Assembly (NCBI GenBank): GCA_964242945.1
Contig: CAXTCF010000004.1
Location: 1,045 to 65,044 of the forward strand
Source: an uncultured Rhizobiaceae bacterium
GTDB taxonomy: Bacteria; Pseudomonadota; Alphaproteobacteria; Rhizobiales; Rhizobiaceae
Direction: 5' to 3'
DNA length: 64,000 nucleotides
In this document: positions 1 to 64,000 of the stretch, piece after piece
Position numbering within the stretch: position 1 is the first letter of the stretch
Layout of the letters: each line of letters opens with the position of its first letter
The notes under the pieces: model-generated
Seen by the model: only the letters and a program-made list of their open reading frames with translations
What the model was told of the DNA's origin: nothing
Databases searched by the model: none
Position numbers and translations under genes: made by a program

Positions 1-731
1 GTCGCCGCGATTTTCCGCACCGGCTCGATGCAGAAGGCCCGGAAGCAGGCATCGTCCAGCACGCCGGACCAGGAGTCGAAGATCTGCACCGTATCGGCGC
101 CGGCTTGCGCCTGGCGGATCAGAAAGGCAGCGCACCATCCGGCAAGCGTGTCGAGAAGCTGCCGGAAGGCTTGTGGATGGCGATAGGCGAACAGCCGCGC
201 CGGCGCCTGGTCGGGCGTTCCGTGGCCGGCGATCATGTAGGTGGCAAGCGTCCAGGGCGCGCCGCAGAAGCCGATCAGCGTGGTCTCGCCCGGCAACTCG
301 GCGCGCAGCCGCCGCACCGTCTCATAGACGGGCGCCAGATGCTCGTGGAAGCGCGAAGGGTCGAGCCGCGCGACGTCCTCAGGCCCCATCGGCTCCATGC
401 GGGGCCCGCGGCCCTCCTCGAACCAAAGCTTCCGGCCCAGCGCATGCGGCAGGACGAGGATGTCGGAGAACAGGATCGACGCATCGAAGCCGAAACGGCG
501 GATCGGCTGGAGCGTCACTTCCACCGCGAGGTCGGGGTTGTAGCAGAGGTCGAGAAAGGAACCGGCCTTCTTTCGCGTCTCGCGGTACTCCGGCAGGTAG
601 CGCCCGGCCTGGCGCATCATCCAGACGGGCGGCGGGAAACCCGTCTCGCCGCCCAGCACCCGCAGCATCGTGCGCCCGGCCTTCCCGGCACCTTCCGGCT
701 TGGCGAGAGCGTGGTCGGAGAGTTCGCCCAT
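1..731 (-). CDS. hemE: Uroporphyrinogen decarboxylase (3' end runs off the window)
   Basis: Manual translation from ATG at 731: [15 protein letters not shown]...[22 protein letters not shown], the HemE signature. Not in the ORF track. Confidence 0.95.
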
Positions 732-740
732 ATTCAAAGA

Positions 741-786
741 GAATCCATAAAGAAGAGTCTTCTGATTCTTAGACTCTGTGAGAGTC
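741..786. promoter_or_regulatory. Cluster of five GANTC (CcrM methylation) sites in the hemE promoter/oriC
   Basis: GAATC 741, GAGTC 755, GATTC 764, GACTC 772, GAGTC 782; further sites at 902 and 1090. Confidence 0.8.
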
Positions 787-1020
787 GGGGATTTGTCCGC
801 ACCGGGAAAGGCAGGCGCCGGAAACGGCGCGGAAAGTCGCTGCCTCCGAAAGGCGCCGGGGCCGTGCAGCCATACGGGCTCAGGGGGCAAATGTCCAAGC
901 CGATTCAGCCCTCTAGGACGGCGTGCCGCGCCCCTGCGGCGATCCCGCCGGCAAGGCAAGACGGCAAGACCGTCCCGTCCCGTTCGCGCCGTTTCGGAGA
1001 GCCGCGCGGCTGGAACGAAT

Positions 1021-1029
1021 TGTGGATAA
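1021..1029 (-). promoter_or_regulatory. DnaA box
   Basis: TGTGGATAA is the exact reverse complement of TTATCCACA. Confidence 0.85.
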
Positions 1030-1079
1030 GTCGGTCCCCCATACAGGGGCGAAACGGAGACGGCCCCCAGCCCTCCCGC

Positions 1080-1088
1080 TTATCCACA
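1080..1088 (+). promoter_or_regulatory. DnaA box
   Basis: Exact TTATCCACA. Confidence 0.85.
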
Positions 1089-1211
1089 GGAGTCCACAAG
1101 GGGCAGCCCCGGCCTGTTGAACACGGCTCCGGAGCAGCGCTCAGTGGGGCAGGGCGCTTGCCCTCCCGGCGCAAGGGCGTTAGCTCAGCCGCATCCCTTG
1201 GGGCGCGCGTC

Positions 1212-1811
1212 ATGCCTGCAAATCTGATCCTCGCTTCGGGAAGCGTGTTCCGCCGCAAGATGCTCCTGGATGCTGGCGTGCCTTGCGATGCGGTCCGGCC
1301 GGACCTGGACGAACGCGCGCTGGAAGCGCCGCTCCTCGAAGCCGGCGCAGCGCCGGAAGACGTCGCGCTAGCGCTGGCGGAAGCCAAGGCTGTTGCCGTC
1401 AGCGAGGCTCATCCCGCCCGCCTGGTGCTCGGATGCGACCAGACGCTTGTCCTGGGCGGCGAGGTCTTCCACAAGCCGCCGGACATGGAGGCTGCGCGCC
1501 GCCAGCTGCGAAAACTCTCCGGCCAAACGCACCACCTCCACAGCGCCGCGGTTTTGGCGCGCAACGGCGAGGTTCTCTGGCGGCACGCTGCGCGCTCAGT
1601 CATGACGATGCGCCACTTAAGCCCCGCCTTCATCGGGCGCTACTGCGCGGCTGCCGGCGAGCAGATCCTGAGCAGCGTCGGCGCCTACCAGATCGAAGGC
1701 TTAGGGGTTCAGCTCTTCGAGCGGATCGAGGGCGATTTCTTCGCCATCGTCGGGCTGCCGCTGCTGCCGGTCTTGAGCGCGCTGCGCGAACACGGAGTTC
1801 TGGATGAGTGA
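1212..1811 (+). CDS. maf: Maf-family nucleoside triphosphate pyrophosphatase
   Basis: [35 protein letters not shown] motifs. Start placed at ATG 1212; the upstream ORF extension is spurious. Confidence 0.93.
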
Positions 1812-2652
1812 GCGGAAAGCCTTCGTCGTCGGGCACCCGATAAACCATTCCCGCTCGCCGTTGATCCACGGCACCTGGCTGGAGCGCTACAACATCGCGG
1901 ATGGCGAGTATGGCGCGATCGACGTGGGTGCGGAGGAACTGTTCGGCCTGCTCCAGCGCGTGCGGAAGGGCGAGTTCCGCGGCGGCAACGTCACCATCCC
2001 CCACAAGGAAACGGTTTTCGCCGACGTGGAGCAGCGCGATGAGGCGGCGCAGGCCATCGGCGCCGTGAACACGCTCTGGGTCGAGAACGGCGAACTGGTC
2101 GGCGGCAACACCGACGCCTACGGTTTTGCCGCCAACCTGGACGAAGGCGCACCCGGCTGGAGCGACGGAGGGACGGCGCTGGTGCTCGGCGCCGGGGGGG
2201 CATCCCGCGCCGTGCTGCATGCGCTGCTTTCCCGCGGCTTCGAAACGGTCTGGCTCGCCAACCGCACCGCTGCCCGCGCGGAAGACCTAGCAACGCATTT
2301 CGGGCCGAAAATCCGGGCGCTTCCCTGGGACCAGGTGCCGGAAAAGCTCGGCGGAGCAAAACTGCTGGTCAACACGACTGCGCTCGGCATGGAGGGCGGC
2401 GAAGCGCTCGACCTTGACCTGGAAAACCTGCCTGAGGGCGCCGTCGTGACGGACATCGTCTATGTGCCGCTGGAGACGCCGCTTCTGAAAGCCGCGCGCG
2501 AGCGGGGCAACGTCCGCGCGGTGGATGGCCTCGGCATGCTCCTGCACCAGGCCGCGCCGGGCTTCGAGCGCTGGTTCGGCATACGGCCGGAGGTCACGAG
2601 GGAACTGCGCGACCTTGTCGTTGCAGACCTCGAAAGGCCGAAAACGCCATGA
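1804..2652 (+). CDS. aroE: Shikimate dehydrogenase
   Basis: [45 protein letters not shown]. Confidence 0.97.
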
Positions 2653-3248
2653 GCGCGGGAAAAGCCGTCGTGCTCGGCCTGACCGGCTCGATCGGCATGG
2701 GCAAATCCACCACGGCAAGGATGTTCCGCGACGCCGGCGTGCCCGTCCACGACGCGGACGAGGCCGTGCACCGGCTTTACGCCGGCGAGGCCGTAGCCTT
2801 GGTGGAGGCGGCCTTTCCCGGCGTGACGGTGAATGGCGCCATCGACCGGAAAAAGCTTGCTGCCCGCGTGCTGGAGGATGCCGGCGCCTTGAAGGAGTTG
2901 GAAACGATCGTCCACCCGCTGGTGCGCGCCGATGCCGACCGCTTCGTGGCAAAACACCGCGCAAAAGCAACGCCGCTCATTGTGCTGGACATCCCGCTGC
3001 TGTTCGAAACGAACGGCCGCTCCCGCGTGGATCAGGTCGTCGTCGTTTCCGCCAGCCCGGAGGTGCAGCGCAGCCGCGTTCTTTCCCGTCCCGGCATGAC
3101 GGCCGAAAAATTCGAAGCGCTGCGCGCCCGCCAGATGCCGGACACTGAGAAGCGGCGGCTGGCCGATTTCGTGATCGATACGGGCGATGGCATGGGGGCC
3201 GCGCGAGCGGCGGTGGCGCGCATCGTAGGGGAACTGACGGGAGAATAG
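2649..3248 (+). CDS. coaE: Dephospho-CoA kinase
   Basis: [13 protein letters not shown]-loop, [13 protein letters not shown]; ATGA overlap with aroE. Confidence 0.97.
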
Positions 3249-3322
3249 CGGGGACGGTTTTCGCAGGAGGTGACGCCCGCTTAAGCCTTGCTGCTTAATG
3301 CTCGAATCGCCATTTCCGGACG

Positions 3323-4057
3323 ATGAAGAAAGCCGCTCCCTTGCGCGAGATCGTGTTCGACACCGAAACCACCGGCCTCGACAACCGCGAGGACCGCGTC
3401 ATCGAGATCGGCGCCATCGAGATGGTCAACCGTTTCCCGACCGGCCGCGTGTTCCACCACTACATCAACCCGCAGGGCAGGGCGGTCCACCCGGACGCGC
3501 TCGCCGTCCACGGCATCGGCGAGGACAAGCTCCGGGGCAAGCCGGTCTTTTCCGAGATCGCGGAAGAGTTCATCGCCTTCATCGAAGGCGCGCACCTCGT
3601 GGCGCATAACGCCAATTTCGACATGGGCTTCATCAACGCCGAATTCGCCCGCCTCGGCCGTGCCGCCGTGGAAGGCAGCCGCGTCATCGACACGCTTCAG
3701 CTTGCCCGGCGCAAGCATCCGATGGGGCCGAACTCGCTCGACGCGCTGTGCCGGCGCTACAGCATCGACAACAGCCGCCGCACCAAGCACGGCGCGCTGC
3801 TCGACTCCGAGCTTCTGGCTGAAGTCTATGTCGAACTGATCGGCGGAAAGCAGACGGCCCTTGTGCTGGAAAGCTTTTCAGCCCGCACCAATGAGGGCAG
3901 CGACCGGGCGGGGGGCAGCATGGAAATCCGCCCGCGTCCGGTGCCTTTAGCCCCTCGGCTCGACGCGGAAACGCTTGCCGCCCACGCCAAGCTCGTCGCC
4001 GGCTTGGGCGAAAAGGCTATCTGGGCGAAGCTGAAGGCGGACGCTCCGGCCGAGTAA
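3323..4057 (+). CDS. dnaQ: DNA polymerase III epsilon subunit
   Basis: DTETTG, HNANFD, HGALLDSELLAEVY DEDDh exonuclease motifs. Confidence 0.97.
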   Translation: MKKAAPLREIVFDTETTGLDNREDRVIEIGAIEMVNRFPTGRVFHHYINPQGRAVHPDALAVHGIGEDKLRGKPVFSEIAEEFIAFIEGAHLVAHNANFDMGFINAEFARLGRAAVEGSRVIDTLQLARRKHPMGPNSLDALCRRYSIDNSRRTKHGALLDSELLAEVYVELIGGKQTALVLESFSARTNEGSDRAGGSMEIRPRPVPLAPRLDAETLAAHAKLVAGLGEKAIWAKLKADAPAE

Positions 4058-4060
4058 GGC

Positions 4061-4603
4061 TCAGGCCCGGTTGCGTTTCAGCCTGATGTAGAGCGCGCCC
4101 GCGCCCCCGTGGCCGCGTGCGGCGTGGTCATAGCCCGAAACGAGTTCCCGAAACGGCGTGGTGGCGAGCCAGGCCGGCACCGCGCGGCGCAGGATACCCT
4201 CGCCGCCCGAAGAGGAACCCTTGCCCGTGATCACCAGCACATGCCGCGCCCCGCCGGCATAGGCGCGGCGCAGAAAGGAAAGCAGCAGCGCATAGGCTTC
4301 ATCCTGGAACAGCCCGTGCAGATCGACCCGCCCCTCGATCGGCAGCCGGCCCCTGGCGATCTTCTGATGCGTCGGCACATCCAAGATAAGCGAAGGCGGG
4401 CGCTTCACGAGCGCGGCCGGCGCCGCCGGCAGGGCCGCGAGTGCCTGGGTCTGTGCAGGCGTGGGAGGGAGTTCGGCAGCAGGCGGCGTTTCGGGCACTG
4501 GCACGGAAGCCGGTGTTTTTCCCTTCAAAGGCGTTGCCGTGCGCGCGATGAGGCTCCAGAGCACCCGGTCTTCGTCCGTCAGCAGTTTTGGGCGCCGGCT
4601 CAT
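4061..4603 (-). CDS. Smr/MutS2 C-terminal domain protein
   Basis: VDLHGL, VLVITGKG, HGGAGALY. Confidence 0.92.
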   Translation of the reverse strand: MSRRPKLLTDEDRVLWSLIARTATPLKGKTPASVPVPETPPAAELPPTPAQTQALAALPAAPAALVKRPPSLILDVPTHQKIARGRLPIEGRVDLHGLFQDEAYALLLSFLRRAYAGGARHVLVITGKGSSSGGEGILRRAVPAWLATTPFRELVSGYDHAARGHGGAGALYIRLKRNRA

Positions 4604-5709
4604 GCTGCCTCACCCAGCAGGGAGCGCGGGATCAGGGCATGGAAGTCGGCCTCATGGCGCACCACGCCTGCAATCTTGCCCGCCGCATCGCCCGAACCGC
4701 CGAACAGATCGCCGCGCGCCGCGCCGACGATCGCGGAGCCCGTATCCTGCGCGATCATGAGCCGGCGAAACTCTTTGTTGCCGAAGGCAAGCAGTTGCGG
4801 TGCGTGGATGAAGAAGGGCGTGCCGAAGGTGTGAAGGAGCCGATCAACGGCGACCGAGCGGCCGGGCGTCAGGGGCACCTTCGCAGCGGCGATCGGGCCG
4901 AGCGCAGGATCTTCCACCGGAGCCTCGCGGAAAAAGATGAAGGAGCGGTTCTGCTGAAGGATTTCGGCTACGCGCCTCGGGTGTGCCTCAAACCATGCGC
5001 GGATCGACTGCATGGTGACCTGTTCGAGCGGGATTTCTCCTATCCGGGCAAGAATGCCGCCGGGTCCGGAAAAGCGCTGGCCGCTTTTGGCGGCATAGGT
5101 CAACCGCTTCGCCGAGCCGTCGATCATGCGCAGCCGCGCCGCGCCCTGCACATGGATGAAGAAGACGTCCACGGGATCGTGCAGCCAAGCGATTTCCAGA
5201 TTGCGACCGGCGAGCCCACCTGCCTCGATCTGCTTCCTGTCGAAATACTCGACTAAGCTGCCGTCGGCCCGGCGCCGCGCAAAGGCGAGATAAGGGTCCA
5301 TGCCCGGTGGGCGGTTCGCCTCGTCCACATCGACAAGATCGCTCGGCCGCGCATAAAGCGGAACGCCGAAGAACGCCGTCCGGATGGGCGAAGCGTCGGC
5401 TTCCGGCTCGTAGAAGCCGGTAACAAGTCCCTGCGCCTTGCCATTATCGGGGCGAACGAAAGCAGGGTGGAAGAAGGTTTCAAAGAAGCTCCTGGCCTGC
5501 GCTTCCGTCAGGGCCGGCTCAGACCGTGCCGCCGCATAGGCCGGCGCGAAGGCCGCGTAGGAAAGCCCAAGACCTCCCGTCCGATAGGGCTTTTCGAGGA
5601 CGCGAAAGGCGGAACGGCGAAAGGCCTCGAAAGCGGCGAGCAGGCCGTCATCGGCCTCCCAGCCCGGAAGGTTTTCGAAGGAAGCAGGCGTGAAAGCGGG
5701 GGACAGCAC
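4600..5709 (-). CDS. mltA: Membrane-bound lytic murein transglycosylase A
   Basis: TGFYEP, FFIHVQG, NRSFIFF, MIAQDTGSAI..RGDLF. Confidence 0.93.
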   Translation of the reverse strand: MLSPAFTPASFENLPGWEADDGLLAAFEAFRRSAFRVLEKPYRTGGLGLSYAAFAPAYAAARSEPALTEAQARSFFETFFHPAFVRPDNGKAQGLVTGFYEPEADASPIRTAFFGVPLYARPSDLVDVDEANRPPGMDPYLAFARRRADGSLVEYFDRKQIEAGGLAGRNLEIAWLHDPVDVFFIHVQGAARLRMIDGSAKRLTYAAKSGQRFSGPGGILARIGEIPLEQVTMQSIRAWFEAHPRRVAEILQQNRSFIFFREAPVEDPALGPIAAAKVPLTPGRSVAVDRLLHTFGTPFFIHAPQLLAFGNKEFRRLMIAQDTGSAIVGAARGDLFGGSGDAAGKIAGVVRHEADFHALIPRSLLGEAA

Positions 5710-5740
5710 GGAAGCAGCCCGCCGCGCTCAAGTGAAAAGA

Positions 5741-6460
5741 TCAGTCTTCGGCCTCGGTCGCCACCAGCTTCCAGTTCGGATCGCGCGAGCGGGCGTCGCG
5801 GGCAAACGTCCAGATGTCCTTCACCTCGGCAACCGTTTCCGGGTCGCCGTCGATCACTTCGCCGCCCTTGTCGCGGGTGGCCGAGATCAGTTCGCTGACG
5901 ATGCGCAGCGTCACATGCGCGTCGGAGCCCTTCATCTCGGCGCCCGTCACGTCCACCTTGTCGATGCCGACAAAGGAGGACTGCACCTTCTCGCCACGCT
6001 TCTCCCGCTCGTCGATCGCCGCCACGAAGCCGTCATAGACCTCGCGCGAAAGCAGGTTCTTCAGCGTCTTCCGGTCGCCGTCGGCATAGGCCATCACGAT
6101 CATCTCGTAGGCCATCTTGGCGCCATCGACGAAACCCTTCGGGTCGAAGCTTGGGTCGGCGTCGCGGATCGCGCGCAACCCCTTGTTGAGGTCGCTGCCC
6201 GGCCGGGTCATGGCGTCGATCGCCGCATAGGCCGGCTCCTTGTCGGCCGGCGCAGCACCCCGCTTGTTCGGCAGGGTCACGACGTTTTCCGCGGGCTTCG
6301 GCCCATCCTTGGCGTTCTTGTCCCGCGACCGGCCCGCCGTATAGGGATCGAAGGGCGGACGCTCGTTGCCCGTGCGCCGGCCCAGCACGTTGCGCAGCTG
6401 GTAGAAGATCACCGCTGCCGCGATCAAAAAGAAGATCGTGCCGAAGTCGAAGAATTCCAT
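5741..6460 (-). CDS. Tim44/TimA-family protein
   Basis: N-terminal TM helix with LRNVLGRRTG; AYEMIVMAYA; WTFARD...PNWKLVAT. Confidence 0.92.
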   Translation of the reverse strand: MEFFDFGTIFFLIAAAVIFYQLRNVLGRRTGNERPPFDPYTAGRSRDKNAKDGPKPAENVVTLPNKRGAAPADKEPAYAAIDAMTRPGSDLNKGLRAIRDADPSFDPKGFVDGAKMAYEMIVMAYADGDRKTLKNLLSREVYDGFVAAIDEREKRGEKVQSSFVGIDKVDVTGAEMKGSDAHVTLRIVSELISATRDKGGEVIDGDPETVAEVKDIWTFARDARSRDPNWKLVATEAED

Positions 6461-6557
6461 CGTTTCGCGCCAGCTGCCTCATCTAAGCCGCTTGGAACGG
6501 TGCGGCACCGCAAGAAATCCCTGGAGGGCAGGGGAGTTTCCCGGCTCAAGAGACGTT

Positions 6558-6608
6558 ATATAGAACGCATGGGCCTGCCGTTCAAACCGGCATTGCAGCT
6601 CCCCATAT
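6558..6608. promoter_or_regulatory. Overlapping divergent promoters for tim44 and fxsA (sigma70/RpoH-like)
   Basis: Minus strand TTTGAA-N17-CTATAT (6586 to 6558); plus strand GTTCAA-N15-CCCCATAT (6580-6608). Confidence 0.45.
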
Positions 6609-6664
6609 GGAAGCCCGATGCCGGCTGTCCCGCTCCACCACAGGCCGAAGGAGTTTGCACGCTC

Positions 6665-7135
6665 GTGATCCGTTTTGCGCTTCTGGCTCTCCCGCTTCTG
6701 GAGATCGCAGGCTTCATCCTGGTGGGAAAAGCGATCGGCGTCGTGCCGACGCTGGGGCTGGTCCTGCTTGGCGTGGTGCTCGGCACCCTGCTGATCCGCA
6801 GTGCGGGCCTCGGCGTGTTCCGCCAAGCGCAGATGGAAACCGCTGCCGGGCGCCATCCCAGTCCTAGCATCGTCAAGGGGTTCCTTTCGGTGCTGGCGGG
6901 CGTCCTGCTGATCGTGCCGGGCTTCTTGTCCGACGCTTTTGCCATCCTGCTGCTGCTTCCGCCTGTCCAGGCGAGCGCCTGGAGTTTTCTTAAGAACCGC
7001 GTGCGCTTCGCCGGCAGCTTCGGCGGCGCGCGGAAGTCCCAGCCGCAGACCCGCGTGATCGACCTCGACCCTTCCGACTATGCCGCGCGGCCGAATCCCG
7101 GCTCGCCCTGGGCCGACAAGCCGAACGGTACCTGA
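6665..7135 (+). CDS. fxsA: FxsA-family membrane protein
   Basis: LPLLEIA and LLIVPGFLSD motifs; GTG start at 6665; lies between tim44 and secB. Confidence 0.9.
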   Translation: MIRFALLALPLLEIAGFILVGKAIGVVPTLGLVLLGVVLGTLLIRSAGLGVFRQAQMETAAGRHPSPSIVKGFLSVLAGVLLIVPGFLSDAFAILLLLPPVQASAWSFLKNRVRFAGSFGGARKSQPQTRVIDLDPSDYAARPNPGSPWADKPNGT

Positions 7136-7243
7136 CTCTTCGCCGCCGACCGGCTTAGCTTGTCACGCTGAAACCGCCATGCTAGCGAGCGCGCGATTTT
7201 TCAGCCCGCTGTACCACCGGCGGCAAGGGAGGAAACGGCGGGA

Positions 7244-7735
7244 ATGGCCGAAAACGGGAACAACGGGACGCCGGCCAACGGCAATGCGCCCACGCAGACG
7301 CTCAGCGTGCTCGCGCAGTACGTCAAGGATTTCTCCTTCGAGAGCCCCGGCGCGCCCCAATCCCTGCGCTCGCGTGACAAGGCCCCCGGCATCAACATCA
7401 ACGTCAATGTCGCCGCCAACCCGCTTTCCGAGAAGGAATTCGACGTCAACCTGACGCTGAACGCCAAGGCGACGAGCGACAGCGACGTGCTGTTCAACGT
7501 CGAACTGCTCTACGGCGGCGTCTTTCACATCGACGGCTTTCCGCAGGAGCACATGCTGCCGCTGCTCTTCATCGAGTGCCCGCGGCTGCTGTTCCCCTTC
7601 GCTCGCCAGATCATCGCCGAAGCCACGCGCAACGGCGGCTTCCCGCCGCTCCTGCTTGACCCCATCGATTTCGGGCAGATGTTCCAGCGCAAGCTTGCCG
7701 AAGACGCCGCAGCCGCCAGGGTGCGGACCACTTGA
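7244..7735 (+). CDS. secB: Protein export chaperone SecB
   Basis: [32 protein letters not shown]. Confidence 0.97.
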
Positions 7736-7848
7736 AATGCGGCCCGCCTTGAGCCGGCGCGTACTCACCAAGAAGCCGCAGGTGTCCAGCCTGCGTTGTG
7801 GTTCCTGGAAGCGCACACGCAGTCCCCGGATCGACGGGATAACACCAG

Positions 7849-8820
7849 TCAGAACAGCGCCTGAAGCTCCGGCAGCTTCTCGTTGACCAGCCAGCCGTAA
7901 TAATTTTCTTCCGGCAGGCGCGGCTTTTGGCCCTTGGCGGCGCGCGCCTTGTTTTCCGCCCTCAGCGCGGCGGCGCGGTCTTCCGGGTTGCCGACATTGT
8001 AGAGCGTGGCGGTCAGGCCCGGATTGCCGGAAATGTCGAAGCCGGCGATGCTCCGGTAGGCGTCGATGGATTCTTTCAGGGTCGCGGCGACGTAGGGGAT
8101 CGTCAGGTCCGGATCCATGATCGTCTCGTAGATCTTGCCGGGCTTGTCGGCCGACAAGGGCGGCAGGCCGGTGACGCGGGACACGGTGTCCGTGACCTTC
8201 AGCGCGGTCAGCGGGTTCAACTGGCCGATCCCGAAAGTCTGTCCGGCATAGAAGGGCTGGAAGAACACGGCGCCGAGGCGCTTGTCCGGAAAGCTGGAGC
8301 CGCCCACCGTTTGGCCGCGGAACGCCGTGTTCCAGATGCGCTCGCGGCAGTCCCACAAGGCCTCGCTGCCGCTCGCCTCGCTACAGGACGCGAACTGCGG
8401 ACGCTTGACGAAGTCGCCGATCGCCTCGCCGTCATACTCAAAGGAAAGATCGCTTTTGAGGTAGGAGATCGCCTTGACGTAGTAGGTCTGGAGGCGGTCG
8501 TAGGCGTCCACATTGTAGGTGTGCTCGCCGACGATGGCGCCGACGATGTGCATCGGCGAAATGCCGAACTGACCCGCAGCCTCGCGGATTTTGCTGCGCA
8601 GCTTCTTGTCGCTGGCGAGCAGCGCATAGACCTTCTGGTACTTCGCTTCGAATGAAGTCTTGTTGGCCCGCGTGCGCCGGACCGAAGCGCCGGGGACGTC
8701 CGGCTGGTCGGCGGCATGGGTTGCGGAAGGCGGCACGGCCGTTGCGGCTTGAGCAGGGATCGCGAGGCCCATGCCCAGAAACGTCGCAAAGGCAAGCTTC
8801 GCCGCGGCGGCTTTCAGCAT
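7849..8820 (-). CDS. DUF1402-family exported protein
   Basis: Signal peptide from ATG 8820; GAIVGEHTYNVD and GQTFGIGQLNPLTAL match the recalled family signature. Confidence 0.75.
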   Translation of the reverse strand: MLKAAAAKLAFATFLGMGLAIPAQAATAVPPSATHAADQPDVPGASVRRTRANKTSFEAKYQKVYALLASDKKLRSKIREAAGQFGISPMHIVGAIVGEHTYNVDAYDRLQTYYVKAISYLKSDLSFEYDGEAIGDFVKRPQFASCSEASGSEALWDCRERIWNTAFRGQTVGGSSFPDKRLGAVFFQPFYAGQTFGIGQLNPLTALKVTDTVSRVTGLPPLSADKPGKIYETIMDPDLTIPYVAATLKESIDAYRSIAGFDISGNPGLTATLYNVGNPEDRAAALRAENKARAAKGQKPRLPEENYYGWLVNEKLPELQALF

Positions 8821-8860
8821 CTCGATCGTCCTCAGCACGAAACCACAGCCGCTTGCGCCG

Positions 8861-8977
8861 CCCCTCACTGCCCTGCCGGGCATCTCTCCCCGTGAACGGG
8901 GAGAGAACACGCCGGCCGGGATGACAGCGCACTTCTCCCCGTTCACGGGGAGAAGGTGGCGGCAGCCGGATGAGGGG
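8861..8977. repeat. Palindromic REP/MITE-like element, family A, copy 1 (two different arms)
   Basis: Left arm CCCCTCACTGCCCTGCCGGGCATCTCTCCC is identical to 13860-13889. Right arm is an inverted variant ending ATGAGGGG. Each arm has a TCTCCCC-GT(G/T)(A/C)AC-GGGGAGA hairpin. Confidence 0.9.
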
Positions 8978-9004
8978 CGGCGCTGAAGGCTGACAGATCG
9001 GCGT

Positions 9005-10312
9005 TTAGAGGATGAAACGCGACAAATCTGTGTTCTTGGCGAGATCGCCGACGTGATCCTTCACATAGGCCGCGTCCACCGTCACGGTCGAGCCGTTCTT
9101 GTCGGACGCCTCGAAGGAAATCTCGTCCAGCACGCGCTCCATCACCGTCTGGAGGCGGCGCGCGCCGATGTTTTCGACCGTCGCGTTCAGATCGACAGCC
9201 ACGCCGGCGAGGCTGTCGATGGCATCGTCGGTGAAATCGAGCGTCACGCCCTCCGTGCCCATCAGCGCGATATACTGCTTGATCAGGCTGGCTTCCGTCT
9301 CGGTCAGGATGCGCCGAAAATCCTCCTTTTCCAGCGCGCGCAACTCGACGCGGATCGGCAGGCGGCCCTGGAGTTCCGGCAGCAGGTCGGAGGGTTTTGC
9401 CACGTGGAACGCGCCGGAGGCGATGAAGAGGATATGGTCGGTCTTCACCGGCCCGTACTTGGTCGCGACCGTCGTGCCTTCGACCAGCGGCAGCAAATCG
9501 CGCTGCACGCCCTCGCGCGACGGTCCCATGCGAGTGTCGCCGGAGGCCACCTTGTCGATTTCGTCGATGAAGACGATGCCGTCGTTCTGCGTCACTTCCA
9601 GCGCGCGGCGCACCACCTCGTCATTGTCGAGCAGCTTGTCCGACTCGTCGTCGATCAGCGCAGCATAGGATTCCTTGACCGTGGTCTTCTTGGTCTTGGT
9701 CTTCTTTCCGCCCATCGCCTTGGACAGCATGTCGTTGATGTTCATCACGCCGATATTGGCGCCGGGCATGCCGGGGATCTCGAAGGAGGGCATGCCGCCG
9801 GTACCGGCGTCAGCCACCTCGATCTCGATCTCCTTGTCGTCCAGCTCGCCGTTGCGTAAGCGTTTGCGGAACGAATCCTTGGTGGCGGGCGAGGCGGTCT
9901 TGCCGACCAGCCCCTCCAGCACGCGCTCCTCGGCGTTGACATGGGCACGCGCCTTGACGTCCTCGCGCATCTTCTCGCGCTGGAGGCCGATGGCGGTCTC
10001 GACCAGGTCGCGGATGATCTGCTCCACGTCGCGGCCGACATAGCCGACCTCGGTGAATTTCGTCGCCTCGACCTTGATGAAGGGCGCGCCTGCGAGCTTG
10101 GCGAGGCGGCGGGAGATTTCGGTCTTGCCGACGCCGGTCGGGCCGATCATCAGGATGTTCTTGGGCATGACCTCTTCGCGCATGCCGTTTGTGAGCTGCT
10201 GGCGGCGCCAGCGGTTGCGCAGCGCGATGGCCACGGCGCGCTTGGCGTCCTTCTGGCCGATGATGAAGCGGTCGAGCTCGGAAACGATCTCTCTAGGGGA
10301 AAAATTGGTCAT
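9005..10312 (-). CDS. hslU: ATP-dependent protease ATPase subunit HslU
   Basis: From ATG 10312 [10 protein letters not shown]; [40 protein letters not shown]. Confidence 0.98.
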
Positions 10313-11394
10313 GTCGGGGACTCTGAAAGAACTGCTTTGTTGGCGCTCATGTCGGCATGCGGCAGCCCTCGCGCAAGTGCAGGGGGCAGGGTGCGCAAGA
10401 GCAGCCGGCGCAAAGCGTGCCAGCCCGCGCTGAGCAGGAGGATCAGGCTTCCCAGGGCAAGCAGCGTCAGCGGCACCACGCTTTCCCCATCGACCGAGCG
10501 GGCTACCAGCGTGCCGAAGGCGAAGCCGGCATAAGACAGGCCGGAAACCAGGATCGCCCGGCGGTCCACCAGCAGCGCCACCACCCCAAGCCCGGCGAAC
10601 ACGCCTAAGATGATCCAGGCCGGGCCTTGGCCCGCGCCGCCGGCAGCCCACAGCCCGCCGATCAGCGAATGCACGATCAGGGGTGCTGCCAGCATGTGCA
10701 GCCAGAAGGCGATGTCGGTGCGGCGCGTCAGCCGCTGCGGGTCGCTCAAGTCGAAGCGGAGCGCCAAAACGAACACCGCCACTCCGGAAGCGAGCAGGAG
10801 CAGCCGCCAGAACTCTGCCACGAAAGCCGGCGACAGGAGATAGACCGCGCCCAGAAAGGCTACCACCAGCGCGGCCATTCCCGCCGCAAAGGTGATCGGC
10901 ACGCGGAAGCGCAGATAGTGGAACCACGCCGCACCCACCGTGACGAGCGCCGCGGCGATCAGCGCCCAGGGCTCCTTGGCCTCGTCCAGGTGGAGGAGGA
11001 AGGGCAGGGCGGAGTCGCCCGGCAGCGCGGCAATGCCTTGGAACACGGCAAGGAAGACGCTCGCCGCGAAGGTGACGAGCAGCACGATGGAGGGCAGCGC
11101 TTGGCGCTGGCGGCGCGTGAAGAACTCGGCGAGCAGCCAGCAGGCCGCGGCGATGAGGAGCGCCGTCCCGCTCAACCCCAGCGGCGCAAGCCCGAACCAG
11201 CCCAGGCTGCCGAGGAACAGGCCCAAGCCGATCGTGACGAAGATGTCGGCGAAGCCGCTGATGAAGCGCAGTTTTTCGTCGTCGCGCGGCTCGTTGCTGA
11301 GCGCTGCCTGCTCCAGGCGGCGCAGGCCCAAAGCTTGGTCGGCGGTTATCAGGCTGCGCTCGACCGCCGCGCGGAGCGTGTTCTCGCTGATCAT
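10309..11394 (-). CDS. Conserved multi-pass membrane protein
   Basis: About 10 hydrophobic segments; [14 protein letters not shown] and DIAFWLH motifs. Its stop overlaps the hslU start. Confidence 0.8.
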
Positions 11395-11407
11395 GGGAAC
11401 ACCAAAC

Positions 11408-11998
11408 TCAACTGCCGCCCTGCCACTGCCGCACGGCATCCAGCGGGTAGAGCAGCATCAGCACGTTGAGGGTGAGATTGTCGTGGATGGTATAGCCGAC
11501 CCAAAGCTCGAAAAAGAGGCCGATCGCCGCCACAAGCCAGACGGGCAGGGTGCGCGCCATGCCGAAGCCCAGGGCCATGAACAGCGTGTCCATCACCGAA
11601 TTGATGACGGAGTCGCCGAAATAGTCGAGCGAGATCGTGCCTTCGCGGTAGCGGTTGATGACGAAAGGCGTGTTCTCGACGATCTCCCAGGCCGCTTCCA
11701 GCCCGACCGCCATGGCAAGCCGGGAGACCACGGATGTTCGGGGGAACAGCGCCCAGAACAGGAGATAGAACAGGAAGCCGTGGATGACGTGGGAGAAGCT
11801 GTACCAGTCGGAAAGGTGCTGCGAGTTCTCCGAACTCTGCACCACGCCGTGCCAAAGCTTCACATACCCGCACTTGCAGATCGCCGGATGGCCGATTCCG
11901 TAGAGCGTCGCGGCCTGGATGGCGAGGAGGCCGAGGCACAACAGCAGCCCGGTCTTCCAGGCGGGCCGGATGGTTTGAGCGGGAGCGGACGGTTGCAT
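11408..11998 (-). CDS. DUF2585 (UPF0314) membrane protein
   Basis: [10 protein letters not shown]...[17 protein letters not shown]...WEIVEN...Y.GDS.INS. Confidence 0.88.
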
Positions 11999-12190
11999 CA
12001 GATCTCAAACATCCTGCGGGAAGTCTCGTCGAAAGCGTTTGGCGGTCCCGATACCACCGAAATCGCTCAGCCTGAAACAACGCAATAGCTGCTCCGCGCG
12101 ACCATCGGCGGCCTTGCCTCTTGGAATTTCTACCAAAATCGCCGGGTCGGCGCTGAGCCCGCAGGTCTCAAGGGATATCGTCAGGCACGC

Positions 12191-13096
12191 TCAGCCCCTC
12201 GCCGCCGCATTCAGGTGCGCGGCAAACTCCGGCGTCTCCATGAGCGCCTTGCAGCGGGCGAAGCGCGTTTCCGCATAGACGCGAAAGTCGTCGGCGGGGT
12301 TTCCGTTGGCGACCTGGATCAGGCCCCAAAGCGTCCAGAGCAGGTTGCACAGCGCCTTGTAGAGGACGATCCGGCCGCGCTCAGGCGCACCCGGCTCCCC
12401 GCCGAAATAGGCTGATATCATCGCCTCGTCTTGGGGTCCGTCGAACTCCGCCTCGACCGACAGGTCGCCCAGGTCCCACATCGGATCGTTGGCGCCGGAA
12501 TATTCCCAATCGACCATCCACATCCGCGTGCCCGTGTCGAGGAAGTTCTCGCACAAGGGATCGCAATGGCACGGCCGCAAGGGCAGCGGCCTCGCGTTCA
12601 ACGCCGCGCGCACCGAGCGGTCGGCCTCGCCCACCACGTCGCCGTAGCCTTCCGGGAGGGCTACCTCCTTCGTGGACAGAACCTTGAGGTAGCTGTCGAT
12701 CATGGCGAAGGGGTCGAAGCGGAAGGGGAAGACGGCCCCGCTATCGTGAAGCTTGCGGAAGGCTTCGCCCGCTCGGGCCGGCGCGCCGGCCCGCGTCCTA
12801 AAACGCTCCGGCGACATGGTTTCGGCGCCTTCGATGAAGCGCGTCACCATCACGCCCGTGCGCTCGTCGAAGTGCAGCACTTCCGGGCTGACGCCGGCTC
12901 TCGCCGCTTCGCGGGCAGTCACGGCTTCCGTCGCGCGGTCGATGTATTCTTCCGTGCCCTTGCCGGGCAGGCGCAGGCACTTGGTCCCGACGCGGAACAC
13001 CCGGTTCGTCAGCCCGCCCAGCCGCTCAGGCATGCCGGAAAAGCCGGCCAGGGCGGGAACGGCGGCGAGTGCCGCCCGCAGGTCGTCGTCCACCAT
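12191..13096 (-). CDS. Choline/ethanolamine kinase-family phosphotransferase
   Basis: GGLTN, CHCDPLCENFL and VDWEYS kinase motifs. Confidence 0.85.
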   Translation of the reverse strand: MVDDDLRAALAAVPALAGFSGMPERLGGLTNRVFRVGTKCLRLPGKGTEEYIDRATEAVTAREAARAGVSPEVLHFDERTGVMVTRFIEGAETMSPERFRTRAGAPARAGEAFRKLHDSGAVFPFRFDPFAMIDSYLKVLSTKEVALPEGYGDVVGEADRSVRAALNARPLPLRPCHCDPLCENFLDTGTRMWMVDWEYSGANDPMWDLGDLSVEAEFDGPQDEAMISAYFGGEPGAPERGRIVLYKALCNLLWTLWGLIQVANGNPADDFRVYAETRFARCKALMETPEFAAHLNAAARG

Positions 13097-13197
13097 CGCA
13101 CCCCTCTCCGCCTTGGTCTCAGCGAACGCGACGGTTTCACAGTTCAACCGTCTTGGCTATCATCCGCCGAGCGTGATCGATCGGGAAGGGCGCAGCA

Positions 13198-13830
13198 ATG
13201 GCAGACGGCAACCACGGCGGCGCGCTCGGCGCCGTTTACGAGGCCAAGCGCCCGGAGGAGATCGCCGCTCTCTATGACGGCTGGGCGGACACCTACGACG
13301 CCTTCATGGCCCAGGCAGGCTACCGCCATCCCTCGATCTGCCTGGCGTTGCTGTCGCGGCACTTAGGACGCGGCGCAGCACCCCTGCTCGATGCCGGCGT
13401 CGGGACCGGCGTGATCGGCGCGTGGCTCGGCATCATGGGCTACGCCGAAGTCGAGGGCCTCGACATCTCGGAAGGCATGCTCGCCAGAGCCGCTGCCACG
13501 GGTTCCTACAAGCGCCTGCATCGCCTGGCGCTTGGGCAGCCGCTGCCCTTCGACGACGGGCATTTCGCCGGCATCGTTTCCGCCGGCGTGTTCACCACCG
13601 GCCATGTCGGCGCGGAAGCGCTGGACGAGTTGATCCGCATCTGCCGCCCCGGCGGCGCGCTCGTCCTGACTGTCAAAAATACTTTGTGGGACGGCGGCTT
13701 CGCGCAAAGGATTGCCGAACTGGAGGCGGACGGCTCCGTGTCCGTCCTGGAAACGACCGAACCCTACGTGTCCATGCCCGGCGAAGAGGGCACCATCCCT
13801 GGGCGCGGGCTGGCGCTGCGGCGTCTGTAA
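13198..13830 (+). CDS. Class I SAM-dependent methyltransferase
   Basis: LDAGVGTG motif I, LDISEGML, AGVFTTGHV. Confidence 0.88.
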   Translation: MADGNHGGALGAVYEAKRPEEIAALYDGWADTYDAFMAQAGYRHPSICLALLSRHLGRGAAPLLDAGVGTGVIGAWLGIMGYAEVEGLDISEGMLARAAATGSYKRLHRLALGQPLPFDDGHFAGIVSAGVFTTGHVGAEALDELIRICRPGGALVLTVKNTLWDGGFAQRIAELEADGSVSVLETTEPYVSMPGEEGTIPGRGLALRRL

Positions 13831-13858
13831 GGGGGCCGCAAGGCAGGCGCGCTTCAGG

Positions 13859-14014
13859 ACCCCTCACTGCCCTGCCGGGCATCTCTCCCACAAGGGGAGA
13901 GAGGGGCAGCTTCAGGCGCCTCGCCCGTTCTGAAACGTTGGCGAATGGCGAAAGCGAGTATGACGGCCTCTCTCTCCCCTTGTGGGAGAGATGCCCGGCA
14001 GGGCAGTGAGGGGT
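13859..14014. mobile_element. Palindromic MITE-like element, family A, copy 2
   Basis: 45-bp perfect inverted repeats (13859-13903 and 13970-14014) around a 66-bp spacer, between convergent genes. Confidence 0.9.
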
Positions 14015-14031
14015 AGCGGCCCGCGCTCAGG

Positions 14032-14550
14032 CTAAGCCTCGAAGTCCGGATTGTCGCGCACCATCAGCAGGGCATCGCCATAGACCGAGCTGCGCCGGTC
14101 CAACGGGCGGAAGCCGGCCTTCTCATAGGCGCGGATCGCCCTGAGATTGCCTGGGTCCGGGTCGATCACGAGGCGCGGCGCGCCTTCGTCGAAGAGCGTT
14201 TCGGCGAACTGGTCGAGGATCGCCGGACCGTGACCCTTGCCGACGAGTTCCGGCGGCCCGACCGTGAGATCGAGGCCGAGCGTGCCGAAGGGCTGGTCGG
14301 CATAGGGGTGGTCGTCCTCCAGGTGCGGGTCGTAGCTCTGGAGGTAGGCGAGGGGCTTGCCCTTCCACTCGACGATCAGGGGCTCGGTGGATACGCTTTC
14401 CATGCCTTCGCGGATTTCCGCCAGCGAGGCTTCCGCATCCTCTCCCCACCACGCCGCCACATGCGGCTCGCCAAGCCAGCGGCGGAGAAGCGGAAAGTCC
14501 CGCTCCTCCACCGGGCGAAAGACGTAGGCCGGCTCGTCAGGCCGCGGCAT
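14032..14550 (-). CDS. GNAT N-acetyltransferase (AAC(6')/siderophore acetyltransferase-like fold)
   Basis: [31 protein letters not shown]. Confidence 0.88.
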
Positions 14551-15091
14551 CGAGCGTTTCCACCACCACGTTGGCGTTGGTGTAAACGCAGATTTCGCCG
14601 GCGATCTGCATGGCGCGGCGCGCGATCTCCTCGGCGTCCTTGTCCGTGTCGATGAGCGCGCGGGCCGCGGCCAGCGCGTAGTTGCCGCCGGAGCCGATCG
14701 CCATCACGCCGTGCTCCGGCTCCAGCACGTCGCCCGTGCCGGTGAGCGCCAGCGTCACTTGTCTGTCGGCCACCAGCATCATGGCTTCGAGGCGGCGCAG
14801 GTAGCGGTCGGTGCGCCAGTCTTTGGCGAGCTCTACCGCCGCGCGGGTCAGCTGGTCGGGGTACTGCTCCAGCTTGGCTTCCAGCCGCTCCAAGAGCGTG
14901 AAGGCATCCGCGGTGGCGCCGGCGAAGCCCGCGATGACGCGCCCGTCCTTGCCGACGCGGCGCACCTTCTTGGCGTTGCCCTTCATGATGGTCTGGCCGA
15001 GGCTCACCTGCCCGTCGCCGGCGATCACCACCTTGCCGCCCTTGCGCACGGTCACGATGGTCGTGGCGTGCATGGTCAAATTGTCCGACAT
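14537..15091 (-). CDS. hslV: ATP-dependent protease peptidase subunit HslV
   Basis: HATTIV N-terminal Thr, [24 protein letters not shown]. Confidence 0.98.
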
Positions 15092-15163
15092 CTTCTTCTC
15101 TCTCCGATGACGCGCGCTCCCGTTTTTCGAGGCAAGCCGCGCGATACGAGGTTGTTCGGGCTC

Positions 15164-15191
15164 ATGTATGCAGGGGCCGGAGCTTTGCAAA
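15164..15191 (-). promoter_or_regulatory. Candidate RpoH-type promoter for hslV
   Basis: Minus strand TTTGCA-N15-CATACAT; the same -10 word occurs upstream of trxA. Confidence 0.35.
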
Positions 15192-15246
15192 CTGGCCAAG
15201 GGGAGGGCGCCCTGTTAGAAGCCGGCCGACCGTTGATGAAAGGCGT

Positions 15247-15852
15247 TTGAACGACGTGGCGCGCGAGGGAAAGATCAGCCGCAAGACCAACGAGACGGAA
15301 GTGTCCGTTTCCCTGGTCCTTGACGGCACCGGCAGGCACGCCATCGCCACCGGCGTCGGCTTCTTCGACCACATGCTGGAGCAGCTTTCCCGCCATTCGC
15401 TGATCGACATGGCGATCGAGGCCAAGGGCGACCGGCATGTGGACGATCACCACACCGTGGAGGACACGGGCATCGCCATCGGCCAGGCGATCGCGCAGGC
15501 GCTGGCCGACCGGCGCGGCATCCTGCGCTATGCATCCGTCGCTCTGCCGATGGATGAAACTCTGACTGAAGCCGCAATTGATGTTTCCGGCCGCCCCTTC
15601 CTGATCTGGAACGTCGCTTTCACGGCCGAGAAGATCGGCACGTTCGACACGGAGCTGGTGCGCGAGTTCTTCCAGGCCTTGGTGCAGAACGCGCGGGTAA
15701 CGCTTCACGTGAATCACCGCACCGGCGCCAACAGCCACCACATCGCGGAGTCCTGCTTCAAGGCGGTGGCGCGGGTGCTGCGTGCGGCATGCGAGCCGGA
15801 CCCGCGCCGGCCCGACGCCATCCCTTCCACCAAGGGCACTTTGGAGGGTTAA
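15247..15852 (+). CDS. hisB: Imidazoleglycerol-phosphate dehydratase
   Basis: [30 protein letters not shown]. Confidence 0.98.
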
Positions 15853-15856
15853 GCCG

Positions 15857-16318
15857 ATGGCCGTCTATGTCGCGGTCGAGCCGCCCAGCGGGGACGCGGA
15901 AAAAACCGCCTTCGTGCGCGACGGCTTCACCTTCTTCGCGTTCCTCCTGCCCGTCTTCTGGTTTCTCTGTCACCGCATGTGGATCGAGGCGGGGCTCAGC
16001 CTTGCCGTGACGCTTCTTCTGGGTTCGCTGGACGCTTTCGGCGGGCCGGCCATCCCTCTGCTGTCCCTGCTGTTCGCGGTCATCGTCGGACTGGAAGCGC
16101 CGGCCTTGCGCCTTTGGACCCTGCGCCGCCGCGGCTGGACCGAGCGCGGCGCGGTCGAAGCGGACAGCGAGGCGGATGCCGAACTCCGCTATTTCCTGGA
16201 CGCGGAGGAAGTCCGCGAGGAAGAAGCTCCCACGCCCCCTGCCGTCGCAGCGCCCGCCCGCCCTGGGCGCGGCGCCGTTCCGGCATTAGGCTTTCTGGAC
16301 AGCCGCGGCATTGCGTGA
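15857..16318 (+). CDS. DUF2628-family membrane protein
   Basis: FVRDGF.F.AF...W...HR.W motif; usual position between hisB and hisH. Confidence 0.82.
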
Positions 16319-16326
16319 AAAATGCC

Positions 16327-16986
16327 ATGCGTGAAACCGTCGTCCTCATCGACTACGGCTCCGGCAACCTGCGCTCCGCCACCAAGGCTTTTGAGCGTGC
16401 CGCACGCGAAGCCGGGCTCGACACGCGCATCCTGCTGACGGACAAAGCCGAGGAAGTCGCAGCCGCCGACCGCGTCGTGCTGCCGGGCGTCGGCGCCTAT
16501 GCCGACTGCCGCGCCGGCCTGGATGCCGTTCCCGGCATGGTGGAAGCCCTGGAGAAGCGCGTGCGCCAAGGGGGAAAACCGTTTCTCGGCATCTGCGTCG
16601 GCATGCAGCTGATGGCGGAGCGCGGGCTGGAGAAGACGGTCACGCAGGGTCTGGGCTGGATCGGCGGCGATGTGAAGGAAATGCAGCCCGCCGACAACAG
16701 CCTGAAAATCCCGCAGGTCGGCTGGAATACGATTCACGTGAAACCGGCCGGCCATCCGCTGTTTGAAGGCATACAAACAAGCCAAAGCGGGCTGCACGCC
16801 TACTTCGTCCACTCCTATCACCTGGCAGCAACAAACCCGGAAGATGTTCTTGCACAAGCCGACTACGGCGGGCCGGTCACCGCGGCCGTTGCGCGCGACA
16901 ACATGGCCGGCACGCAGTTTCACCCGGAAAAGAGCCAGACGCTGGGCTTGGCGCTGATCGGCAACTTTTTGCGGTGGAAGCCGTGA
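16327..16986 (+). CDS. hisH: Imidazole glycerol phosphate synthase glutaminase subunit
   Basis: [33 protein letters not shown]. Confidence 0.98.
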
Positions 16987-17720
16987 TCCTGTTTCCCGCC
17001 ATCGACCTCAAGAACGGCGCCTGCGTGCGCCTGAAGCTGGGGCTCATGGACAGCGCCACCATCTACAATGCCGACCCGGCGGCACAGGCAAAAGCTTTCG
17101 AGGACCAGGGCTTCTCCCGCTTGCACGTCGTGGACCTCGACGGCGCCTTCGCAGGCGAAAGCCGCAATGGCGCGGCCGTGGAAGCGATCCTGCGCGCCGC
17201 CAAGAACCCGGTGCAGCTCGGCGGCGGCATCCGCAGCCTGGAGCAGATCGAGGCTTGGCTGGACAAAGGCGTGTCGCGCGTGATCCTCGGCACGGCCGCC
17301 GTGCGCGATCCGGATTTGGTGCGCGAAGCCTGCCGTCGCTTCCCCGAAAAGATCGCGGTAGGCATCGACGCGAAAAATGGCCGCGTCGCGGTGGAAGGCT
17401 GGGGCGAGACCTCTAACCTGGAAGCAGTCGAACTCGCCAAAAAGTTTGAGGGCGCGGGCGTTGCCGCCGTCGTCTTCACCGACATCGACCGCGACGGCGT
17501 GCTTTCCGGCATCAACTGGGAGGCGACGATCCGCCTGGCCGATGCCGTGTCCATCCCCGTCATCGCCTCCGGCGGCCTGGCCTCGCTCGCCGACATCCGC
17601 CGCATGACGCAGCCCGACGCGCAGAAGCTGGAAGGCGCGATCTCCGGCCGCGCGCTCTATGACGGACGCATCGACCCGGCGGAAGCGCTGGCGATCCTGC
17701 GCGGTGACGTTCCTGCCTGA
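16983..17720 (+). CDS. hisA: ProFAR isomerase
   Basis: [29 protein letters not shown]; GTGA overlap with hisH. Confidence 0.98.
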
Positions 17721-17740
17721 CCCGTGCTAAGCTGTCAGGC

Positions 17741-18307
17741 ATGAACATCCAGGCGAAATACCCAACCACACCGGATGAATTCCTGCGCTGGAACGAAGGG
17801 CGCGAGGGCAAGCGCGAGTTCGTCAACGGGCGGGTGGTTGAAATGATGATCAACGTGACGCGCAACCACGTCGAGATCGCCGGCAACCTCTACTTCGCGC
17901 TGCGGCGCCAACTCGACCCAAGGCGGTTCAGCATCGGCGCCGCTGATTTCGCTATCAGAAGCCCGAACGGGATCAGGTATCCTGATGTCTTTGTCGATCG
18001 CAAGCAGCCGGAAGGGCGCGGCGGCGACTTGGCAGCCGTCGAGCCCGTCCTGCTGGCCGAGGTCCTGTCGCCTTCCTCGTTCGCACGCGACTTCGTGGAT
18101 AAAGCCGAAGAGTATCGAAGCATAGGCAGCCTGCTCTTCTACCTCATCCTGTCCCACCAGGAGCGGCGCGCATGGCTTTTCAGCCGTGAGGAAGGCCGGT
18201 GGACCGAGCAGCGGGAATTTGTCGAAGACGAAATCATCAACCTGTCCGACCTCCGGGTCGAACTTCCTCTCGCCGAAATCTACGAAGGCGTCGATCTCTC
18301 CCGTTGA
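17741..18307 (+). CDS. Uma2 (DUF820) restriction endonuclease-like protein, copy 1
   Basis: E..NG...M, YPDVFV, LLAEVLSPSS..RD...K...Y pattern. Confidence 0.85.
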   Translation: MNIQAKYPTTPDEFLRWNEGREGKREFVNGRVVEMMINVTRNHVEIAGNLYFALRRQLDPRRFSIGAADFAIRSPNGIRYPDVFVDRKQPEGRGGDLAAVEPVLLAEVLSPSSFARDFVDKAEEYRSIGSLLFYLILSHQERRAWLFSREEGRWTEQREFVEDEIINLSDLRVELPLAEIYEGVDLSR

Positions 18308-18375
18308 TATGCGCACGCAAGGGACTTGCCGCACGAAGCACGAGCCTCGAATTGGGCCACGATAGGCTATCAGGC

Positions 18376-18939
18376 ATGAACATCCAGGCGAAATACCCGA
18401 CCACACCGGACGAATTTCTGCGTTGGAACGAGGGGCGCGAGGGCAAGCGCGAATTCGTTGATGGGCAGGTGGTCGAGATGATGATCAACACGACGCGCAA
18501 CCATTGGCGCGTGATGAACAGACTCACCTTCCAGCTCATCGACCAGCTTGGTCTGGAGCGGTACGACATCGGTTCTTCGGATTTCGGGGTTAGAACCGGC
18601 GACGGCATCCGCTTTCCCGACGTGCTCGTGGAAAACCGCACGGAGGAAGGCAAGTCGTTGGCATCCAAGGGGCCCCTGCTTATCGCGGAAGTGCTTTCGG
18701 CCTCAACGAAGGCGCAGGATTTCGGAGCGAAAGCGAAAGACTATCTCGCCCTGCCAACGCTCCGGCATTACCTCGTGCTCGCCCAGGATGAGGTGCGGGT
18801 ATGGCTCTGGTCACGTTCGCCTGATGGAACATGGATCGGTCCTGAGATGACCGCAGATGGTGAAGCAACGATCCTACTCACAGGGTTCGACGCTGAAATT
18901 GCGATCTCTCCACTATACACCGGCGTGAACCTCTCGTGA
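18376..18939 (+). CDS. Uma2 (DUF820) restriction endonuclease-like protein, copy 2
   Basis: ATG 18376 gives the same first 28 aa as copy 1; [17 protein letters not shown]...K...Y. Stop overlaps the hisF start. Confidence 0.85.
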
Positions 18940-19724
18940 CCCTCAAAGCCCGCGTCATTCCTTGTCTGGACGTGAAAGACGGCCGCGTCGTCAAGGGCAT
19001 CAACTTCGTTGGCCTGATCGACGCCGGCGACCCCGTGGAAGCCGCAGCCGCCTATGACGCCGCGGGTGCGGACGAGCTTTGCTTTCTCGACATCACGGCG
19101 TCCAGCGACAACCGCGAGACGATCTTCGACGTCGTGGCCCGCACCGCCGAAAAATGCTTCATGCCGCTCACCGTCGGCGGCGGCGTGCGCAAGCTCGCCG
19201 ACATCCGCCGGCTGCTGCTGGCCGGCGCCGACAAGGTGTCGATCAACACCGCGGCCGTAAAGGACCCGGATTTCGTCTCCGCCGCGGCGGACAAGTTCGG
19301 CAACCAATGCATCGTCGTGGCGATCGACGCCAAGAAGGTGTCGGGAGAGGGCGAGGCGCCGCGCTGGGAAATCTTCACCCATGGCGGGCGCGAGCGGACC
19401 GGCATCGACGCGGTGGCGTTTGCGCAAGAGATGGCCGAGCGGGGTGCGGGAGAAATCCTGCTGACCTCCATGGACCGCGACGGCACCAAGGCCGGCTACG
19501 ACATCGCGCTCACGCGCGCGGTCGCGGATGCCGTGCGCTGCCCGGTGATCGCGTCAGGCGGCGTCGGCACGCTGGATCACCTGGTGGAAGGCGTGCGCGA
19601 CGGCGGCGCTTGCGCCGTGCTCGCCGCTTCGATCTTCCACTTCGGCACCTATTCGGTGCGCCAGGCCAAGGCGCACATGGCCAAGGCCGGACTGCCGATG
19701 CGGCTCGACCCCGCCGACCTTTGA
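18936..19724 (+). CDS. hisF: Imidazole glycerol phosphate synthase cyclase subunit
   Basis: [38 protein letters not shown]. Confidence 0.98.
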
Positions 19725-19740
19725 TCCCGCGAGTCCAGGC

Positions 19741-20058
19741 GTGACCAGCTTTTCCCTGTCCGATCTTGAAGCCATCGTGCGTGCGCGGGCGGCAGCCGAT
19801 CCGGAAAAATCCTGGACCGCCAAGCTCGTTTCGGCCGGCATCGAGAAGGCGGCCAAGAAGCTCGGCGAGGAAGCGACCGAAACCGTGATCGCGGCGGTAG
19901 CGCAGGACAAGGCCGCGCTGGTGAACGAAAGCGCCGACCTGCTTTACCACTGGCTGGTGGTGCTCCACCTCCGCGGCGTCGCCCTGGACGACGTCATGAC
20001 TGAGCTGGAGCGGCGCACGGGCCAGTCGGGGCTTGCCGAAAAAGCCGGCAGAGGCTAG
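19741..20058 (+). CDS. hisE: Phosphoribosyl-ATP pyrophosphatase
   Basis: [17 protein letters not shown]. Confidence 0.96.
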
Positions 20059-20095
20059 CGCAGAAATCACCACGCGGGGTGGGAACTGCTGAAGA

Positions 20096-21082
20096 ATGAG
20101 CCAAGTCGCGCCTGAGTTTGTTGCGCCGGAGCCGGTTCCAGCCGAGCGCTACTCGCCCTACCGTTTCTTTTCCACCGAGGCCTGGGCGAAATTCCGCGCC
20201 GACACGCCGCTGACGCTTTCCGAAGCGGAGGTGCGCCGCCTCGCTTCGCTGAACGACCCGATCGACGGCGAAGAAGTCCGCCGCATCTACCTTTCGCTGT
20301 CGCGGCTGCTTTCCGCCCATGTGGAATCGAGCCAGCTTCTGTTCCGCCAGCGCCAGAAATTCTTCCAGGCGGAGAACGCGGTGAAGACACCCTTCATCAT
20401 CGGCATGGCGGGCTCGGTGGCGGTCGGAAAATCCACCACCGCGCGCGTGCTGAAGGAACTGCTGGCCCGCTGGCCGTCGAGCCCGAAGGTCGATCTCATC
20501 ACCACCGACGGCTTCCTCCACACCAACGAAACCCTGCTCCGCGAAGACCTGATGGAGCGCAAGGGATTCCCTGAGTCCTACGATGTCGGCGCGCTCCTGC
20601 GCTTCCTTTCCGCGATCAAGTCGGGCCAGCCGCATGTGCGGGCGCCCGTCTATTCCCACCTGACCTATGACGTGATGCCGGGAAAGTTCGTCACCATAGA
20701 CCGGCCGGACATCCTGATCTTCGAGGGGCTCAACGTGCTCCAGCCGCGCGACCTGCCGGAGGACGGCAACTTCGTGCCCTTCGTGTCCGACTTCTTCGAC
20801 TTCTCCATCTATATCGACGCGGACGAGCGATTGCTTCGCCAGTGGTATGTCGAGCGCTTCATGCGCCTGCGCGAAACCGCTTTCCAGGACGAGAAGAGCT
20901 TCTTCCACCGCTTCGCCGTCCTGTCGGACGAGGCGGCGCTGGCGCTGGCGACGAGCATCTGGGAAACCATCAACCTGAAGAACCTGCGCGAGAACATCCT
21001 GCCCACCCGCCCGCGCGCCGACCTCATCCTGCGCAAGGGCGAAGGCCACCACGTAACGGAAGTGGCGCTGCGCAAGCTCTGA
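20096..21082 (+). CDS. coaA: Type I pantothenate kinase
   Basis: [33 protein letters not shown]. Confidence 0.97.
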
Positions 21083-21090
21083 TCTGTTTT

Positions 21091-21573
21091 TCAATCCCCT
21101 TCCACCCGGCCCCGCAGCTTCTTGACGGTGCCGCGCCCTGCCTTGCCCTTCAGGCGCTTTTCCACCGAGCTTTTCGACGGCCTGGTCGGACGCCGCGGCT
21201 TGGGCGGCGGTTCGGCGGCGCGGGTGAGCAGGCCCAAGAGCCTTTCCCGTGCGTCGGCCCGGTTGCGCTCCTGGGTGCGGAAGCGGTTCGCCTCGATGAC
21301 GATTTCGCCGTCCTTGGTGGCGCGGCTGCCGGCAAGTGCAAGCAGGCGCCGGCGCACGTAATCGGACAAGCCGGATGCTGCGGCAGCATTGAAGCGCAGC
21401 TGCACGGCGGTCGCCACCTTGTTGACGTTCTGCCCGCCGGGCCCGGAGGCGCGGATGAAGCTCTCGCTGATCTCATCGGGATGAATGACCGCGCCCGCGC
21501 CGGCGGAAAGCGTTCCATCTCGATCGGAAGAGGCGGTAATCGGCATCGCGGAACCCAAAGCTTTGTTTGCCAT
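21091..21573 (-). CDS. arfB: Alternative ribosome rescue peptidyl-tRNA hydrolase
   Basis: SGPGGQNVNKV GGQ motif and basic C-terminal tail; start uncertain. Confidence 0.93.
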   Translation of the reverse strand: MANKALGSAMPITASSDRDGTLSAGAGAVIHPDEISESFIRASGPGGQNVNKVATAVQLRFNAAAASGLSDYVRRRLLALAGSRATKDGEIVIEANRFRTQERNRADARERLLGLLTRAAEPPPKPRRPTRPSKSSVEKRLKGKAGRGTVKKLRGRVEGD

Positions 21574-21627
21574 CGGCGTCTGATGGGTTATAGCGCGGGG
21601 TTCAAACGAAACCGGGTGAACCCGAAG

Positions 21628-21697
21628 CTAGAGCATGTCGCCCGAAACCGCGCAGCGGTTTTGGGCGAGAGACATGCGAAAAGACAAGAAGCTGACG
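21628..21697. repeat. Rhizobial intergenic palindromic repeat (TAGAGCATGTC...GCAGCGGTTT...GACATGC type)
   Basis: Stem GCATGTC/GCCCGAAACCGC, loop GCA, then GCGGTTTTGGGC/GACATGC. Resembles a repeat recalled from rhizobial genomes. Confidence 0.7.
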
Positions 21698-21875
21698 CGC
21701 GTTGCTTGAGGCCGGAAGGCTGCAACACGCTTCAGGTAAGCAGAACCACGGCCCAGACCGGCACACAGGCCTCGAAGTCCTATGCCACACTTTATGCCCG
21801 ATTTGTCCTTCAGAAGCCGGCCGCTTCGATGGACTGAACGGGAAAGAAGGGTCGATCATGAGGGAGCCGCTCGAC

Positions 21876-22595
21876 ATGGCAACGGTCGCGCTTGTAGATG
21901 ACGATCGCAACATCCTGACCTCGGTTTCGATCGCGCTGGAATCCGAAGGCTACCGCGTGGAAACCTACACCGACGGCGCCTCCGCGCTGGAAGGCTTGTC
22001 CACCCGGCCGCCGAACCTCGCCATCCTCGACATCAAGATGCCGCGCATGGACGGCATGGAGCTTTTGCGCCGGCTGCGCCAGAAGACCGACCTGCCCGTC
22101 ATCTTCCTGACCTCCAAGGACGACGAGATCGACGAACTGTTCGGCCTCAAGATGGGCGCCGACGACTTCATCCGCAAACCTTTCTCGCAGCGCCTGCTGG
22201 TGGAGCGCGTCAAGGCGGTGCTGCGCCGCGCCGGCGCCCGCGAAGCCGCGGCCGCCGCGCCGAATGCCAAGGGGACGCCGGAAAAGCCGGCGCGCAGCCT
22301 GGAGCGCGGGCAGCTGGTGATGGACCAGGAGCGCCACACCTGCACCTGGAAGGGCGAGGCGGTGACGCTCACCGTCACCGAGTTCCTGATCCTTCACAGC
22401 CTCGCCCAGAGGCCCGGCGTGGTGAAGAGCCGCGACGCGCTGATGGACTCGGCTTACGACGAGCAGGTCTATGTCGATGACCGCACCATCGACAGCCACA
22501 TCAAGCGGCTGCGGAAAAAGTTCAAGGCGGTGGACGACGACTTCGAGATGATCGAGACGCTCTACGGCGTGGGCTACCGCTTCAAGGAAGCCTGA
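21876..22595 (+). CDS. chvI: OmpR-family response regulator ChvI
   Basis: [46 protein letters not shown]; RBS AGGGAG upstream of ATG 21876. Confidence 0.96.
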
Positions 22596-22606
22596 GGCCA
22601 GCCGCG

Positions 22607-24430
22607 GTGGCGATCGAAGCGGAGGATTTTCGCCCATCCACCCTCACGCGGCTTGGCCCGCGCAACCGGCGTTCCGCCCGGCTGTTCTGGCGCAGGCTGA
22701 CGCTGGGCCGCTTGAGCTGGGGCCGGCTGTTCACGCCGGTGCGCCGCTTTCTCGGCCACCACGTCTTTTCCTCGCTCACCCGGCGCATCATCGTCCTCAA
22801 CTTCGCGGCGCTCTGCGTTCTGGTCGTCGGCATCCTCTACCTCAACCAGTTCCGCGACGGCCTGATCGAGGCGCGTGTGGAAAGCCTGATGACGCAGAGC
22901 GAGATCATCGCGGGCGCCATCGCGGCTTCCGCGACCGTCGAAACCGACGCGATATCGATCGACCCGGAAAAGCTCCTGGAGCTTCAGGCGGGCCAGAGCC
23001 TCGCGCCTGGCTCCGACGCGCTCGACAGCCTGGATTTTCCCATCAACCCGGAGCGCGTCGCGCCGGTGCTGCGCCGTTTGATCTCGCCCACCCGCACGCG
23101 GGCAAGGATCTTCGACCGCGACACGAACCTCCTGCTCGACTCCCGCCACCTCTACTCGCGCGGCCAGATCCTGCGCTACGACCTGCCGCCCGCCGCCGGC
23201 GAAGAGCCGAACCTGCTTGAACGGGCCGAGAATGCCGTGTTCGACTGGTTCCGTCCCTCCAATCTGCCGGTTTATCGCGAGCAGCCCGGCGGCAACGGCT
23301 CCAACTTTCCAGAGGTGATGAACGCGCTGACGGGCGTGCCTTCCACGGTGGTGCGCGTCAGCGAGCAGGGCGAGCAGATCGTTTCCGTGGCGGTGCCGAT
23401 CCAGCGCTTTCGCGCCGTGCTCGGCGTGCTCATGCTGTCCACGCAGGGCGGCGACATCGACAAGATCGTGTCCGGCGAGCGCCAGGCGATCCTGCGCGTG
23501 TTCGGCATCGCCGCGCTCGTCAACATCGTGCTTTCGCTGCTGCTGGCTTCCACCATCGCCAATCCCCTGCGCCGGCTCGCCGCGGCCGCCGTGCGCGTGC
23601 GCCGCGGCGTGAAGAGCCGCGAGGAGATCCCCGACTATTCCGACCGCCAGGACGAGATCGGCAACCTGTCCACGGCCGTGCGCGACATGACCAAGGCGCT
23701 CTATGCCCGCATCGAGGCGATCGAAAGTTTTGCGGCCGATGTCAGCCACGAGCTGAAGAACCCGCTGACCTCGTTGCGCTCCGCGGTGGAAACCATGCCG
23801 CTCGCCAAGAACCCGGAGTCCCGCGCCCGCCTGATGGAGGTGATCCAGCACGACGTGAAGCGGCTCGACCGGCTGATCACCGACATCTCCGATGCGTCGC
23901 GCCTGGATGCCGAACTCGCGCGTGACGACGCCGCCCGCGTGGACATGAAGGCCTTCGTGGAAGACCTCGCCGCACTTGCGCGCGACGCCGGGCGCAACAA
24001 GAAGAAGGTCGCGGTCGAGTTCAAGGCGGAGAAGCTGCCGGCAAGCATCAAGGGCTTCTTCGTGCAGGGACACGACCTGCGCCTGGGCCAGGTCGTCACC
24101 AACCTGATCGAGAACGCGCGCTCCTTCGTGCCGGACGACGGCGGGCGCCTCACCTTGCGCCTCAGCCGCACCGCGAAGTCTGTGGTGCTCGCGATAGAGG
24201 ACAACGGGCCGGGCATCCGCGCGGAAAACATCGACCGCATCTTCGAGCGCTTCTACACCGACCGGCCGGCCGGCGAAGCGTTCGGCCAGAATTCGGGCCT
24301 CGGCCTTTCCATCAGCCGCCAGATCGCCGAAGCCCATGGCGGCACGCTGACGGCCGAGAACATCCCCGGCGACAAGCCGGGCGAGCTGCGCGGGGCGCGC
24401 TTCACCCTGACCTTGCCGGCCGAAGAGTGA
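22607..24430 (+). CDS. chvG: Sensor histidine kinase ChvG/ExoS
   Basis: SSLTRRI, periplasmic sensor, HAMP, HELKNPLTSL, NSGLGLSIS. Confidence 0.96.
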   Translation: MAIEAEDFRPSTLTRLGPRNRRSARLFWRRLTLGRLSWGRLFTPVRRFLGHHVFSSLTRRIIVLNFAALCVLVVGILYLNQFRDGLIEARVESLMTQSEIIAGAIAASATVETDAISIDPEKLLELQAGQSLAPGSDALDSLDFPINPERVAPVLRRLISPTRTRARIFDRDTNLLLDSRHLYSRGQILRYDLPPAAGEEPNLLERAENAVFDWFRPSNLPVYREQPGGNGSNFPEVMNALTGVPSTVVRVSEQGEQIVSVAVPIQRFRAVLGVLMLSTQGGDIDKIVSGERQAILRVFGIAALVNIVLSLLLASTIANPLRRLAAAAVRVRRGVKSREEIPDYSDRQDEIGNLSTAVRDMTKALYARIEAIESFAADVSHELKNPLTSLRSAVETMPLAKNPESRARLMEVIQHDVKRLDRLITDISDASRLDAELARDDAARVDMKAFVEDLAALARDAGRNKKKVAVEFKAEKLPASIKGFFVQGHDLRLGQVVTNLIENARSFVPDDGGRLTLRLSRTAKSVVLAIEDNGPGIRAENIDRIFERFYTDRPAGEAFGQNSGLGLSISRQIAEAHGGTLTAENIPGDKPGELRGARFTLTLPAEE

Positions 24431-24452
24431 AGACGTCCCTGCCGGATCTTGC

Positions 24453-24887
24453 GTGAACCTCCACGCCTCGGCCGTTTCCGTCCGCAGCCGCGGCATCCTG
24501 ATCACCGGGCGCTCCGGCTCCGGCAAGACGCGCCTGGCCCTGGCGCTCGTGCGCGAAGCGCGGCTCTTCGGTCATGCGGCGCAGCTTGTTGCCGACGATC
24601 AGGTTCTGCTTGCGCCCCAGGACGGGCGCTTGTTGGCGCGGGTGCCGCCCCCCATATCGGGTCTCGTGGAAATCCGTGGTTTCGGCATCCTTTCCGTACC
24701 CTCTATGGAAGCCTGTGTCCTTGATCTGATCCTGCGCCTTGTGCCCGCTGGCCAGGCTCCCCGGATGGCTGAGAACGCTACAGAGGAGCTTGCGGGCTGC
24801 ATTCTTCCGCGGCTCGACCTGCCCGAAGGCGATGCTCCCGGCGCGGTGCTTGCCGCGAATGCCTTCCTGTTCGGGAGCCCGTTTTAA
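24453..24887 (+). CDS. hprK: Short HPr kinase/phosphorylase
   Basis: NLHAS, GRSGSGKT, LVADDQ, GLVEIRG; conserved position after chvG. Confidence 0.9.
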   Translation: MNLHASAVSVRSRGILITGRSGSGKTRLALALVREARLFGHAAQLVADDQVLLAPQDGRLLARVPPPISGLVEIRGFGILSVPSMEACVLDLILRLVPAGQAPRMAENATEELAGCILPRLDLPEGDAPGAVLAANAFLFGSPF

Positions 24888-25135
24888 GGCATGACAGGGA
24901 AGCGCCACTCGCGAAATGGACGGCACTGTGGCAGTTTTGCGCTTGCTAACAGGCAGACGCTCGACAACAGTGCACATCCCGGCGGACGGAGGGGCGCTCC
25001 GGCCGGGCAACGGAATGCGCAACAATCTAAAAGGCCGCGCAGGCTGGGCCAGTGCTTTCAAGGCATGAGCGATGCCGACCGGATCGGCAGCATGGTCAAA
25101 GGCTATAGGCTGAAAACGGAGCCAACGCAGGAAAC

Positions 25136-25540
25136 ATGATCGGGCTCGTGCTTGTTACGCACGGTCGGCTGGCCGAAGAGTTCCGGCACGCCGTGGAACA
25201 TGTGATGGGGGTGCAGGAACGCTTCGAAACCGTCTCGATCGGGGCGGACGATGACATGGCGCGCCGCCGCCGCGACATCGAGGAGGCGGTGGCGCGCGCG
25301 GACAGCGGAACAGGCGTCGTGATCCTGACCGACATGTTCGGCGGCACGCCTTCCAACTTGGCCATCTCCGTGATGGAGCCCGGCCGCATCGAGGTGATCG
25401 CCGGCGTCAACCTGCCGATGCTGATCAAGCTGTCCGTCATCCGCGAGGGCGACGACATGCCGAGGGCCCTGGAGATGGCCCAGCTTGCCGGCCGCAAATA
25501 CATCAACGTCGCCAGCCAGATGCTCACCTGCTCGAAATGA
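25136..25540 (+). CDS. manX: PTS EIIA (mannose family) component
   Basis: LVTHG, TDMFGGTPSN, GVNLPML. Confidence 0.93.
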   Translation: MIGLVLVTHGRLAEEFRHAVEHVMGVQERFETVSIGADDDMARRRRDIEEAVARADSGTGVVILTDMFGGTPSNLAISVMEPGRIEVIAGVNLPMLIKLSVIREGDDMPRALEMAQLAGRKYINVASQMLTCSK

Positions 25541-25812
25541 GCGAGGCGTCCCGCGACTTCCTGATCCCCAACCAGCGCGGCCTGCACGCCCGCGCTTCCG
25601 CAAAATTCGTCCAGGTGGCCAGCGGCTTCCGGTCGGACATCCGGGTCGAGCGCGACGGCACAAGCGTCGGCGGCACCTCCATCATGGGCCTGATGATGCT
25701 GAATGCCGGCCAGGGCTCCACCGTGCGCGTTTCCGCCAGCGGGCCGGACGCGGCTGAAGCAGTCGAGGCGATCGGCGCCCTGATCGGCTCGCGCTTCGGC
25801 GAAGAGTGCTGA
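25537..25812 (+). CDS. ptsH: PTS phosphocarrier HPr/NPr
   Basis: GLHARAS and SIMGLMML. Confidence 0.93.
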   Translation: MSEASRDFLIPNQRGLHARASAKFVQVASGFRSDIRVERDGTSVGGTSIMGLMMLNAGQGSTVRVSASGPDAAEAVEAIGALIGSRFGEEC

Positions 25813-25971
25813 CGGCCGGCTGAGGAGCGGCGGGGCGCGGAAGGCACCGCGCACGTGGATCGTGGTGGTTTAAGCGCCCGCGGCGGGCGCGGGGGGTTGC
25901 GGCTACGTGGGCGCCGGGCGGGGGGTGTCGCGCGGGGCCGCTGAAGGCACGGCGCACTTCGATCGTCTTCT

Positions 25972-27789
25972 TTACTGCGCCGGCGTCGGGCGCGGCGTGT
26001 TCAGCCGGGGCAGCACCTGCTTGGGGGGCTGGTAGCCTTGGCCGGGAACGCGGTTGTTGGCCGGCGGCTCGTCGGGAGACTGCGTTTCCGGCTCAGGCTG
26101 CGTCTCGGCTGGAGGAGCGGGCGCCGCCTCGTTCACAACCGGCGGGGAAGGCGGTTCTCCTTGCGCGACCGCGCCGGAATAGGCCGTCCACAGGGAGGCG
26201 GCGCGCGCCTTGGCGTCCGGCATCGAGAGCACCAGACGCTTGTCGTTGGCGGCGCGGGCCAGGTCGTCGCGCAACGCCTGCGCGGGCAGGTCGCCCGCGG
26301 CCGCAGCCAAAAGCGCCAGCGCATAGGCTTCCGTGAAGTCGCGCGGAATTTTTCGGCCCTCGTAATAGTCGAACGCCACGTTGCGGATTTCCTGCGGCGA
26401 AACCCCGGCTATGTTGTCGGTCGTGGCCGCGACGTAGTTCTGGCCGCGGTCCGTTCGCTCGCGAAAATAGGCGCCGGCCTGCAATTCCGCCGTGCGCGCC
26501 GCCAAGGGCGTCAGCTTCGTCGCGACCGCAGCCAAATTTGCATCCGAAACCGGACCGCCCAACGCCCGTCCCACCAGCAGGAACTGGTAGAGGTCCGGCA
26601 GTTCCGAAGGCCCAAGTTCGGGCAGCGCGTCGGTCCCGAAGGCCGAAGCGAGCGCCACCGCCGCGCCGGCATCACCGCCGGAGGCCAGGCGCAGCAGCGC
26701 CGCGGCGCCGCCCTCCCTGTCCTGCAAGGCGCCGAGGCCGAGGATTGCGGCGTTGGCCGCGCCAAGCGGCGTGGACGTATCGACGGCCGGGAGAGCCAAG
26801 GCCACGGCTGCCGGCCCGGAGGTCACGGTGGGATTCAGCGCAGCGATCAGCGCCTCGTCCACCACGCCGCCTGCAAAGCGTTCCAGCGGCACCGGCTCGG
26901 CCGGTTGCAGCGAGAGCCGCAGCGCACCCTTCTTCTGCACGAAGTCGCCGGCCATGCGGGCCCACTCCTCCGCTTGGGCGCGCAGGGCCGGGCTCGCGCC
27001 GCCCGGCAACCCGTCAAGCAGGGCGTTCACGCTCATCAGCGGCATTGCGGCCAGGCCGGCGCGCATCTGGTCTGGCGAAACGCCCTGGCCCTCGGCGGCA
27101 ATCGTCGTCGCCGCGTCCACCAAGCCGAAGTCGCGATAGGTCAAGGTGAAGCTGCGCAAGGTGCCGGCGACGGTCGGCGCCTGCGAAACGGGCATGCCGC
27201 CATCCTCGATCGCCGTCACGTCGTCCATCGGCACGAGGATGTGGAAGCCGTCCACGGCGCCGGAGACCTGGAGCTGGCCGACGCGCGGCAGGTCCATGCC
27301 GAGGCTGAAGTCGTAGGCCGCCCGCGCATTGTCGCTCTTGAAGGTGAACACCGCGTCGCCGGAAAGCCGCTCCTGCCCAAGCGCCGCCAGACCCTTGCGC
27401 ACATCGGGCGGCAGGTCGAGCCGGCTCAAGTCCACCGCGAAATTGCCGAGTTGCGTGCTTTGCTCGCCGATCCGGAACCGCTCCGCCGTGAAGTCGAAAG
27501 GGCCGCGCCGAATGTGCAGGTCGCTGACGACGAAGCTCTGCGTAACCGGGTCGTAAGCGCGCGTGCCATAGGTGATGACCGCAAAGGAGCGGCCGACCTG
27601 CACCGCAAGGTCGAAGACGAGAGGCGAGTAGGGCAGGAGGAAGCGGCCCAGGCTATCGTTGGCGACGAAGGTCGGCGCGAGTGTTTGCGCCTGCGCCGCC
27701 GTTCCCGCCAGCCCGCAGAGCGCCAAGCCGAGCGCCGTGCTGCGCGTCCACCTGGCTGCTGCTCTTCCCAGACGTCCTGTCGTGCGCAT
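25972..27789 (-). CDS. Exported hypothetical protein with degenerate Sel1-like repeats and a Pro-rich tail
   Basis: Strong GGAGGA RBS before ATG 27789; signal peptide ending AAQA; YYEGRKIPRDFTEAYALALLAAAAG is Sel1-like. Confidence 0.75.
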   Translation of the reverse strand: MRTTGRLGRAAARWTRSTALGLALCGLAGTAAQAQTLAPTFVANDSLGRFLLPYSPLVFDLAVQVGRSFAVITYGTRAYDPVTQSFVVSDLHIRRGPFDFTAERFRIGEQSTQLGNFAVDLSRLDLPPDVRKGLAALGQERLSGDAVFTFKSDNARAAYDFSLGMDLPRVGQLQVSGAVDGFHILVPMDDVTAIEDGGMPVSQAPTVAGTLRSFTLTYRDFGLVDAATTIAAEGQGVSPDQMRAGLAAMPLMSVNALLDGLPGGASPALRAQAEEWARMAGDFVQKKGALRLSLQPAEPVPLERFAGGVVDEALIAALNPTVTSGPAAVALALPAVDTSTPLGAANAAILGLGALQDREGGAAALLRLASGGDAGAAVALASAFGTDALPELGPSELPDLYQFLLVGRALGGPVSDANLAAVATKLTPLAARTAELQAGAYFRERTDRGQNYVAATTDNIAGVSPQEIRNVAFDYYEGRKIPRDFTEAYALALLAAAAGDLPAQALRDDLARAANDKRLVLSMPDAKARAASLWTAYSGAVAQGEPPSPPVVNEAAPAPPAETQPEPETQSPDEPPANNRVPGQGYQPPKQVLPRLNTPRPTPAQ

Positions 27790-27888
27790 CCCGTTTGTCC
27801 TCCGAGCCCAACTGCACCGGCGCAAGGCATAGCGGAGTTTCCTTTGGGGCAGAAGAGGCGCTGCGTCCTTACTCGATCAATGAAAATC

Positions 27889-27908
27889 ATATAAGGAAAT
27901 GTTTATAT
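27889..27908. promoter_or_regulatory. Candidate SahR-type operator upstream of ahcY
   Basis: AT-rich imperfect palindrome ATATAAGGAAATGTTTATAT in GC-rich DNA, 110 bp before ahcY. Confidence 0.55.
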
Positions 27909-28018
27909 CTGCTTGTGCTGCCGGGCCGGCTCTGGTAATGGGCCGCGCAATCCCGCCTGCCGCAGATCCCCTGCGACGGGCACAACCGCTTTCGAGAACG
28001 AAAAACCGGAGCCCCTTC

Positions 28019-29416
28019 ATGGCTGAACAGGACTTTGTCGTCGCCGACATCAAGCTGGCCGATTGGGGCCGCAAGGAAATCGACATCGCCGAAACCGAGA
28101 TGCCGGGCCTGATGGCCTGCCGCGAGGAATTCGGCGACACGCAGCCGCTGAAGGGCGCCCGCATTTCCGGCTCGCTGCACATGACCATCCAGACGGCGGT
28201 GCTGATCGAGACGCTGAAGGCTCTAGGCGCCGACGTGCGCTGGGCCTCCTGCAACATCTTCTCCACCCAGGACCATGCTGCATCGGCGATCGCCGCTTCC
28301 GGCACGCCGGTCTTTGCCGTGAAGGGCGAGAGCCTGGAGGACTATTGGGTCTACACGGACAAGATCTTCCAGTGGACGGACGGTGCGCCCACCAACATGA
28401 TCCTGGACGACGGCGGCGACGCCACGATGTACATCCTGATCGGCGCCCGCGCCGAAGCCGGCGAGGACGTGCTGTCCAACCCTGGCTCCGAGGAAGAGGA
28501 AATCCTCTTCGCGCAGATAAGCAAGCGCATGGAACAGACCCCCGGCTTCTTCACCAGGAACCGCGACGCCATCCGCGGCGTGACGGAAGAAACCACCACC
28601 GGCGTCAACCGCCTCTATCAGCTGCAGAAGAAGGGCCTGCTGCCCTTCCCCGCGATCAACGTCAACGACAGCGTCACCAAGTCGAAGTTCGACAACAAGT
28701 ACGGCTGCAAGGAATCGCTGGTGGACGGCATCCGCCGCGGCACCGACGTGATGATGGCCGGCAAGGTCGCCGTGGTGTGCGGCTACGGCGACGTGGGCAA
28801 GGGCTCGGCGGCCTCTCTCAGGGGTGCGGGAGCACGCGTGAAGGTCACCGAGATCGACCCGATCTGCGCGCTCCAGGCCGCGATGGACGGCTATGAGGTC
28901 GTGACGCTGGAAGACGCGGCGCCTTCCGCCGACATCGTGATCACCACCACCGGCAACAAGGACGTGATCACCCTCGACCACATGCGCCGCTTCAAGGACA
29001 TGGCCATCGTCGGCAATATCGGCCACTTCGACAACGAGATCCAGGTAGCCAGCCTGCGCAACCTGAAGTGGACCAACATCAAGCCGCAGGTGGACATGAT
29101 CGAGTTCCCCGGCGGCAACCGCATGATCCTGCTCTCGGAAGGCCGCCTGCTCAACCTCGGCAACGCCACGGGCCACCCGTCCTTCGTGATGTCGGCTTCC
29201 TTCACCAACCAGGTGCTGGCGCAGATCGAGCTTTGGACCAAGCCCGGCCAGTACGAGAACAAGGTCTATGTGCTGCCCAAGCACCTGGACGAGCGCGTGG
29301 CGCGCCTTCACCTGGACAAGCTCGGCGTCAAGCTGACCGAGCTTTCCGGCGAGCAGGCCGCCTATATCGGCGTCGGCCAGCAGGGCCCGTTCAAGCCGGA
29401 GCACTACCGCTACTGA
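28019..29416 (+). CDS. ahcY: Adenosylhomocysteinase
   Basis: [48 protein letters not shown]; start at ATG 28019. Confidence 0.98.
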
Positions 29417-29462
29417 GGGGTGCGGCGCCTCTGGTTCTTAAACCAGAGCAGCTTCGATGAGG

Positions 29463-29490
29463 AGGCCGGGCAACACAGCCCGGCCTTTTT
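29463..29490 (+). terminator. Rho-independent terminator after ahcY
   Basis: AGGCCGGGC-AACACA-GCCCGGCCT followed by TTTT. Confidence 0.8.
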
Positions 29491-29643
29491 CATGCACACG
29501 ATTCTTGGGTCTTGTTCCCGCATGACCTGCTTGGCTATCCTGCCCGTCTGGTTCGTGATGCGCCCGTCTTCGGCGGAGGCGGTGTGGGGTGTTCGACGCA
29601 TCGGGTGCCGGATCAGGCAGTGCGGCAATGAGGGAATTCTGGG

Positions 29644-32397
29644 ATGCCGGGGGAACACCCGTCGGGCGCTGGGCAGCTTGTGCTCAGCGGACGCTTGGAC
29701 TTTGTAAGAGACCATTTCATAACTCGGAGGTGGAGGACCGACGAGGGATTTTTGGACCTTCGCAAGGCGCCGAGCGCAGTCGATGCCGGCAGCATCGGCG
29801 AGCATCGGCAACGCAGCGAGGGCCGAAAAGAGCCGTTGGGCCGACCCGGCCGAGTTATGAAATGGGCTCTAAGTTTTCAGGGAAAGCTGGGGGACGGTCT
29901 GCACACGGTGCGGCGGGGCGCGCGGGGCCGGCTGGCGCGGTTCGCTAGCGTTCTCGGCGGCGTTACGATGCTGACGCCGGTCGCAAGCGCGCAGGAGCCT
30001 GGGGGCGCCAGCATCGTCGGGCTCCGCGCACCGGAGATGATCCAGATCGCCATCTTCGCCGGCGCCATGGGGGCGGCGCTTATCTTCGCGCTGTGGATGA
30101 TCCGCGAGCGCGGCCAGATCGCGCGGGAAAACGCCGACCTGCGCGACCGCGTGGCCGACCTGAACGCTGCGCTGTCGCGCAGCGACGCCCTGCTCAACCT
30201 GCGCGACCAGCGCGTGATCGTCTGGAGCAGCGGCAACCAGAAGCCTGAACTGGTGGGTTCGCTCCCGGTGGAAAGCGGCGCGCCGGAGGACCGTGCGGCC
30301 TTCCTGGCGCCCGGCCGCTGGCTCAAGCCCCGCTCCGCGGCGCTCCTCGACAATGCCGTGGCGGCACTGCGCGAGGACGCGCAGAGTTTCGACCTCATCG
30401 CGGAAAGCCAGAACAACACGCTGTTCGAGGTGCAGGGCCGCCGCAACGCCGCGCACGCGCTGGTCCGCTTTACGGCACTCGGCGAGGTGCAGCGGAACGA
30501 GGCGCGGCTGCGTTTGGAAAACGGTCGCATCCTTTCGGACCTGAACTGCGTGCTCGACATGCTCAACGCGCTCGACATGCCGGCCTGGCTGCGCGACGAA
30601 AACGGGGGTCTGCGCTGGGTCAACAAGGCTTTTGCGCGCGCGGTTGAGGCGCCGAGCCCCCAGGTGACGGTGGAAGGGGGCAGGGAGTTCCTGAGCACCG
30701 CCACGCGCGAGGCGATCGCCCGCGAGCACGCGGGCCGGCCGGTTTTCGCGCAGAAGGTCTCCACCGTGGTGGAAGGCGACCGCCGCCAGTTCACCGTCAC
30801 CGACGTGGTCGGGTCGCGCGGCTCGGCCGGCATCGCCGCCGACGAAAGCGCCACCGAAGCCATCCGCGAGCAGTACGAGAAGGCGGTACGCTCCCACGCC
30901 GATACGCTCGACCAGCTGGCCACTGCCGTCGCGATCTTCGACAAGGACACCAAGCTTCGCTTCTTCAACCAGGCTTTCGTCAAGCTCTGGGACCTCGACC
31001 TTCCCTTCCTGCACAGCGCGCCCGACAACGCCCTCCTGCTCGACCGGCTGCGCGCGCAAGGCAAGATCGCGGAACAGCCGGAATGGCGGCGCTGGAAGGA
31101 GAACCTGCTGGAAGCCTACCGCGCGGTGGAAAGCCAGGAACAATGGTGGCACCTGCCGGACGGGCGCACGCTGCGGGTGATCGCCAACCCGCAGCCGGCA
31201 GGCGGCGTCACCTGGGTGTTCGAGAACGTCACGGAGCAGATGGACCTGGAAAGCCGCTACCAGACGGCGGTGCGCGTGCAGACGGAAACGCTGGACGGCC
31301 TCAACGAAGGCGTCGCCGTGTTCGGCCCGGACGGGCGCGCAAAGCTGTTCAACCCGGCCTTCGGCGCGATGTGGAGCTTAAGCCCCGGCGCGCTTGCGGC
31401 GGGCACCCACATCGCCACCCTGAAGAGCCACAGCGACCGCCTCGTGGCAGGCGGCGCGGAGAAGAGCCCCTGGGCCGGCTTTGTCGCCTCCGTGACCGGC
31501 TTCGACGAGGCCCGGCGCGACCGCAGCGGTGAATGCGAACTCTCCAACGGCACGATCCTGCGCTACGCCGTGATCCATCTGCCCAACGGGCAGGTGATGA
31601 TGACCTTCGTGGACGTCACCGACACCGTGCGGGTGAAGCGGGCGCTGACCGAAAAGAACGAGGCGCTGGAGCGCGCCGACCGGCTCAAGAACGACTTCGT
31701 GCAGCACGTCTCCTATGAACTGCGCTCGCCGCTGACCAACATCATCGGCTTCACCGAGTTGCTGACCCTGCCGGGCGCGGAACCGCTTGGCCCCCAGCAG
31801 CGCGAATATGTCGGGCATATCGGCTCGTCGTCGGCCGTGCTGCTCACCATCATCAACGACATCCTCGACCTCGCCACGATCGACGCGGGCATCATGGAGC
31901 TGGATATCGCGCCCGTCTCGGTGGACGCCACGATCGGGGCCGCGGCCGAGCTTCTGACTGAGCGCCTGGCCGAGAACGGCATCACGCTGAAGGTGGACGC
32001 AGAGGCCGCGCCGCAAAGTTTCGCGGGCGACGAGACGCGGGTGCGCCAGATCCTCTACAACCTTTTGTCCAACGCCGTGAACTACGCGCCGGAAGCCTCG
32101 ACCGTGACGCTTTCCTGCCGCGCCCTGCCGCACGGCGTGGAGTTCGCCGTCCACGACGACGGGCCGGGCATGGCGCCCGATGTGCTGGACACGGTGTTCC
32201 GCCGCTTCGAGCCGCGCTCCAACGGCGGGCGCCGCCGCGGGGCGGGCTTAGGCCTTTCCGTGGTGAAGAGTTTCGTCGAACTGCACGGCGGCACCGTGCG
32301 CATCGAGACCGGCGAGGCCAAGGGCACCACGGTGACCTGTTTTTTCCCTGGGCCGGCCACGCCCTGGCCGGCCAGTTCGCGCGACTTCGCGGGATGA
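29644..32397 (+). CDS. PAS-domain sensor histidine kinase (DivL/BdfA-like), apparently carrying a 55-aa MITE-derived insertion
   Basis: PAS-like repeats, HVSYELRSPLTNIIG, GAGLGLS; conserved position before tsaE. GAGGG lies 9 nt before ATG 29644. The true start may be further downstream. Confidence 0.85.
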   Translation: MPGEHPSGAGQLVLSGRLDFVRDHFITRRWRTDEGFLDLRKAPSAVDAGSIGEHRQRSEGRKEPLGRPGRVMKWALSFQGKLGDGLHTVRRGARGRLARFASVLGGVTMLTPVASAQEPGGASIVGLRAPEMIQIAIFAGAMGAALIFALWMIRERGQIARENADLRDRVADLNAALSRSDALLNLRDQRVIVWSSGNQKPELVGSLPVESGAPEDRAAFLAPGRWLKPRSAALLDNAVAALREDAQSFDLIAESQNNTLFEVQGRRNAAHALVRFTALGEVQRNEARLRLENGRILSDLNCVLDMLNALDMPAWLRDENGGLRWVNKAFARAVEAPSPQVTVEGGREFLSTATREAIAREHAGRPVFAQKVSTVVEGDRRQFTVTDVVGSRGSAGIAADESATEAIREQYEKAVRSHADTLDQLATAVAIFDKDTKLRFFNQAFVKLWDLDLPFLHSAPDNALLLDRLRAQGKIAEQPEWRRWKENLLEAYRAVESQEQWWHLPDGRTLRVIANPQPAGGVTWVFENVTEQMDLESRYQTAVRVQTETLDGLNEGVAVFGPDGRAKLFNPAFGAMWSLSPGALAAGTHIATLKSHSDRLVAGGAEKSPWAGFVASVTGFDEARRDRSGECELSNGTILRYAVIHLPNGQVMMTFVDVTDTVRVKRALTEKNEALERADRLKNDFVQHVSYELRSPLTNIIGFTELLTLPGAEPLGPQQREYVGHIGSSSAVLLTIINDILDLATIDAGIMELDIAPVSVDATIGAAAELLTERLAENGITLKVDAEAAPQSFAGDETRVRQILYNLLSNAVNYAPEASTVTLSCRALPHGVEFAVHDDGPGMAPDVLDTVFRRFEPRSNGGRRRGAGLGLSVVKSFVELHGGTVRIETGEAKGTTVTCFFPGPATPWPASSRDFAG
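29708..29869. mobile_element. 162-bp MITE with 20-bp terminal inverted repeats and TAA target-site duplication
   Basis: GAGACCATTTCATAACTCGG (29708-29727) and CCGAGTTATGAAATGGGCTC (29850-29869) match 19/20; TAA at 29705-29707 and 29870-29872. Confidence 0.88.
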
Positions 32398-33926
32398 GTG
32401 CTGCCGGCGCTGCATTGCAGGCGGATGCGCTGAGCGTTGTCCTGCCGGACGAGGCGGCGACGCGGCAACTCGGCGAAGACCTTGCCGCCGTGCTCCGGCC
32501 GGGCGATGTTCTGGCGCTCCAGGGCGATCTCGGCGCGGGGAAATCGACCTTGGCCCGCGCTTTGATCCGCGCGCTGGCGGACGACGCGGGCCTGGAAGTG
32601 CCGAGCCCGACTTTCACGCTCGTCCAGACTTACGACACATCCCCGGCGGTCTCCCACTTCGACCTCTACCGCTTGGGCGGCGCGGACGAATTGGAGGAAC
32701 TCGGCTTTGCAGACGCGGCCGCGAGCGGAGCAGTCCTGGTGGAATGGCCGGAAAAGGCTGGAGACAGGCTGCCGCCAAACGCGCTGACGCTCTTTCTCCA
32801 AACCGAAGGCGAGGGGCGGGCCGTCCGAATCGCGGGCGAAGGCAGCATTTTCGATCGGATACGCCGCTCGATTGCCGCCCGAAACTTTCTGCGCAACGCC
32901 GGCTGGGGCGAGGCCGCCCGCCGCAAGCTGACGGGCGACGCTTCGGCGCGCGCCTACGAGACCGTATCGCTGGCCGGCGAGGCTCCGCGCCTGCTGATGA
33001 ACGCCCCGCCGCTGGTGCTCGGTCCGGTCGTCAAGAACGGCAAGGCCTATGCCGAGATCGCCCGCTCCGCCCGCTCCGTTCACGCCATCGTCGCGGTGGA
33101 CGAGGCGCTTGCCGCAGCGGGCTTCGCGGTGCCGGAAATCTTCTCCGCCGATGTCGAGAACGGCTTCCTGCTGGTCGAGGATCTCGGCCGCGAAGGCATC
33201 CTCGACGCCGCGGGCAAGCCGGTTGCGGAACGCTACACGGCCTCGGCGGAACTGCTGGCCGCGCTGCACCAGCATGCCTGGACGCCTGAGATCGGCACGA
33301 GGCAAGGCTTCAACCACACGATTCCGCCCTTCGACCGCGAAGCGCTGCTGATCGAGGTGGAACTGCTGCTCGAATGGTTTTTTCCCTTCGCCAATGGCGG
33401 AGCCAGACCGGACGCCGCCCTGCAAGCCGAGTTCGCGGCGCTCTGGAGCGGCCTGATCGACAGGCTGGAAAGAGCCGGGCAAAGCTTGGTGCTGCGCGAC
33501 TTCCACTCGCCCAACATCATCTGGCGGGAAGACCGGAAAGGCCTTGGCCGGCTTGGCCTGATCGACTTCCAGGACGCGCTGATCGGCCCTGCCGCCTATG
33601 ATGTGGCGTCCCTGGCGATGGATGCCCGTGTGACGATCCCGCCTGAATTGGAAGAGCGCATCGCCGCCGCCTACGAGGCTGCCCGTGCTGGGGAGGCAGG
33701 CTTCGAGGCTGAGAAATTCCGCGAGGCCTATGCGATCTGCGCCGCGCAGCGGAACTCCAAGATCCTTGGCATCTTCGTGCGGCTCAAGGAGCGCGACGGC
33801 AAGGACGGCTACATCCGCCACCTGCCCCGCATCCAGGACTATCTCTCCCGCGCCCTGGCGCACCCCGCCCTGGCAGACCTGCGCGCTTTCTACCGCAAGC
33901 ACGGCTTTCTCGGAACACGGGCATGA
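32394..33926 (+). CDS. tsaE: TsaE fused to an APH-like (AmgK-type) phosphotransferase
   Basis: GDLGAGKST, VPSPTFTLVQ, HFDLYRL; then GDASARAY, RDFHSPN, IDFQDAL. Confidence 0.93.
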   Translation: MSAAGAALQADALSVVLPDEAATRQLGEDLAAVLRPGDVLALQGDLGAGKSTLARALIRALADDAGLEVPSPTFTLVQTYDTSPAVSHFDLYRLGGADELEELGFADAAASGAVLVEWPEKAGDRLPPNALTLFLQTEGEGRAVRIAGEGSIFDRIRRSIAARNFLRNAGWGEAARRKLTGDASARAYETVSLAGEAPRLLMNAPPLVLGPVVKNGKAYAEIARSARSVHAIVAVDEALAAAGFAVPEIFSADVENGFLLVEDLGREGILDAAGKPVAERYTASAELLAALHQHAWTPEIGTRQGFNHTIPPFDREALLIEVELLLEWFFPFANGGARPDAALQAEFAALWSGLIDRLERAGQSLVLRDFHSPNIIWREDRKGLGRLGLIDFQDALIGPAAYDVASLAMDARVTIPPELEERIAAAYEAARAGEAGFEAEKFREAYAICAAQRNSKILGIFVRLKERDGKDGYIRHLPRIQDYLSRALAHPALADLRAFYRKHGFLGTRA

Positions 33927-34684
33927 ATCGGCAGCACCGAATCACCACGGCGATGGTGCTCGCCGCCGGCCTCGGTACGCGCATGCGGCCGATCACGGAC
34001 ACGATCCCGAAGCCGCTGGTGGAAGTCGGCGGCAAAACGCTCCTCGACCGGGGCCTGGATGCTCTCGGCGAAGCCGGGATCGAAACGGCGGTCGTGAACA
34101 TCCACCATCTCGGCGAGAAGCTGCGGGCACATCTTGCCGCTCGGACAAGCAAGCCGCACACCGCCATCTCCGACGAAACGGCGCACCTGCTGGATTCGGC
34201 GGGCGGCATCGTGCAGGCGCTGTCCTTGCTTGGGGACAAGCCCTTCGTGCTCCTCAATGCCGACACATTCTGGATCGACCGGCGCGAAAACAACCTGCTG
34301 AAACTGTTCGAGGCCTGGGAGGGGGAAGCCATGGACATCCTGCTCCTGCTTGCCGACTCAGGCCATGCCACGGGCCACACCGGCAAGACCGATTTCCTTC
34401 TGGGCGCAGACAACAGGCTCGCCCGCGCAAGGCAAGCTCCGGACGGGCTGATCTATGCGGGAGCCGCGATCCTTCACCCCCGCATCTTCGCGGACGCGAA
34501 GCCGGAGCCGCATTCACTCAACCTTTATTTCGACCGTGCGATCGGGGAAGGTAGGCTCTTCGGCACGGTGCTGGACGGGCACTGGATCACGGTCGGCACG
34601 CCGGATGCCATCGCGCCCGCGGAGGCCGTGGTCGCGCAGGCCCGGAAGGGGCAGGAGAGCGGCCAAGGGGGCGGAGAGCGTTGA
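33923..34684 (+). CDS. MurU-like nucleotidyltransferase
   Basis: LAAGLGTRMRPIT..PKPL; follows the AmgK-like domain. Confidence 0.88.
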   Translation: MNRQHRITTAMVLAAGLGTRMRPITDTIPKPLVEVGGKTLLDRGLDALGEAGIETAVVNIHHLGEKLRAHLAARTSKPHTAISDETAHLLDSAGGIVQALSLLGDKPFVLLNADTFWIDRRENNLLKLFEAWEGEAMDILLLLADSGHATGHTGKTDFLLGADNRLARARQAPDGLIYAGAAILHPRIFADAKPEPHSLNLYFDRAIGEGRLFGTVLDGHWITVGTPDAIAPAEAVVAQARKGQESGQGGGER

Positions 34685-37600
34685 AGGCGAGGGGAGCAGC
34701 GCTTGGCAACGGGTGCGAGCCGCGCGTCTGGACGGTGCCGCCCGGCGTGCCCTTCCTGCCGGCGCTGGCCGATGCGCTGATCGAAGGCCGCCTCGTGCCG
34801 GGCTTCTCCGCCGGCGAAGGCGACCCGCTGGCGCTCGCCCGCGCGACGATCTTCCTGCCGACCCGCCGTGCCGCGCGCGAGCTTCGCGCTCTCTTCGCCA
34901 ACCGGGCCGCCGGCCGCTCCGCGGTTCTGCCGACCGTGCGCGCGCTGGGCGAGTTCGAGGAAGGCGAAACGGACTGGCAGTTCGGCGGCGCCACGGCCGA
35001 ATCGCTCGACCTCCTGCCGCCCATGCCCGCTTTTGCCCGCCTGCTCTTGCTGGCCCCCATGGTGCAGCAGTGGAAGCGTTTTTTGCCCGACCACATCCGC
35101 CAAAAATTCCAGGAGGAGGTCGAGGTGCCCGTATCCTCCGCCGATGCCGTATGGCTGGCGCGCGACCTCGCCCGGCTGATGGACGAGATGGAAGGCGAGG
35201 AAACCGGCTGGGACAAGCTTGCCGGCATCGTCGGCGACGACCTATCGGGCTGGTGGAAGGTCACGCTCGATTTCCTGGCGATCGTCTCGGAAGCCTGGCC
35301 GGCGGTGCTGGCCGAAAAAGGCTTCTCCAACCCGGCCGCCCACCGCAACGCGCTGATCCGGCTGGAAGCCGAGCGCCTGGCTGCAAACCCGCCCGCAGGC
35401 CCGGTGATCGCGGCAGGCTCCACCGGCTCCAACCCCGCCGCGGCGGCCCTGCTCGGCGTCATCGCCCGCTTGGCCGGCGGCGCCGTGGTCCTGCCCGGCC
35501 TGGATCGTGAACTGGACGCCCGCTCCTGGAAGATTCTTAACGACGAGATGCCGGAACCGGCAGTCCTCGGTCATCCGCAGTTCGGCCTCGCAAAAATCCT
35601 CGGCCGCATGCGTATTTCCAGGGGATCCGTCGATAGTCTCGTCGCGGGCGATCCCGTCATGGCCGTGCGGGCGCGAGCCGTTGCCGAGGCGCTACGCCCG
35701 GCCGGCACGACCGACCTCTGGGCCGAAAAGCGCCGGGGCTTCCGCGAGGATGCACTGGCGGAAGCTTTCGCCGCCGTGACGCTGCTGGATGCGGCCACCG
35801 AGCGCGACGAGGCGCTGGCCATCGCCATCGCGCTCAGGCTGGCCGTCGAGGAAGATGGAAAAACGGCAGCGCTCGTCACCGGCGACCGCGACCTTGCCCG
35901 CCGCGTTTCGGCCGAGCTTGGCCGCTTCGGCATCCGCGCCGACGATTCCGGCGGCACGCCGCTTTCCCGCACCCCGCCCGGCCAGCTGCTCGCTGCCGCA
36001 TTGCAGACGGCGCTTGCCCCCGGTGACCCGATCGCCATCCTGTCGCTGCTGAAGCACCCGCTGCTGCTGCTCGGCCTCGACCGCGCAACCGTGCGCCGCG
36101 CGGCGGAGGCGATCGAGCTGGTCGCCTTCCGCGGCGGGGCGGGGCGGCCCGACATCGCCGACCTCGAAAAGCATTTCGAGCGGCGGCTGGCCGAACTCTC
36201 AGGCGAAACCCGCAAGGCGTTCTGGCTGCGCCGCCTTTCCGCCGCCCGCATCGAAAGCGCGCGCGACGTGCTGGCGCGGCTGACGCAGGCGCTCGGCGTC
36301 CTCACCGGCCTGCGCGCGCTCTCGCTGGTGGAGTTTCCCGACGCCGTGCGCGCGACAGTGCTGGCCCTGGAAGACCTCGGCCGCGACGCGGATGGCAGTG
36401 TCGATGCGCTCTACGGCTCCGATGCCGGCCGCGCCTTTGCCGCCTTCCTTCGCGAGTTGGTCGATGCCGACGGCCTGTTCGCCACCGAGCCGGCCGAATG
36501 GCCCCACATGGTGGAGGCGCTGATCGCCGAAAGCGTGGTGCGCCCCGCGCCGGCTTCCACCGAGCGGCGCGTCGCCATCTGGGGCCTTCTGGAAGCGCGG
36601 CTGCAAAGCGTCGATACGCTGGTGGTCGGCGGCCTCAACGAGGGCACCTGGCCGGCCAAGGCGCAGGCCGACCGCTTCCTGTCGCGCCTGATGAAGAGCG
36701 GCATCGACCTGGAGCCGCCCGAACGGCGCATCGGCTTGGCCGCGCACGACTTCCAGATGGCGATGGGCGCGCAAAACCTCGTCCTGGCGCGCTCGGCGCG
36801 GGCCGGAGATTCCCCAGCCGTGCCGTCGCGCTGGCTCCAGCGGCTTCTGACTTTTCTGGGCGAAACCCAGGCTGCCGCGATGCGCGCGCGGGGCGGCGAC
36901 CTGCTCGCCTGGGCGCGTTTCCTGGACGAAGGTGAGCGCGTGCCCTTCGAAAAGCGCCCGGAGCCGAAGCCGCCCCTGGAGGCGCGACCTAAAAAATTCT
37001 CCGTCACCGAGATCGAAACGCTGCGCCGCGACCCCTACGCGATCTATGCCAAGAAGGTCTTGCGGCTGGAGCCGGTCGATCCGCTGATCCGCGAGCCCGG
37101 CCCGGCCGAGCGCGGCCTGCTGTTCCACACGGTCATGCAGCGCTTCTCCGCCGCCGGCATCGATCTCGATGGAGCGGACGCGGTGGCGAGCCTGCTTGCC
37201 ATCGGCCGGCAGGTCTTTGCCGAGGCTGCGCTGCCGGCCGACGTGGAAGCTGTATGGTGGCCGCGCTTCGAGCACATGGCCGAAGAGATTGTTTTGTGGG
37301 AGCGCGAGCGCGCGGTCCACGTCGCGGAGCGCTACCCCGAAGCGGTAGCGCAGCCGATCGAAGTCGGCCGCAGCGGCGTGACTTTAAGCGGACGCGCCGA
37401 CCGCATCGACCTGCTGGCCGGCGGCATGGCCGACATCCTGGACTTCAAGACCGGCACCTCGCCGTCCAAGAAACAGGCGCACACGCTGCTTTCGCCGCAG
37501 CTCGCGCTGGAAGCCGCCCTGCTCAAGCGCGGCGCCTTCGGCGAGGTAGGATCGCGCGACCCCGCCGACCTGCTTTTCGTGCGGCTCAAAGCCGACGGCT

Positions 37601-37842
37601 CGGTGGAACCGGAATCGATCCTGGAGCACAACCGCCAGATACGCGCCGCGCACGAACTGGCGGAAGACGCCTGGGAGCGGCTGGAAGCGCTTTTCCTGCA
37701 CTATGCCGACCCCCACACCGGCTACAAGTCGCGCGCGCTGCCCTTCAAGGAAGGGGATACATCCGGAACCTACGATCACCTGGCGCGCGTGCTGGAATGG
37801 TCCGCCGGCGGCGAGGCCGGGCTGGACGGGGAGGAGGGGTGA
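34681..37842 (+). CDS. addB: Double-strand break repair nuclease AddB
   Basis: IFLPTRRA, AGSTGS, SVTEIETLRRDPY, ADRID..DFKTG. Confidence 0.96.
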   Translation: MKARGAALGNGCEPRVWTVPPGVPFLPALADALIEGRLVPGFSAGEGDPLALARATIFLPTRRAARELRALFANRAAGRSAVLPTVRALGEFEEGETDWQFGGATAESLDLLPPMPAFARLLLLAPMVQQWKRFLPDHIRQKFQEEVEVPVSSADAVWLARDLARLMDEMEGEETGWDKLAGIVGDDLSGWWKVTLDFLAIVSEAWPAVLAEKGFSNPAAHRNALIRLEAERLAANPPAGPVIAAGSTGSNPAAAALLGVIARLAGGAVVLPGLDRELDARSWKILNDEMPEPAVLGHPQFGLAKILGRMRISRGSVDSLVAGDPVMAVRARAVAEALRPAGTTDLWAEKRRGFREDALAEAFAAVTLLDAATERDEALAIAIALRLAVEEDGKTAALVTGDRDLARRVSAELGRFGIRADDSGGTPLSRTPPGQLLAAALQTALAPGDPIAILSLLKHPLLLLGLDRATVRRAAEAIELVAFRGGAGRPDIADLEKHFERRLAELSGETRKAFWLRRLSAARIESARDVLARLTQALGVLTGLRALSLVEFPDAVRATVLALEDLGRDADGSVDALYGSDAGRAFAAFLRELVDADGLFATEPAEWPHMVEALIAESVVRPAPASTERRVAIWGLLEARLQSVDTLVVGGLNEGTWPAKAQADRFLSRLMKSGIDLEPPERRIGLAAHDFQMAMGAQNLVLARSARAGDSPAVPSRWLQRLLTFLGETQAAAMRARGGDLLAWARFLDEGERVPFEKRPEPKPPLEARPKKFSVTEIETLRRDPYAIYAKKVLRLEPVDPLIREPGPAERGLLFHTVMQRFSAAGIDLDGADAVASLLAIGRQVFAEAALPADVEAVWWPRFEHMAEEIVLWERERAVHVAERYPEAVAQPIEVGRSGVTLSGRADRIDLLAGGMADILDFKTGTSPSKKQAHTLLSPQLALEAALLKRGAFGEVGSRDPADLLFVRLKADGSVEPESILEHNRQIRAAHELAEDAWERLEALFLHYADPHTGYKSRALPFKEGDTSGTYDHLARVLEWSAGGEAGLDGEEG

Positions 37843-37871
37843 TGCAGGGCTTCCTCTTCCCTTTCCCCCTA

Positions 37872-38123
37872 GCTGGAACACCCCTCACTGTCCTGCCGGA
37901 CCCCGGCCCTCCGCATGGCTCCGGGCGTTCATCGCTCACAGAGCCATCTCAATGGCTCTGTGTCTGCCTGCGGCAGACCGCTCTTCACCCCACAAGGGGA
38001 GAGAGGGGCAGCTTCAACTTTGCCGCTCCTCTGAAGCATCAACGACTGGCGAAAGCGGAGATGAAGGTCCCGCTCTCCCCTTGTGGAAGAGATGTCCGGC
38101 AGGACAGTGAGGGGTGTTCCAGC
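37872..38123. mobile_element. Composite palindromic element, family A, copy 3, with a nested insert
   Basis: 30-bp perfect inverted repeats (37872-37901 and 38094-38123). The spacer shares GGGGCAGCTTCA and TGGCGAAAGCG with copy 2. About 85 extra bp sit inside the left arm. Confidence 0.88.
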
Positions 38124-38164
38124 CGGACGCATGGGCTTGAAATCCAAAGTCCTGGGACTTTCCT

Positions 38165-41100
38165 GTGAACCCCCGCCCCGAAATCCCGCTCGACACGCTG
38201 GAACTCCAGGCCAGGGCCGCGGACCCCAGAAATTCCGTCTGGGTGTCGGCCAACGCCGGTTCGGGCAAGACGCATGTGCTGTCGCGCCGGGTGGCCCGCC
38301 TGCTGCTGGCCGGCACGGAACCGTCGAAAATCCTTTGCCTCACCTATACGCGCGCCGCCGCCGCCAACATGGCGAACCGCGTGTTCAAGTACCTCGCGGA
38401 ATGGGCGATGGCCGACGATGCGGCGCTTGGCCAAAAGATCGAGGAACTGGAAGGCGAGCGCCCCAACCTCGACACGATCGGACGTGCGAGAAAACTGTTC
38501 GCCAAGGCGCTGGAAACGCCGGGCGGCCTGAAGATCCAGACCATCCACGCCTTTTGCGAGTCGGTGCTGCACCAGTTCCCGCTGGAGGCCAACATCGCCG
38601 CGCACTTCTCCATGCTGGACGGCGCGATGGAGGCGGCGCTGTTTGCCGATGCGCGGCGCACGGTGATCACAGGGGCAACCGCCGCCGGCGATGCAGCGCT
38701 CGCCCAGGCCTTCGGCCACGTCATGGAATGCGCGGGCGAAACCGGGTTGGAAGCGCTGCTGGAAGAGGTGATGCGCGAGCGCAATGCCTTGCACGGCTTT
38801 GTCAGCCAGCTTCAGGCGGCCTGTTCCGAAAGCTCCGGCCTCTACCGCGCCTTCGGCCTGGACGCCGCGCACGAAGCGGCGTCCCTCGCGGAAAGCATCT
38901 GGCCCGACCCGTATTTCCACCGCGAGCTTGCCGGTGGCTTCGCCGCGCGCGCCAAGTCGGCTGGGAAAGCGAAGGCGCAGGAGTGGGCGGAGCACCTGAT
39001 TTCCGCCTGCGATCAGCCGGACCCGCTGTCCCGGCTGGAATGCCTGCGCAAGGCGTTCCTGACCAAGAACGGCCCCCACTGGCAGGCCAAGCAGCCCGGC
39101 CCGATCGCTTCCAAAGGCGTCGGCGAATTTTTTACGGGCTTTGCCGAGGAGTTCGCCCGCATCGCGGAGAACATCCGCATCCTGCTCGACCGCATCGCGC
39201 TCCTCCAGATGCTGCACGGCACCCGCGCCGCGCTCTCTCTCGCCGAACGCCTGCTCGCGCGCTACGAGAAGCTGAAGACCGGCCGCGGCTTCCTCGACTT
39301 CAACGACCTGATCACCCGCACGGCGCGGCTGCTCGCACGCAGCGATGCCGGGCCTTGGGTGCAGTACAAGCTCGACCAGGGCATCGACCACATCCTGCTC
39401 GACGAGGCGCAGGACACCAGCCCGGACCAGTGGATCGTCGTGAAAGGCTTGGCAGAGGATTTCTTTTCCGGCGCCGGGGCGCGCGGCACCGTCCACCGCA
39501 CGATCTTTGCGGTCGGCGACGAGAAGCAGTCGATCTATTCCTTTCAGGGCGCGCAGCCGGAGTCCTTTGCCGAAACCGGCTTCGCCTTCTCGCGCAATGT
39601 GCGCGCGGCGGACCAGAAATTCGAGCCGGTCAAGCTGTCCTGGTCGTTCCGCTCCACGGCCGACGTGCTGGCCGCCGTGGACTGCGTGTTCGCCCCCGAA
39701 GACGCGCGGCGCGGCCTGACGCGCGACCCTGAGCCGGTCGGCCACCGCGCGGTGCGCGCGAAGGACGCCGGCCATGTCGAGCTTTGGCCTTCGCTTGGGG
39801 TCGAGGAGGTGGAGGAGCCTGACGACTGGCGGCTGTCGGTGGACCACGCCCGCGCGCCCGCCGTGCGGCTGGCCGAGAACATCGCGCTCCGGATCAAGCA
39901 TTGGATCGAAAACGGCGACCGCATCGAGGGACGGAGCGGGCGCCTGCTGAAGGCCGGCGACGTGATGGTGCTGGTGCGCAAGCGCGACCGCTTCGTCCAT
40001 GCCCTGTCGCGCGCCCTGAAGAACCATAAGATCGACGTGGCAGGCGCCGACCGCATCCGCCTGCCCGACCACATCGCGGTGAAGGACCTGACCGCGCTCG
40101 GCCGCTTCCTGCTCCAGCCGGAAGACGACCTGTCGCTTGCCGCCGTTCTGCGCTCGCCGGTGTTCGGGCTTTCCGAGGACGAACTCTTTGCGCTGGCCGC
40201 CGGCCGCGCACCCGGCCAGTCGCTCGGCGAGGCGCTGCGGCGCGCCAAAAACCTGCGTTTCGTGACGATTGCCGCGCAGCTTGCCGCCTGGAACAACGAG
40301 GCCGCCTTCAAGCCGGTCTTCGAGTTCTATGCCGCGGTGCTGGGACGCGACGGCGTGCGCAAGCGCATGGTGGGGCGGCTCGGCCCGGAAGCCGGCGAGA
40401 TCCTGGACGAGTTCCTGAACTTCTGCCTCGGCGCGGAGCAGGCGGGCCAGGCCGGGCTCGAAGCGCTGCTGGCGACGCTCGACTCCGCCGCCCCCGACAT
40501 CCGCCGCGAGATGGACCAGAACCGCGACGAGGTGCGCATCATGACGGTGCACGCCGCCAAGGGCCTGGAAGCGCCGGTCGTGTTCCTGGTGGACGGCGGC
40601 GGCGCGCCCTTCGTGGAACAGCACATGCCGCGCCTCATGGCCTTCGACCCGCCGGGGCAGGGCAAGGAAGAGAAGCCCTGGCAGGGCAAGGGTTTTCTCT
40701 GGCGCTTCGGCTCAGCCGTCAACAACGAGGTCACGCGGACGCTGGGCGCGGCCGTCAAGCGCCAAGCCGACGACGAGTACCGCCGCCTGCTTTATGTCGG
40801 CATGACGCGCGCGGAGGACCGTCTGGTGGTCTGCGGCTACCACGGCAAGCGGGGCGCGAATGCCGGCAGCTGGCACACGCTGGTCGCTCGCGGCTTGGAA
40901 GCCTCGCCGTTCTCGCACAAACGTACCTGCCCTGTGACAGGCCGGGAGTTCCTGCACTTCCGCATCAGCCCGGAAGGGCTCGAACATCCCGCGTCCGCAG
41001 CGGCGGACAAGAAGGCGCCAAGCCAAAAACCGCTGCCCTCCGCCCTGCTGCGCAACCTGCCTGCGCCGGAGGTCCTGCCGCGCCCGCTGGCGCCTTCGGG

Positions 41101-41710
41101 CGCGGCGGCGCTGATCGAGCCTGCTCCGGCAGCCGCTGTCGCCGGCCGCTCGCCCGTGCTCGACGCGCAGGCCAAGCCGAGCCTTGCGCTGGCGCGCGGC
41201 TCGGCCTTTCACCGGCTGCTCGAAGTGCTGCCAGGCCTGCCGGAAGCCGCACGGGGCAATGCTGCGGAGCGCTACCTCGCCAAGGTCGGCGCCGCATGGC
41301 CGGCCTCCGTGCGGGACGGGCTGCTGCGCGCGTTGGAGGACATCCTGGCCGATCCCCGCTTCGCGCCCTTGTTCGCGCAGGGCTCACAGGCTGAAGTCGC
41401 GATCACCGGCACCGTTCTCGTGCGCGGCGTGCCCCGCACCGTTTCCGGCAAGATCGACCGGCTGGCGGTGACGGCAAGCGATGTCCTGATCGTCGATTAC
41501 AAGACGGACCGTCCCGGCGCGGCGTCATTCACCGAGGTGCCCAACGCCTACCTCGTCCAGCTCTCCCTCTACCGCGCGCTGCTTCGCTCGCTCTATCCGA
41601 CCAAGACCGTATCGGCCGCGATCCTGTTCACCGAAAGCCGCCAACTCATCCCCTTGCCGGCCGAGGCGATGGACCGGGTGCTGGCCGAGCTTGCCGCGGA
41701 AGCGGAATGA
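38165..41710 (+). CDS. addA: Double-strand break repair helicase AddA
   Basis: [48 protein letters not shown]. Confidence 0.97.
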
Positions 41711-41778
41711 TCGTTCGGGGCCTTTCGAAGGCGGAGACAAAAAACCTCAGGACAAGGCTGGCGCCTTCGACCCCATAT

Positions 41779-41807
41779 CTTGTTCCTTAAGCCTGGGACG
41801 CATACAT
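41779..41807 (+). promoter_or_regulatory. Candidate RpoH-type promoter for trxA
   Basis: CTTGTT-N16-CATACAT. Confidence 0.35.
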
Positions 41808-41897
41808 CTTGTTGAACTGGGAACGGCGCCGCGCCCTTTCCCGTTCTACCTCCGAGCCTCTCCCCGGCTTCGGCTGCTCCTCGAAAGGATTTTCCTC

Positions 41898-42218
41898 ATG
41901 GCTACGGTCAAGGTCGACAACAGCAATTTCGAGTCCGACGTGCTTCAGGCCTCCGAGCCTGTGGTGGTGGATTTCTGGGCGGAGTGGTGCGGCCCCTGCA
42001 AGATGATCGGCCCGTCGCTCGAAGAGATTTCCGGCGAGCTTGCCGGCAAGGTGAAGATCGCCAAGCTGAACATCGACGAGAACCCGGAGATCGCCGCCCA
42101 GTTCGGCGTGCGCTCCATCCCGACGCTGATGATGTTCAAGGACGGCGCGGTCGCCGACATGAAGGTCGGCGCGCTGCCGAAGACGGCGCTTTCGCACTGG
42201 ATCAAGAACGCGGCCTGA
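41898..42218 (+). CDS. trxA: Thioredoxin
   Basis: [11 protein letters not shown]; start at ATG 41898. Confidence 0.98.
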
Positions 42219-42236
42219 TCGGCTCACGCTCACTTC

Positions 42237-42279
42237 AAGAAAGCAAAAGCCCGGCTTCGAGCCGGGCTTTTGCTTTCTT
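42237..42279. terminator. Bidirectional intrinsic terminator
   Basis: 19-bp perfect stem AAGAAAGCAAAAGCCCGGC, loop TTCGA, GCCGGGCTTTTGCTTTCTT. Confidence 0.88.
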
Positions 42280-42299
42280 GCCATATCGCTCAAGCGTCG

Positions 42300-42442
42300 G
42301 AGGTTGTTTGGAAAGGCGTCAGGGCGCAGCGAGAATGGTGTTTTCGAGAACCGGAGCGCAGCGTACCTTGATGGTACGTGAGCACCGGAAGCGGAGAAAA
42401 CGCCGTTCGCAGCCAGCCCTCACGCAGTTTCCAGACAACCTC
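42300..42442. mobile_element. RPE-like (Rickettsia palindromic element-like) MITE, 143 bp
   Basis: TIRs GAGGTTGTTTGGAAA and TTTCCAGACAACCTC match 14/15; central GCAGCGTAC...GTACGTGAG core as recalled for RPE1. Confidence 0.8.
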
Positions 42443-43067
42443 AGCGCACGATCACCTTGGCGCCTACCTCGGCCCGGTCGTAGAGGTCGATGATGTCCTG
42501 GTTCATCAGGCGGATGCAGCCGGAGGACATCGCCTTGCCGATCGATGCCCATTCCGGCGTGCCGTGCAGGCGGTAGCCGGTGTCGCCGCGGCCGTTGTGC
42601 AGGTAAAGGGCGCGTGCGCCCAGCGCGTTGCCGGGGCCGGGCGGCTGCCCGTCGGCAAAGCGGGCGGCGCGGGGGTCGCGGGCGATCATCTCCTTGGGCG
42701 GCGTCCAGACCGGCCACGCCTTCTTGGCCGCCACGCGCGCCTCGCCCGACCATTCGAAGCCGGCGCGCCCGACGCCGATGCCGTAGCGCACCGCCTTGCC
42801 GCCCGGCAGCACGAAGTAAAGGAACTTCTTGCCGGTCTCGACGACGATGGTGCCGGGCGCTTCGCCCGACTCGTAGTTCACGACCTGGCGCTGGTACTTG
42901 CGGTCCACCTTGTAGATGGGAATCGCGGGAAGCTGATACCCCGCGTCCCGCCGCGCGCCATAGTCGTTCGTGAACATCGACGAAGCGCCGCCGAGCACCG
43001 AGCAGCCGCTCGCAAGCGCCGCGAGCCCCAGCGCAACGCCCAAGGCCAGAAATTTAGAACGGACCAA
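42441..43067 (-). CDS. L,D-transpeptidase (YkuD) lipoprotein
   Basis: TTG start with a GGGGAC RBS; lipobox LASGC; YGIGVGR, LGARAL, RLHGT, SSGCIRL. Confidence 0.92.
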   Translation of the reverse strand: MVRSKFLALGVALGLAALASGCSVLGGASSMFTNDYGARRDAGYQLPAIPIYKVDRKYQRQVVNYESGEAPGTIVVETGKKFLYFVLPGGKAVRYGIGVGRAGFEWSGEARVAAKKAWPVWTPPKEMIARDPRAARFADGQPPGPGNALGARALYLHNGRGDTGYRLHGTPEWASIGKAMSSGCIRLMNQDIIDLYDRAEVGAKVIVR

Positions 43068-43323
43068 GCTGATTGTCCCCCACCCAGGTCGGCTCGAACA
43101 GAGTTCCGGAGCCTGATTTGCGCATAAACCCCTTGTCGCTGCCATTTTCCCTGAGAGAAGCGGCTTGCCAAGCCGTCGCGGCAGGCGCCGCGCGAATGCG
43201 CGAGGCAGGGTGTTATTTCTGCAACATGGTTAACATTGTGTTGCCTCACGAAAGCGTCAGGTGTCCCAACGCGGCACAAATACCCGTTTCGCCCGCAAGA
43301 AATCCTGCTTAAGAATCGCGCGC

Positions 43324-43827
43324 ATGCCGCTCGTTTCCCCGCTTCGCGCTTCCCATCCGCTTCAGGACGGCCGCCAGTCCGAGCGCGCCATGGTGGTGCG
43401 CCGCGGCGTCCAGCGCCTGATGGCCGAATGGAACACCCATGTGCTGCCGGAAATCAGCTTAAGCGGCGGCCGCCGCGCCGATCTCGTGGCGCTGACGCCC
43501 AAAGGCGACATCTGGATCGTCGAGATAAAATCGTCGGTGGAGGATTTCCGCGCCGACCGCAAATGGCCGGAATACCGGCTCCACTGCGACCGCTTCTTCT
43601 TCGCCACGCACCCGGCCGTGCCGGCCGGAATCTTCCCGGAAGAAGCCGGCTTCTTCCTGTCGGATGGGTACGGCGCCGAGATGCTGCGCGACGCGCCGGA
43701 GCACCGCCTGCCCCCGCATGTGCGCCGCGCGATGATGCTGCGCCTGGCGCGCGCCGCCGCCGCCCGCCTGCTCGCTGCGGAACTGGCGGGGGTTCCGGTA
43801 CCGGCTTTGGAAGGCGAAAGTGAGTAG
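43324..43827 (+). CDS. mmcB: MmcB-family DNA repair protein
   Basis: DGRQSERA, GRRADL, IVEIKSS..DF..D.KW..Y..HCDRFFFA. Confidence 0.9.
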   Translation: MPLVSPLRASHPLQDGRQSERAMVVRRGVQRLMAEWNTHVLPEISLSGGRRADLVALTPKGDIWIVEIKSSVEDFRADRKWPEYRLHCDRFFFATHPAVPAGIFPEEAGFFLSDGYGAEMLRDAPEHRLPPHVRRAMMLRLARAAAARLLAAELAGVPVPALEGESE

Positions 43828-43890
43828 GAAGCGAGTAGCGAACAGAAAACGCTGGGCAACCGCGCCAGCGCTCCGCATGCTCGCTGCTCG

Positions 43891-44466
43891 CTACCGCGGG
43901 GCACGCTTCGCCAAAATCCTCTGCAACGTCCGGCGGTGCATGTTGAGGCGGCGCGCGGTTTCCGACACGTTGCGGTCGCACATCTCATAGACCCGCTGGA
44001 TGTGCTCCCAGCGCACCCGGTCGGCCGACATCGGGTTTTCCGGCGGGCTGGCGCGCTCGCCCTCGGTCGAGGTCAGCGCGGCGAAGATGTCGTCGGCGTC
44101 CGCAGGCTTCGACAGGTAGTCCACCGCGCCCAGCTTCACCGCCGTGACGGCCGTGGCGATGTTGCCGTAACCCGTCAGGATGATCGCGCGCGTGTCGCTG
44201 CGCTTGTCGCGGATGGCCGAGATGACGTCGAGCCCGTTGCCGTCGCCGAGCCGCATGTCCACCACCGCAAAGGCCGGCGGGCGGGCCTGCACCTTCTGCA
44301 CGGCTTCTTCCACGCTTTCCGCCGTCTCGACGGAAAAGCCGCGCGTTTCGAGCGCCCGCGCGATCCGCTGGAGAAACGGCTTGTCGTCGTCCACGATCAA
44401 AAGCGAAGGGTCGCTCCCCAGCTGCACGCCGACTTCCAGGGAAGGTGCAAGTGTTTGTTCATTCAT
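43891..44466 (-). CDS. actR: ActR/RegA/PrrA response regulator
   Basis: PPENPMSADRVRWEHIQRVYE.CDRNVSETARRLNMHRRTLQRILAKRAPR. Confidence 0.96.
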   Translation of the reverse strand: MNEQTLAPSLEVGVQLGSDPSLLIVDDDKPFLQRIARALETRGFSVETAESVEEAVQKVQARPPAFAVVDMRLGDGNGLDVISAIRDKRSDTRAIILTGYGNIATAVTAVKLGAVDYLSKPADADDIFAALTSTEGERASPPENPMSADRVRWEHIQRVYEMCDRNVSETARRLNMHRRTLQRILAKRAPR

Positions 44467-44512
44467 GATTTTCTTGGCCTTTTTTCTTCCCCTTCATATA
44501 GGTATCCGCACG

Positions 44513-44527
44513 GCGACAATCCATCGC
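44513..44527. promoter_or_regulatory. Candidate RegA/RegR box upstream of actR
   Basis: Minus strand GCGAT-GGATT-GTCGC, one mismatch to GCGRC-N5-GTCGC, 47 bp before the start. Confidence 0.45.
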
Positions 44528-44649
44528 AGGAGACAAGGAGGAAAGGCGAATTCGGTTTGCAAAACCGCTGCATGCCTTTCGGGTTCATGCCGCAAGGCGG
44601 CCGCTTCACGGAAAGGTGAAAACTTGGGATTGGCTTGCCCTAGTCCCGC

Positions 44650-45504
44650 TCAGCTTCGCAGCGGGACCCCAGCCTGTCCCGCCTTCTCGCGCAGGAAGGC
44701 GGCTCCGATCTCCAGCAGTTCGTCGGAACTCTCGTCGGGACGCCGGCCTGTAACCCGGCCTGCGGCGATCTCGGTCAACGGTGTGCCGCGCCAGACCAGC
44801 GGGCCGGAAAAGCCGATATCGGCCAGCGCCTTGAAGGCAGCAGTCCAGTCCAGGAGCCCGCGGCCGGGCACGCCTCGGTTGGACTCCGACAGGTCAACGA
44901 GCCCAAGAAAAGGCGCTGCCGTTTCGAACGCGGAGGTCCAGTTCTCCTCCTCGGCATGCATGGCGGCGGTGTCGAGCTGGAGAAAGACGTTCTCTGCGCC
45001 GATCCGCTCGACCAGCCACGCTCCGTCGGCCGCGCGGTTGAGGAGAGGCGTCTCGAACCGGCTGGCGGGGCCGAGGCCGAGCTTCAGCCGGTAGCCGCGC
45101 GCCGCTTTCGCCGCGCGTTCGAGAAAGCGCGTCAGCCCATCCATTTCCTTCTGCGTGGCGGTGCGTCCGGGGCTGCGGCCCGGCGTGTCATAGACGATGC
45201 CGCCGAGCCCGAAGCTGCCGGCCTCGGCGCAGACCGGGAAAACTTTTTCCAGGAAGTCGAGCGCGTTCTCCGGCTGTTGCAGCGGGTCGAGCACGGGCGG
45301 CAGGCCGGCCAGGGACACGAAGAGTTCGACGTTCAGCCGCTCGGCGGCGGCGCGGATGCGCTTCGGCTCGACATCCTGCGGACGCGAAAACGGGATTTCC
45401 AGAAGGCCGAAGCCGGCTTCCTTCAGCCGCTCGGTCTCCGCTTCGAAGCGAGAGCCTTCCCGGCCGAGGCCGAGCACGGAAGCGTGGATGCCGAACAGGC
45501 TCAT
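44650..45504 (-). CDS. D-tagatose/D-psicose 3-epimerase-like TIM-barrel protein with degenerate active site
   Basis: Retains SRFET.LLN, LDT..M..EE, ESNRG.PG.G..DW; start at ATG 45504. Confidence 0.8.
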   Translation of the reverse strand: MSLFGIHASVLGLGREGSRFEAETERLKEAGFGLLEIPFSRPQDVEPKRIRAAAERLNVELFVSLAGLPPVLDPLQQPENALDFLEKVFPVCAEAGSFGLGGIVYDTPGRSPGRTATQKEMDGLTRFLERAAKAARGYRLKLGLGPASRFETPLLNRAADGAWLVERIGAENVFLQLDTAAMHAEEENWTSAFETAAPFLGLVDLSESNRGVPGRGLLDWTAAFKALADIGFSGPLVWRGTPLTEIAAGRVTGRRPDESSDELLEIGAAFLREKAGQAGVPLRS

Positions 45505-45514
45505 GGATGCCGGA

Positions 45515-45904
45515 TCAACCCTTCCGCTTCGGCCTGACCAGGGAAGACAGCGAGGTCGCCGCGCTGGAAAACACACCCCGCACCTTGCCGATCGACCGCG
45601 ACAGGATTCCTTCGCTCCCCTTGGCTGCGACGGCAGCCTTGCGCTGGGCGGCGGACGTCGTTCTGGCGCCGCTGGCGGAGGCCGGCTTCTTCGCGGAGGC
45701 GGCAGAGGCTTCCGCCCCGGCGAGTGCCTTGCCGGATTTCTTCGCCTGGCGCTTTGCTGCGCGCGCGGTCTTGGTGGCGACGCGGGCGGCGGCGGACTTG
45801 CGCGGGCGGGCAGGCTTCGCCGGCGTGCCGGCCGGCTCGTCCTGCCGATCGTCTTCCCCCGCGTCGGGTTTCACCGCCGCTTCCGTCTTCGCCTTGGTTG
45901 CCAT
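45515..45904 (-). CDS. Lys/Ala-rich low-complexity protein (histone H1-like composition)
   Basis: ATG 45904 with an AAAGG RBS; AKRQAKKSGKA and SAKKPA; stop 11 nt before the next gene. Confidence 0.6.
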   Translation of the reverse strand: MATKAKTEAAVKPDAGEDDRQDEPAGTPAKPARPRKSAAARVATKTARAAKRQAKKSGKALAGAEASAASAKKPASASGARTTSAAQRKAAVAAKGSEGILSRSIGKVRGVFSSAATSLSSLVRPKRKG

Positions 45905-46141
45905 CAGGAGACCTTTCCACGCCCGGAGCCGAGTGGAAGCCGGGCCGTCGAAGAAAAGCAAGCGAAAACAGCAGGCCGCGAGGCGCGCTCACCGAAACCG
46001 CCGATGAGACGAGGACAGGCGCCGACAGCGCTGAGCCGAATACTCACAAACATTCCAAGTCCGAGAAGGGTGAAAGGCGGATGTCGCTTCGCTCCCAAGG
46101 CATGATGTCAACCTCGTGAACCACATGCCGACACTTTCTTG

Positions 46142-46522
46142 TCACATCACCATCGCTTCGAACTCTTTGCGTGGATAGCAACCCCGCTCGGGTATGCTTC
46201 CCGCTTTCACGTCATGCCAGTTCAGCAACATCAAAATGCGCTTGTCGTTGTCGTTCGCAGTTTTATCCGTAAACACATAATACAGAGTCTGATTAAAGAT
46301 ATAATCTGCTTGAAAAACCTCTCGTATGAACCATTTATCAGTAGGAATATAATAATATACAGTATCCGTCATTTCGACACATACATCGTCTACAGGCGGT
46401 ACGCAGGAGACTTCTCGACAAAATGCATATCGCCTCGTTACTTCATATGAGCCGAAGAGGCTCACGACTACAAGCAACATGGTAGCGACGGTATATGTGG
46501 CTTCCAAAGGCCACGCCTTCAA
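46142..46522 (-). CDS. Orphan hypothetical protein in an AT-rich islet
   Basis: 126-codon ORF with TTG start and hydrophobic N-terminus; 37 of 120 bases are G/C at 46261-46380. Confidence 0.5.
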   Translation of the reverse strand: MKAWPLEATYTVATMLLVVVSLFGSYEVTRRYAFCREVSCVPPVDDVCVEMTDTVYYYIPTDKWFIREVFQADYIFNQTLYYVFTDKTANDNDKRILMLLNWHDVKAGSIPERGCYPRKEFEAMVM

Positions 46523-46624
46523 AACCTTTTTCGTCCTTTTGCAGATCGTTCTGGCAAGGCGTTACATCATCCATGAATGTCTGCGAAAGCTCGAAAGCAG
46601 ATCCTCAATTTATAAGTCTACGTC

Positions 46625-47239
46625 CTAGATCACCAGATCGGCCGGGCGGCGACGTTGCAGAACGCGGTCGATGTTCGGCATGTCGTTGGTGTCGATCCAG
46701 CGGCGGGCCGCTTCCCGCTCGCGCCCGTGCTCGTCCCAGCGCGCGACGAGGCGGCGGTCGAGTTCCTCCCGGCTGACATCCACATAGATCGTCATGTCGA
46801 ACAGGTCCGCCAGATTCCTCCAGGGTTCTTCGTCGAGCAGCAGGTAGTTGCCTTCCACCAGCACGATGCCGACGTTTCCGTCGATCACCGCGGCAGCCGC
46901 CCGCGAAAGCTCCATGGAGCGGTCGAAGACGGGAATGGCGATATCCGGCTCGCGCGCCTTGATGCGCTTCAGAAGCACTTGGAAGCCCGAAAAGTCGAAA
47001 GTTTCCGGTGCGCCTTTGCGCGAGGAAAGGCCGCGCGCGGCCAGCACGGCGTCGTCGAAGTGGAAGCCGTCCATCGGCACGACGATCGCGCTTGCTTCCG
47101 GAAGGGCGGCGCAGAGGGCGGCCGAAAGCGTGGACTTGCCCGCTGCCGGAGGCCCGGCGATGGCGACCACGAAGCGGCCGCCGGCCGCTTCCGCGCGTTT
47201 TGCGATTTCAGCGGCGATCCGGCTCAAGTCTTGGCGCAT
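46625..47239 (-). CDS. P-loop kinase of the YggC/FrcK (pantothenate/uridine kinase-like) family
   Basis: GPPAAGKST, PMDGFH, RKGAPETFD, VEGNYLL. Confidence 0.85.
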   Translation of the reverse strand: MRQDLSRIAAEIAKRAEAAGGRFVVAIAGPPAAGKSTLSAALCAALPEASAIVVPMDGFHFDDAVLAARGLSSRKGAPETFDFSGFQVLLKRIKAREPDIAIPVFDRSMELSRAAAAVIDGNVGIVLVEGNYLLLDEEPWRNLADLFDMTIYVDVSREELDRRLVARWDEHGREREAARRWIDTNDMPNIDRVLQRRRPADLVI

Positions 47240-47300
47240 GGCACCCTTCGGCAGGTGGAAGATGATGGTTGCGCCATTCTGGCCGAGCAAGGCTGCGCTG

Positions 47301-47681
47301 TCACGTGGACAGCATCTTTTCGATTTCGGCCACCACCCGGTCGCGGCGATAGGGCTTGGAGAAGAACACGGCCCGCTCCGGCAGGCGCAAGTCCTTTCCC
47401 CACGACCTGCCGGAGGTGATGATGATCTCGATCGGCGGCCAGCGGTCGCGGACGGCGGCTGCGAACTTGATGCCGTCCAACCCGCGCGGCATGTCGATGT
47501 CGGTGAAAACGACGTGGATGTCGAGGCGGCGCTCCAAAATCTCGATCGCCGAAGTCGCGTCGGCTGCCTCCACCACTTCGAAGCCGGCTTCCTCGATCAT
47601 ATCGACCGCCATCATGCGCTGCAGCGGTTCGTCCTCCACGACGAGCACGACCTTGGGACGGGGAGGGGAAGCGCTCGCCAC
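47301..47681 (-). CDS. Single-domain response regulator
   Basis: VVEDE, FTDIDMP, FFSKPY. Confidence 0.9.
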   Translation of the reverse strand: MASASPPRPKVVLVVEDEPLQRMMAVDMIEEAGFEVVEAADATSAIEILERRLDIHVVFTDIDMPRGLDGIKFAAAVRDRWPPIEIIITSGRSWGKDLRLPERAVFFSKPYRRDRVVAEIEKMLST

Positions 47682-49234
47682 TAGACGCGCAACTGGTTGA
47701 GGGGTGCACGCATCTCGGCTTCGAATCCTGTTTCCCCATAGCGGACGGCCGATCCGCCGGCGCCGATGAGGCCCTGGCCGATCAGCCGTGATCCCAGACC
47801 CTTGCGCGTCGGCTGCATGACAGGAGGCCCCCCGCGTTCGCTCCAGCGCAGAACTAGTTCATCGCCATCCGTTTCCCAGGTCACGGACACAACTCCGTCA
47901 TCGTTCGACAGCGCGCCGTATTTCAGCGCGTTCGTGGTCAGTTCGTGGACGAGAAGGGACAGCGACAAGGCGGAGCGCGATCCGAGCTTGAGGTAAGACC
48001 CGCCGATCCTGACCCGGCCGTCCTGCCCAAGCGCATCCACCGCTCCCCGGATGACCGCGCCCAGGGGCGCTTCCCCCGCGTTCTGGAGCAGAAGCTGATC
48101 GTGGGCGGTGCTCAAGGCGTGAATGCGCTGCTCCAGCGCCTGGACGGGGGCACGGTCCGCCACGCCGCGCAGCGTCTGCGTGGCGATGGCCTGAACCAGC
48201 GCCAGCGTGTTCTTGAGCCGGTGGCTCAACTCCTGGTTCATCAGCTTCTGGTCGGCCTCGGCCTGCAGCCGCGCTACGGCTGCCTGCGTCCGGTCCGCCA
48301 CGGTTCTGATGAACACAAGGTCGTCGTCGGCAAGCGGCCGCAGGTCGGCGTGGTGCACGAACATCAGGGCTGCGAACACGCCGCGTTCCATGATCGGCAC
48401 GTTGACCATGTCCACGACATCGATGGCCGCAAAAGCCTCAGTGAAGGGTGCCGTGCGCGCGTCGGTCCGCACATCGGGGATGATGACGGTCTCGCCGCGC
48501 TTCAGGTCTTCGACGAAGTCGCCGAAGTCGCGGAACCTGTGCCTCCCCGCCACGCTCGCCACACCGGGGGCCGTCCAATCGGGCTGCACATCGACCGTAT
48601 CGCTTTCCGGGTCAACGACGCCGAAGCCCGCACGGGTCGCGCCCAAGGTCCGTGCCATGGTTTCCGACCCGGTAAATGCCGCTTCGCCTATGCTCGCAGC
48701 GTTGCGCAGCCGTTCGCCGAGTTCCACCAGCGCGTCGCGCCGCCTGTTGGCGAGATCAGCCTTGATGGCTTTGGCGGCCACGGCCGCGATCGACTGAAGC
48801 AGCGCAAGGTCGTTGTCGCTCCATTGCCGCGGCGCGGTGCCGATTGCGGCGATCGCCCCGACGACCTCGCCGCTCGGCAGCGCCAGGGGAACGCCGAGAT
48901 AGGAGCGGACGCCGAGGTCGCTGATCGCCAGATTGTGCTCGACCAGCGGCTCGTCATAGGCGTCCGGCACCGCGAAAGGCGCGCGCCGTTCCACCACATG
49001 CCGGCAGAAGCTGTGGGTGAGGGGCGTTTCGCCCCTGGAAGCCCAGGGCTCCGGCAGGCCATGTTGTGCCGCGAAGACCTGCCTGTCCTCCTCGACCAGC
49101 GAGACAAGCGCTACCGGCACGCCAAGCGCCCTGCGCACCAGGGCGATCTCTTCTTCAAAAAGACTGCCTCTGCCGTAGTGGAGCAGGCCTGACGCCCGCA
49201 GGGCGCCCAGATGGGTTTGCTCAGGCAGCGGCAT
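47681..49234 (-). CDS. GAF-GAF-HWE histidine kinase
   Basis: ELSHRLKNTL, HELTTNALKYGALS, WSERGGP; two GAF-like segments. Confidence 0.9.
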   Translation of the reverse strand: MPLPEQTHLGALRASGLLHYGRGSLFEEEIALVRRALGVPVALVSLVEEDRQVFAAQHGLPEPWASRGETPLTHSFCRHVVERRAPFAVPDAYDEPLVEHNLAISDLGVRSYLGVPLALPSGEVVGAIAAIGTAPRQWSDNDLALLQSIAAVAAKAIKADLANRRRDALVELGERLRNAASIGEAAFTGSETMARTLGATRAGFGVVDPESDTVDVQPDWTAPGVASVAGRHRFRDFGDFVEDLKRGETVIIPDVRTDARTAPFTEAFAAIDVVDMVNVPIMERGVFAALMFVHHADLRPLADDDLVFIRTVADRTQAAVARLQAEADQKLMNQELSHRLKNTLALVQAIATQTLRGVADRAPVQALEQRIHALSTAHDQLLLQNAGEAPLGAVIRGAVDALGQDGRVRIGGSYLKLGSRSALSLSLLVHELTTNALKYGALSNDDGVVSVTWETDGDELVLRWSERGGPPVMQPTRKGLGSRLIGQGLIGAGGSAVRYGETGFEAEMRAPLNQLRV

Positions 49235-49410
49235 GCCTTGGAATGTCGCTCATCGATCGGAAAGAGCCCTGCCAACCGGCATGGGTGGTGAAGGTTCGAG
49301 CCGCAGCGGAACGCCATTCCGCTCCCTTCGTCAAGGGGACATTTACGCCTGAAAGCGCAGGCCCGCAAAGCCGCCCGTCAAGAACAGGCCGATGCAGTCT
49401 TTCATGCCCC

Positions 49411-51006
49411 TCAAAGCTGCGACTCGATCGGCAGCAGACCGATGGCCCAGGCCGCGATCCGGCGCCACAGCCTGGCCTTCGGTTCGGTGTGCAGTTCGCG
49501 GCCGCCGTCCTCCCCGTCGATCCAGACGAGGCTGCCGTTTTTCAGCAGGAGCCGGTAGGCGCTGTCGGGCGCGGTCTCGGCGGCGAACACGCCGGTGATT
49601 TCTCCGGCCAGGCCGGGGTCGCGGAAAAGCACGCCCATCTCCGTGTTGAGCGAAAAGGAGCGGGGATCGAAGTTGAACGAGCCGACGAAGCCCAGCATTG
49701 CGTCGATCGTGAAAGCCTTGGTGTGGAGGCTGGCGCCGCGCGAGCCGAACAGGGAGGCCCTTTCCTGCGTGATGTCGCGCCTGAGCTCGAAAAGCTGCAC
49801 GCCGGCCCGCAGGAGCTTGTGCCGGTAGCGCGCATAGGCGCCGTGCACGGCCATCACGTCGGTCGCCGCAAGCGAGTTGGTCAGCACGGAAACGCCGACG
49901 CCCCGGCCGGTCATGCCGGCAAGCGCCGCGATGCCGCGGCTGCCGGGAATGAAATAGGGCGAGATGATCTCGACGTTCTTTTGCGCCGCATGGAGCACGG
50001 GCAGGATGGTCTTTTCCAGCCACTTGCCGTTCTGCCCGGCCCGCGCTTTCTCCGGCGGGTCCGAGACGACCTCCACGCCTTCGATCCAGTGAAAGGCCTC
50101 CGCACCGGCGGGCATGGAGGCCGCGCTCGCCTCCTCGACGCGGTCGAGATAGGGCCGGGCCGCTTCCGTCGAAGCGCGGCCCTCCAGCTTGGCCTTCAGA
50201 CCCGGCAGGCTCGCCCTGGCGCGCAGGCGCCGGCGCAGGCGGTGGAAGGAATGGATCGGCAGCGCCGCCGCGCTGTTCCAGAAGGCGTCGAAGATCGCTT
50301 CCGTTTGCCCGACCGCAGGGCCGAGCAGGACGAGGTCCAGGTCGCGGAAATTGGACTCCGCGCCGGCACCGAAATAGGCGTCGCCGATGTTGCGCCCGCC
50401 CACCACGCCCAAGCGCCCGTCGGCGATCCAGGCCTTGTTGTGCATGCGGCGGGTGGCGCTGGATGCCCGCAGCACGAGATCGATGCCGCGCTTCAGGGGA
50501 CTCGTCCGGTTGCGGCTGGGATTGAACAGCCGCACCTCGATGTTGGGATGATGGTCGAGCGCGAGATAGGCGCTGTCGTCGCCCTTGGTGTTGATGTCGT
50601 CGAGGAGCAGGCGCACGCGCACGCCGCGGTCGGCTGCCGCGACCACCTCGCGCCCCAACAACCCGCCCGTCAGGTCGTCGTCCCAATAGTAGTATTGCAG
50701 GTCAAGGCTGCGCCCGGCGCTCCGGGCGGTGTGGGCGCGGACGGCAAAGGCGTAGATGTCGTCGGGGACCAGCAGCAGCCCGCTGCGGCCGGGATGCTCT
50801 TCCAGCCGCGGCGCCACCGCCCGGTCGAGCGCGGTAGCGTCCGGGGCAACAGGCAGCGCGGCGGAAGGCTTGCCGCGGGCGCGCTGGGCGAAGCGGCCGA
50901 AGGAATAGACGGCGAAGAACGACGCCGGCACCGCCACCAGGAGCACGCACAGGACCAACACCCACCACACGACCCACATGCCTCCGTCCGGTTCGTCCTT
51001 CCTCAT
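49411..51006 (-). CDS. Phospholipase D-family (cardiolipin synthase ClsC-like) protein
   Basis: Two HKD motifs (HNKAWIADG..GGRN and HTKAFTID..GSFNFDPRS) and an N-terminal TM helix. Confidence 0.9.
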   Translation of the reverse strand: MRKDEPDGGMWVVWWVLVLCVLLVAVPASFFAVYSFGRFAQRARGKPSAALPVAPDATALDRAVAPRLEEHPGRSGLLLVPDDIYAFAVRAHTARSAGRSLDLQYYYWDDDLTGGLLGREVVAAADRGVRVRLLLDDINTKGDDSAYLALDHHPNIEVRLFNPSRNRTSPLKRGIDLVLRASSATRRMHNKAWIADGRLGVVGGRNIGDAYFGAGAESNFRDLDLVLLGPAVGQTEAIFDAFWNSAAALPIHSFHRLRRRLRARASLPGLKAKLEGRASTEAARPYLDRVEEASAASMPAGAEAFHWIEGVEVVSDPPEKARAGQNGKWLEKTILPVLHAAQKNVEIISPYFIPGSRGIAALAGMTGRGVGVSVLTNSLAATDVMAVHGAYARYRHKLLRAGVQLFELRRDITQERASLFGSRGASLHTKAFTIDAMLGFVGSFNFDPRSFSLNTEMGVLFRDPGLAGEITGVFAAETAPDSAYRLLLKNGSLVWIDGEDGGRELHTEPKARLWRRIAAWAIGLLPIESQL

Positions 51007-51210
51007 TCCTCGCGGCGCCGGCGGCGCGCACCGCCCGAAACGACGCGCCGCAGCTTGCGTTGCGCCGTCGATTTACGATGAACCTCTTTCCCGCGCATGA
51101 CATTTAGGAGGGCGGCGGTTAGGAATCCCGTTCGAGAAAGCGAAATCCGTCCGCCCGGACTGCCCTTAAGGAAAACGCTGCACTCAAGGAAAACGGGAGG
51201 TTTCCCTTAA

Positions 51211-52089
51211 ATGACCCGTTTGAAGCGCCTGCCCGGTTTGCCCGGCGACGGCTTCGCGCCGCTTGTGGCCGCCACCCTGCGCGGCGAGCGCAACGCCTTC
51301 GTGGCGGGCGAGCAGCCGTCCGAAATCGTGAAGGGCGATTCAAAAGGCGGCCCAAAGGGCGGCAGGGTGCTGATCGGCTCCTACAACATCCACAAGGCCG
51401 TGGGCACGGACCGCCGCTTCGATCCCCACCGCATCGTCCAGGTGATCCGGGAGATCGGGGCGGACGTGATCGCGCTCCAGGAAGCCGACCAGCGTTTCGG
51501 CGAAAGGGCCGGCCTGCTCGACCTTGCCCTGCTCAAGCGCGAGTGCGGGCTCGTTCCCGTGCCGATAGGCCGGCCGCAGCGCGGGCACGGCTGGCACGGC
51601 AACGTCGTCCTCTTCCGCGAAGGCGCGGTGCGCGCCATCAACCACATCGTCCTGCCCGGCGTGGAGCCGCGCGGCGCGCTGGTGGTCGATCTCGACCTGC
51701 CCGCCGGCCCCCTGCGCATCATCGCCGCCCATCTCGGCCTGCTGCGGGTGTCGCGCGCCCAGCAGGTGGAAGCGCTGCTCGCCGCGGCGGCGGCGCAGGA
51801 TGGACGTCCGGCCCTCCTGATGGGCGACCTCAACGAGTGGCGGATGGGTCCCCGCTCGTCCCTTCACGGCCTGGCGCCGCTGTTCGGGCCGCTGCATGCG
51901 GCGATCCCAAGCTTTCCCTCGCGCTTTCCCGTGCTCGCGCTGGACCGCATCCTCGGCCACCCCCACAGCCTGATCCGCTCCGTGCGGCTGCACGACACGC
52001 CCTTGTCCCGCATCGCCTCCGACCACATGCCGTTGAAGGCGGAAGTGGAACTGCCAGGGGTGCAGAGGCAGGCCGCCGCGGCACGCTGA
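51211..52089 (+). CDS. Endonuclease/exonuclease/phosphatase-family protein (YbhP-like)
   Basis: SYNIHK, ALQEAD, GDLNEW, LDRI, ASDH. Confidence 0.88.
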   Translation: MTRLKRLPGLPGDGFAPLVAATLRGERNAFVAGEQPSEIVKGDSKGGPKGGRVLIGSYNIHKAVGTDRRFDPHRIVQVIREIGADVIALQEADQRFGERAGLLDLALLKRECGLVPVPIGRPQRGHGWHGNVVLFREGAVRAINHIVLPGVEPRGALVVDLDLPAGPLRIIAAHLGLLRVSRAQQVEALLAAAAAQDGRPALLMGDLNEWRMGPRSSLHGLAPLFGPLHAAIPSFPSRFPVLALDRILGHPHSLIRSVRLHDTPLSRIASDHMPLKAEVELPGVQRQAAAAR

Positions 52090-52185
52090 ACGGCAAAAGG
52101 TACTCACAACAGTCCATTAAATTCCCGCAGGTAATTTCGCTCCGCTCCCTCTTGTCGGGTGTGGGACAAGGATTCGTTCGGGCCA

Positions 52186-54351
52186 ATGGCGGGCAAGAAA
52201 GGCAAAACGCGGATAGAGCCGAGCTTCTCCGCCGCGCCCCAGCGGAGTCCCGGTCTTTCGCTCAAACTGGACGATCGCATCGTGCCGCCCAAAACCCGCG
52301 GCAAATCCGCCAAACGGGCACCGCCCGCTGCCCTCCAAAAACCGCGCCGCAGCCTTTTCCGCCCGTTGCGCAGGCTTCTCTACTGGTGCGTGGTGCTGGG
52401 GATCTGGGGCGGCATCGGGCTTGTCGGGCTGGTGGTCTGGTATGGCGCGCAGATGCCCTCGGTCGCCGACTGGGCGCTGCCCGACCGGCCGCCCAACGTG
52501 AAGATCGTTTCCACTGATGGTCAGCTTGTCGCCAATCGCGGCGCGAGCGGCGGCGAGGCCGTCCCGCTTTCGGCCATGTCGCCCTTTATCCCGCAGGCGG
52601 TGATCGCCATCGAGGACCGGCGCTTCCGCTCGCATTGGGGTATCGACCCGATGGGGCTAGGACGAGCCCTGGTGCAGAACCTTGCGGGCCGCCGGGTAGC
52701 CCAGGGCGGCTCGACGCTGACCCAGCAGCTGGCGAAAAACCTGTTCCTCAAGCCCGACCGCACTCTCGAACGTAAAGTGCAGGAGATGCTGCTGGCGGTC
52801 TGGCTGGAGCACAAGTATTCCAAGGACCAGATCCTCGAAATCTACCTGAACCGCGTGTATTTCGGCTCCGGCGCCTATGGCGTGGAGGCGGCCTCGCGCC
52901 GCTATTTCAACAAGCCCGCGCGCGACGTTTCGCTCGCCGAAGCGGCGATCCTGGCCGGGCTGCTCAAGGCGCCCTCGAAACTTTCGCCGGCGCGCGACCC
53001 GGAAGCGGCGCAGGCGCGCGCCCAGCTCGTGCTCGCCGCCATGCGCGAGCAGAACGCCATCACCGACAGGCAGATGGCTGGCGCCATCTCCACGCCGGCC
53101 TCCCACGCCCCCTCCTACTGGACCGGCTCGGAAAACTACGTCGCCGACCTCGTCATGGACGACCTGCCCGACCTGATCGGCGGCGAGGCGCGCTCCGACC
53201 TCGTGGTGGAAACCACGGTGGACATGCGGCTCCAGAAAGGGGCTGAGGGGAGCATCCGCCGCCTGATCGACGAGAAGGGCAAGGAACTTGCGGTCAGCCA
53301 GGGCGCTCTTGTGTCGATCGACGGCACCGGCGCGGTGCGCGCCTGCGTCGGCGGCGTGGACTATGCCGGCAGCCAGTTCGACCGCGCGACCGAAGCAAAA
53401 CGCCAGCCGGGCTCGGCCTTCAAGCCCTTCGTCTATCTGGCGGCGCTGGAAGCGGGCCGCGCCACGCCCGGCAGCGTGCGCGTTGATGCGCCGGTGCGCT
53501 TCGGCAAATGGGCGCCGGAGAACTACAAAGGAAAATATTACGGCCCGGTGACGCTGACCACCGCCCTTGCCAAGTCGCTCAACTCGGTCGCGGCCCAACT
53601 GGCGATGGAAGTCGGGCCGGACGCGGTGGCGCAGGTTGCGCACCGCTTAGGGATCCGCTCGCCCCTGCGTGCCGACCTCACCATCGCGCTCGGCACGTCG
53701 GAGGTGACGCCGCTCGAACTGACTTCGGCCTATGTGCCCTTCGCCAATGGCGGCCTGAAGCCGGACATCCACCTGATCAGCTCGGTGCGGACGGTACGCG
53801 GCGAGGTGCTGTACCGCCACCCGTCGCCAAAACTGCCGCGCGTGCTCTCGCCGCAAGTCGTCGGCCAGATGAACGGCATGATGGCGCAGACCATTTTGGA
53901 GGGCACCGCGCGCAAGGCGGCCTTCGGCTGGCCGGCAGCCGGCAAGACCGGCACGTCACAGAACGCGCGCGACGCCTGGTTCGTCGGCTACACCGCCAAC
54001 CTCACCACCGGCGTCTGGTTCGGCAACGACAACGGCGCGCCGATGAAGGACGTAACCGGCGGCTCGCTGCCGGCCCTTGCGTGGAACGAGTTCATGACCG
54101 CCGCCCACCAGGGCATTCCGGTAGCACAACTGCCCGGCGGCTGGCGTTCCGGCCCGGAAACGCCGGCCGTAATGCCCGCCGCGGCCGAGCGCCCATTGGA
54201 CGAAGGCGCGCCGGTTTCAGATGCCGGAGCCTTTCCCCCGCCGCCGGACCAGGGAGCTACCGGATCGATCGACGGCCCCGTGCCGCCGCGGGATATCGGC
54301 GGTCCAAAAGCCAAGCCCGGCTCGCTGATGGACGTGTTGCTGGGGAATTAA
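52186..54351 (+). CDS. Class A penicillin-binding protein (PBP1A family)
   Basis: EDRRF..H.GID, GGSTLTQQLAKN, RQPGSAFKP, SLN, AGKTGT. Confidence 0.93.
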   Translation: MAGKKGKTRIEPSFSAAPQRSPGLSLKLDDRIVPPKTRGKSAKRAPPAALQKPRRSLFRPLRRLLYWCVVLGIWGGIGLVGLVVWYGAQMPSVADWALPDRPPNVKIVSTDGQLVANRGASGGEAVPLSAMSPFIPQAVIAIEDRRFRSHWGIDPMGLGRALVQNLAGRRVAQGGSTLTQQLAKNLFLKPDRTLERKVQEMLLAVWLEHKYSKDQILEIYLNRVYFGSGAYGVEAASRRYFNKPARDVSLAEAAILAGLLKAPSKLSPARDPEAAQARAQLVLAAMREQNAITDRQMAGAISTPASHAPSYWTGSENYVADLVMDDLPDLIGGEARSDLVVETTVDMRLQKGAEGSIRRLIDEKGKELAVSQGALVSIDGTGAVRACVGGVDYAGSQFDRATEAKRQPGSAFKPFVYLAALEAGRATPGSVRVDAPVRFGKWAPENYKGKYYGPVTLTTALAKSLNSVAAQLAMEVGPDAVAQVAHRLGIRSPLRADLTIALGTSEVTPLELTSAYVPFANGGLKPDIHLISSVRTVRGEVLYRHPSPKLPRVLSPQVVGQMNGMMAQTILEGTARKAAFGWPAAGKTGTSQNARDAWFVGYTANLTTGVWFGNDNGAPMKDVTGGSLPALAWNEFMTAAHQGIPVAQLPGGWRSGPETPAVMPAAAERPLDEGAPVSDAGAFPPPPDQGATGSIDGPVPPRDIGGPKAKPGSLMDVLLGN

Positions 54352-54389
54352 AATACATTGCCGCGCGGGGAAATCAAAATCGGCGGCGG

Positions 54390-54719
54390 TTATGGCAAGC
54401 TCGGCTGTAGCGCCGCCGTCCGAGGCTTCACCGTCACGTCAACGGCCACGTCTTGGCCGAGCCGCGCAAGGATGGTCATGAGGCGATCAATGGTGAAGCG
54501 GCCGATGTTGGCGCGACGGATACGAGAGAAGTCGGCGGCGGCGATGCCGGTCAGTTCGTGCGCAGCGCGCACGGACAGCTTTTGCGCGTCCAGGGCCTTG
54601 ATGATCTGGGCGGCAAGCGTCGCGCGAAATTGTTCAAGCTCAGGATTCGGCAGGTCGAGGTCGCGAAACACGTTGCCGCTTCCCCGGACCAGTTCAAGAT
54701 CATCGGTTTCATCGCTCAT
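54390..54719 (-). CDS. HigA-like XRE helix-turn-helix antitoxin
   Basis: GSGNVFRDL, ADFSRIR, FTIDRL. Confidence 0.88.
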   Translation of the reverse strand: MSDETDDLELVRGSGNVFRDLDLPNPELEQFRATLAAQIIKALDAQKLSVRAAHELTGIAAADFSRIRRANIGRFTIDRLMTILARLGQDVAVDVTVKPRTAALQPSLP

Positions 54720-55052
54720 CCAGCGCTTCCTTCAAGCGTTTGAGCCGCTCGCGGATCAAATCGATTTCGACCTTCGGCGTCGAAATGCCGGATTTTGACT
54801 TCTCCTGGAAGGCGTGAACCACCCACACATCGCGCCGATCTGCAAGGCATAAACGATGCGGAACGCATCGCCGCGATATTTCACAGCCAACTCCGGAACA
54901 CCCAATCCAAGGCCGGTCAGCGGCTTGGCAATGGCGGGGTGGCCGCCCTCTCCGATGATGGCCAGGGTGCGGGCCACGTCGATCTGAGCGCCGGTCGGGA
55001 AGTCCTGAAAATCCTTCGGAGCCGCCTTGATCCAAGAGATGACCCTAGGCAT
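54709..55052 (-). pseudogene. Frameshifted RelE/HigB-family (gp49-like) toxin
   Basis: The first part (ISWIKAA...DAFRIVYALQIG) and the tail (WVVHAFQEKSKSGISTPK..IDLIRERLKRL) are in different frames; shift near 54831-54835. Confidence 0.8.
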
Positions 55053-55070
55053 CTCTACTAACTGGCGGTG

Positions 55071-55086
55071 TTGTCAAATTCGACAA
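55071..55086. promoter_or_regulatory. Candidate toxin-antitoxin operator overlapping a TTGACA -35
   Basis: TTGTCAAATTCGACAA near-perfect palindrome about 20 bp upstream of the toxin ATG. Confidence 0.55.
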
Positions 55087-55215
55087 CGGCTGTCAATCAA
55101 CGAAGACGGGTGTTGCCACTAGCATATCTCTGGCGGCCCCTTGTCGGCCGATCCGTTTCGCGGCTGCACGAAGCCTGTCCTTGTTCGATCCGCGCCGGAA
55201 ACGTGAACAAGGTTT

Positions 55216-55386
55216 TCAGGTCTCGCGCCCCGGTTCCTCCGGCTTGTAGAGGTCGGCCGTGGCGCGGTCGGTGGCGGCGCGCTCGGCGGGGGTCCGCTTG
55301 CGCCGCTGAAGCAGGGCCACGGCGATCAGCACCGCGATCAGGACCGGCCCGCCCGCCACCACGAGAAGCCACAGGTTTTCGGTCAT
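55216..55386 (-). CDS. 56-aa single-pass membrane microprotein (below the ORF-track cutoff)
   Basis: MTENLWLLVVAGGPVLIAVLIAVALLQRRKRTPAERAATDRATADLYKPEEPGRET; AAGGA RBS. Confidence 0.7.
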   Translation of the reverse strand: MTENLWLLVVAGGPVLIAVLIAVALLQRRKRTPAERAATDRATADLYKPEEPGRET

Positions 55387-55412
55387 CCGCAGAGTTCCTT
55401 GAGTTCGGCCGG

Positions 55413-56057
55413 TCAGCCGAGGCCGAGATGGGCGCGCAGTTCCGTGTGGGTGGCAACATAGATCGCGCCCGGCGGGGCTTCCAGGGCGATCTGCGGCCAG
55501 AACAGCGTGCGCATGCCGGCCGCAACGCCCGCGGACGCGCCGGTCCGGCTGTCTTCCACTACCGCGCAGGCCGATGGATCGATGCCGGCTAGGGCGGCGG
55601 CGCGCAGGAACGGTTCCGGGTCGGGCTTGCCCTTCACCACGTCGTTGCGGGAAACCGTGATGAAGCCCGGAATGGTGAGCCCCACCGCGCGCAGGTTGGC
55701 GTCCACGATCAGCCGGTCGGAGTTGGACACGATGGCTTGGCGGATGCCCGCCGCCTGGAGGTCGCGGAATACGTCGAGCGCGCCTTCGCGAGGCTGGAGC
55801 GCGCCCGCCCCTTCGAGGTAGCGCGTGTATTTGCGCAGGATCCAGTCGTCGAAGGGCAGCGTCAGGCCGCTCGTTTCGCGCAGCATGAGATAAACGGGAT
55901 AGGCCGCCATGCCGATCACCCGTTCATGCAGGTCCGGCGGCGGCAGGAGGCCCAGGCTTTCCAGCGCACCTTCCAGCGCCCGGTCGTGCAGCGGTTCGCT
56001 GTCGATCAGCGTACCGTCCATGTCCCAAAGCACGGCCTGCGGTCTGGTGCTTTCCAT
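55413..56057 (-). CDS. HAD-family phosphatase
   Basis: WDMDGTLIDSE, VSNS, GKPDPEPF, VEDSRTG. Confidence 0.9.
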   Translation of the reverse strand: MESTRPQAVLWDMDGTLIDSEPLHDRALEGALESLGLLPPPDLHERVIGMAAYPVYLMLRETSGLTLPFDDWILRKYTRYLEGAGALQPREGALDVFRDLQAAGIRQAIVSNSDRLIVDANLRAVGLTIPGFITVSRNDVVKGKPDPEPFLRAAALAGIDPSACAVVEDSRTGASAGVAAGMRTLFWPQIALEAPPGAIYVATHTELRAHLGLG

Positions 56058-56274
56058 CTGATGTCAACCCTTGCGCCCCGCCTTCCGGCGTGAGCCATAA
56101 CGACTTCGCGCTTGGCTCGCCATAGCGCAGGGGCGTCAAACTTCGGGCATTCGCCCTTTGCCTTGGCAATTGCGCTGCGCCTGATTCCCTGCGACATTGC
56201 GCCGGGATCGCAGCTTGGCCCTTGGGAGGAGACGAGGGAGCGGCTGCAATCGGGAGCAGGCCCGGAGAAACGGC

Positions 56275-57243
56275 GTGGCGAGCGGAACTTATGCGCGCGG
56301 CGAGATCGACAGCGCCCGGCTGGACGATGCCGCGCGCGCCGGCTGGCTCTACTACGTCGCCGGCAACACGCAGGACCAGATCGCCGCCAAGCTCGGCGTG
56401 TCCCGCCAGACCGCCCAGCGCCTTGTTTCGCTCGCCATCTCGGAGGGCCTGGTGCGGGTCCGGCTCGACCACCCGATCGCGCGCTGCCTGGAGCTGGCGG
56501 CAAACCTGCGCTCCCGCTTCGCGCTGGATTTCGTCGAGGTGGTGCCGACCGACCCGGCTTCGCAGTCCAACACGCTCGGCGTTGCGGAAGCCGCCGGTGC
56601 GGCAATCGAGAAGCGCCTGCGCGCAGCCGAACCGCGCATCATGGCGATCGGCACCGGGCGCACGCTGAAGGCAGCCATCGAGCAGCTTCCCTCCATGATC
56701 TGCCCGCAGCACAAGGTCGTGTCGCTGACCGGCAACATCGCGCCGGACGGCTCCGCGGCGATCTACAACGTCGTGTTCACGCTGGCCGACCGGGTGAAGT
56801 GCCGCGCCTTCCCCATGCCGCTCCCCGTTATCGCCTCCTCCCGCGAGGAGCGCGCAATGCTGCACAGCCAGCCGATGATCCGCTCCACTTTGGCGCTTGC
56901 GGCGCAGGCCGAAGTGACGTTCGTCGGGCTCGGCGATCTCGGCCCCAACGCGCCGCTCTATGAAGACGGCTTCATCACCGAGGCTGAGCTGCATCAGCTG
57001 CAAAAGGCCGGCGCGGCAGGCGAGATCGTCGGCTGGGCGTTCGACCGCGACGGCTGCCTGATCGAGGGCATCACCAACGACCGCGTGGCGTCCGCGCCGA
57101 TCCCGCCGGCCGAGCGCTCCCTCGTGGTGGCGCTCGCCAAAGGCGCAAGAAAACTGCCGGGTTTGAAGGCAGCGGCGGCGCGGCGGCTGGTGAACGGCGT
57201 CATCACGGACGAAGAAACGGCGGCGGCTATGCTGGATGGCTGA
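56275..57243 (+). CDS. smoC: SorC/DeoR-family sugar-binding transcriptional regulator (SmoC-like)
   Basis: AARAGWLYY..G.TQ..IA..LGVSR HTH, IGTGRTL, LITDE; GTG start at 56275. Confidence 0.85.
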   Translation: MASGTYARGEIDSARLDDAARAGWLYYVAGNTQDQIAAKLGVSRQTAQRLVSLAISEGLVRVRLDHPIARCLELAANLRSRFALDFVEVVPTDPASQSNTLGVAEAAGAAIEKRLRAAEPRIMAIGTGRTLKAAIEQLPSMICPQHKVVSLTGNIAPDGSAAIYNVVFTLADRVKCRAFPMPLPVIASSREERAMLHSQPMIRSTLALAAQAEVTFVGLGDLGPNAPLYEDGFITEAELHQLQKAGAAGEIVGWAFDRDGCLIEGITNDRVASAPIPPAERSLVVALAKGARKLPGLKAAAARRLVNGVITDEETAAAMLDG

Positions 57244-57285
57244 ACTTCGTGCCCTAGTTTGCTGCATTGCAGCAACGAATTTGCC

Positions 57286-57339
57286 TTGACACTACAAAAT
57301 CGCCATGGGTAATTGCCCATAGCCAAGGCATTTGCTCAT
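57286..57339 (+). promoter_or_regulatory. Polyol operon promoter with palindromic operator(s)
   Basis: TTGACA at 57286; ATGGGTAATTGCCCAT palindrome at 57305-57320 over the -10; related GGCATTTGCTCAT at 57327-57339. Confidence 0.6.
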
Positions 57340-57387
57340 CAACTTGTGTGGTGGGCGTGCATTGCACCAACGGGAGGAATATTTCTG

Positions 57388-58695
57388 ATGAAACCAACAG
57401 CATTTATGCTGGGCCTTTGCTCGGCAAGCCTTCTGGCGTTCGCGGCGCATGCCGAGACGCTGACGATCGCCACCGTCAACAACGGCGACATGGTCCGCAT
57501 GCAGAAGCTGACGGACGACTTCAAGACCAAGAACCCCGGCATCGACCTGAACTGGGTCACGCTGGAGGAGAACGTGCTGCGCCAGCGCGTCACCACCGAC
57601 ATCGCCAACAAGGGCGGCCAGTTCGACGTGCTGACCATCGGCACCTACGAGGTCCCGATCTGGGCCAAGAACGGCTGGCTCGTTGCGCTCGACAACCTCG
57701 GCGCCGACTACGACGTGGACGACCTGATCCCCTCGATCCGCTCCGGCCTTTCCTATGAGGGCAAGCTCTACGCCGCGCCGTTCTACGGCGAGTCGTCCTT
57801 TGTGATGTACCGCAAGGATCTGGCCGACAAGGCCGGCATCAAGATGCCCGAAGCGCCGACCTGGGACTTCATCGCCGACGCGGCCCGCAAGATGACCGAC
57901 CGCGCCAACGGCGTGAACGGCATCTGCCTGCGCGGCAAGGCCGGCTGGGGCGAGAACACCGCGTTCCTGACGACGCTGGCCAACTCCTTCGGCGCCCGCT
58001 GGTTCGACGAGAGCTGGAAGCCGCAGTTCGACCAGCCCGAGTGGAAGAAGGCGATCGACTTCTATGTGAAGCTGATGAAGGATGCCGGCCCCGAAGGCGC
58101 TTCCTCCAACGGCTTCAACGAGAACCTGGCGCTCTTCCAGCAGGGCAAGTGCGGCATGTGGATCGACGCCACCGTCGCGGCTTCCTTCGTGACCGGCAAG
58201 GAATCCACCGTTGCCGACAAGGTCGGCTTCGCCCTGGCGCCGGATGCCGGCATGGGCAAGCGCGCGAACTGGCTCTGGGCGTGGTCGCTGGCCATTCCCG
58301 CCGGCACGCAGAAGGCGGAAGCGGCGGAGAAGTTCGTTTCCTGGGCGACCTCCAAGGGCTATGCCGAGCTCGTCGCGTCCAAGGAGGGCTGGGCCAACGT
58401 GCCTCCGGGCACCCGCACCTCGCTCTACAAGAACGCCGACTATGACAAGGCTGCTCCCTTCGCCAAGCTGACCATCGACTCGATCAATGCAGCCGACCCG
58501 GCCAAGCCGACGGTCAAGGCGGTGCCCTACACCGGCGTGCAGTTCGTGGCGATCCCTGAGTTCCAGGGCCTCGGCACCACGGTCGGCCAGCTCTTCTCGG
58601 CGGCTCTCGCCGGCCAGATGAGCGTGGACGACGCGCTCGCCCAGGCGCAGCAGGTCGCGACCAGCACGATGACCGAAGGCGGCTACATCCAGTAA
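57388..58695 (+). CDS. smoE: Polyol ABC transporter substrate-binding protein
   Basis: Signal peptide; TIATVNNGDM, EENVLRQRVTTDI, GVQFVAIPEFQ. Confidence 0.9.
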   Translation: MKPTAFMLGLCSASLLAFAAHAETLTIATVNNGDMVRMQKLTDDFKTKNPGIDLNWVTLEENVLRQRVTTDIANKGGQFDVLTIGTYEVPIWAKNGWLVALDNLGADYDVDDLIPSIRSGLSYEGKLYAAPFYGESSFVMYRKDLADKAGIKMPEAPTWDFIADAARKMTDRANGVNGICLRGKAGWGENTAFLTTLANSFGARWFDESWKPQFDQPEWKKAIDFYVKLMKDAGPEGASSNGFNENLALFQQGKCGMWIDATVAASFVTGKESTVADKVGFALAPDAGMGKRANWLWAWSLAIPAGTQKAEAAEKFVSWATSKGYAELVASKEGWANVPPGTRTSLYKNADYDKAAPFAKLTIDSINAADPAKPTVKAVPYTGVQFVAIPEFQGLGTTVGQLFSAALAGQMSVDDALAQAQQVATSTMTEGGYIQ

Positions 58696-58715
58696 GCATC
58701 CTCCCGATGCGACCT

Positions 58716-58740
58716 GCCGCCCGGGCAAGTTCCGGGCGGC
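58716..58740 (+). terminator. Stem-loop after smoE (attenuating or stabilising)
   Basis: GCCGCCCGG-GCAAGTT-CCGGGCGGC followed by CTTT. Confidence 0.55.
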
Positions 58741-59000
58741 CTTTCATCCCTCTCCTCAATCGGCGGTGGAATGCCGCAAGAGGCGATTGACGGCAGGGGG
58801 CCTTTGAATCAATTTGCCTTCATGCGCTGCCGCACACGAGCCTGGGAGGCTTGCGCTGCCGGCGCGCTGAAGCGGACCGGAAGCGCGTTCCCCTTGAACG
58901 CCTGGTTCGAGAATGCGCGAGGGAGGCCGGGGCGTAAGCGACAGTTGAAGTTGCGTGTCCCGGAAACTGCGGCATCGGCCTGAGGAGGGGCACCCGCGAA

Positions 59001-59870
59001 ATGGCGACTCAGCAAACCCGTTCGCTCGCGCGCGCCATGTTGGCGCCGTCGGTGATCTTCCTGTTCATCTGGATGATCATTCCGCTGCTGACTACCCTGT
59101 GGTTCTCGTTCCAGCGCTACAATCCGGCCAATCCGGCCCGCAACGGCTTCGTCTGGTTCTCCAACTACAAGCTTGCCTTCTCCGACCCGGCCTTCTTCCA
59201 GTCGATCGAGAACACGCTGATCCTGGTCGTCAGCGTGCTCTTGATCACGGTGGTGGGCGGCATCCTTCTGGCGCTGCTGCTCGACCAGCCGATGTGGGGG
59301 CAGGGCATCGTCCGCATCCTGATCATCTCCCCGTTCTTCGTCATGCCGCCCGTGGCCGCCCTGATCTGGAAGAACATGATCTTGTCGCCGGACTACGGCG
59401 TTTCCGCCAGCATATTCCGATCGTTCGACATGGCGCCGGTGGCGTGGCTGACATCCTTCCCGCTGTTCTCGATCATCATCATCGTGGCATGGCAATGGCT
59501 GCCTTTCGCGACGCTGATCCTCTTGACCGCGCTCCAGTCGCTCGACGGCGAGCAGAAGGAGGCGGCCGAGATGGACGGCGCCGGGTTCCTCAGCCGCTTC
59601 TGGTATCTGGTGCTGCCGCATCTGGCCCGCTCGATCACGGTGGTCATCCTGATCCAGACGATCTTCCTGCTTTCCATCTACGTGGAGATCGCGGTCACGA
59701 CGGGCGGGGGGCCGGGCTACGCTTCGACCAACCTTCCGTTCCAGATCGCCAAGAGCGTCGCCGACGTGCGTTACGGCCTGGCATCGGCCGGCGGCATCCT
59801 GGCCGTCATCCTTGCCAACATCGTCGCAATCTTCCTGATGCGCGCCGTCGGCAAGAACCTGGACCGCTGA
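59001..59870 (+). CDS. smoF: Polyol ABC transporter permease
   Basis: WQWLPFA..ILL.ALQSLD.EQKEAAEMDGA. Confidence 0.9.
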   Translation: MATQQTRSLARAMLAPSVIFLFIWMIIPLLTTLWFSFQRYNPANPARNGFVWFSNYKLAFSDPAFFQSIENTLILVVSVLLITVVGGILLALLLDQPMWGQGIVRILIISPFFVMPPVAALIWKNMILSPDYGVSASIFRSFDMAPVAWLTSFPLFSIIIIVAWQWLPFATLILLTALQSLDGEQKEAAEMDGAGFLSRFWYLVLPHLARSITVVILIQTIFLLSIYVEIAVTTGGGPGYASTNLPFQIAKSVADVRYGLASAGGILAVILANIVAIFLMRAVGKNLDR

Positions 59871-59893
59871 GAGTAGAGGGAGAGAGAAACGCC

Positions 59894-60718
59894 ATGGCAC
59901 GTGCAGTCACGAACCGGCAGAAGACCGTTGCCACCATCGCCGCCTGGGCTGTCGCGCTTCTGATCTTCTTTCCGATCCTTTATACGATCCTCACCTCCTT
60001 CAAGACGGAGCAGGAGGCCTATTCCGGCTTCAAGCTGATCCCTTCCTGGACGCTGCAAAGCTATGCCGAGGTGCAGGCGCAGAGCAATTACTTCCGCTTC
60101 TTCCTGAACTCCGTCATCCTGTCCGTGGGGTCCACGCTGCTCGCCCTGCTTGTCGCCATCCCGGCTTCCTGGTCGATGGCGTTTTCGCCGACGCGCCGCA
60201 CCAAGGACATCCTGATGTGGATGCTTTCCACCAAGATGATGCCCGCGGTCGCCGTGCTCGTGCCGATCTACCTGATCTTCGTGCAGCTCGGCTTGCAGGA
60301 CAACCGCTTGGCCCTGACCGTCATGCTGATGCTGATCAACCTGCCGATCGTGGTGTGGATGCTCTACACCTATTTCCGCGAGATTCCCGGCGAGATCCTG
60401 GAGGCGTCGCGCATGGACGGGGCCTCGCTCTGGAACGAGCTCGTCTATGTGCTGACGCCGATGGCGGTGCCGGGCATCGCCTCGACGCTGCTGCTCAACA
60501 TCATCCTGGCCTGGAACGAGGCGTTCTGGACCATCCAGCTCACCACCACCAATGCCGCGCCGCTCAGCGCGTTCATCGCCTCGTTCTCCAGTCCGCAGGG
60601 CTTCTTCCTGGCAAAGCTTTCCGCGGCTTCCACGCTCGCCATCGCGCCGATCCTGATCATGGGGTGGTTCAGCCAACGCCAGCTCGTGCGCGGCCTGACC
60701 TTCGGCGCCGTCAAGTAA
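59894..60718 (+). CDS. smoG: Polyol ABC transporter permease
   Basis: [24 protein letters not shown]. Confidence 0.9.
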
Positions 60719-60743
60719 CCAACAAAAGGGGGAGGAGAAACTC

Positions 60744-61748
<1,005 letters not shown>

Positions 61749-61873
61749 GGGCGGCCCTGTCGCGGCCAGGCGGCGGGGGCTGACAAGAGGCGGACGGCAA
61801 TAAGTTCGACCCCCACTCTGCCCGAAAGCGGCGGAGTGGGGGCGATCCATTGGCATTCCGGGAGGATGAAACC

Positions 61874-63343
61874 GTGGCCACCAAGCTTTCCCTTGAAAAC
61901 CTGCACTCCCTGCGGCCGGACGTCGCGGTCCCCTCTTACAAGCGCGAGGACCTCTCCGCCGGCATCCTCCACTTCGGCCTCGGCAACTTCCACCGCGCCC
62001 ACCAGGCCGTTTACCTCGACGAGTTGTTCAACGCCGGCCGCGACCACGACTGGGCGATCGTCGGCGCCGGCGTGTTCGACGGCGAGAAGCGCGGCCGCGA
62101 CGTGCTGCAAGCCCAGGATTGGCTGACCACCGTGGTCGAGCAGGACGCCCACTCCATGTCGGCCCGCGTCACCGGCGCCATGATCGATTTTCTGGTGCCG
62201 GGCGACACGGATACAATCATCGCAAAGCTGGCCGACCCGGCGATCCGCATCGTGTCGCTGACCATCACGGAAGGCGGCTACTTCATCGACGCCTCCACCG
62301 GCCACTTCAACAAGGCGCATCCGGACATCGTGCGCGACGGCGAGAATCCCGACAGCCCGAAGACGGTGTTCGGCCTGATCCTCGCCGGCCTGAAGAAGCG
62401 GAAGGACGCGGGCACGCCGGCCTTCACCGTGATGTGCTGCGACAACATCCCCCACAACGGCCACGTCACAAGGGAAGCCGTGTGCGGCTTGGCCGAACTC
62501 TCCGACGGCGATTTCGCCGCCTGGATCAAGGACAACGTCGCGTTTCCGAACGGCATGGTGGACCGCATCACCCCCGCCACCACCGACCGCGAGCGTGGAA
62601 TCGCGCGCGAAAAGTTCGGCGTGGAGGACGGTTGGCCGGTCTTCTGCGAGCCCTTCAAGCAATGGGTGATGGAAGACGACTTCCCGCTCGGCCGCCCGGC
62701 GCTGGAAACCGTCGGCGTGCAGTTCGTGGACGACGTCGCGCCCTTCGAGCTGATGAAGCTGCGCATCCTCAACGGCGGGCACGCGACCATCGCCTATCCC
62801 GGCGGCTTGATGGATATCCACTTCGTTCACGAGGCGATGGAAAACGACCTCATCCGCGCCTTCCTGTCCAAGCTGGAGCAGACCGAGATCATCCCGACCG
62901 TGCCCCCCGTTCCGGGCGTGGTGCTGGAGGACTATTATCAGCTGATCGAACACCGCTTCTCCAACCCGAAGATCGGCGACACGATCCGCCGCCTCTGCCT
63001 GGACGGTTCCAACCGCCAGCCGAAATTCATCATCCCGACCATCTCGGACCGCCTGAAAGCGGGGCAGAGCGTCGATGGCCTCGCGCTCGAATCCGCGCTG
63101 TGGTGCCGCTACTGCCACGGCACCACCGACTCCGGCGCGACCACCGAACCGAACGATCCCAATTGGGACCGCATGCAGGCGACGGCGAGGCAGGCCAAGG
63201 ACGATCCGTCCGCCTGGCTCGCCATGGACGACATCTACGGCGATGTCGGCCGATCGCCCGTTTTTGGCAAGGCGTTCGCCGAAGCGCTTCAGGCGCTCTG
63301 GGCGGCGGACGCCAAGACCGTGCTCCAGCGCTATATCGGCTGA
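61874..63343 (+). CDS. mtlK: Mannitol 2-dehydrogenase family protein
   Basis: HFGLGNFHRAHQA, SLTITEGGY, MVDRITP, KLRILNGGH; GTG start at 61874. Confidence 0.92.
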   Translation: MATKLSLENLHSLRPDVAVPSYKREDLSAGILHFGLGNFHRAHQAVYLDELFNAGRDHDWAIVGAGVFDGEKRGRDVLQAQDWLTTVVEQDAHSMSARVTGAMIDFLVPGDTDTIIAKLADPAIRIVSLTITEGGYFIDASTGHFNKAHPDIVRDGENPDSPKTVFGLILAGLKKRKDAGTPAFTVMCCDNIPHNGHVTREAVCGLAELSDGDFAAWIKDNVAFPNGMVDRITPATTDRERGIAREKFGVEDGWPVFCEPFKQWVMEDDFPLGRPALETVGVQFVDDVAPFELMKLRILNGGHATIAYPGGLMDIHFVHEAMENDLIRAFLSKLEQTEIIPTVPPVPGVVLEDYYQLIEHRFSNPKIGDTIRRLCLDGSNRQPKFIIPTISDRLKAGQSVDGLALESALWCRYCHGTTDSGATTEPNDPNWDRMQATARQAKDDPSAWLAMDDIYGDVGRSPVFGKAFAEALQALWAADAKTVLQRYIG

Positions 63344-63347
63344 CGCC

Positions 63348-64000
63348 ATGGATCTCGACCTGCGAGGAAAGATTGCCGTCATCACCGGCGGCAGCGTCGG
63401 TATCGGGCTCGGCGTGGCGGAAGCCTTCGCGGCCGAGGGCGCGCATGTCGTGCTCGCCGCCCGCGGGGCCGAGCGCGTGGAAGCGGAGGCCGCGCGCATC
63501 GCGGGCGAGCATGGGGTACAAGCCCTCGGCGTCGCCTGCGATGTAGCGACGGTCGAAGGTGCCGACGCGCTGGTCGATGCCGTGGCGAAAGAATTCGGCG
63601 GCGCGGACATCCTGGTCAACAACGCCGGCACCGGCTCCAACGAGACGATCCAGGAAGCCTCGGACGAGAAGTGGCAGCAGTATTGGGACCTGCACGTCAT
63701 GGCCGCGGTGCGGCTCGCCCGCGGCTTCGTGCCCCAGATGAAGGCGCGCGGCGGCGGCGCCATCCTGCACAACGCCTCCATCTGCGCGGTGCAGCCGCTC
63801 TGGTACGAGCCGATCTACAACGTCACCAAGGCCGCCCTGATGATGTTCTCCAAAAACCTCGCCAACGAGGTGGTCAAGGACAACATCCGGGTGAACTGCA
63901 TCAACCCCGGCCTGATCCTGACGCCCGACTGGGTGAAGACCGCCAAGCAGCTGACGGAAGCGAGCGGCGGCGACTACCAGGCCTACCTGCAAGGCGTCGC
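63348..64000 (+). CDS. SDR-family oxidoreductase (runs off the window)
   Basis: Manual translation: MDLDLRGKIAVITGGSVGIG...NNAG...YNVTK...NPG. Confidence 0.9.
   Translation, partial: MDLDLRGKIAVITGGSVGIGLGVAEAFAAEGAHVVLAARGAERVEAEAARIAGEHGVQALGVACDVATVEGADALVDAVAKEFGGADILVNNAGTGSNETIQEASDEKWQQYWDLHVMAAVRLARGFVPQMKARGGGAILHNASICAVQPLWYEPIYNVTKAALMMFSKNLANEVVKDNIRVNCINPGLILTPDWVKTAKQLTEASGGDYQAYLQGV

Follow-up and report, generated by a model that had tools for sequence, protein, structure and literature searches.

The Uma2/DUF820 proteins of COG4636 have been described as an N-terminal subdomain followed by a PD-(D/E)xK core, in which the catalytic lysine has moved to the following helix (Feder & Bujnicki 2005, PMC551604). 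The same survey saw no gene neighbourhood that recurred, called the genomic distribution ‘erratic’ and spoke of a ‘selfish element’ (PMC551604). A later comparative analysis considered Uma2 a likely ‘solo toxin’ which forms cassettes of paralogues (Makarova, Wolf & Koonin 2009, PMC2701414). Those cassettes are cyanobacterial and were defined by gene adjacency only; a mosaic of conserved heads and variable bodies, breakpoints or embedding in an operon were not reported for them. A DUF820 gene, sll1222, lies inside the hoxEFUYH operon of Synechocystis, with which it is co-transcribed, and a ‘stabilisation’ of the operon was proposed (Kopfmann et al. 2016, PMC4963859). This is a single gene, and its description covers neither allelic types nor array dynamics (PMC4963859). 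In the literature that we searched, we found no biochemical data on any member of the Uma2 family and no description of Uma2 genes in his operons. After twenty years, Uma2/DUF820 is a large, structurally solved family without a known function.

Deeply diverged allelic classes at one locus are familiar from other systems, such as the specificity groups of Staphylococcus agr and the target-recognition domains of hsdS in Type I restriction. In both, the conserved flanks reach into coding sequence, exchange takes place by homologous recombination, and the distribution of the types disagrees with the core phylogeny. The agr and hsdS systems have known partners and specificity read-outs, whereas the locus described here, between hisA and hisF, allows several types to stand in tandem. 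With the wider Uma2 family (PMC551604; 1WDJ, 3OT2, 6OKH, 9Y1L) this locus has the domain architecture in common, and tandem paralogues are known there as well. As in the cyanobacterial cassettes (PMC2701414), Uma2 paralogues stand side by side here without a recognisable antitoxin or methylase partner, and, like sll1222 (PMC4963859), these Uma2-family genes are embedded within a metabolic operon, although the operon and the phylum are different. Unlike the picture drawn in PMC551604, the sublineage is fixed at one operon junction in at least 25 genera, and a near-invariant N-terminal subdomain is combined with exchangeable bodies. Uma2 paralogue cassettes and operon-embedded Uma2 genes are already known; what is new is a Uma2 locus that has a single address, multiple alleles and recombination arms inside the gene.

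The window, that is, the whole stretch of 64,000 nucleotides that was analysed, holds two such genes, here called U1 and U2. Our preferred reading, to which we assign a probability of about 0.72, is that they are intact type-A and type-B members of a chromosomal hisA–hisF lineage of Uma2/COG4636, PD-(D/E)xK nuclease-like, with exchangeable bodies. Under this reading, the conserved head together with hisA on one side, and hisF on the other, would serve as homology arms, through which body alleles would be exchanged by ordinary homologous recombination. Arrays gain or lose units by recombination between heads. The Uma2 genes would be expressed with the operon, some of them coupled translationally to hisF, and each may additionally have its own leaderless-type promoter. 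The proteins would act as solitary nucleases, whose differing substrate preferences would cause several types to be maintained, in a role that may be defence-like or toxin-like. The evolutionary part of this mechanism (old types, head recombination and operon embedding) is well supported by the sequences of the window and its relatives, while the biochemical role is something that we infer.

All features of the locus lie on the forward strand. The variable interval is bounded on the left by a conserved flank, the hisA ORF (16974–17720), which is 78–82% identical to the hisA genes of relatives, and on the right by another, hisF (18936–19724). Between them, U1 (17741–18307) encodes 188 residues and U2 (18376–18939) encodes 187. 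The first-pass annotation had placed two Uma2/DUF820 genes here, which the open reading frames and the Pfam matches confirm: the Uma2 profile PF05685 scores 84 bits for U1 (E 1e-23) and 75 bits for U2 (E 7e-21) against a cut-off of 27, over profile positions 2–165 of 172. Each gene divides into a conserved head (17741–17869 in U1, 18376–18504 in U2) and a body, which in U1 spans 17870–18307 and is of type A and in U2 is of type B. A spacer of 68 nt (18308–18375) separates the two genes, and its final 13 nt (18363–18375) repeat the element upstream of U1. The repeat finder reports a direct repeat of 141 nt with 89% identity and a spacing of 635 nt, whose copies lie at 17728–17868 and 18363–18503, so that the repeat begins 13 nt upstream of each ATG. 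The TGA stop of U2 overlaps the GTG start of hisF at 18936 (GTGA), an overlap by which hisF would be translationally coupled to U2. Besides U1 and U2, the interval contains no plus-strand ORF of at least 50 residues except for out-of-frame overlaps. A scan of the interval for promoter and terminator consensus sequences gave nothing beyond chance, and NCBIfam has no model for the two proteins.

The AlphaFold2 model of U1 (pLDDT 91.2) shows a restriction-endonuclease-like fold with an N-terminal subdomain. Foldseek relates it to the solved Uma2 structures 6OKH (E 2e-10, TM 0.76/0.80), 3OT2 (E 1e-9), 9Y1L (E 3e-9) and 1WDJ (E 3e-8). The predicted active site, with positions assigned by alignment, is present in both U1 and U2 and comprises P81-D82, E107 (in AEVLS) and K121; D82, E107 and K121 are invariant in 76 members of the lineage. 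No small gene that could encode an antitoxin, as in a type II toxin–antitoxin system, lies adjacent in the interval, and no methyltransferase, as in restriction–modification, was found in the hisB–hisE region of the window or in 61 related loci. Both proteins match the PADLOC model for PDC-S03 (HMM PDLC04833; U1 E 5.7e-19, U2 E 7.6e-16), which to our knowledge is a candidate anti-phage gene that has never been validated. The locus is outside any recognisable defence island, and it is the Uma2 domain in common that accounts for the match. The catalytic residues are intact, selection is purifying, several ancient types persist and are exchanged at a single locus, and there is no partner gene, which together suggest that U1 and U2 are most likely solitary nucleases with a type-dependent substrate preference. 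For such nucleases a defence-like role is conceivable, short of even odds, its one basis being the similarity to the candidate PDC-S03, and a toxin-like or selfish role is a more doubtful option.

The lineage is confined to the hisA–hisF interval in Mesorhizobium-, Aquibium-, Aurantimonas-, Aureimonas- and Jiella-like bacteria. Three of the four genomes of the same genus carry a single Uma2 gene at this position. A scan of species-representative genomes, probed with head peptides, yielded 61 loci, from Mesorhizobium spp., Aquibium, Kumtagia, Neomesorhizobium, Pseudaminobacter, Roseitalea, Oricola, Aurantimonas, Aureimonas, Jiella, Fulvimarina and Antarcticirhabdus. In all 61, hisF–hisE follows directly downstream, and hisA lies upstream wherever the flank reaches. 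Far from being invariant, the interval holds zero, one, two or three copies among relatives; in the 62 genomes examined with the lineage between hisA and hisF, one copy is found in 47, two in 13 and three in 2. Among 401 genomes of the same GTDB family, the lineage was detected by a profile search in 45 genomes from 25 of 135 genera, with copies almost always clustered. Since the scan had been probed with head peptides, the search was redone with residues 44–188 only as a control for ascertainment. About the top 72 hits still have the canonical head, and a looser head appears only in weaker hits, whose bodies fall below ~48% identity; three of these looser-head relatives, a sister subfamily, sit in unrelated contexts and are not his-linked. 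Phage records gave no match, and plasmid records gave only generic Uma2 proteins (≤34% identity), none of them from the his-linked lineage. On a shorter timescale, three metagenomic strains that are 98.5–99% identical to the window have kept both copies, with 1–2 substitutions in 1.2 kb between the window and each, at three sites altogether.

In genomes that never carried the cassette, hisA and hisF are joined by an ATGA overlap. Of 59 loci with the cassette, 14, the window included, have a 4-nt overlap (ATGA or GTGA) between hisF and the last Uma2 gene, which lies within 20 nt of hisF in 12 further loci. One genome of the same genus, G001, has no Uma2 gene between hisA and hisF, and instead bears a scar, which consists of the upstream motif and an 18-codon ORF, MNVQARYPAEPVARVSPQ, whose TGA overlaps the GTG of hisF. 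Here the body was deleted, with the start, the stop–start junction and the upstream element retained.

These features bear on the strongest competing explanation, in which the Uma2 genes are selfish passengers, solo-toxin-like or hitch-hiking in an essential operon, and the diversity of types is neutral. We regard this as possible but doubtful. It agrees with the descriptions of Uma2 as a selfish element (PMC551604) and likely solo toxin (PMC2701414), with the DUF820 gene inside the Synechocystis hox operon (PMC4963859), with the overlaps between the last Uma2 gene and hisF, and with a scar in which start, upstream motif and overlap have outlived the body. Composition is also in its favour: G+C is 60.3% in U1 and 57.8% in U2 against 65–68% in the his genes, GC3 is likewise lower, and the G+C-poor segment that had been pointed out within U2 (18841–18900) indeed has 31 of 60. 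A functionless passenger should decay, however, and only 2 of ~79 copies look frameshifted; purifying selection acts on the whole proteins and on the catalytic residues across many genera. In 20 close within-type pairs, body omega ranges from 0.05 to 0.7 and is mostly below 0.4, and pooling within types gives an omega of 0.13 in heads and 0.23 in bodies. The bodies are thus maintained rather than rapidly diversifying, and their diversity is old, so the term ‘diversifying’, which the first-pass annotation had used for the array, is not borne out for them. The passenger explanation shares its mechanism with the exchangeable-body reading, and the two differ only in who benefits.

The bodies of U1 and U2 belong to different parts of the lineage. 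In the body tree (residues 44 onward), U1 falls into clade A with the single genes of its genus, while U2 groups in clade B (support 98*) alongside genes from Kumtagia, Oricola, Aquibium and others. AU tests, in which the groups were chosen after the trees had been seen, reject a clade of U1 and U2 (p = 4.6e-7), and they likewise reject a clade of the genus with U2 in it (p = 8e-8). The two genes thus carry two old, deeply diverged body types, U2 being no diverged copy of U1. Across the lineage the allelic series comprises types A, a, B, c and D, with variation concentrated in helix 2, in the loop 86–100 and in the C-terminal part 150–188; the types differ mainly in helix 2, one loop and the C-terminal hairpin. 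Only five residues discriminate cleanly between A and B (46, 63, 80, 116 and 119); the types are internally heterogeneous, hence the few clean positions and the lack of a callable specificity surface.

The head, in turn, is conserved throughout. In the AlphaFold2 model it consists of a helix (11–18), two strands (25–28 and 31–34) and the start of a further helix (41–57), and it corresponds to the N-terminal subdomain described for COG4636 (PMC551604). It is therefore not an added module. The idea of a constant, separate module, put forward from the first look at the sequence, gives way to that of the N-terminal subdomain of a single Uma2 domain, of which other paralogues have a looser motif. 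Oligomerisation or partner binding, proposed along with that idea, would be a putative role of the head, and ‘specificity’ a putative role of the bodies. Purifying selection on the first 43 residues is very strong throughout the lineage, and their rate of evolution is about as low as that of HisA and HisF. Across 76 members of the lineage, columns 12–37 are nearly invariant, as are H43, R79, D117 and Y125. Head identity does not follow body type: between type-A and type-B genes of different genomes it averages 82% and reaches 98%, and the 93% between U1 and U2 is in the top 6% of these pairs, not beyond them. At the nucleotide level, the head nearest to that of U1 is that of a type-B gene of Aquibium carbonis (89.9%, versus 88.4% for U2). 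The constancy of the head, correctly noticed in U1 and U2, is accordingly a property of the lineage and not special to this pair.

One explanation would give the invariant head a role of its own, with the hisA–hisF junction of these Rhizobiales as a balanced-polymorphism locus for several solitary nucleases, whose ancient body types frequency-dependent selection would maintain, for phage defence or exclusion of foreign DNA. The head would then dock every type onto one conserved host partner, conceivably the HisF/HisH/HisA machinery itself, given that the canonical head is confined to the his-linked lineage. At the same time it would be a built-in homology arm, by which the body could be exchanged without a dedicated recombinase. 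We consider this scenario unlikely as a whole.

Evidence that bodies are exchanged comes from the relatives. On a host tree built from HisF and HisA, the body types are interleaved among sister hosts, and their distribution runs against the host phylogeny. In the sister hosts L038 (type A) and L073 (type c), the flanks are 90–98% identical. Their Uma2 genes show no mismatch over nt 1–56, after which the bodies are only 36–65% identical, and identity resumes exactly at the hisF ATG of the ATGA overlap. L057 (type c) and L076 (type B) differ at one site in nt 1–68 and then follow the same pattern. In such swap pairs the divergent stretch therefore starts inside the head (nt 57–69) and ends at the hisF start codon, and the body alignment rejects the groupings of the host sisters (AU tests, post hoc; p = 1.4e-9 and 1.4e-4).

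Tandem arrays change by the same route. The locus L051 equals its sister L048 minus exactly one repeat unit of 643 nt, and it is chimeric: the upstream region and nt 1–108 come from the type-B copy, the body from the type-A copy. This loss is a head-to-head recombination with its crossover in the head. The two tandem copies of L048 are identical over their first 62 nt, and in L036 and L037 the paralogues within each genome share synonymous variants that are absent from their orthologues. The heads of tandem copies are thus homogenised occasionally by gene conversion. Between L036.2 and L037.2, dS is 1.2 in the head and 0.5 in the body, and in the tandem pair of Roseitalea (L059.1 and L059.2) divergence is greater in the head than in the body. 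The suggestion that the array could grow or swap by recombination at the shared head thus gains substance from the deletion between L048 and L051, from swaps that break at nt 57–69 and from the conversion tracts. Differential loss from ancestral multi-type arrays, with no horizontal exchange, could lie behind part of the mosaic of hosts and types, and such loss would itself proceed via head-to-head recombination. No site-specific recombinase was found in or beside the interval, which has direct repeats instead of inverted ones. Deletions, replacements and conversions are observed rather than the inversions of a shufflon.

The same data weigh against ordinary domain constraint with vertical descent, duplication and loss only, and no exchange of cassettes. 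This explanation draws on the looser N-terminal motif EFL.W...R.EL.DG.V, which is common to all Uma2 paralogues (it is all that eight further paralogues elsewhere in the genome of the window share with U1 and U2), on the lineage-wide conservation of the head and on the purifying selection on the bodies. It does not account for sister hosts that carry different body types between flanks more than 90% identical, with sharp breakpoints inside the gene, nor for the order of the types, which is hisA-A-B-hisF in the window but hisA-(arginase-family gene)-B-A-hisF in L036, L037 and L048. Head and body histories, compared in separate trees and by AU tests, are incongruent, and the chimeric L051 and the mismatches between head and body dS (L036.2/L037.2, L059.1/L059.2) are further points against it. 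We judge it improbable.

The exchangeable-body reading also fits the comparison of U1 with U2 themselves. The figures noted for the head by the first-pass annotation were all reproduced codon by codon: residues 1–28 are identical, 40 of 43 residues match over the head, the first 129 nt differ at 15 sites, and the seven changes in codons 1–28 are all synonymous. Over the 43 head codons, 10 codons differ synonymously and 3 by replacement. The abrupt drop in similarity that had been noted after TRNH is equally real. From codon 44, just past His43, identity falls to 56/142 (39%), and in a change-point fit with two rates the break falls at nt 129, with a mismatch rate of 0.109 before it and 0.48 after it (likelihood ratio 65). 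By the Nei–Gojobori method, the head has dS 0.60, dN 0.04 and omega 0.07, while the body has dS 1.28, dN 0.63 and omega 0.49. These values indicate heads that have long been separated and are held by selection at the peptide level, as had been proposed in preference to a very recent copy.

A recent tandem duplication of U1 into U2, followed by fast divergence of the body or re-copying of the 5′ end, is largely refuted by the head dS, the body tree and the AU test, and we consider it very improbable. The 141-nt repeat does take in 13 non-coding nt, both copies have the rare Ala-Lys-Tyr at residues 5–7, nt 1–30 differ at one site, and head conversion occurs in relatives. The near-identity of nt 1–30 and the shared Ala-Lys-Tyr may be a weak hint of local conversion between U1 and U2. 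Set against a recent origin, however, are the 10 synonymous differences in 43 codons, the grouping of the U2 body with type B of other genera and a U1 head that is closer to that of an Aquibium type-B gene than to that of U2.

The exchangeable-body lineage offers what the cyanobacterial expansions do not, namely a fixed, easily found chromosomal address, a natural allelic series on nearly isogenic flanks, natural nulls such as the G001 scar, and natural arrays of one, two or three copies. Function should therefore be testable by allele swaps in culturable Mesorhizobium or Aquibium. The locus is also a clean case of a conserved coding segment that can serve as a recombination arm, and of an ‘alien’ gene in an essential operon that behaves as an exchangeable cassette, and it shows how such a gene can be stitched into the translation of an essential downstream gene.

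Immediately upstream of the Uma2 genes lies a conserved non-coding element, with the consensus TGCTAGAyTGA at −15 to −5 of the ATG. It is present in 33–36 of 38 first-copy genes. The pattern T[GA]nTA[GA]nnT, 6–8 nt before the ATG, is found in 33 of the 38, irrespective of whether hisA or an arginase-family gene precedes, compared with a background of seven occurrences in 128 kb (both strands of the window). The copies in the window bear weaker versions: the local form of U1 is TGCTAAGCT at 17725–17733 on the forward strand, and U2 has TAGGCT at 18363–18368. In many loci the element is read as a rare-codon tail, G-M-L-D-stop, of an extended hisA, which argues for constraint on the nucleotides. 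The element places stop codons in two frames just ahead of the ATG, and it looks like an extended −10 box positioned for a leaderless mRNA, which would be its putative function. That the head itself is kept for a DNA-level signal, be it an internal promoter or an RNA element acting on hisF or else an antisense gene, is hardly credible: the strongly conserved motif right upstream of the ATG and the antisense ORFs that overlap the heads of both U1 and U2 speak for it, but the motif lies outside the coding head, Rfam has no match in 14500–20500, and the synonymous sites of the head are unprotected, with an orthologue head dS of 0.6–2.1 that is similar to that of the body.

The 68-nt spacer, less its repeated 13 nt, gave no match above shuffled controls. 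Compared with the upstream regions of all 75 other genes, as a possible relic of the 3′ end of a donor hisA, it reached scores of at most 18 against a shuffled mean of 20.7, so these scores carry no information on its origin. At the other end of the genes, the C-terminal tails of U1 (GVDLSR) and U2 (GVNLS) bear a weak resemblance at the nucleotide level.

The interval between hisA and hisF hosts passengers other than the Uma2 genes in some genera, which makes the junction a general insertion hotspot. In several Mesorhizobium-like genomes, hisA is separated from the Uma2 gene by a 278-aa arginase-family gene (PF00491; L036:1584-2420, L037:1509-2345, L048:1509-2345 and L051:2152-2988 in the fetched loci of relatives, and also L042, L056, L072 and L077), a possible formiminoglutamase-type enzyme of histidine use. 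The passengers recorded in some genera are DUF3800 and alpha/beta hydrolase genes, both on the opposite strand, a DUF2867 gene, and small ORFs that belong to no known family (L065:3686-4498(-), L086:3724-4488(-) and L090; L055, L060 and L069, each at 2069-2932(-); L042:3533-4033 and L106).

Regardless of which gene precedes it, the first-copy Uma2 gene in loci L036-L083 carries a conserved element, TGCTAGAyTGA, at constant spacing 5' of its ATG (positions -15 to -5); in the window the element lies at 17725-17733 and, before the second copy, at 18363-18368. It resembles an extended -10 box of the kind that would give a leaderless transcript. It also supplies stops in two frames, and its nucleotides are frequently read as the end of an extended hisA, a GMLD* tail in rare codons. 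In Aurantimonadaceae copies, a GGAGG ribosome-binding site takes its place. A deletion scar of the Uma2 gene at L104:1432-1505 in G001, a genome of the same genus as the window, consists of the motif ATGTTAGAATAA and, after it, an ORF of 18 codons, MNVQARYPAEPVARVSPQ; the TGA of this ORF overlaps the GTG of hisF. Loss of the Uma2 body in G001 spared the start codon, the element before it and the coupling of stop to start.

Comparison of the window with three near-identical metagenomic strains showed that substitutions are concentrated in hisH (16646-16929), which also carries two indels at 16695/16698 (+1/-1) that compensate each other; this cluster may represent a recombination tract. Across the 1.2-kb Uma2 pair, the same strains differ by just one or two changes each, at three sites in total.

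The tandem pair of a Roseitalea sp. (L059:3001-4133) is the reverse of the conserved-head, divergent-body pattern: its bodies were duplicated recently (dS 0.30, omega 0.69), whereas its heads have diverged further (dS 0.96, dN 0.24). Copy 2 has a GTG start and overlaps copy 1 by 4 nt.

The window's own 4.25-Mb genome encodes eight additional, dispersed Uma2 paralogues (contigs C261, C134, C149, C22, C33, C3, C1 and C163; loci L001-L010), all with only a generic N-terminal motif. Among the ~79 copies of the his-linked lineage, the sole likely pseudogenes are L091:3001-3551 and L096:3001-3557, both apparently frameshifted, judging from a tblastn match that falls into two pieces.

Follow-up and report, generated by a model that had tools for sequence, protein, structure and literature searches.

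The window analysed here, a 64,000-nucleotide stretch of DNA, carries on its forward strand a sensor histidine kinase gene (29644..32397) whose product, insert included, has 917 aa with three to four PAS domains, HisKA and HATPase_c. The gene lies downstream of ahcY, encoding S-adenosyl-L-homocysteine hydrolase (28019..29416, forward strand), a conserved neighbour that is also found beside the kinase in relatives, and its stop codon is overlapped by a gene for a fusion of TsaE and an APH-type phosphotransferase (32394..33926, forward strand). The kinase frame contains no frameshifts and no internal stops, and orthologues are present in all 31 related genomes. By direct reading, a GAGGGA Shine-Dalgarno (SD) sequence and a conserved ATG opening MPGE... 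occupy 29630..29646 (+). The first hydrophobic segment spans residues ~98-116 (29935..29991, +; ending ...VLGGVTMLTPVASA followed by QE) and is putatively either TM1 or a signal-peptide-like h-region with an AxA motif. A predicted second transmembrane segment, MIQIAIFAGAMGAALIFALWMI, follows at 30037..30102 (+), where an AF2 model places a helix over residues 129-194 with pLDDT 63-79.

Ahead of the first hydrophobic segment the gene harbors a 162-bp miniature inverted-repeat element (MITE) of subfamily A, GAGACCATTTCATAACTCGG...CCGAGTTATGAAATGGGCTC (29708..29869, +), bordered by the two TAA copies of a 3-bp target-site duplication (29705..29707 and 29870..29872, +). The left terminal inverted repeat (TIR), GAGACCATTTCATAACTCGG, lies at 29708..29727 and the right one, CCGAGTTATGAAATGGGCTC, at 29850..29869, both given on the forward strand; these terminal 20 nt are complementary at 19 of 20 positions, and the inverted repeat reaches 37 nt at 78%. 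The element forms a long hairpin with a predicted RNA fold of -95.1 kcal/mol (z = -9.8 against shuffles). Together with one copy of the duplication it amounts to 165 nt, or 55 codons (29707..29871, +; residues 22-76 of the 917-aa product), and the kinase ORF passes through it as RDHFITRRWRTDEGFLDLRKAPSAVDAGSIGEHRQRSEGRKEPLGRPGRVMKWAL without a stop. Predicted tryptic peptides of the insert and its junctions are LDFVR, DHFITR, TDEGFLDLR, APSAVDAGSIGEHR, EPLGRPGR and WALSFQGK. Excising 29708-29872 in silico restores ...LDFVSFQGKL.... An earlier sequence-only reading had described the 162-bp element, its 19/20 TIRs, the TAA on both sides, the 55 stop-free codons and the seamless kinase frame left by its removal, and direct reading reproduced every one of these features. 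The in-frame ATG at 29857 within the right TIR was likewise confirmed by direct reading.

This element is far beyond what chance would produce, given its stable fold and its membership of a dispersed genomic family. Searching with nhmmer, we counted ~30 family loci across this 4.25-Mb genome, with 93% identity at the best match, and found further copies in three of four other genomes of the genus and on replicons of Aureimonas sp. AU20. The copies are mostly flanked by T-N-A, most full copies by TTA, TAA or TGA. A 110-nt core is common to two further subfamilies with different termini, and its presence under three sets of IS termini raises the rather unlikely possibility that it is a functional RNA or protein-binding module. 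Rfam yielded no family matching the element, its only two matches being sub-threshold and located on the ahcY terminator hairpin, and a promoter and terminator consensus scan of 29380-30000 found nothing; at the level of sequence the MITE finds no support as a promoter donor or canonical terminator. Elsewhere in the window, an element at 42300-42442 went undetected by the family profile even at E = 10, having BLAST words of only 8-9 nt in common with the family. By eye, it does contain a short GAGCGCAG...GAGCAYCGG motif.

The MITE has the same termini as a multi-copy IS5-family (IS1031-like) insertion sequence, with ~15-20 terminal nucleotides in common. In this assembly nine contig ends break 35-52 nt inside TNA-flanked IS ends starting GACCCCGTTTCATAA, to which the left TIR is matched, and one type of IS end encodes ...AAMVLVQRIARQL and a stop, the C-terminus of an IS5 transposase. 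A tblastn search for the transposase in the window's genome recovered only an 84-aa fragment on contig C25 besides the last 13 codons at a contig end, the IS body being missing because the assembly has no contigs under 2.2 kb. A full ~0.93-kb (~928-bp) IS with the same termini, also matched by the left TIR, is carried by the Methylobacterium plasmid pLVM1, where it is flanked by a TCA/TCA duplication and its single 272-aa ORF scores as an NF033580 IS5-family transposase (217 bits, cutoff 110). The earlier guess of an IS5/IS1031 origin thus holds up, on the strength of the T-N-A flanks and of termini identical to those of an IS encoding an NF033580 transposase, and the transposase with matching TIRs that it called for was found in pLVM1, the window's genome showing only the last 13 codons and the C25 fragment. 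We take the IS to be IS1031-like, as opposed to IS427, from its length, single ORF and duplication size, properties of the kind used by ISfinder. Sequence comparison supports an IS5-family, IS1031-like IS as the probable mobilising partner of the MITE. In the TGA at element position 151 the transposase stop codon of the parent IS survives as a relic, whereas the 110-nt core does not come from the body of the Methylobacterium IS.

The unoccupied form of the locus was found in a close relative, whose kinase (P0001) has 862 aa, that is 917 minus 55, and begins MPGQHPSGAGQFVLSGRLDF. The two proteins share 85% amino acid identity counting the gap (dS 0.27), and the sole gap between them is the 55 residues of the insert. 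When the element was excised in silico and the window aligned with the orthologous loci L021/L022 by MAFFT, the window DNA minus 29708-29872 matched without gaps, so that the empty site anticipated by the sequence-only reading does exist and the element is absent from it. The relative has CAG where the window has TAA, and the pre-insertion target is therefore inferred, not observed. The comparison with the short form rests on one close relative, which leaves some room for the converse history, in which the 165 bp would be ancestral kinase sequence deleted in that relative. This converse is effectively refuted by four observations: the segment has perfect TAA repeats and 19/20 TIRs at its borders, some 30 copies of its family are dispersed in the genome, it is missing from all genus orthologues examined, and its peptide is without counterpart in bona fide proteins. 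An ancestral 165 bp lacking other genomic copies, which the earlier reading had set against itself, is accordingly contradicted by both the empty site and the many copies. The element combines TIRs, a target duplication, small size without a transposase, dispersed copies, an empty site and IS-shared termini, all of them hallmarks of a MITE. The peptide comparison comes from a search of the 55-aa insert against 1.84 billion representatives, which returned only four weak, short, junk-like ORFs over MITE cores; because that library consists of 50%-identity representatives, insert-bearing alleles can hide behind insert-free ones.

Whether the MITE adds residues to the kinase depends on where translation begins. 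The start M-P-G(Q/E/G/V) preceded by a purine-rich SD occurs in same-genus and neighbouring-genus orthologues, in frame with the kinase body, and MPG with an SD is conserved across three genera (loci L002-L007 and L017). Among the 20 orthologue loci examined, eight have an MPG start and five more MP-x, the more distant ones starting with M-P-x, and every one of these starts is in frame with the kinase, however much length and sequence change in between. The gene call on L021/L022 gives the same start codon as ATG 29644. Orthologues starting downstream of 29872, the outcome that would have placed the element ahead of the coding sequence, were not what we found. The dN/dS relative to the close relative is 0.23 for the whole kinase gene and 0.29 for codons 1-21 (a small sample), and GC3 is 0.89 in the kinase frame downstream of the MITE; only 21 codons lie upstream of the insert, which makes the coding signature there statistically weak. 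One could propose that the true start is further downstream, close to the first hydrophobic segment, leaving the element in a 5' untranslated leader with no added peptide, considering that high-GC DNA often shows long open frames ahead of true starts and that, between the window and L021, the 45 nt before the ATG match the first codons in their level of conservation. Set against the recurrence of M-P-G or M-P-x behind an SD, always in frame, the independent gene call on the relative and the dN/dS of codons 1-21, this proposal is very improbable. The sequence evidence supports a MITE that lies inside the kinase gene and not upstream of its CDS.

The reading frame through the element follows from its geometry. 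It contains just two stop triplets, one per TIR, a TAA at element position 13 and the TGA at position 151, and both share the phase of the duplicated TAA. Because a working gene can never be read in that phase, the element is read through without a stop. The absence of stops reflects the geometry of the element and is not evidence of adaptation. The 15 full copies of the family have 45 open frames, as compared with 19.6 in mononucleotide shuffles and 23.4 +/- 4.2 in block shuffles, and the stop-free core has P ~0.10 under dinucleotide shuffles. Genomic 163-mers drawn at random with matching GC, having 2.84 of 6 frames open, give ~43 per 15 copies, and we rejected selection as the source of the apparent enrichment. 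A single copy of the ~45 examined is intragenic, the one in the kinase; the other ~44, in four genomes, are intergenic, which corresponds to one of ~30 copies in a coding frame in this genome and 0/15 in congeners. Several candidate intragenic copies were examined and rejected: a codon-position GC test showed that copies within long open frames lie in shadow frames or, on C156 (PFK-like) and C16 (threonine-aldolase-like), immediately ahead of the real gene start, and the L040 copy proved intergenic. The description of the element as a parasite of coding sequence consequently stands for the kinase insertion and fails as an account of its lifestyle. We regard as unlikely the idea that selection shaped subfamily A to be 'translation-transparent', able to colonise coding regions of a free-living alphaproteobacterium while leaving the genes alive and to supply new protein segments, as has been proposed for RPEs (Rickettsia palindromic elements), for which its 3n length, a core stop-free in six frames and phase-locked TIR stops may offer a basis.

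Our preferred explanation, to which we assign a probability of roughly 0.6, is that an IS5-family-derived MITE inserted in frame and that the kinase is read through it as a 917-aa protein. The MITE, derived from an IS5-family, IS1031-like IS, would have transposed into a TAA spanning codons 21/22 of this membrane-anchored kinase and duplicated it, and the kinase would have stayed uninterrupted with 55 codons added and the stops out of the reading phase. Translation from ATG 29644 through the element would then yield a 917-aa pre-protein instead of one of 862 aa. The N-terminal tail that received the insert, preceding the first hydrophobic segment, evolves fast and varies among orthologues in length and sequence; the 34 codons 3' of the insertion site have a dN/dS of 0.84, and a single-sequence AF2 model, of low confidence across the insert, gives pLDDT 31-43 over residues 1-72. 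The tail is probably unstructured and cytoplasmic, and the insertion would be tolerated because the extra 55 residues fall within it. AxA-Q ends similar to that of the window recur in orthologues, and if the first hydrophobic segment acts as a signal peptide that is cleaved off, the insert may even be lost from the mature kinase.

Translation through the insert is open to objections. The -95 kcal/mol hairpin, which begins 64 nt past the start codon, could slow elongation or make the mRNA less stable, and starts at ATG 29857 (29857..29859, +) or GTG 29908 (29908..29910, +; V89) could give a shorter kinase keeping all recognised domains. The insertion may thus lie inside the ancestral CDS while the kinase is now made mainly from one of these starts, as a product of 846 or 829 aa, with the 5' part reduced to a short leader ORF or poorly translated on account of the hairpin. 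Both codons are in frame and precede the basic stretch and the first hydrophobic segment, the GTG just before them, and the variable tail, with its dN/dS of 0.84, may be dispensable. The ATG is a poorly supported secondary start, however, with no convincing SD and a position within the hairpin stem; ribosomes from the conserved, SD-preceded ATG 29644 would meet no stop and read through, and the hairpin begins outside the initiation footprint. We consider this use of downstream starts rather unlikely.

A working, full-length kinase may also be questioned on the grounds that the insertion is younger than the split from the relative at dS 0.27, that a single intact 2.75-kb frame is no proof of ongoing selection, and that a region of ~100 residues ahead of the hydrophobic segment, as it becomes with the insert, is unusual. 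The kinase would then have been impaired or silenced, through reduced translation, mis-targeting of the long N-terminal region or mRNA processing at the hairpin, and its frame would be open only through recency. This is improbable, as the whole gene is free of frameshifts and stops and is kept in 31/31 related genomes, the tsaE fusion overlapping the kinase stop suggests that the operon is still read, and the 93% identity to the nearest family copy with one TIR mismatch argues weakly against a very recent event.

Under the preferred reading, in which the insert is translated and the protein still works, the 55-residue segment would be material from which a signalling protein could evolve a new N-terminal region; its removal together with a signal peptide would explain neutrality. 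Filled site, empty site, conserved start, duplication and partner IS are all identifiable in one natural case, and in a non-reduced, free-living-type alphaproteobacterium instead of an obligate intracellular one. The case also offers a simple mechanism by which such insertions can be harmless: when an element with T-N-A targeting has its only stops in phase with the target, every copy that enters a TAA or TGA on the sense strand of a gene is automatically read through. Annotators should be aware that gene callers may misplace the start of this kinase.

The closest parallel is with the Rickettsia palindromic elements (RPEs), for which the summary in PMC10969869 gives 44 insertions in R. conorii, mostly in ORFs (Ogata et al. 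2000, 2002, via PMC10969869). Similar to them are a ~150-bp palindromic element, its in-frame position in a conserved alphaproteobacterial gene, a frame-compatible length and a site that is likely to tolerate the peptide. Whereas RPEs reside in many genes, here 1 of ~45 copies is intragenic; the element comes with a matching autonomous partner of the IS5 family and a classical 3-bp duplication, and the host is free-living-type with a 4.25-Mb genome, the RPEs being compared by description. The in-frame, stop-free insertion thus has one instance, the kinase, with no recurrent residence in coding sequence; the lifestyle of the MITE is not RPE-like, and the analogy holds for the kinase insertion alone. 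With the IS1031 group the element shares GAG/GAC-initiated termini, a 3-bp T-N-A duplication, a ~0.93-kb parent and a ~272-aa DDE transposase (NF033580), and it differs from MITEs of that group in having a 110-nt core that is not from the IS body seen in Methylobacterium. Occasional in-frame fusions to, or extensions of, host proteins are known for Coxiella burnetii QMITEs, intragenic ERIC/IRU and Anabaena MITEs (PMC5896051, PMC2229807, PMC10969869); QMITE2 extends enhC by 33 residues (PMC5896051, PMC2229807, PMC10969869), and a review of bacterial MITE-host fusions calls them 'not unusual' (PMC10969869). The kinase insertion cleanly exemplifies something that bacteria were already known to show, distinguished from those cases in that the host is a universally conserved, housekeeping-type signalling kinase and not a hypothetical protein, that the insertion is N-terminal and internal and not a 3' extension, and that a close relative documents the event with its exact empty site.

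The longest open reading frame over the region (29644-32397, plus strand) encodes a 917-aa sensor histidine kinase with predicted PAS folds, HisKA and HATPase_c. Its neighbours are ahcY on one side and a TsaE-APH fusion gene on the other, and in each of the 31 related genomes searched the kinase again adjoins ahcY. The frame reads without a stop, as RDHFITRRWRTDEGFLDLRKAPSAVDAGSIGEHRQRSEGRKEPLGRPGRVMKWAL, through a 162-bp element (GAGACCATTTCATAACTCGG to CCGAGTTATGAAATGGGCTC, 29708-29869) flanked by TAA duplications at 29705-29707 and 29870-29872. These coordinates, already given by the sequence-only reading, were exact on direct re-reading. Using the first 150 kinase residues as a query we retrieved one protein, P0001, encoded on two metagenome contigs (L021 and L022) of a close relative. 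This protein begins MPGQHPSGAGQFVLSGRLDF, has 862 aa, exactly 917 minus 55, and shares 777 of 862 alignable residues with the window kinase. In the protein alignment the 55 gap positions are broken into several pieces, all of them lying after residue 21 and before the conserved HT-RRG motif; the exact residues, 22-76, come from the DNA alignment. With 29708-29872 removed in silico, the window aligns without gaps to both contigs at 84% nucleotide identity, and the gene call on these contigs uses the same start codon as the window kinase. P0001 and the gapless empty site are the decisive evidence, at the level of predicted genes, that the element is inside the kinase gene and not upstream of it, as the proposal of an in-frame insertion had held. 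At the position of the window's TAA the relative carries CAG, so the triplet originally targeted is deduced rather than seen.

Orthologue similarity to the window kinase starts only at residues 79-104, beyond the insert, in the 31 genomes; their upstream DNA holds a conserved start right after a purine-rich Shine-Dalgarno (SD) sequence, always in frame with the kinase body. The window kinase begins MPGEHPSGAGQ at ATG 29644, preceded by GAGGGA. Its counterparts begin MPGQPSGM... (two genomes), MPGQPSGRW... and MPGGFPRG... in the same genus, MPGEDPCRR... and, from a TTG start, (M)PGVVSQK... in a neighbouring genus, MPGDKPD... in a further genus, and MPK, MPT, MPS or MPA in more distant family members; an MP start was not seen at loci L008-L011 or at the three more distant loci L018-L020. 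The suggestion that rhizobial orthologues also begin MPGE holds for the recurring MPG, with MPGE itself found in a neighbouring genus and MPGQ or MPGG in the same genus. Alternatively, the cell could start at ATG 29857 or GTG 29908, sparing ribosomes the crossing of the insert, but ATG 29857, inside the right terminal repeat, is without a clear SD and buried in a hairpin stem.

For a kinase translated from ATG 29644 across the insert, we considered the landing site. Relative to the insert-free relative, dN/dS is 0.23 for the whole gene, 0.29 for codons 1-21, 0.84 for the 34 codons from the insertion site to the first hydrophobic segment and 0.20 for the rest. By this profile the element borders a rapidly evolving linker, whose length also differs widely between orthologues. 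This placement is probably what made the insertion tolerable. In a single-sequence AlphaFold2 model, residues 1-72 have pLDDT values of 31-43 and confidence reaches a moderate level only once the second membrane helix begins, a weak but consistent indication that the N-terminal tail may be disordered. The first hydrophobic segment ends in ...PVASA followed by QE, those of orthologues in AGAQ, AQAQ, ALAQ or AHAQ, endings that resemble a signal-peptidase motif; if cleavage took place there, the mature kinase would lack the inserted peptide.

Consensus scans of 29380-30000 called no promoter or terminator. Just past the ahcY stop, at 29464-29490, a GC-rich hairpin (GGCCGGGC-AACACA-GCCCGGCC) followed by TTTTT looks like the ahcY terminator; it was missed by the consensus scan, and Rfam gave sub-threshold sRNA matches only. 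Some 100-150 nt ahead of the kinase start, same-genus relatives have in common the motif ATATTAACCTTGTnnnnnTGATTCT with a GANTC site (~4190-4165 on the minus strand of L002, ~1412-1436 in L003 and ~931-955 in L004), of which the window retains only CACACGATTCTTGGG at 29497-29511; the motif may serve to regulate the kinase promoter. In the comparison of window 29560-29643 with L021 2917-3000, the 29-nt block AGGCGGTGTGGGGTGTTCGACGCATCGGG upstream of the start is 100% identical, in contrast to a 16% nucleotide difference between the kinase genes, and may be a leader or operator element.

The element, read from the outset as a MITE, has other genomic copies: BLAST and an iterated nhmmer profile found about 30 family loci in the 4.25-Mb draft genome, the closest at 93% identity. 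Canonical copies are 162 bp long with TTA, TAA or TGA flanks. In the kinase copy 19/20 nt of the terminal repeats pair, the inverted repeat extends to 37 nt at 78%, and the RNA forms one long hairpin (-95.1 kcal/mol, z = -9.8 against 200 dinucleotide shuffles); an Rfam search returned no family for it. The MITE family is also present in three of four other congeneric genomes and, at 79-81% identity, on replicons of Aureimonas sp. AU20, a hint that the window derives from Aureimonas or a near relative. In AU20, copies on pAU20a (L024 1501-1647) and pAU20c (L025 1501-1606) touch gene ends. One AU20 copy ends exactly at the corA stop codon, consistent with T-N-A targeting of stop codons, and in a second case a ROK-family regulator gene takes its final ~4 codons from the MITE.

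Three subfamilies have a common core of ~110 nt (…CGAGGGnTTTTnG…GCGCCGAGCGCAGnCGATGC…GCATCGGCGAGCATCGGCAACG…AAAAGAnCCG…GCCGACCC) and different termini of ~20-25 nt: GAGCCCGTTTCATAA in A, the type in the kinase, GAGCACATAACAAAACC in B (for example C16:21138-21300, C202:2998-3156 and C85:8945-9106) and GAGAYGGGGACAATACC in C (for example C93:9975-10160 and C6:28965-29145). All termini begin GAG, most copies have T-N-A flanks, and one and the same core seems to have acquired the ends of various IS5-type elements. Another element, at window 42300-42442, was undetected by the family profile even at E = 10 and shares only 8-9-nt words with the kinase MITE by BLAST, but still shows a short GAGCGCAG-stem-loop-stem-GAGCACCGG architecture.

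A search with the terminal 20-mers outside MITE copies revealed nine contig ends (starts of C49, C81, C114, C137, C174 and C191; ends of C187, C206 and C265) that break off 35-52 nt inside a longer element. They begin GACCCCGTTTCATAA, are T-N-A flanked and fall into two internal types plus one variant, two types being expected for both ends of an IS collapsed during assembly. Judged from these ends, the partner is a multi-copy IS5-family IS collapsed out of the assembly, with only its terminal 35-52 nt remaining. The IS body is absent from this assembly, which has no contig below 2.2 kb; a degenerate 84-aa transposase fragment lies at C25:16305-16556. One end type encodes ...AAMVLVQRIARQL, then the transposase TGA stop inside the terminal repeat; an IS5-family transposase annotated on Methylobacterium sp. 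DM1 plasmid pLVM1 has a matching C-terminus. The plasmid IS is ~0.93 kb long, with the same termini and TCA/TCA flanks, and against NCBIfam NF033580 (cutoff 110) the 272-aa protein it encodes reaches 217 bits. The anticipated IS5/IS1031-type partner with matching terminal repeats is thus placed in the IS5 family by termini and profile, and its ~0.93-kb length, single ORF and 3-bp T-N-A duplication fit the IS1031 group.

Element plus one duplication amounts to 165 nt, and the element contains only two stop triplets on either strand, one per terminal repeat (TAA at position 13, TGA at position 151) and both in the phase of the flanking duplication. We simulated insertion in all phases and both orientations into several targets. 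When the target is TAA or TGA on the sense strand, the element's stops are met solely in the phase where that triplet would itself already be a stop codon, so that any such insertion in a working gene adds 55 stop-free codons; with TTA or TCA, one phase in three is closed. Five of six canonical 162-bp copies have this geometry. A stop-free core has a probability of ~0.10 under dinucleotide shuffling, and the 15 full copies hold 45 open frames, above the ~20-23 of shuffles but equal to the level in genomic 163-mers drawn at random at matching G+C (2.84 of 6). Neither comparison gave evidence of selection for the geometry.

Nor does the family lead a coding-sequence lifestyle, as the idea of an element parasitising coding sequence would have it. 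When the spanning open frames of every copy in the genome were tested for its codon-position G+C signature (~0.70/0.47/0.89), only the kinase frame passed downstream, its upstream part being compatible; at two other copies a real gene begins just past the element. All 15 further copies in three congeneric genomes are intergenic, two of them shortly before a gene start. A search of 1.84 billion representative proteins with the insert peptide brought up no more than four short ORFs, all weak and junk-like. In-frame insertion of MITEs is an established phenomenon: fusions are "not unusual", with Rickettsia palindromic elements (RPEs) as the extreme case (2024 review, PMC10969869), and Coxiella QMITEs provide further examples (PMC5896051). 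The kinase insertion works like an RPE insertion, but the recurrent residence in genes that defines RPEs is not a feature of this family, and the kinase MITE has a classical IS5-type partner. Involving no new principle, the kinase insertion is a well-documented new instance of a known phenomenon, with a neat geometric explanation.

Follow-up and report, generated by a model that had tools for sequence, protein, structure and literature searches.

A conserved, covarying core in an alphaproteobacterial MITE-like repeat and its probable counterpart in a second repeat family

The element that we call e1, located in the window (the whole stretch of 64,000 nucleotides of a Rhizobiaceae genome analysed here), is a copy of a MITE-like repeat that extends across the Alphaproteobacteria, is about 142 bp long, has GAG...CTC ends and duplicates a TNA target. 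Elements of this kind are known, and the present one has an unusually well-defined conserved interior. A second element of the window, e2, belongs to another repeat family, and, when all the evidence is taken together, it is reasonably likely that both are MITEs that share a central folded module kept by selection acting on a single strand; to the same extent, e1 and e2 would be non-autonomous mobile repeats that insert at, and duplicate, 5'-TNA-3' and that bear GAG...CTC inverted ends. Compensatory change is found in all the helices that can be tested, and the unpaired letters of the module are conserved class-wide.

The window elements and the mobility of their families

The features of e1 and e2 and of the locus around e1 are collected in Table 1.

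Table 1. Positions of the two elements, of their core parts and of features flanking e1 in the window
Feature	Positions	Strand	Description
e1	42300..42442	+	143 bp, ends GAGGTTGTTTGGAAA...TTTCCAGACAACCTC; full copy of the class-wide hairpin repeat
e1 core, direct repeat unit 1	42345..42361	+	CGAGAACCGGAGCGCAG; includes GAGCGCAG at 42354-42361
e1 inner hairpin, CGTACC-TTGAT-GGTACG	42362..42378	+	closing wobble G42361-T42379; compensatory sequence variation among genomes
e1 core, direct repeat unit 2	42379..42396	+	TGAGCACCGGAAGCGGAG; includes GAGCACCGG at 42380-42388
Thioredoxin gene terminator-like hairpin	42240..42278	+	immediately left of e1, outside the element
TGA stop codon of the L,D-transpeptidase (YkuD) gene	42441..42443	-	TCA on the + strand; overlaps the final 2 nt of e1
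e2	29708..29869	+	162 bp, GAGACCATTTCATAAC...GTTATGAAATGGGCTC; TAA at 29705-29707 and 29870-29872
e2 core	29772..29808	+	GAGCGCAG (29772-29779), TCGATGC-CGGCA-GCATCGG, C, GAGCATCGG (29800-29808)

The e1 element is intergenic, with the thioredoxin gene and its terminator on one side and the convergent YkuD stop codon on the other, and it contains stops in five of the six reading frames. Its + strand, which is the better-folding, or 'top', strand, is predicted to form one end-to-end hairpin (MFE -82.9 kcal/mol, z = -10.2), with terminal inverted repeats of 15 nt that include one mismatch, and within this fold the CCGG of unit 1 (42351-42354) is paired to the CCGG at 42385-42388. The TCA at the YkuD stop is the probable TNA target of e1; its counterpart on the left flank is TCG, so that the duplication of the window copy is not clean.

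Searches with nhmmer and with profiles rendered about seven e1 elements in the 4.25-Mb genome to which the window belongs, one of them divided between two contig ends; the arms of these copies are only loosely similar and their central 45 nt are near-invariant. At the site downstream of YkuD, an e1-type insertion is present in genomes G000 and G002 and the site is empty in congeners G001 and G003, that of G001 consisting of the terminator, about 30 nt and then a TTA stop. The G002 copy at the same YkuD stop has an arm type different from that of the window copy, and the two look like independent or replaced insertions. Evolution of compensatory changes in situ was considered for this pair of copies and rejected, as they represent different old arm types and their left neighbours differ.

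A covariance model of both cores, e1 and e2 together (model R1), had hits in 13 of the 61 relatives searched, some of them from other families of the order, and G023 alone has 49 copies. A scan of one genome per species with the pattern CCGGAGCGSAG-N12-22-TGAGCACCGG identified at least 120 loci. The genera among the matches listed are Mesorhizobium, Phyllobacterium, Brucella/Ochrobactrum, Rhizobium, Agrobacterium, Pleomorphomonas, Bosea, Devosia and Inquilinus, and the matches listed also include sphingomonads, Acetobacteraceae and Caulobacterales; a single Acetobacteraceae chromosome carries at least 150 e1-type copies. Clean copies are about 142 bp in length, with GAG...CTC ends and TCA, TGA or TTA duplications.

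The e2 family is restricted to the lineage of the window genome, in which about 30 copies were found by nhmmer and profile searches. The exact e2-type pattern occurs nine times in this genome, a scan of 400 genomes of the order gave a single real match, and model R1 also detects e2-type copies in congeners and in a few relatives. The window copy is predicted to form one end-to-end hairpin (MFE -89.8 kcal/mol, z = -8.2) and has terminal inverted repeats of 16-20 nt. It lies next to ahcY on one side and to an ORF for a PAS histidine kinase on the other; taken at its longest, the kinase reading frame would extend through e2, which contains no stop in that frame. A search of the congeners for an empty e2 site at the kinase gene gave no match at the DNA level. 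The terminal modules of the family are of at least three kinds (CCCGTTTCATAAT..., GCACATAGCAAAACCCC... and ATGGGGACAATACC...), placed around one centre of about 100 nt.

Both repeats are mobile. The e1-type copies of G023 are flanked by TGA, TTA or TCA, and in a strict test for TNA plus terminal inverted repeats 9 of 117 wide copies passed versus none in the ANT control. Most e2 copies are likewise flanked by duplications (TAA, TTA or TGA), and they start with GAG or GAC. An IS-like repeat that starts with GACCCCGTTTCATAATTG and sits at TAA, TCA or TTA is found at six contig ends, where it breaks the assembly, and this repeat shares with one e2 subfamily the 17-nt end GACCCCGTTTCATAATT. The partner IS of e2 was not found in 12 relatives or in PLSDB, and the 275-contig assembly, which lacks IS interiors, shows no transposase. 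Most likely, e1 and e2 would be mobilised in trans by IS5-type (IS1031-like) transposases. A 3-bp TNA/TWA duplication is characteristic of IS1031-type MITEs of the IS5 family and of the eukaryotic Tourist/PIF-Harbinger MITEs; the elements described here resemble such MITEs in the 3-bp TNA duplication, the GAG... ends, the small size, the many copies and the existence of a candidate partner, an IS-like repeat with the same end.

The core, its compensatory changes and its occurrence in two families

The two cores lie in the window exactly where the original prediction had placed them and with the sequences that it gave, and the predicted folds bear out its description of one same core in both elements, with inner stems that differ, being unrelated in sequence, yet pair, and with outer stems that read CCGG/CCGG in e1 and GCCGA/TCGGC in e2 (29769-29773 paired with 29805-29809). 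The shape predicted for both consists of an outer helix of 4-5 bp, a bulged A, a GC/GC mini-helix, a GCA/GA internal loop and the inner hairpin. In e1 the module is made of two direct repeats of 16-17 nt, GAGMACCGGA(A)GCGSAG, that flank a hairpin of 5-6 bp, and its one-strand fold comprises, in order, the arm helix, a loop of GAGAA versus AAGCGCA, the CCGG helix, bulged A's, the GC-GC pairs, a loop of GSA versus GA and the hairpin. When aligned, the halves are seen to be direct repeats (CGAGAACCGGA-GCGSAG and TGAGCACCGGAAGCGCAG), and therefore the 'internal loops' are the non-self-complementary parts of a direct repeat located inside a palindrome, CCGG and GC pairing because they are self-complementary. 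In Acetobacteraceae copies both repeat units read GAGCACCGGAGCGSAG. Conservation extends to flanks that are independent of the search pattern, CGAGAA being present in 67 of 109 copies and AAGCGCAG, with the extended form AAGCGCAG(AAA), in 61 of 109. A K-turn or hairpin-ribozyme reading of the internal loops was discarded, since the loop letters do not fit the consensus of these motifs and Rfam gave no match.

The search pattern placed no constraint on the inner stem of the e1-type core. Among 109 unique copies, drawn from many genera, 89% have an inner stem of at least 5 bp, versus 33% (maximum 44%) upon shuffling of partners, and at least 15 distinct complementary inner stems were found, including CGTAC/GTACG, CGGAC/GTCCG, CGGCC/GGCCG, TGTAC/GTACA, CGCAC/GTGCG and CGAAC/GTTCG. 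In an alignment of 70 sequences, 91.1% of the cells are paired and the covariation score is 0.340, compared to 0.125 for shuffles (0 of 500 reaching the observed value) and 0.03-0.10 for slid partners. In the same alignment the inner helix has 97.9% of its cells paired, with double-sided changes in five of its six pairs, and in the arm-proximal helix each of the seven pairs shows variation on both sides. The CCGG-CCGG and GC-GC pairs, for their part, follow from the direct repeat and were fixed by the search pattern in e1-type copies, so that these pairs are tested only by the e2 variants. Free variation of the two conserved words among copies had been named in the original prediction as a result that would speak against it; in the e2 family the letters of these words that vary are those of a predicted base pair (GC 11, CG 4, AT 4, AG 4, AC 1), and the outer helix also occurs as GCCAA/TTGGC and GCCGG/CCGGC. 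The core is better conserved than the terminal repeats needed by the transposase, and the arms turn over completely.

Comparison of the two cores suggests that they are quite probably related by common descent, that of e2 being a diverged version of the module. The combination GAGCGCAG-N12-30-GAGCAYCGG occurs eight times in the 4.25-Mb genome, all eight within e1 or e2 copies, and 0.26 occurrences would be expected by chance. A second covariance model, R2, was built from e1-type cores only. With filters off, R2 gave scores of 15.0-22.3 bits to the ten e2 copies tested, every one aligning in register over the full length and on the correct strand; each was the top R2 match of its locus, and seven of the ten were above 16.1 bits, the best non-e1 score genome-wide (21.5 bits correspond to E of about 0.03 genome-wide). 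The similarity is modest, the best e2 copy reaching E of about 0.02 genome-wide, and the e2 copies are not independent tests; a prefiltered search of the whole genome with R2 listed no e2 copies. Since e2 copies score in register and seven of ten exceed the background, the cores are probably related. The covariance model of both cores that the original prediction had proposed, R1, has uncovered further copies in 13 of 61 relatives, and R2, based on e1 alone, places the e2 copies in register.

Some e1-like variants approach e2, the C30 copy carrying the CCGA/TCGG outer helix of e2 and the C48 and C114 e1-type copies reading GGCAAGCGCAG, versus GGCAACGCAG in e2. The ends are also comparable. The GAG start noted for both elements was confirmed, and the contention that their terminal inverted repeats differ has to be revised, as the ends share GAGnnnnTTT (e1 GAGGTTGTTT, e2 GAGACCATTT) and the same TNA target. 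Moreover, the e2 consensus end GAGCCCGTTT is also the end of some e1-type copies in other genomes, and hence the terminal inverted repeats of the two families are related.

It is very improbable that the two cores are unrelated and that their likeness reflects chance or convergence, the centre of any GC-rich palindromic MITE then having a helix-loop-hairpin look. This possibility would agree with the fact that a sequence-only profile of 123 e1-type cores retrieves no e2 copy at E<=100, and with the near limitation of the exact e2-type pattern to this genome; in addition, most of the 3' word of e2, GAGCATCGGC, is a second copy of the 3' strand of the e2 inner stem (GCATCGGC-GA-GCATCGGC), which a local duplication could explain. 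It is, however, difficult to reconcile with the confinement of the word pair to the two families, with the R2 alignments of the tested e2 copies, all of them complete, correctly stranded and scoring higher than nearly all the genome background, with the end consensus and the TNA target common to both families, with the existence of intermediate e1 variants (C30, C48) and with the replication-orientation bias described below, which is the same in both. The superfamily under selection put forward in the original prediction is largely borne out, there being, at the level of the superfamily, a module with compensatory change and retained unpaired letters.

Strand asymmetry, replication orientation and the role of the core

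The two strands of the elements are not equivalent. In 111 of 119 copies the strand that carries GAGCGCAG is the more stably folded one, the mean energy being -95.5 kcal/mol versus -81.9 kcal/mol for its complement, and the arms, which were not constrained by the pattern, contain 565 G-U pairs in the top strand versus 262 in the bottom strand, a ratio of about 2 that holds in both replication orientations. Replication mutational bias was rejected as the source of this G-T excess, which is equal in both orientations, and a C-to-T bias would predict the opposite strand.

The orientation of the elements is also biased. In the 8 kb that flank them, read in the orientation of the top strand, GC skew is negative at 82 of 112 loci; genes on either strand show it to the same degree, so that it behaves like a replication skew, and after correction for gene strand the counts are 77 versus 27 (p = 1.5e-8). 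When orthologous loci were collapsed, the top strand was on the C-rich replication strand in 73 versus 27 clusters (binomial p = 9e-6). The direction is the same for both families in the window genome (22 versus 8 for e2, 5 versus 3 for e1) and on two complete chromosomes of Acetobacteraceae (8 versus 4 on one, 15 versus 5 on the other); in two copy-rich genomes with weak local skew the bias is not significant (21 versus 15 in G023, about 56% in G437). The better-folding strand thus tends to be the leading-strand template, as judged by GC skew. A Chi-like reading of AGCGG/GAAGCGG in the top strand was examined and abandoned, since this strand is mostly the C-rich one (lagging-sequence), the wrong orientation for Chi.

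With regard to the surrounding genes, a crude ORF heuristic indicates that the elements favour convergent gene pairs (45 of 98 assignable loci) and reveals no sense-strand preference in co-directional contexts. This independence of orientation from flanking transcription (16 top-sense versus 23 bottom-sense) runs counter to a role as RNA, and the location of the better-folding strand mostly on the leading-strand template runs counter to a role as ssDNA at the fork.

As to what the core does, we consider it on balance likely that it is a strand-specific single-strand signal, RNA being slightly ahead of ssDNA as the form in which it would act, a mechanism that we infer. Selection on the single-stranded fold of the GAGCGCAG strand would maintain the module as a cis signal for a protein. 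In the RNA version, which we rate slightly above the ssDNA version, the signal would be present in read-through transcripts at gene ends. The orientation bias would come from avoidance of the more stable hairpin on the lagging-strand template. A more far-reaching proposal, which we regard as rather unlikely, is that the core is a class-wide functional nucleic-acid module, its unpaired letters being read by a conserved alphaproteobacterial protein or the module acting by itself, for instance in RNA processing; the carriage of such a module by MITEs with interchangeable ends, non-randomly oriented with respect to replication, forms part of that proposal and shares its low probability. If true, the module would be a domesticated or self-promoting signal of a kind undescribed for CIR/RIME-type repeats. 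A partner protein or a processing activity would explain the persistence of the elements and would supply alphaproteobacterial genetics with a widespread cis-element.

It could also be the case that the module is functionless, the inherited centre of a selfish palindromic MITE, the likeness of e1 to e2 being then ancestry without selection; this we deem unlikely, as we do, jointly with it, the corresponding idea that stem complementarity is kept at the DNA level by palindromic master copies and hairpin-templated (quasipalindrome) correction. Pairing does span the whole element from end to end rather than the core alone, the distribution is patchy, with bursts of 49 and at least 150 copies, insertions are present or absent among congeners, orientation has no link to flanking transcription, and repeats of this sort have been described without known function (PMC2573895). 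However, correction by template switching should remove mismatched loops, and CGAGAA / AAGCGCAG and GSA / GA are unchanged over several orders. The core is, furthermore, more conserved than the terminal repeats that the transposase requires, and the non-equivalence of the strands (in stability in 111 of 119 copies, and in G-U content) and the bias of orientation relative to replication also speak against a functionless centre. Should the module have neither partner nor activity, it would be a clean example of a MITE interior outlasting its ends.

Comparison with known repeats

Rfam gave no match at the gathering threshold across the window, and a search of 42200-42500 at E<=10 touched the neighbouring terminator hairpin only. 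The designation of e1 as RPE-like in the original prediction is not upheld: neither TIGR01045/RPE1 nor any other NCBIfam model matched at E<=10 in six translated frames (three of e1 and three of e2), and the hosts belong to the Rhizobiales, Sphingomonadales, Acetobacteraceae and Caulobacterales, not to Rickettsia. The peptide on which that designation drew does exist, frame +3 reading ...ENRSAAYLDGT*, but a stop follows it at once and it has no match to TIGR01045. Like RPE1, the elements are palindromic, about 100-150 bp long and of alphaproteobacterial origin, and e2 has no stop in the frame of the ORF next to it; they differ from RPE1 in lacking sequence likeness, in host range and, for e1, in the intergenic location with stops in five of six frames.

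The closest known elements, by description, are CIR, RIME and Bru-RS. CIR1-4, the CcrM-associated intergenic repeats of Caulobacter and other Alphaproteobacteria, are credited to Chen & Shapiro 2003 in passages of PMC10969869 and PMC1273637, and CIR have been listed among prokaryotic MITEs. RIME, Sm-repeats, the A/B/C palindromes, CIR and Bru-RS have been presented as long alphaproteobacterial repeats of unknown function with conserved sequence and structure, Bru-RS being palindromes of 103-106 bp that are hot spots for an IS5-family element. The likeness to RIME1/2, Sm-1 to Sm-5 and the A/B/C palindromes of Sinorhizobium/Rhizobium and to Bru-RS1/2 of Brucella, matched by description only, lies in their being dispersed intergenic palindromes of 100-150 bp of Rhizobiales with a mosaic build, and the matches listed for the e1-type core include records of Brucella, Ochrobactrum, Rhizobium and Agrobacterium. 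IS711, in contrast, duplicates TA within YTAR, whereas e1- and e2-type elements duplicate TNA. The RIME, Sm-repeats, CIR and Bru-RS of Rhizobiales and Caulobacter have been catalogued for 30 years and are routinely masked in sRNA screens, with no function assigned to them. The present analysis provides a testable anatomy for one repeat superfamily, consisting of direct words and a covarying hairpin that are found in several orders with different ends, a one-strand fold and an orientation bias. In the literature searched there was no account, for such repeats, of a core that is conserved and asymmetric, of folding specific to one strand or of a biased orientation relative to replication, and the core words were not printed in a relevant context; one word match, which offered a lead to primase ssi sites, turned out to be a cloning primer only and was dismissed.

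CIR carry GANTC in one arm only of an inverted-repeat element. With CIR, compared by description, e1-type copies share an intergenic inverted-repeat layout of more than 100 bp across the Alphaproteobacteria, and the GAGTC that many of them have in one arm, at a fixed offset of -26/-27 in 37 (+14) of 119 left arms, fits that layout; GANTC as a whole was found in 60 left arms versus 9 right arms, and is absent from the e1 sequence of the window. Such sites raise the improbable alternative that the conserved letters are binding sites in duplex DNA, two head-to-tail sites of 16-17 bp about 33 bp apart for a host or transposase protein, the hairpin being incidental, together with the equally improbable corollary that the CcrM site in one arm ties the element to the cell cycle or to methylation, a role that has been proposed for CIR. 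Besides the fixed-offset GAGTC and its one-sided distribution, units 1 and 2 are near-identical direct repeats, and fully so in the Acetobacteraceae, and the bias of orientation relative to replication suits a role at the DNA level. A spacer between two duplex sites, however, need not be a hairpin, and yet pairing of 5-6 bp persists through many sequence changes; the asymmetry of G-T versus A-C indicates one folded strand; the window e1 lacks GANTC; and what is preserved in the outer helix of e2 is complementarity (GCCAA/TTGGC, GCCGG/CCGGC) rather than a direct repeat.

In ordinary MITEs the ends are conserved and the interior drifts, whereas in e1 and e2 conservation is highest in the interior module, which is common to families with different ends. 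The elements also have a likeness, of logic only, to integron attC sites and to IS200/IS605 or REP hairpins, which are folded single-strand recombination sites: the sequence may change but not the structure, the unpaired letters are retained, one strand is not interchangeable with the other, and it matters how the site is oriented relative to replication. The elements described here differ from these systems in having terminal inverted repeats and duplications typical of DDE transposition, with no linked tyrosine recombinase or HUH enzyme, and in that their better-folding strand is mostly on the leading-strand template. REP/BIME elements with RAYT, in particular, are hairpins of 20-40 nt with a conserved 5' tetranucleotide, no target duplication and a Y1 transposase, and the length, the terminal inverted repeats and the TNA duplications of e1 and e2 argue against their being of this type.

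Orientation of the core relative to GC skew

When the local GC skew was determined for the flanks of e1-type copies in other genomes (L031-L150), for the own-genome copies of both the 143-bp hairpin repeat e1 and the 162-bp MITE e2, and for the copies in the complete Acetobacteraceae chromosomes G436 and G438, about 70% of copies were found to have the GAGCGCAG strand of the core on the C-rich strand. Among the de-duplicated e1-type loci, 73 carry the GAGCGCAG strand on the C-rich strand versus 27 in the opposite orientation, and the same preference is seen for the e2 copies of the own genome (22 vs 8) and for those of G438 (15 vs 5). The strand of the genes had no influence on this bias, which is weak or absent in two low-skew, copy-rich genomes.

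Variation in and around the core

In the left arms of the e1-type copies (L031-L150), a CcrM site, GAGTC, lies at a fixed offset of -26/-27 from the core and faces a non-complementary TTGCAG of the right arm, so that GAGTC/TTGCAG forms another conserved asymmetric loop, the second one. The e1 copy of the window has no left-arm GAGTC site.

Among the own-genome e2 copies on contigs C50, C61 and C141, some bear an additional nested hairpin of ~30 nt (GGCCGAAGGCGGGCGAGACCGTCGGCTCGCC), inserted directly 3' of the inner stem, and others have GCATGGCCAAGCATCGGC, in which the inner 5' strand can pair alternatively with the downstream word GCATCGGC.

Reading frame across e2

It is solely the absence of stops from e2 in the kinase frame that places the start of the 917-aa kinase ORF upstream of the element, and the thioredoxin ORF likewise exceeds its domain, by ~70 aa. 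The status of e2 as an in-frame MITE therefore hangs on a predicted start codon.

Window coordinates of the ORFs and of a further palindromic element
Feature	Position	Location
Stretch of the kinase ORF that includes e2	29644-29960	
Thioredoxin ORF	41691	
Composite palindromic element, distinct from e1/e2	37872-38123	between addB and addA

Other repeats

The composite element gave no match to R1, the covariance model of both cores, and lacks the core of e1/e2. In the congener G003 (L278, contig C143), an unrelated element, ~150 nt long and forming a perfect hairpin (GTCACGGCATGGATTCTCGGG...), lies ~80-240 nt from the stop codon of the L,D-transpeptidase gene YkuD, near the site that holds e1 in the own genome.

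Two repeats were observed at contig ends of the own genome. An IS-like repeat, which breaks the assembly at C49, C81, C114, C137, C174 and C265, all outside the window, begins with GACCCCGTTTCATAATTGTCTGGCGATGCG directly 3' of TAA, TCA or TTA; over its first 17 nt it is identical to the termini of one e2 subfamily, and neither its interior nor its transposase is present in the assembly. The second (C77, C81, C108, C139, C176, C182, C193) has the ends (G/C)AGGCTGTGTGGAAACGCG, which agree with the end of the window e1, GAGGTTGTTTGGAAAGGCG, at 16 of 20 positions; this repeat is possibly an IS with a relationship to the ends of e1.
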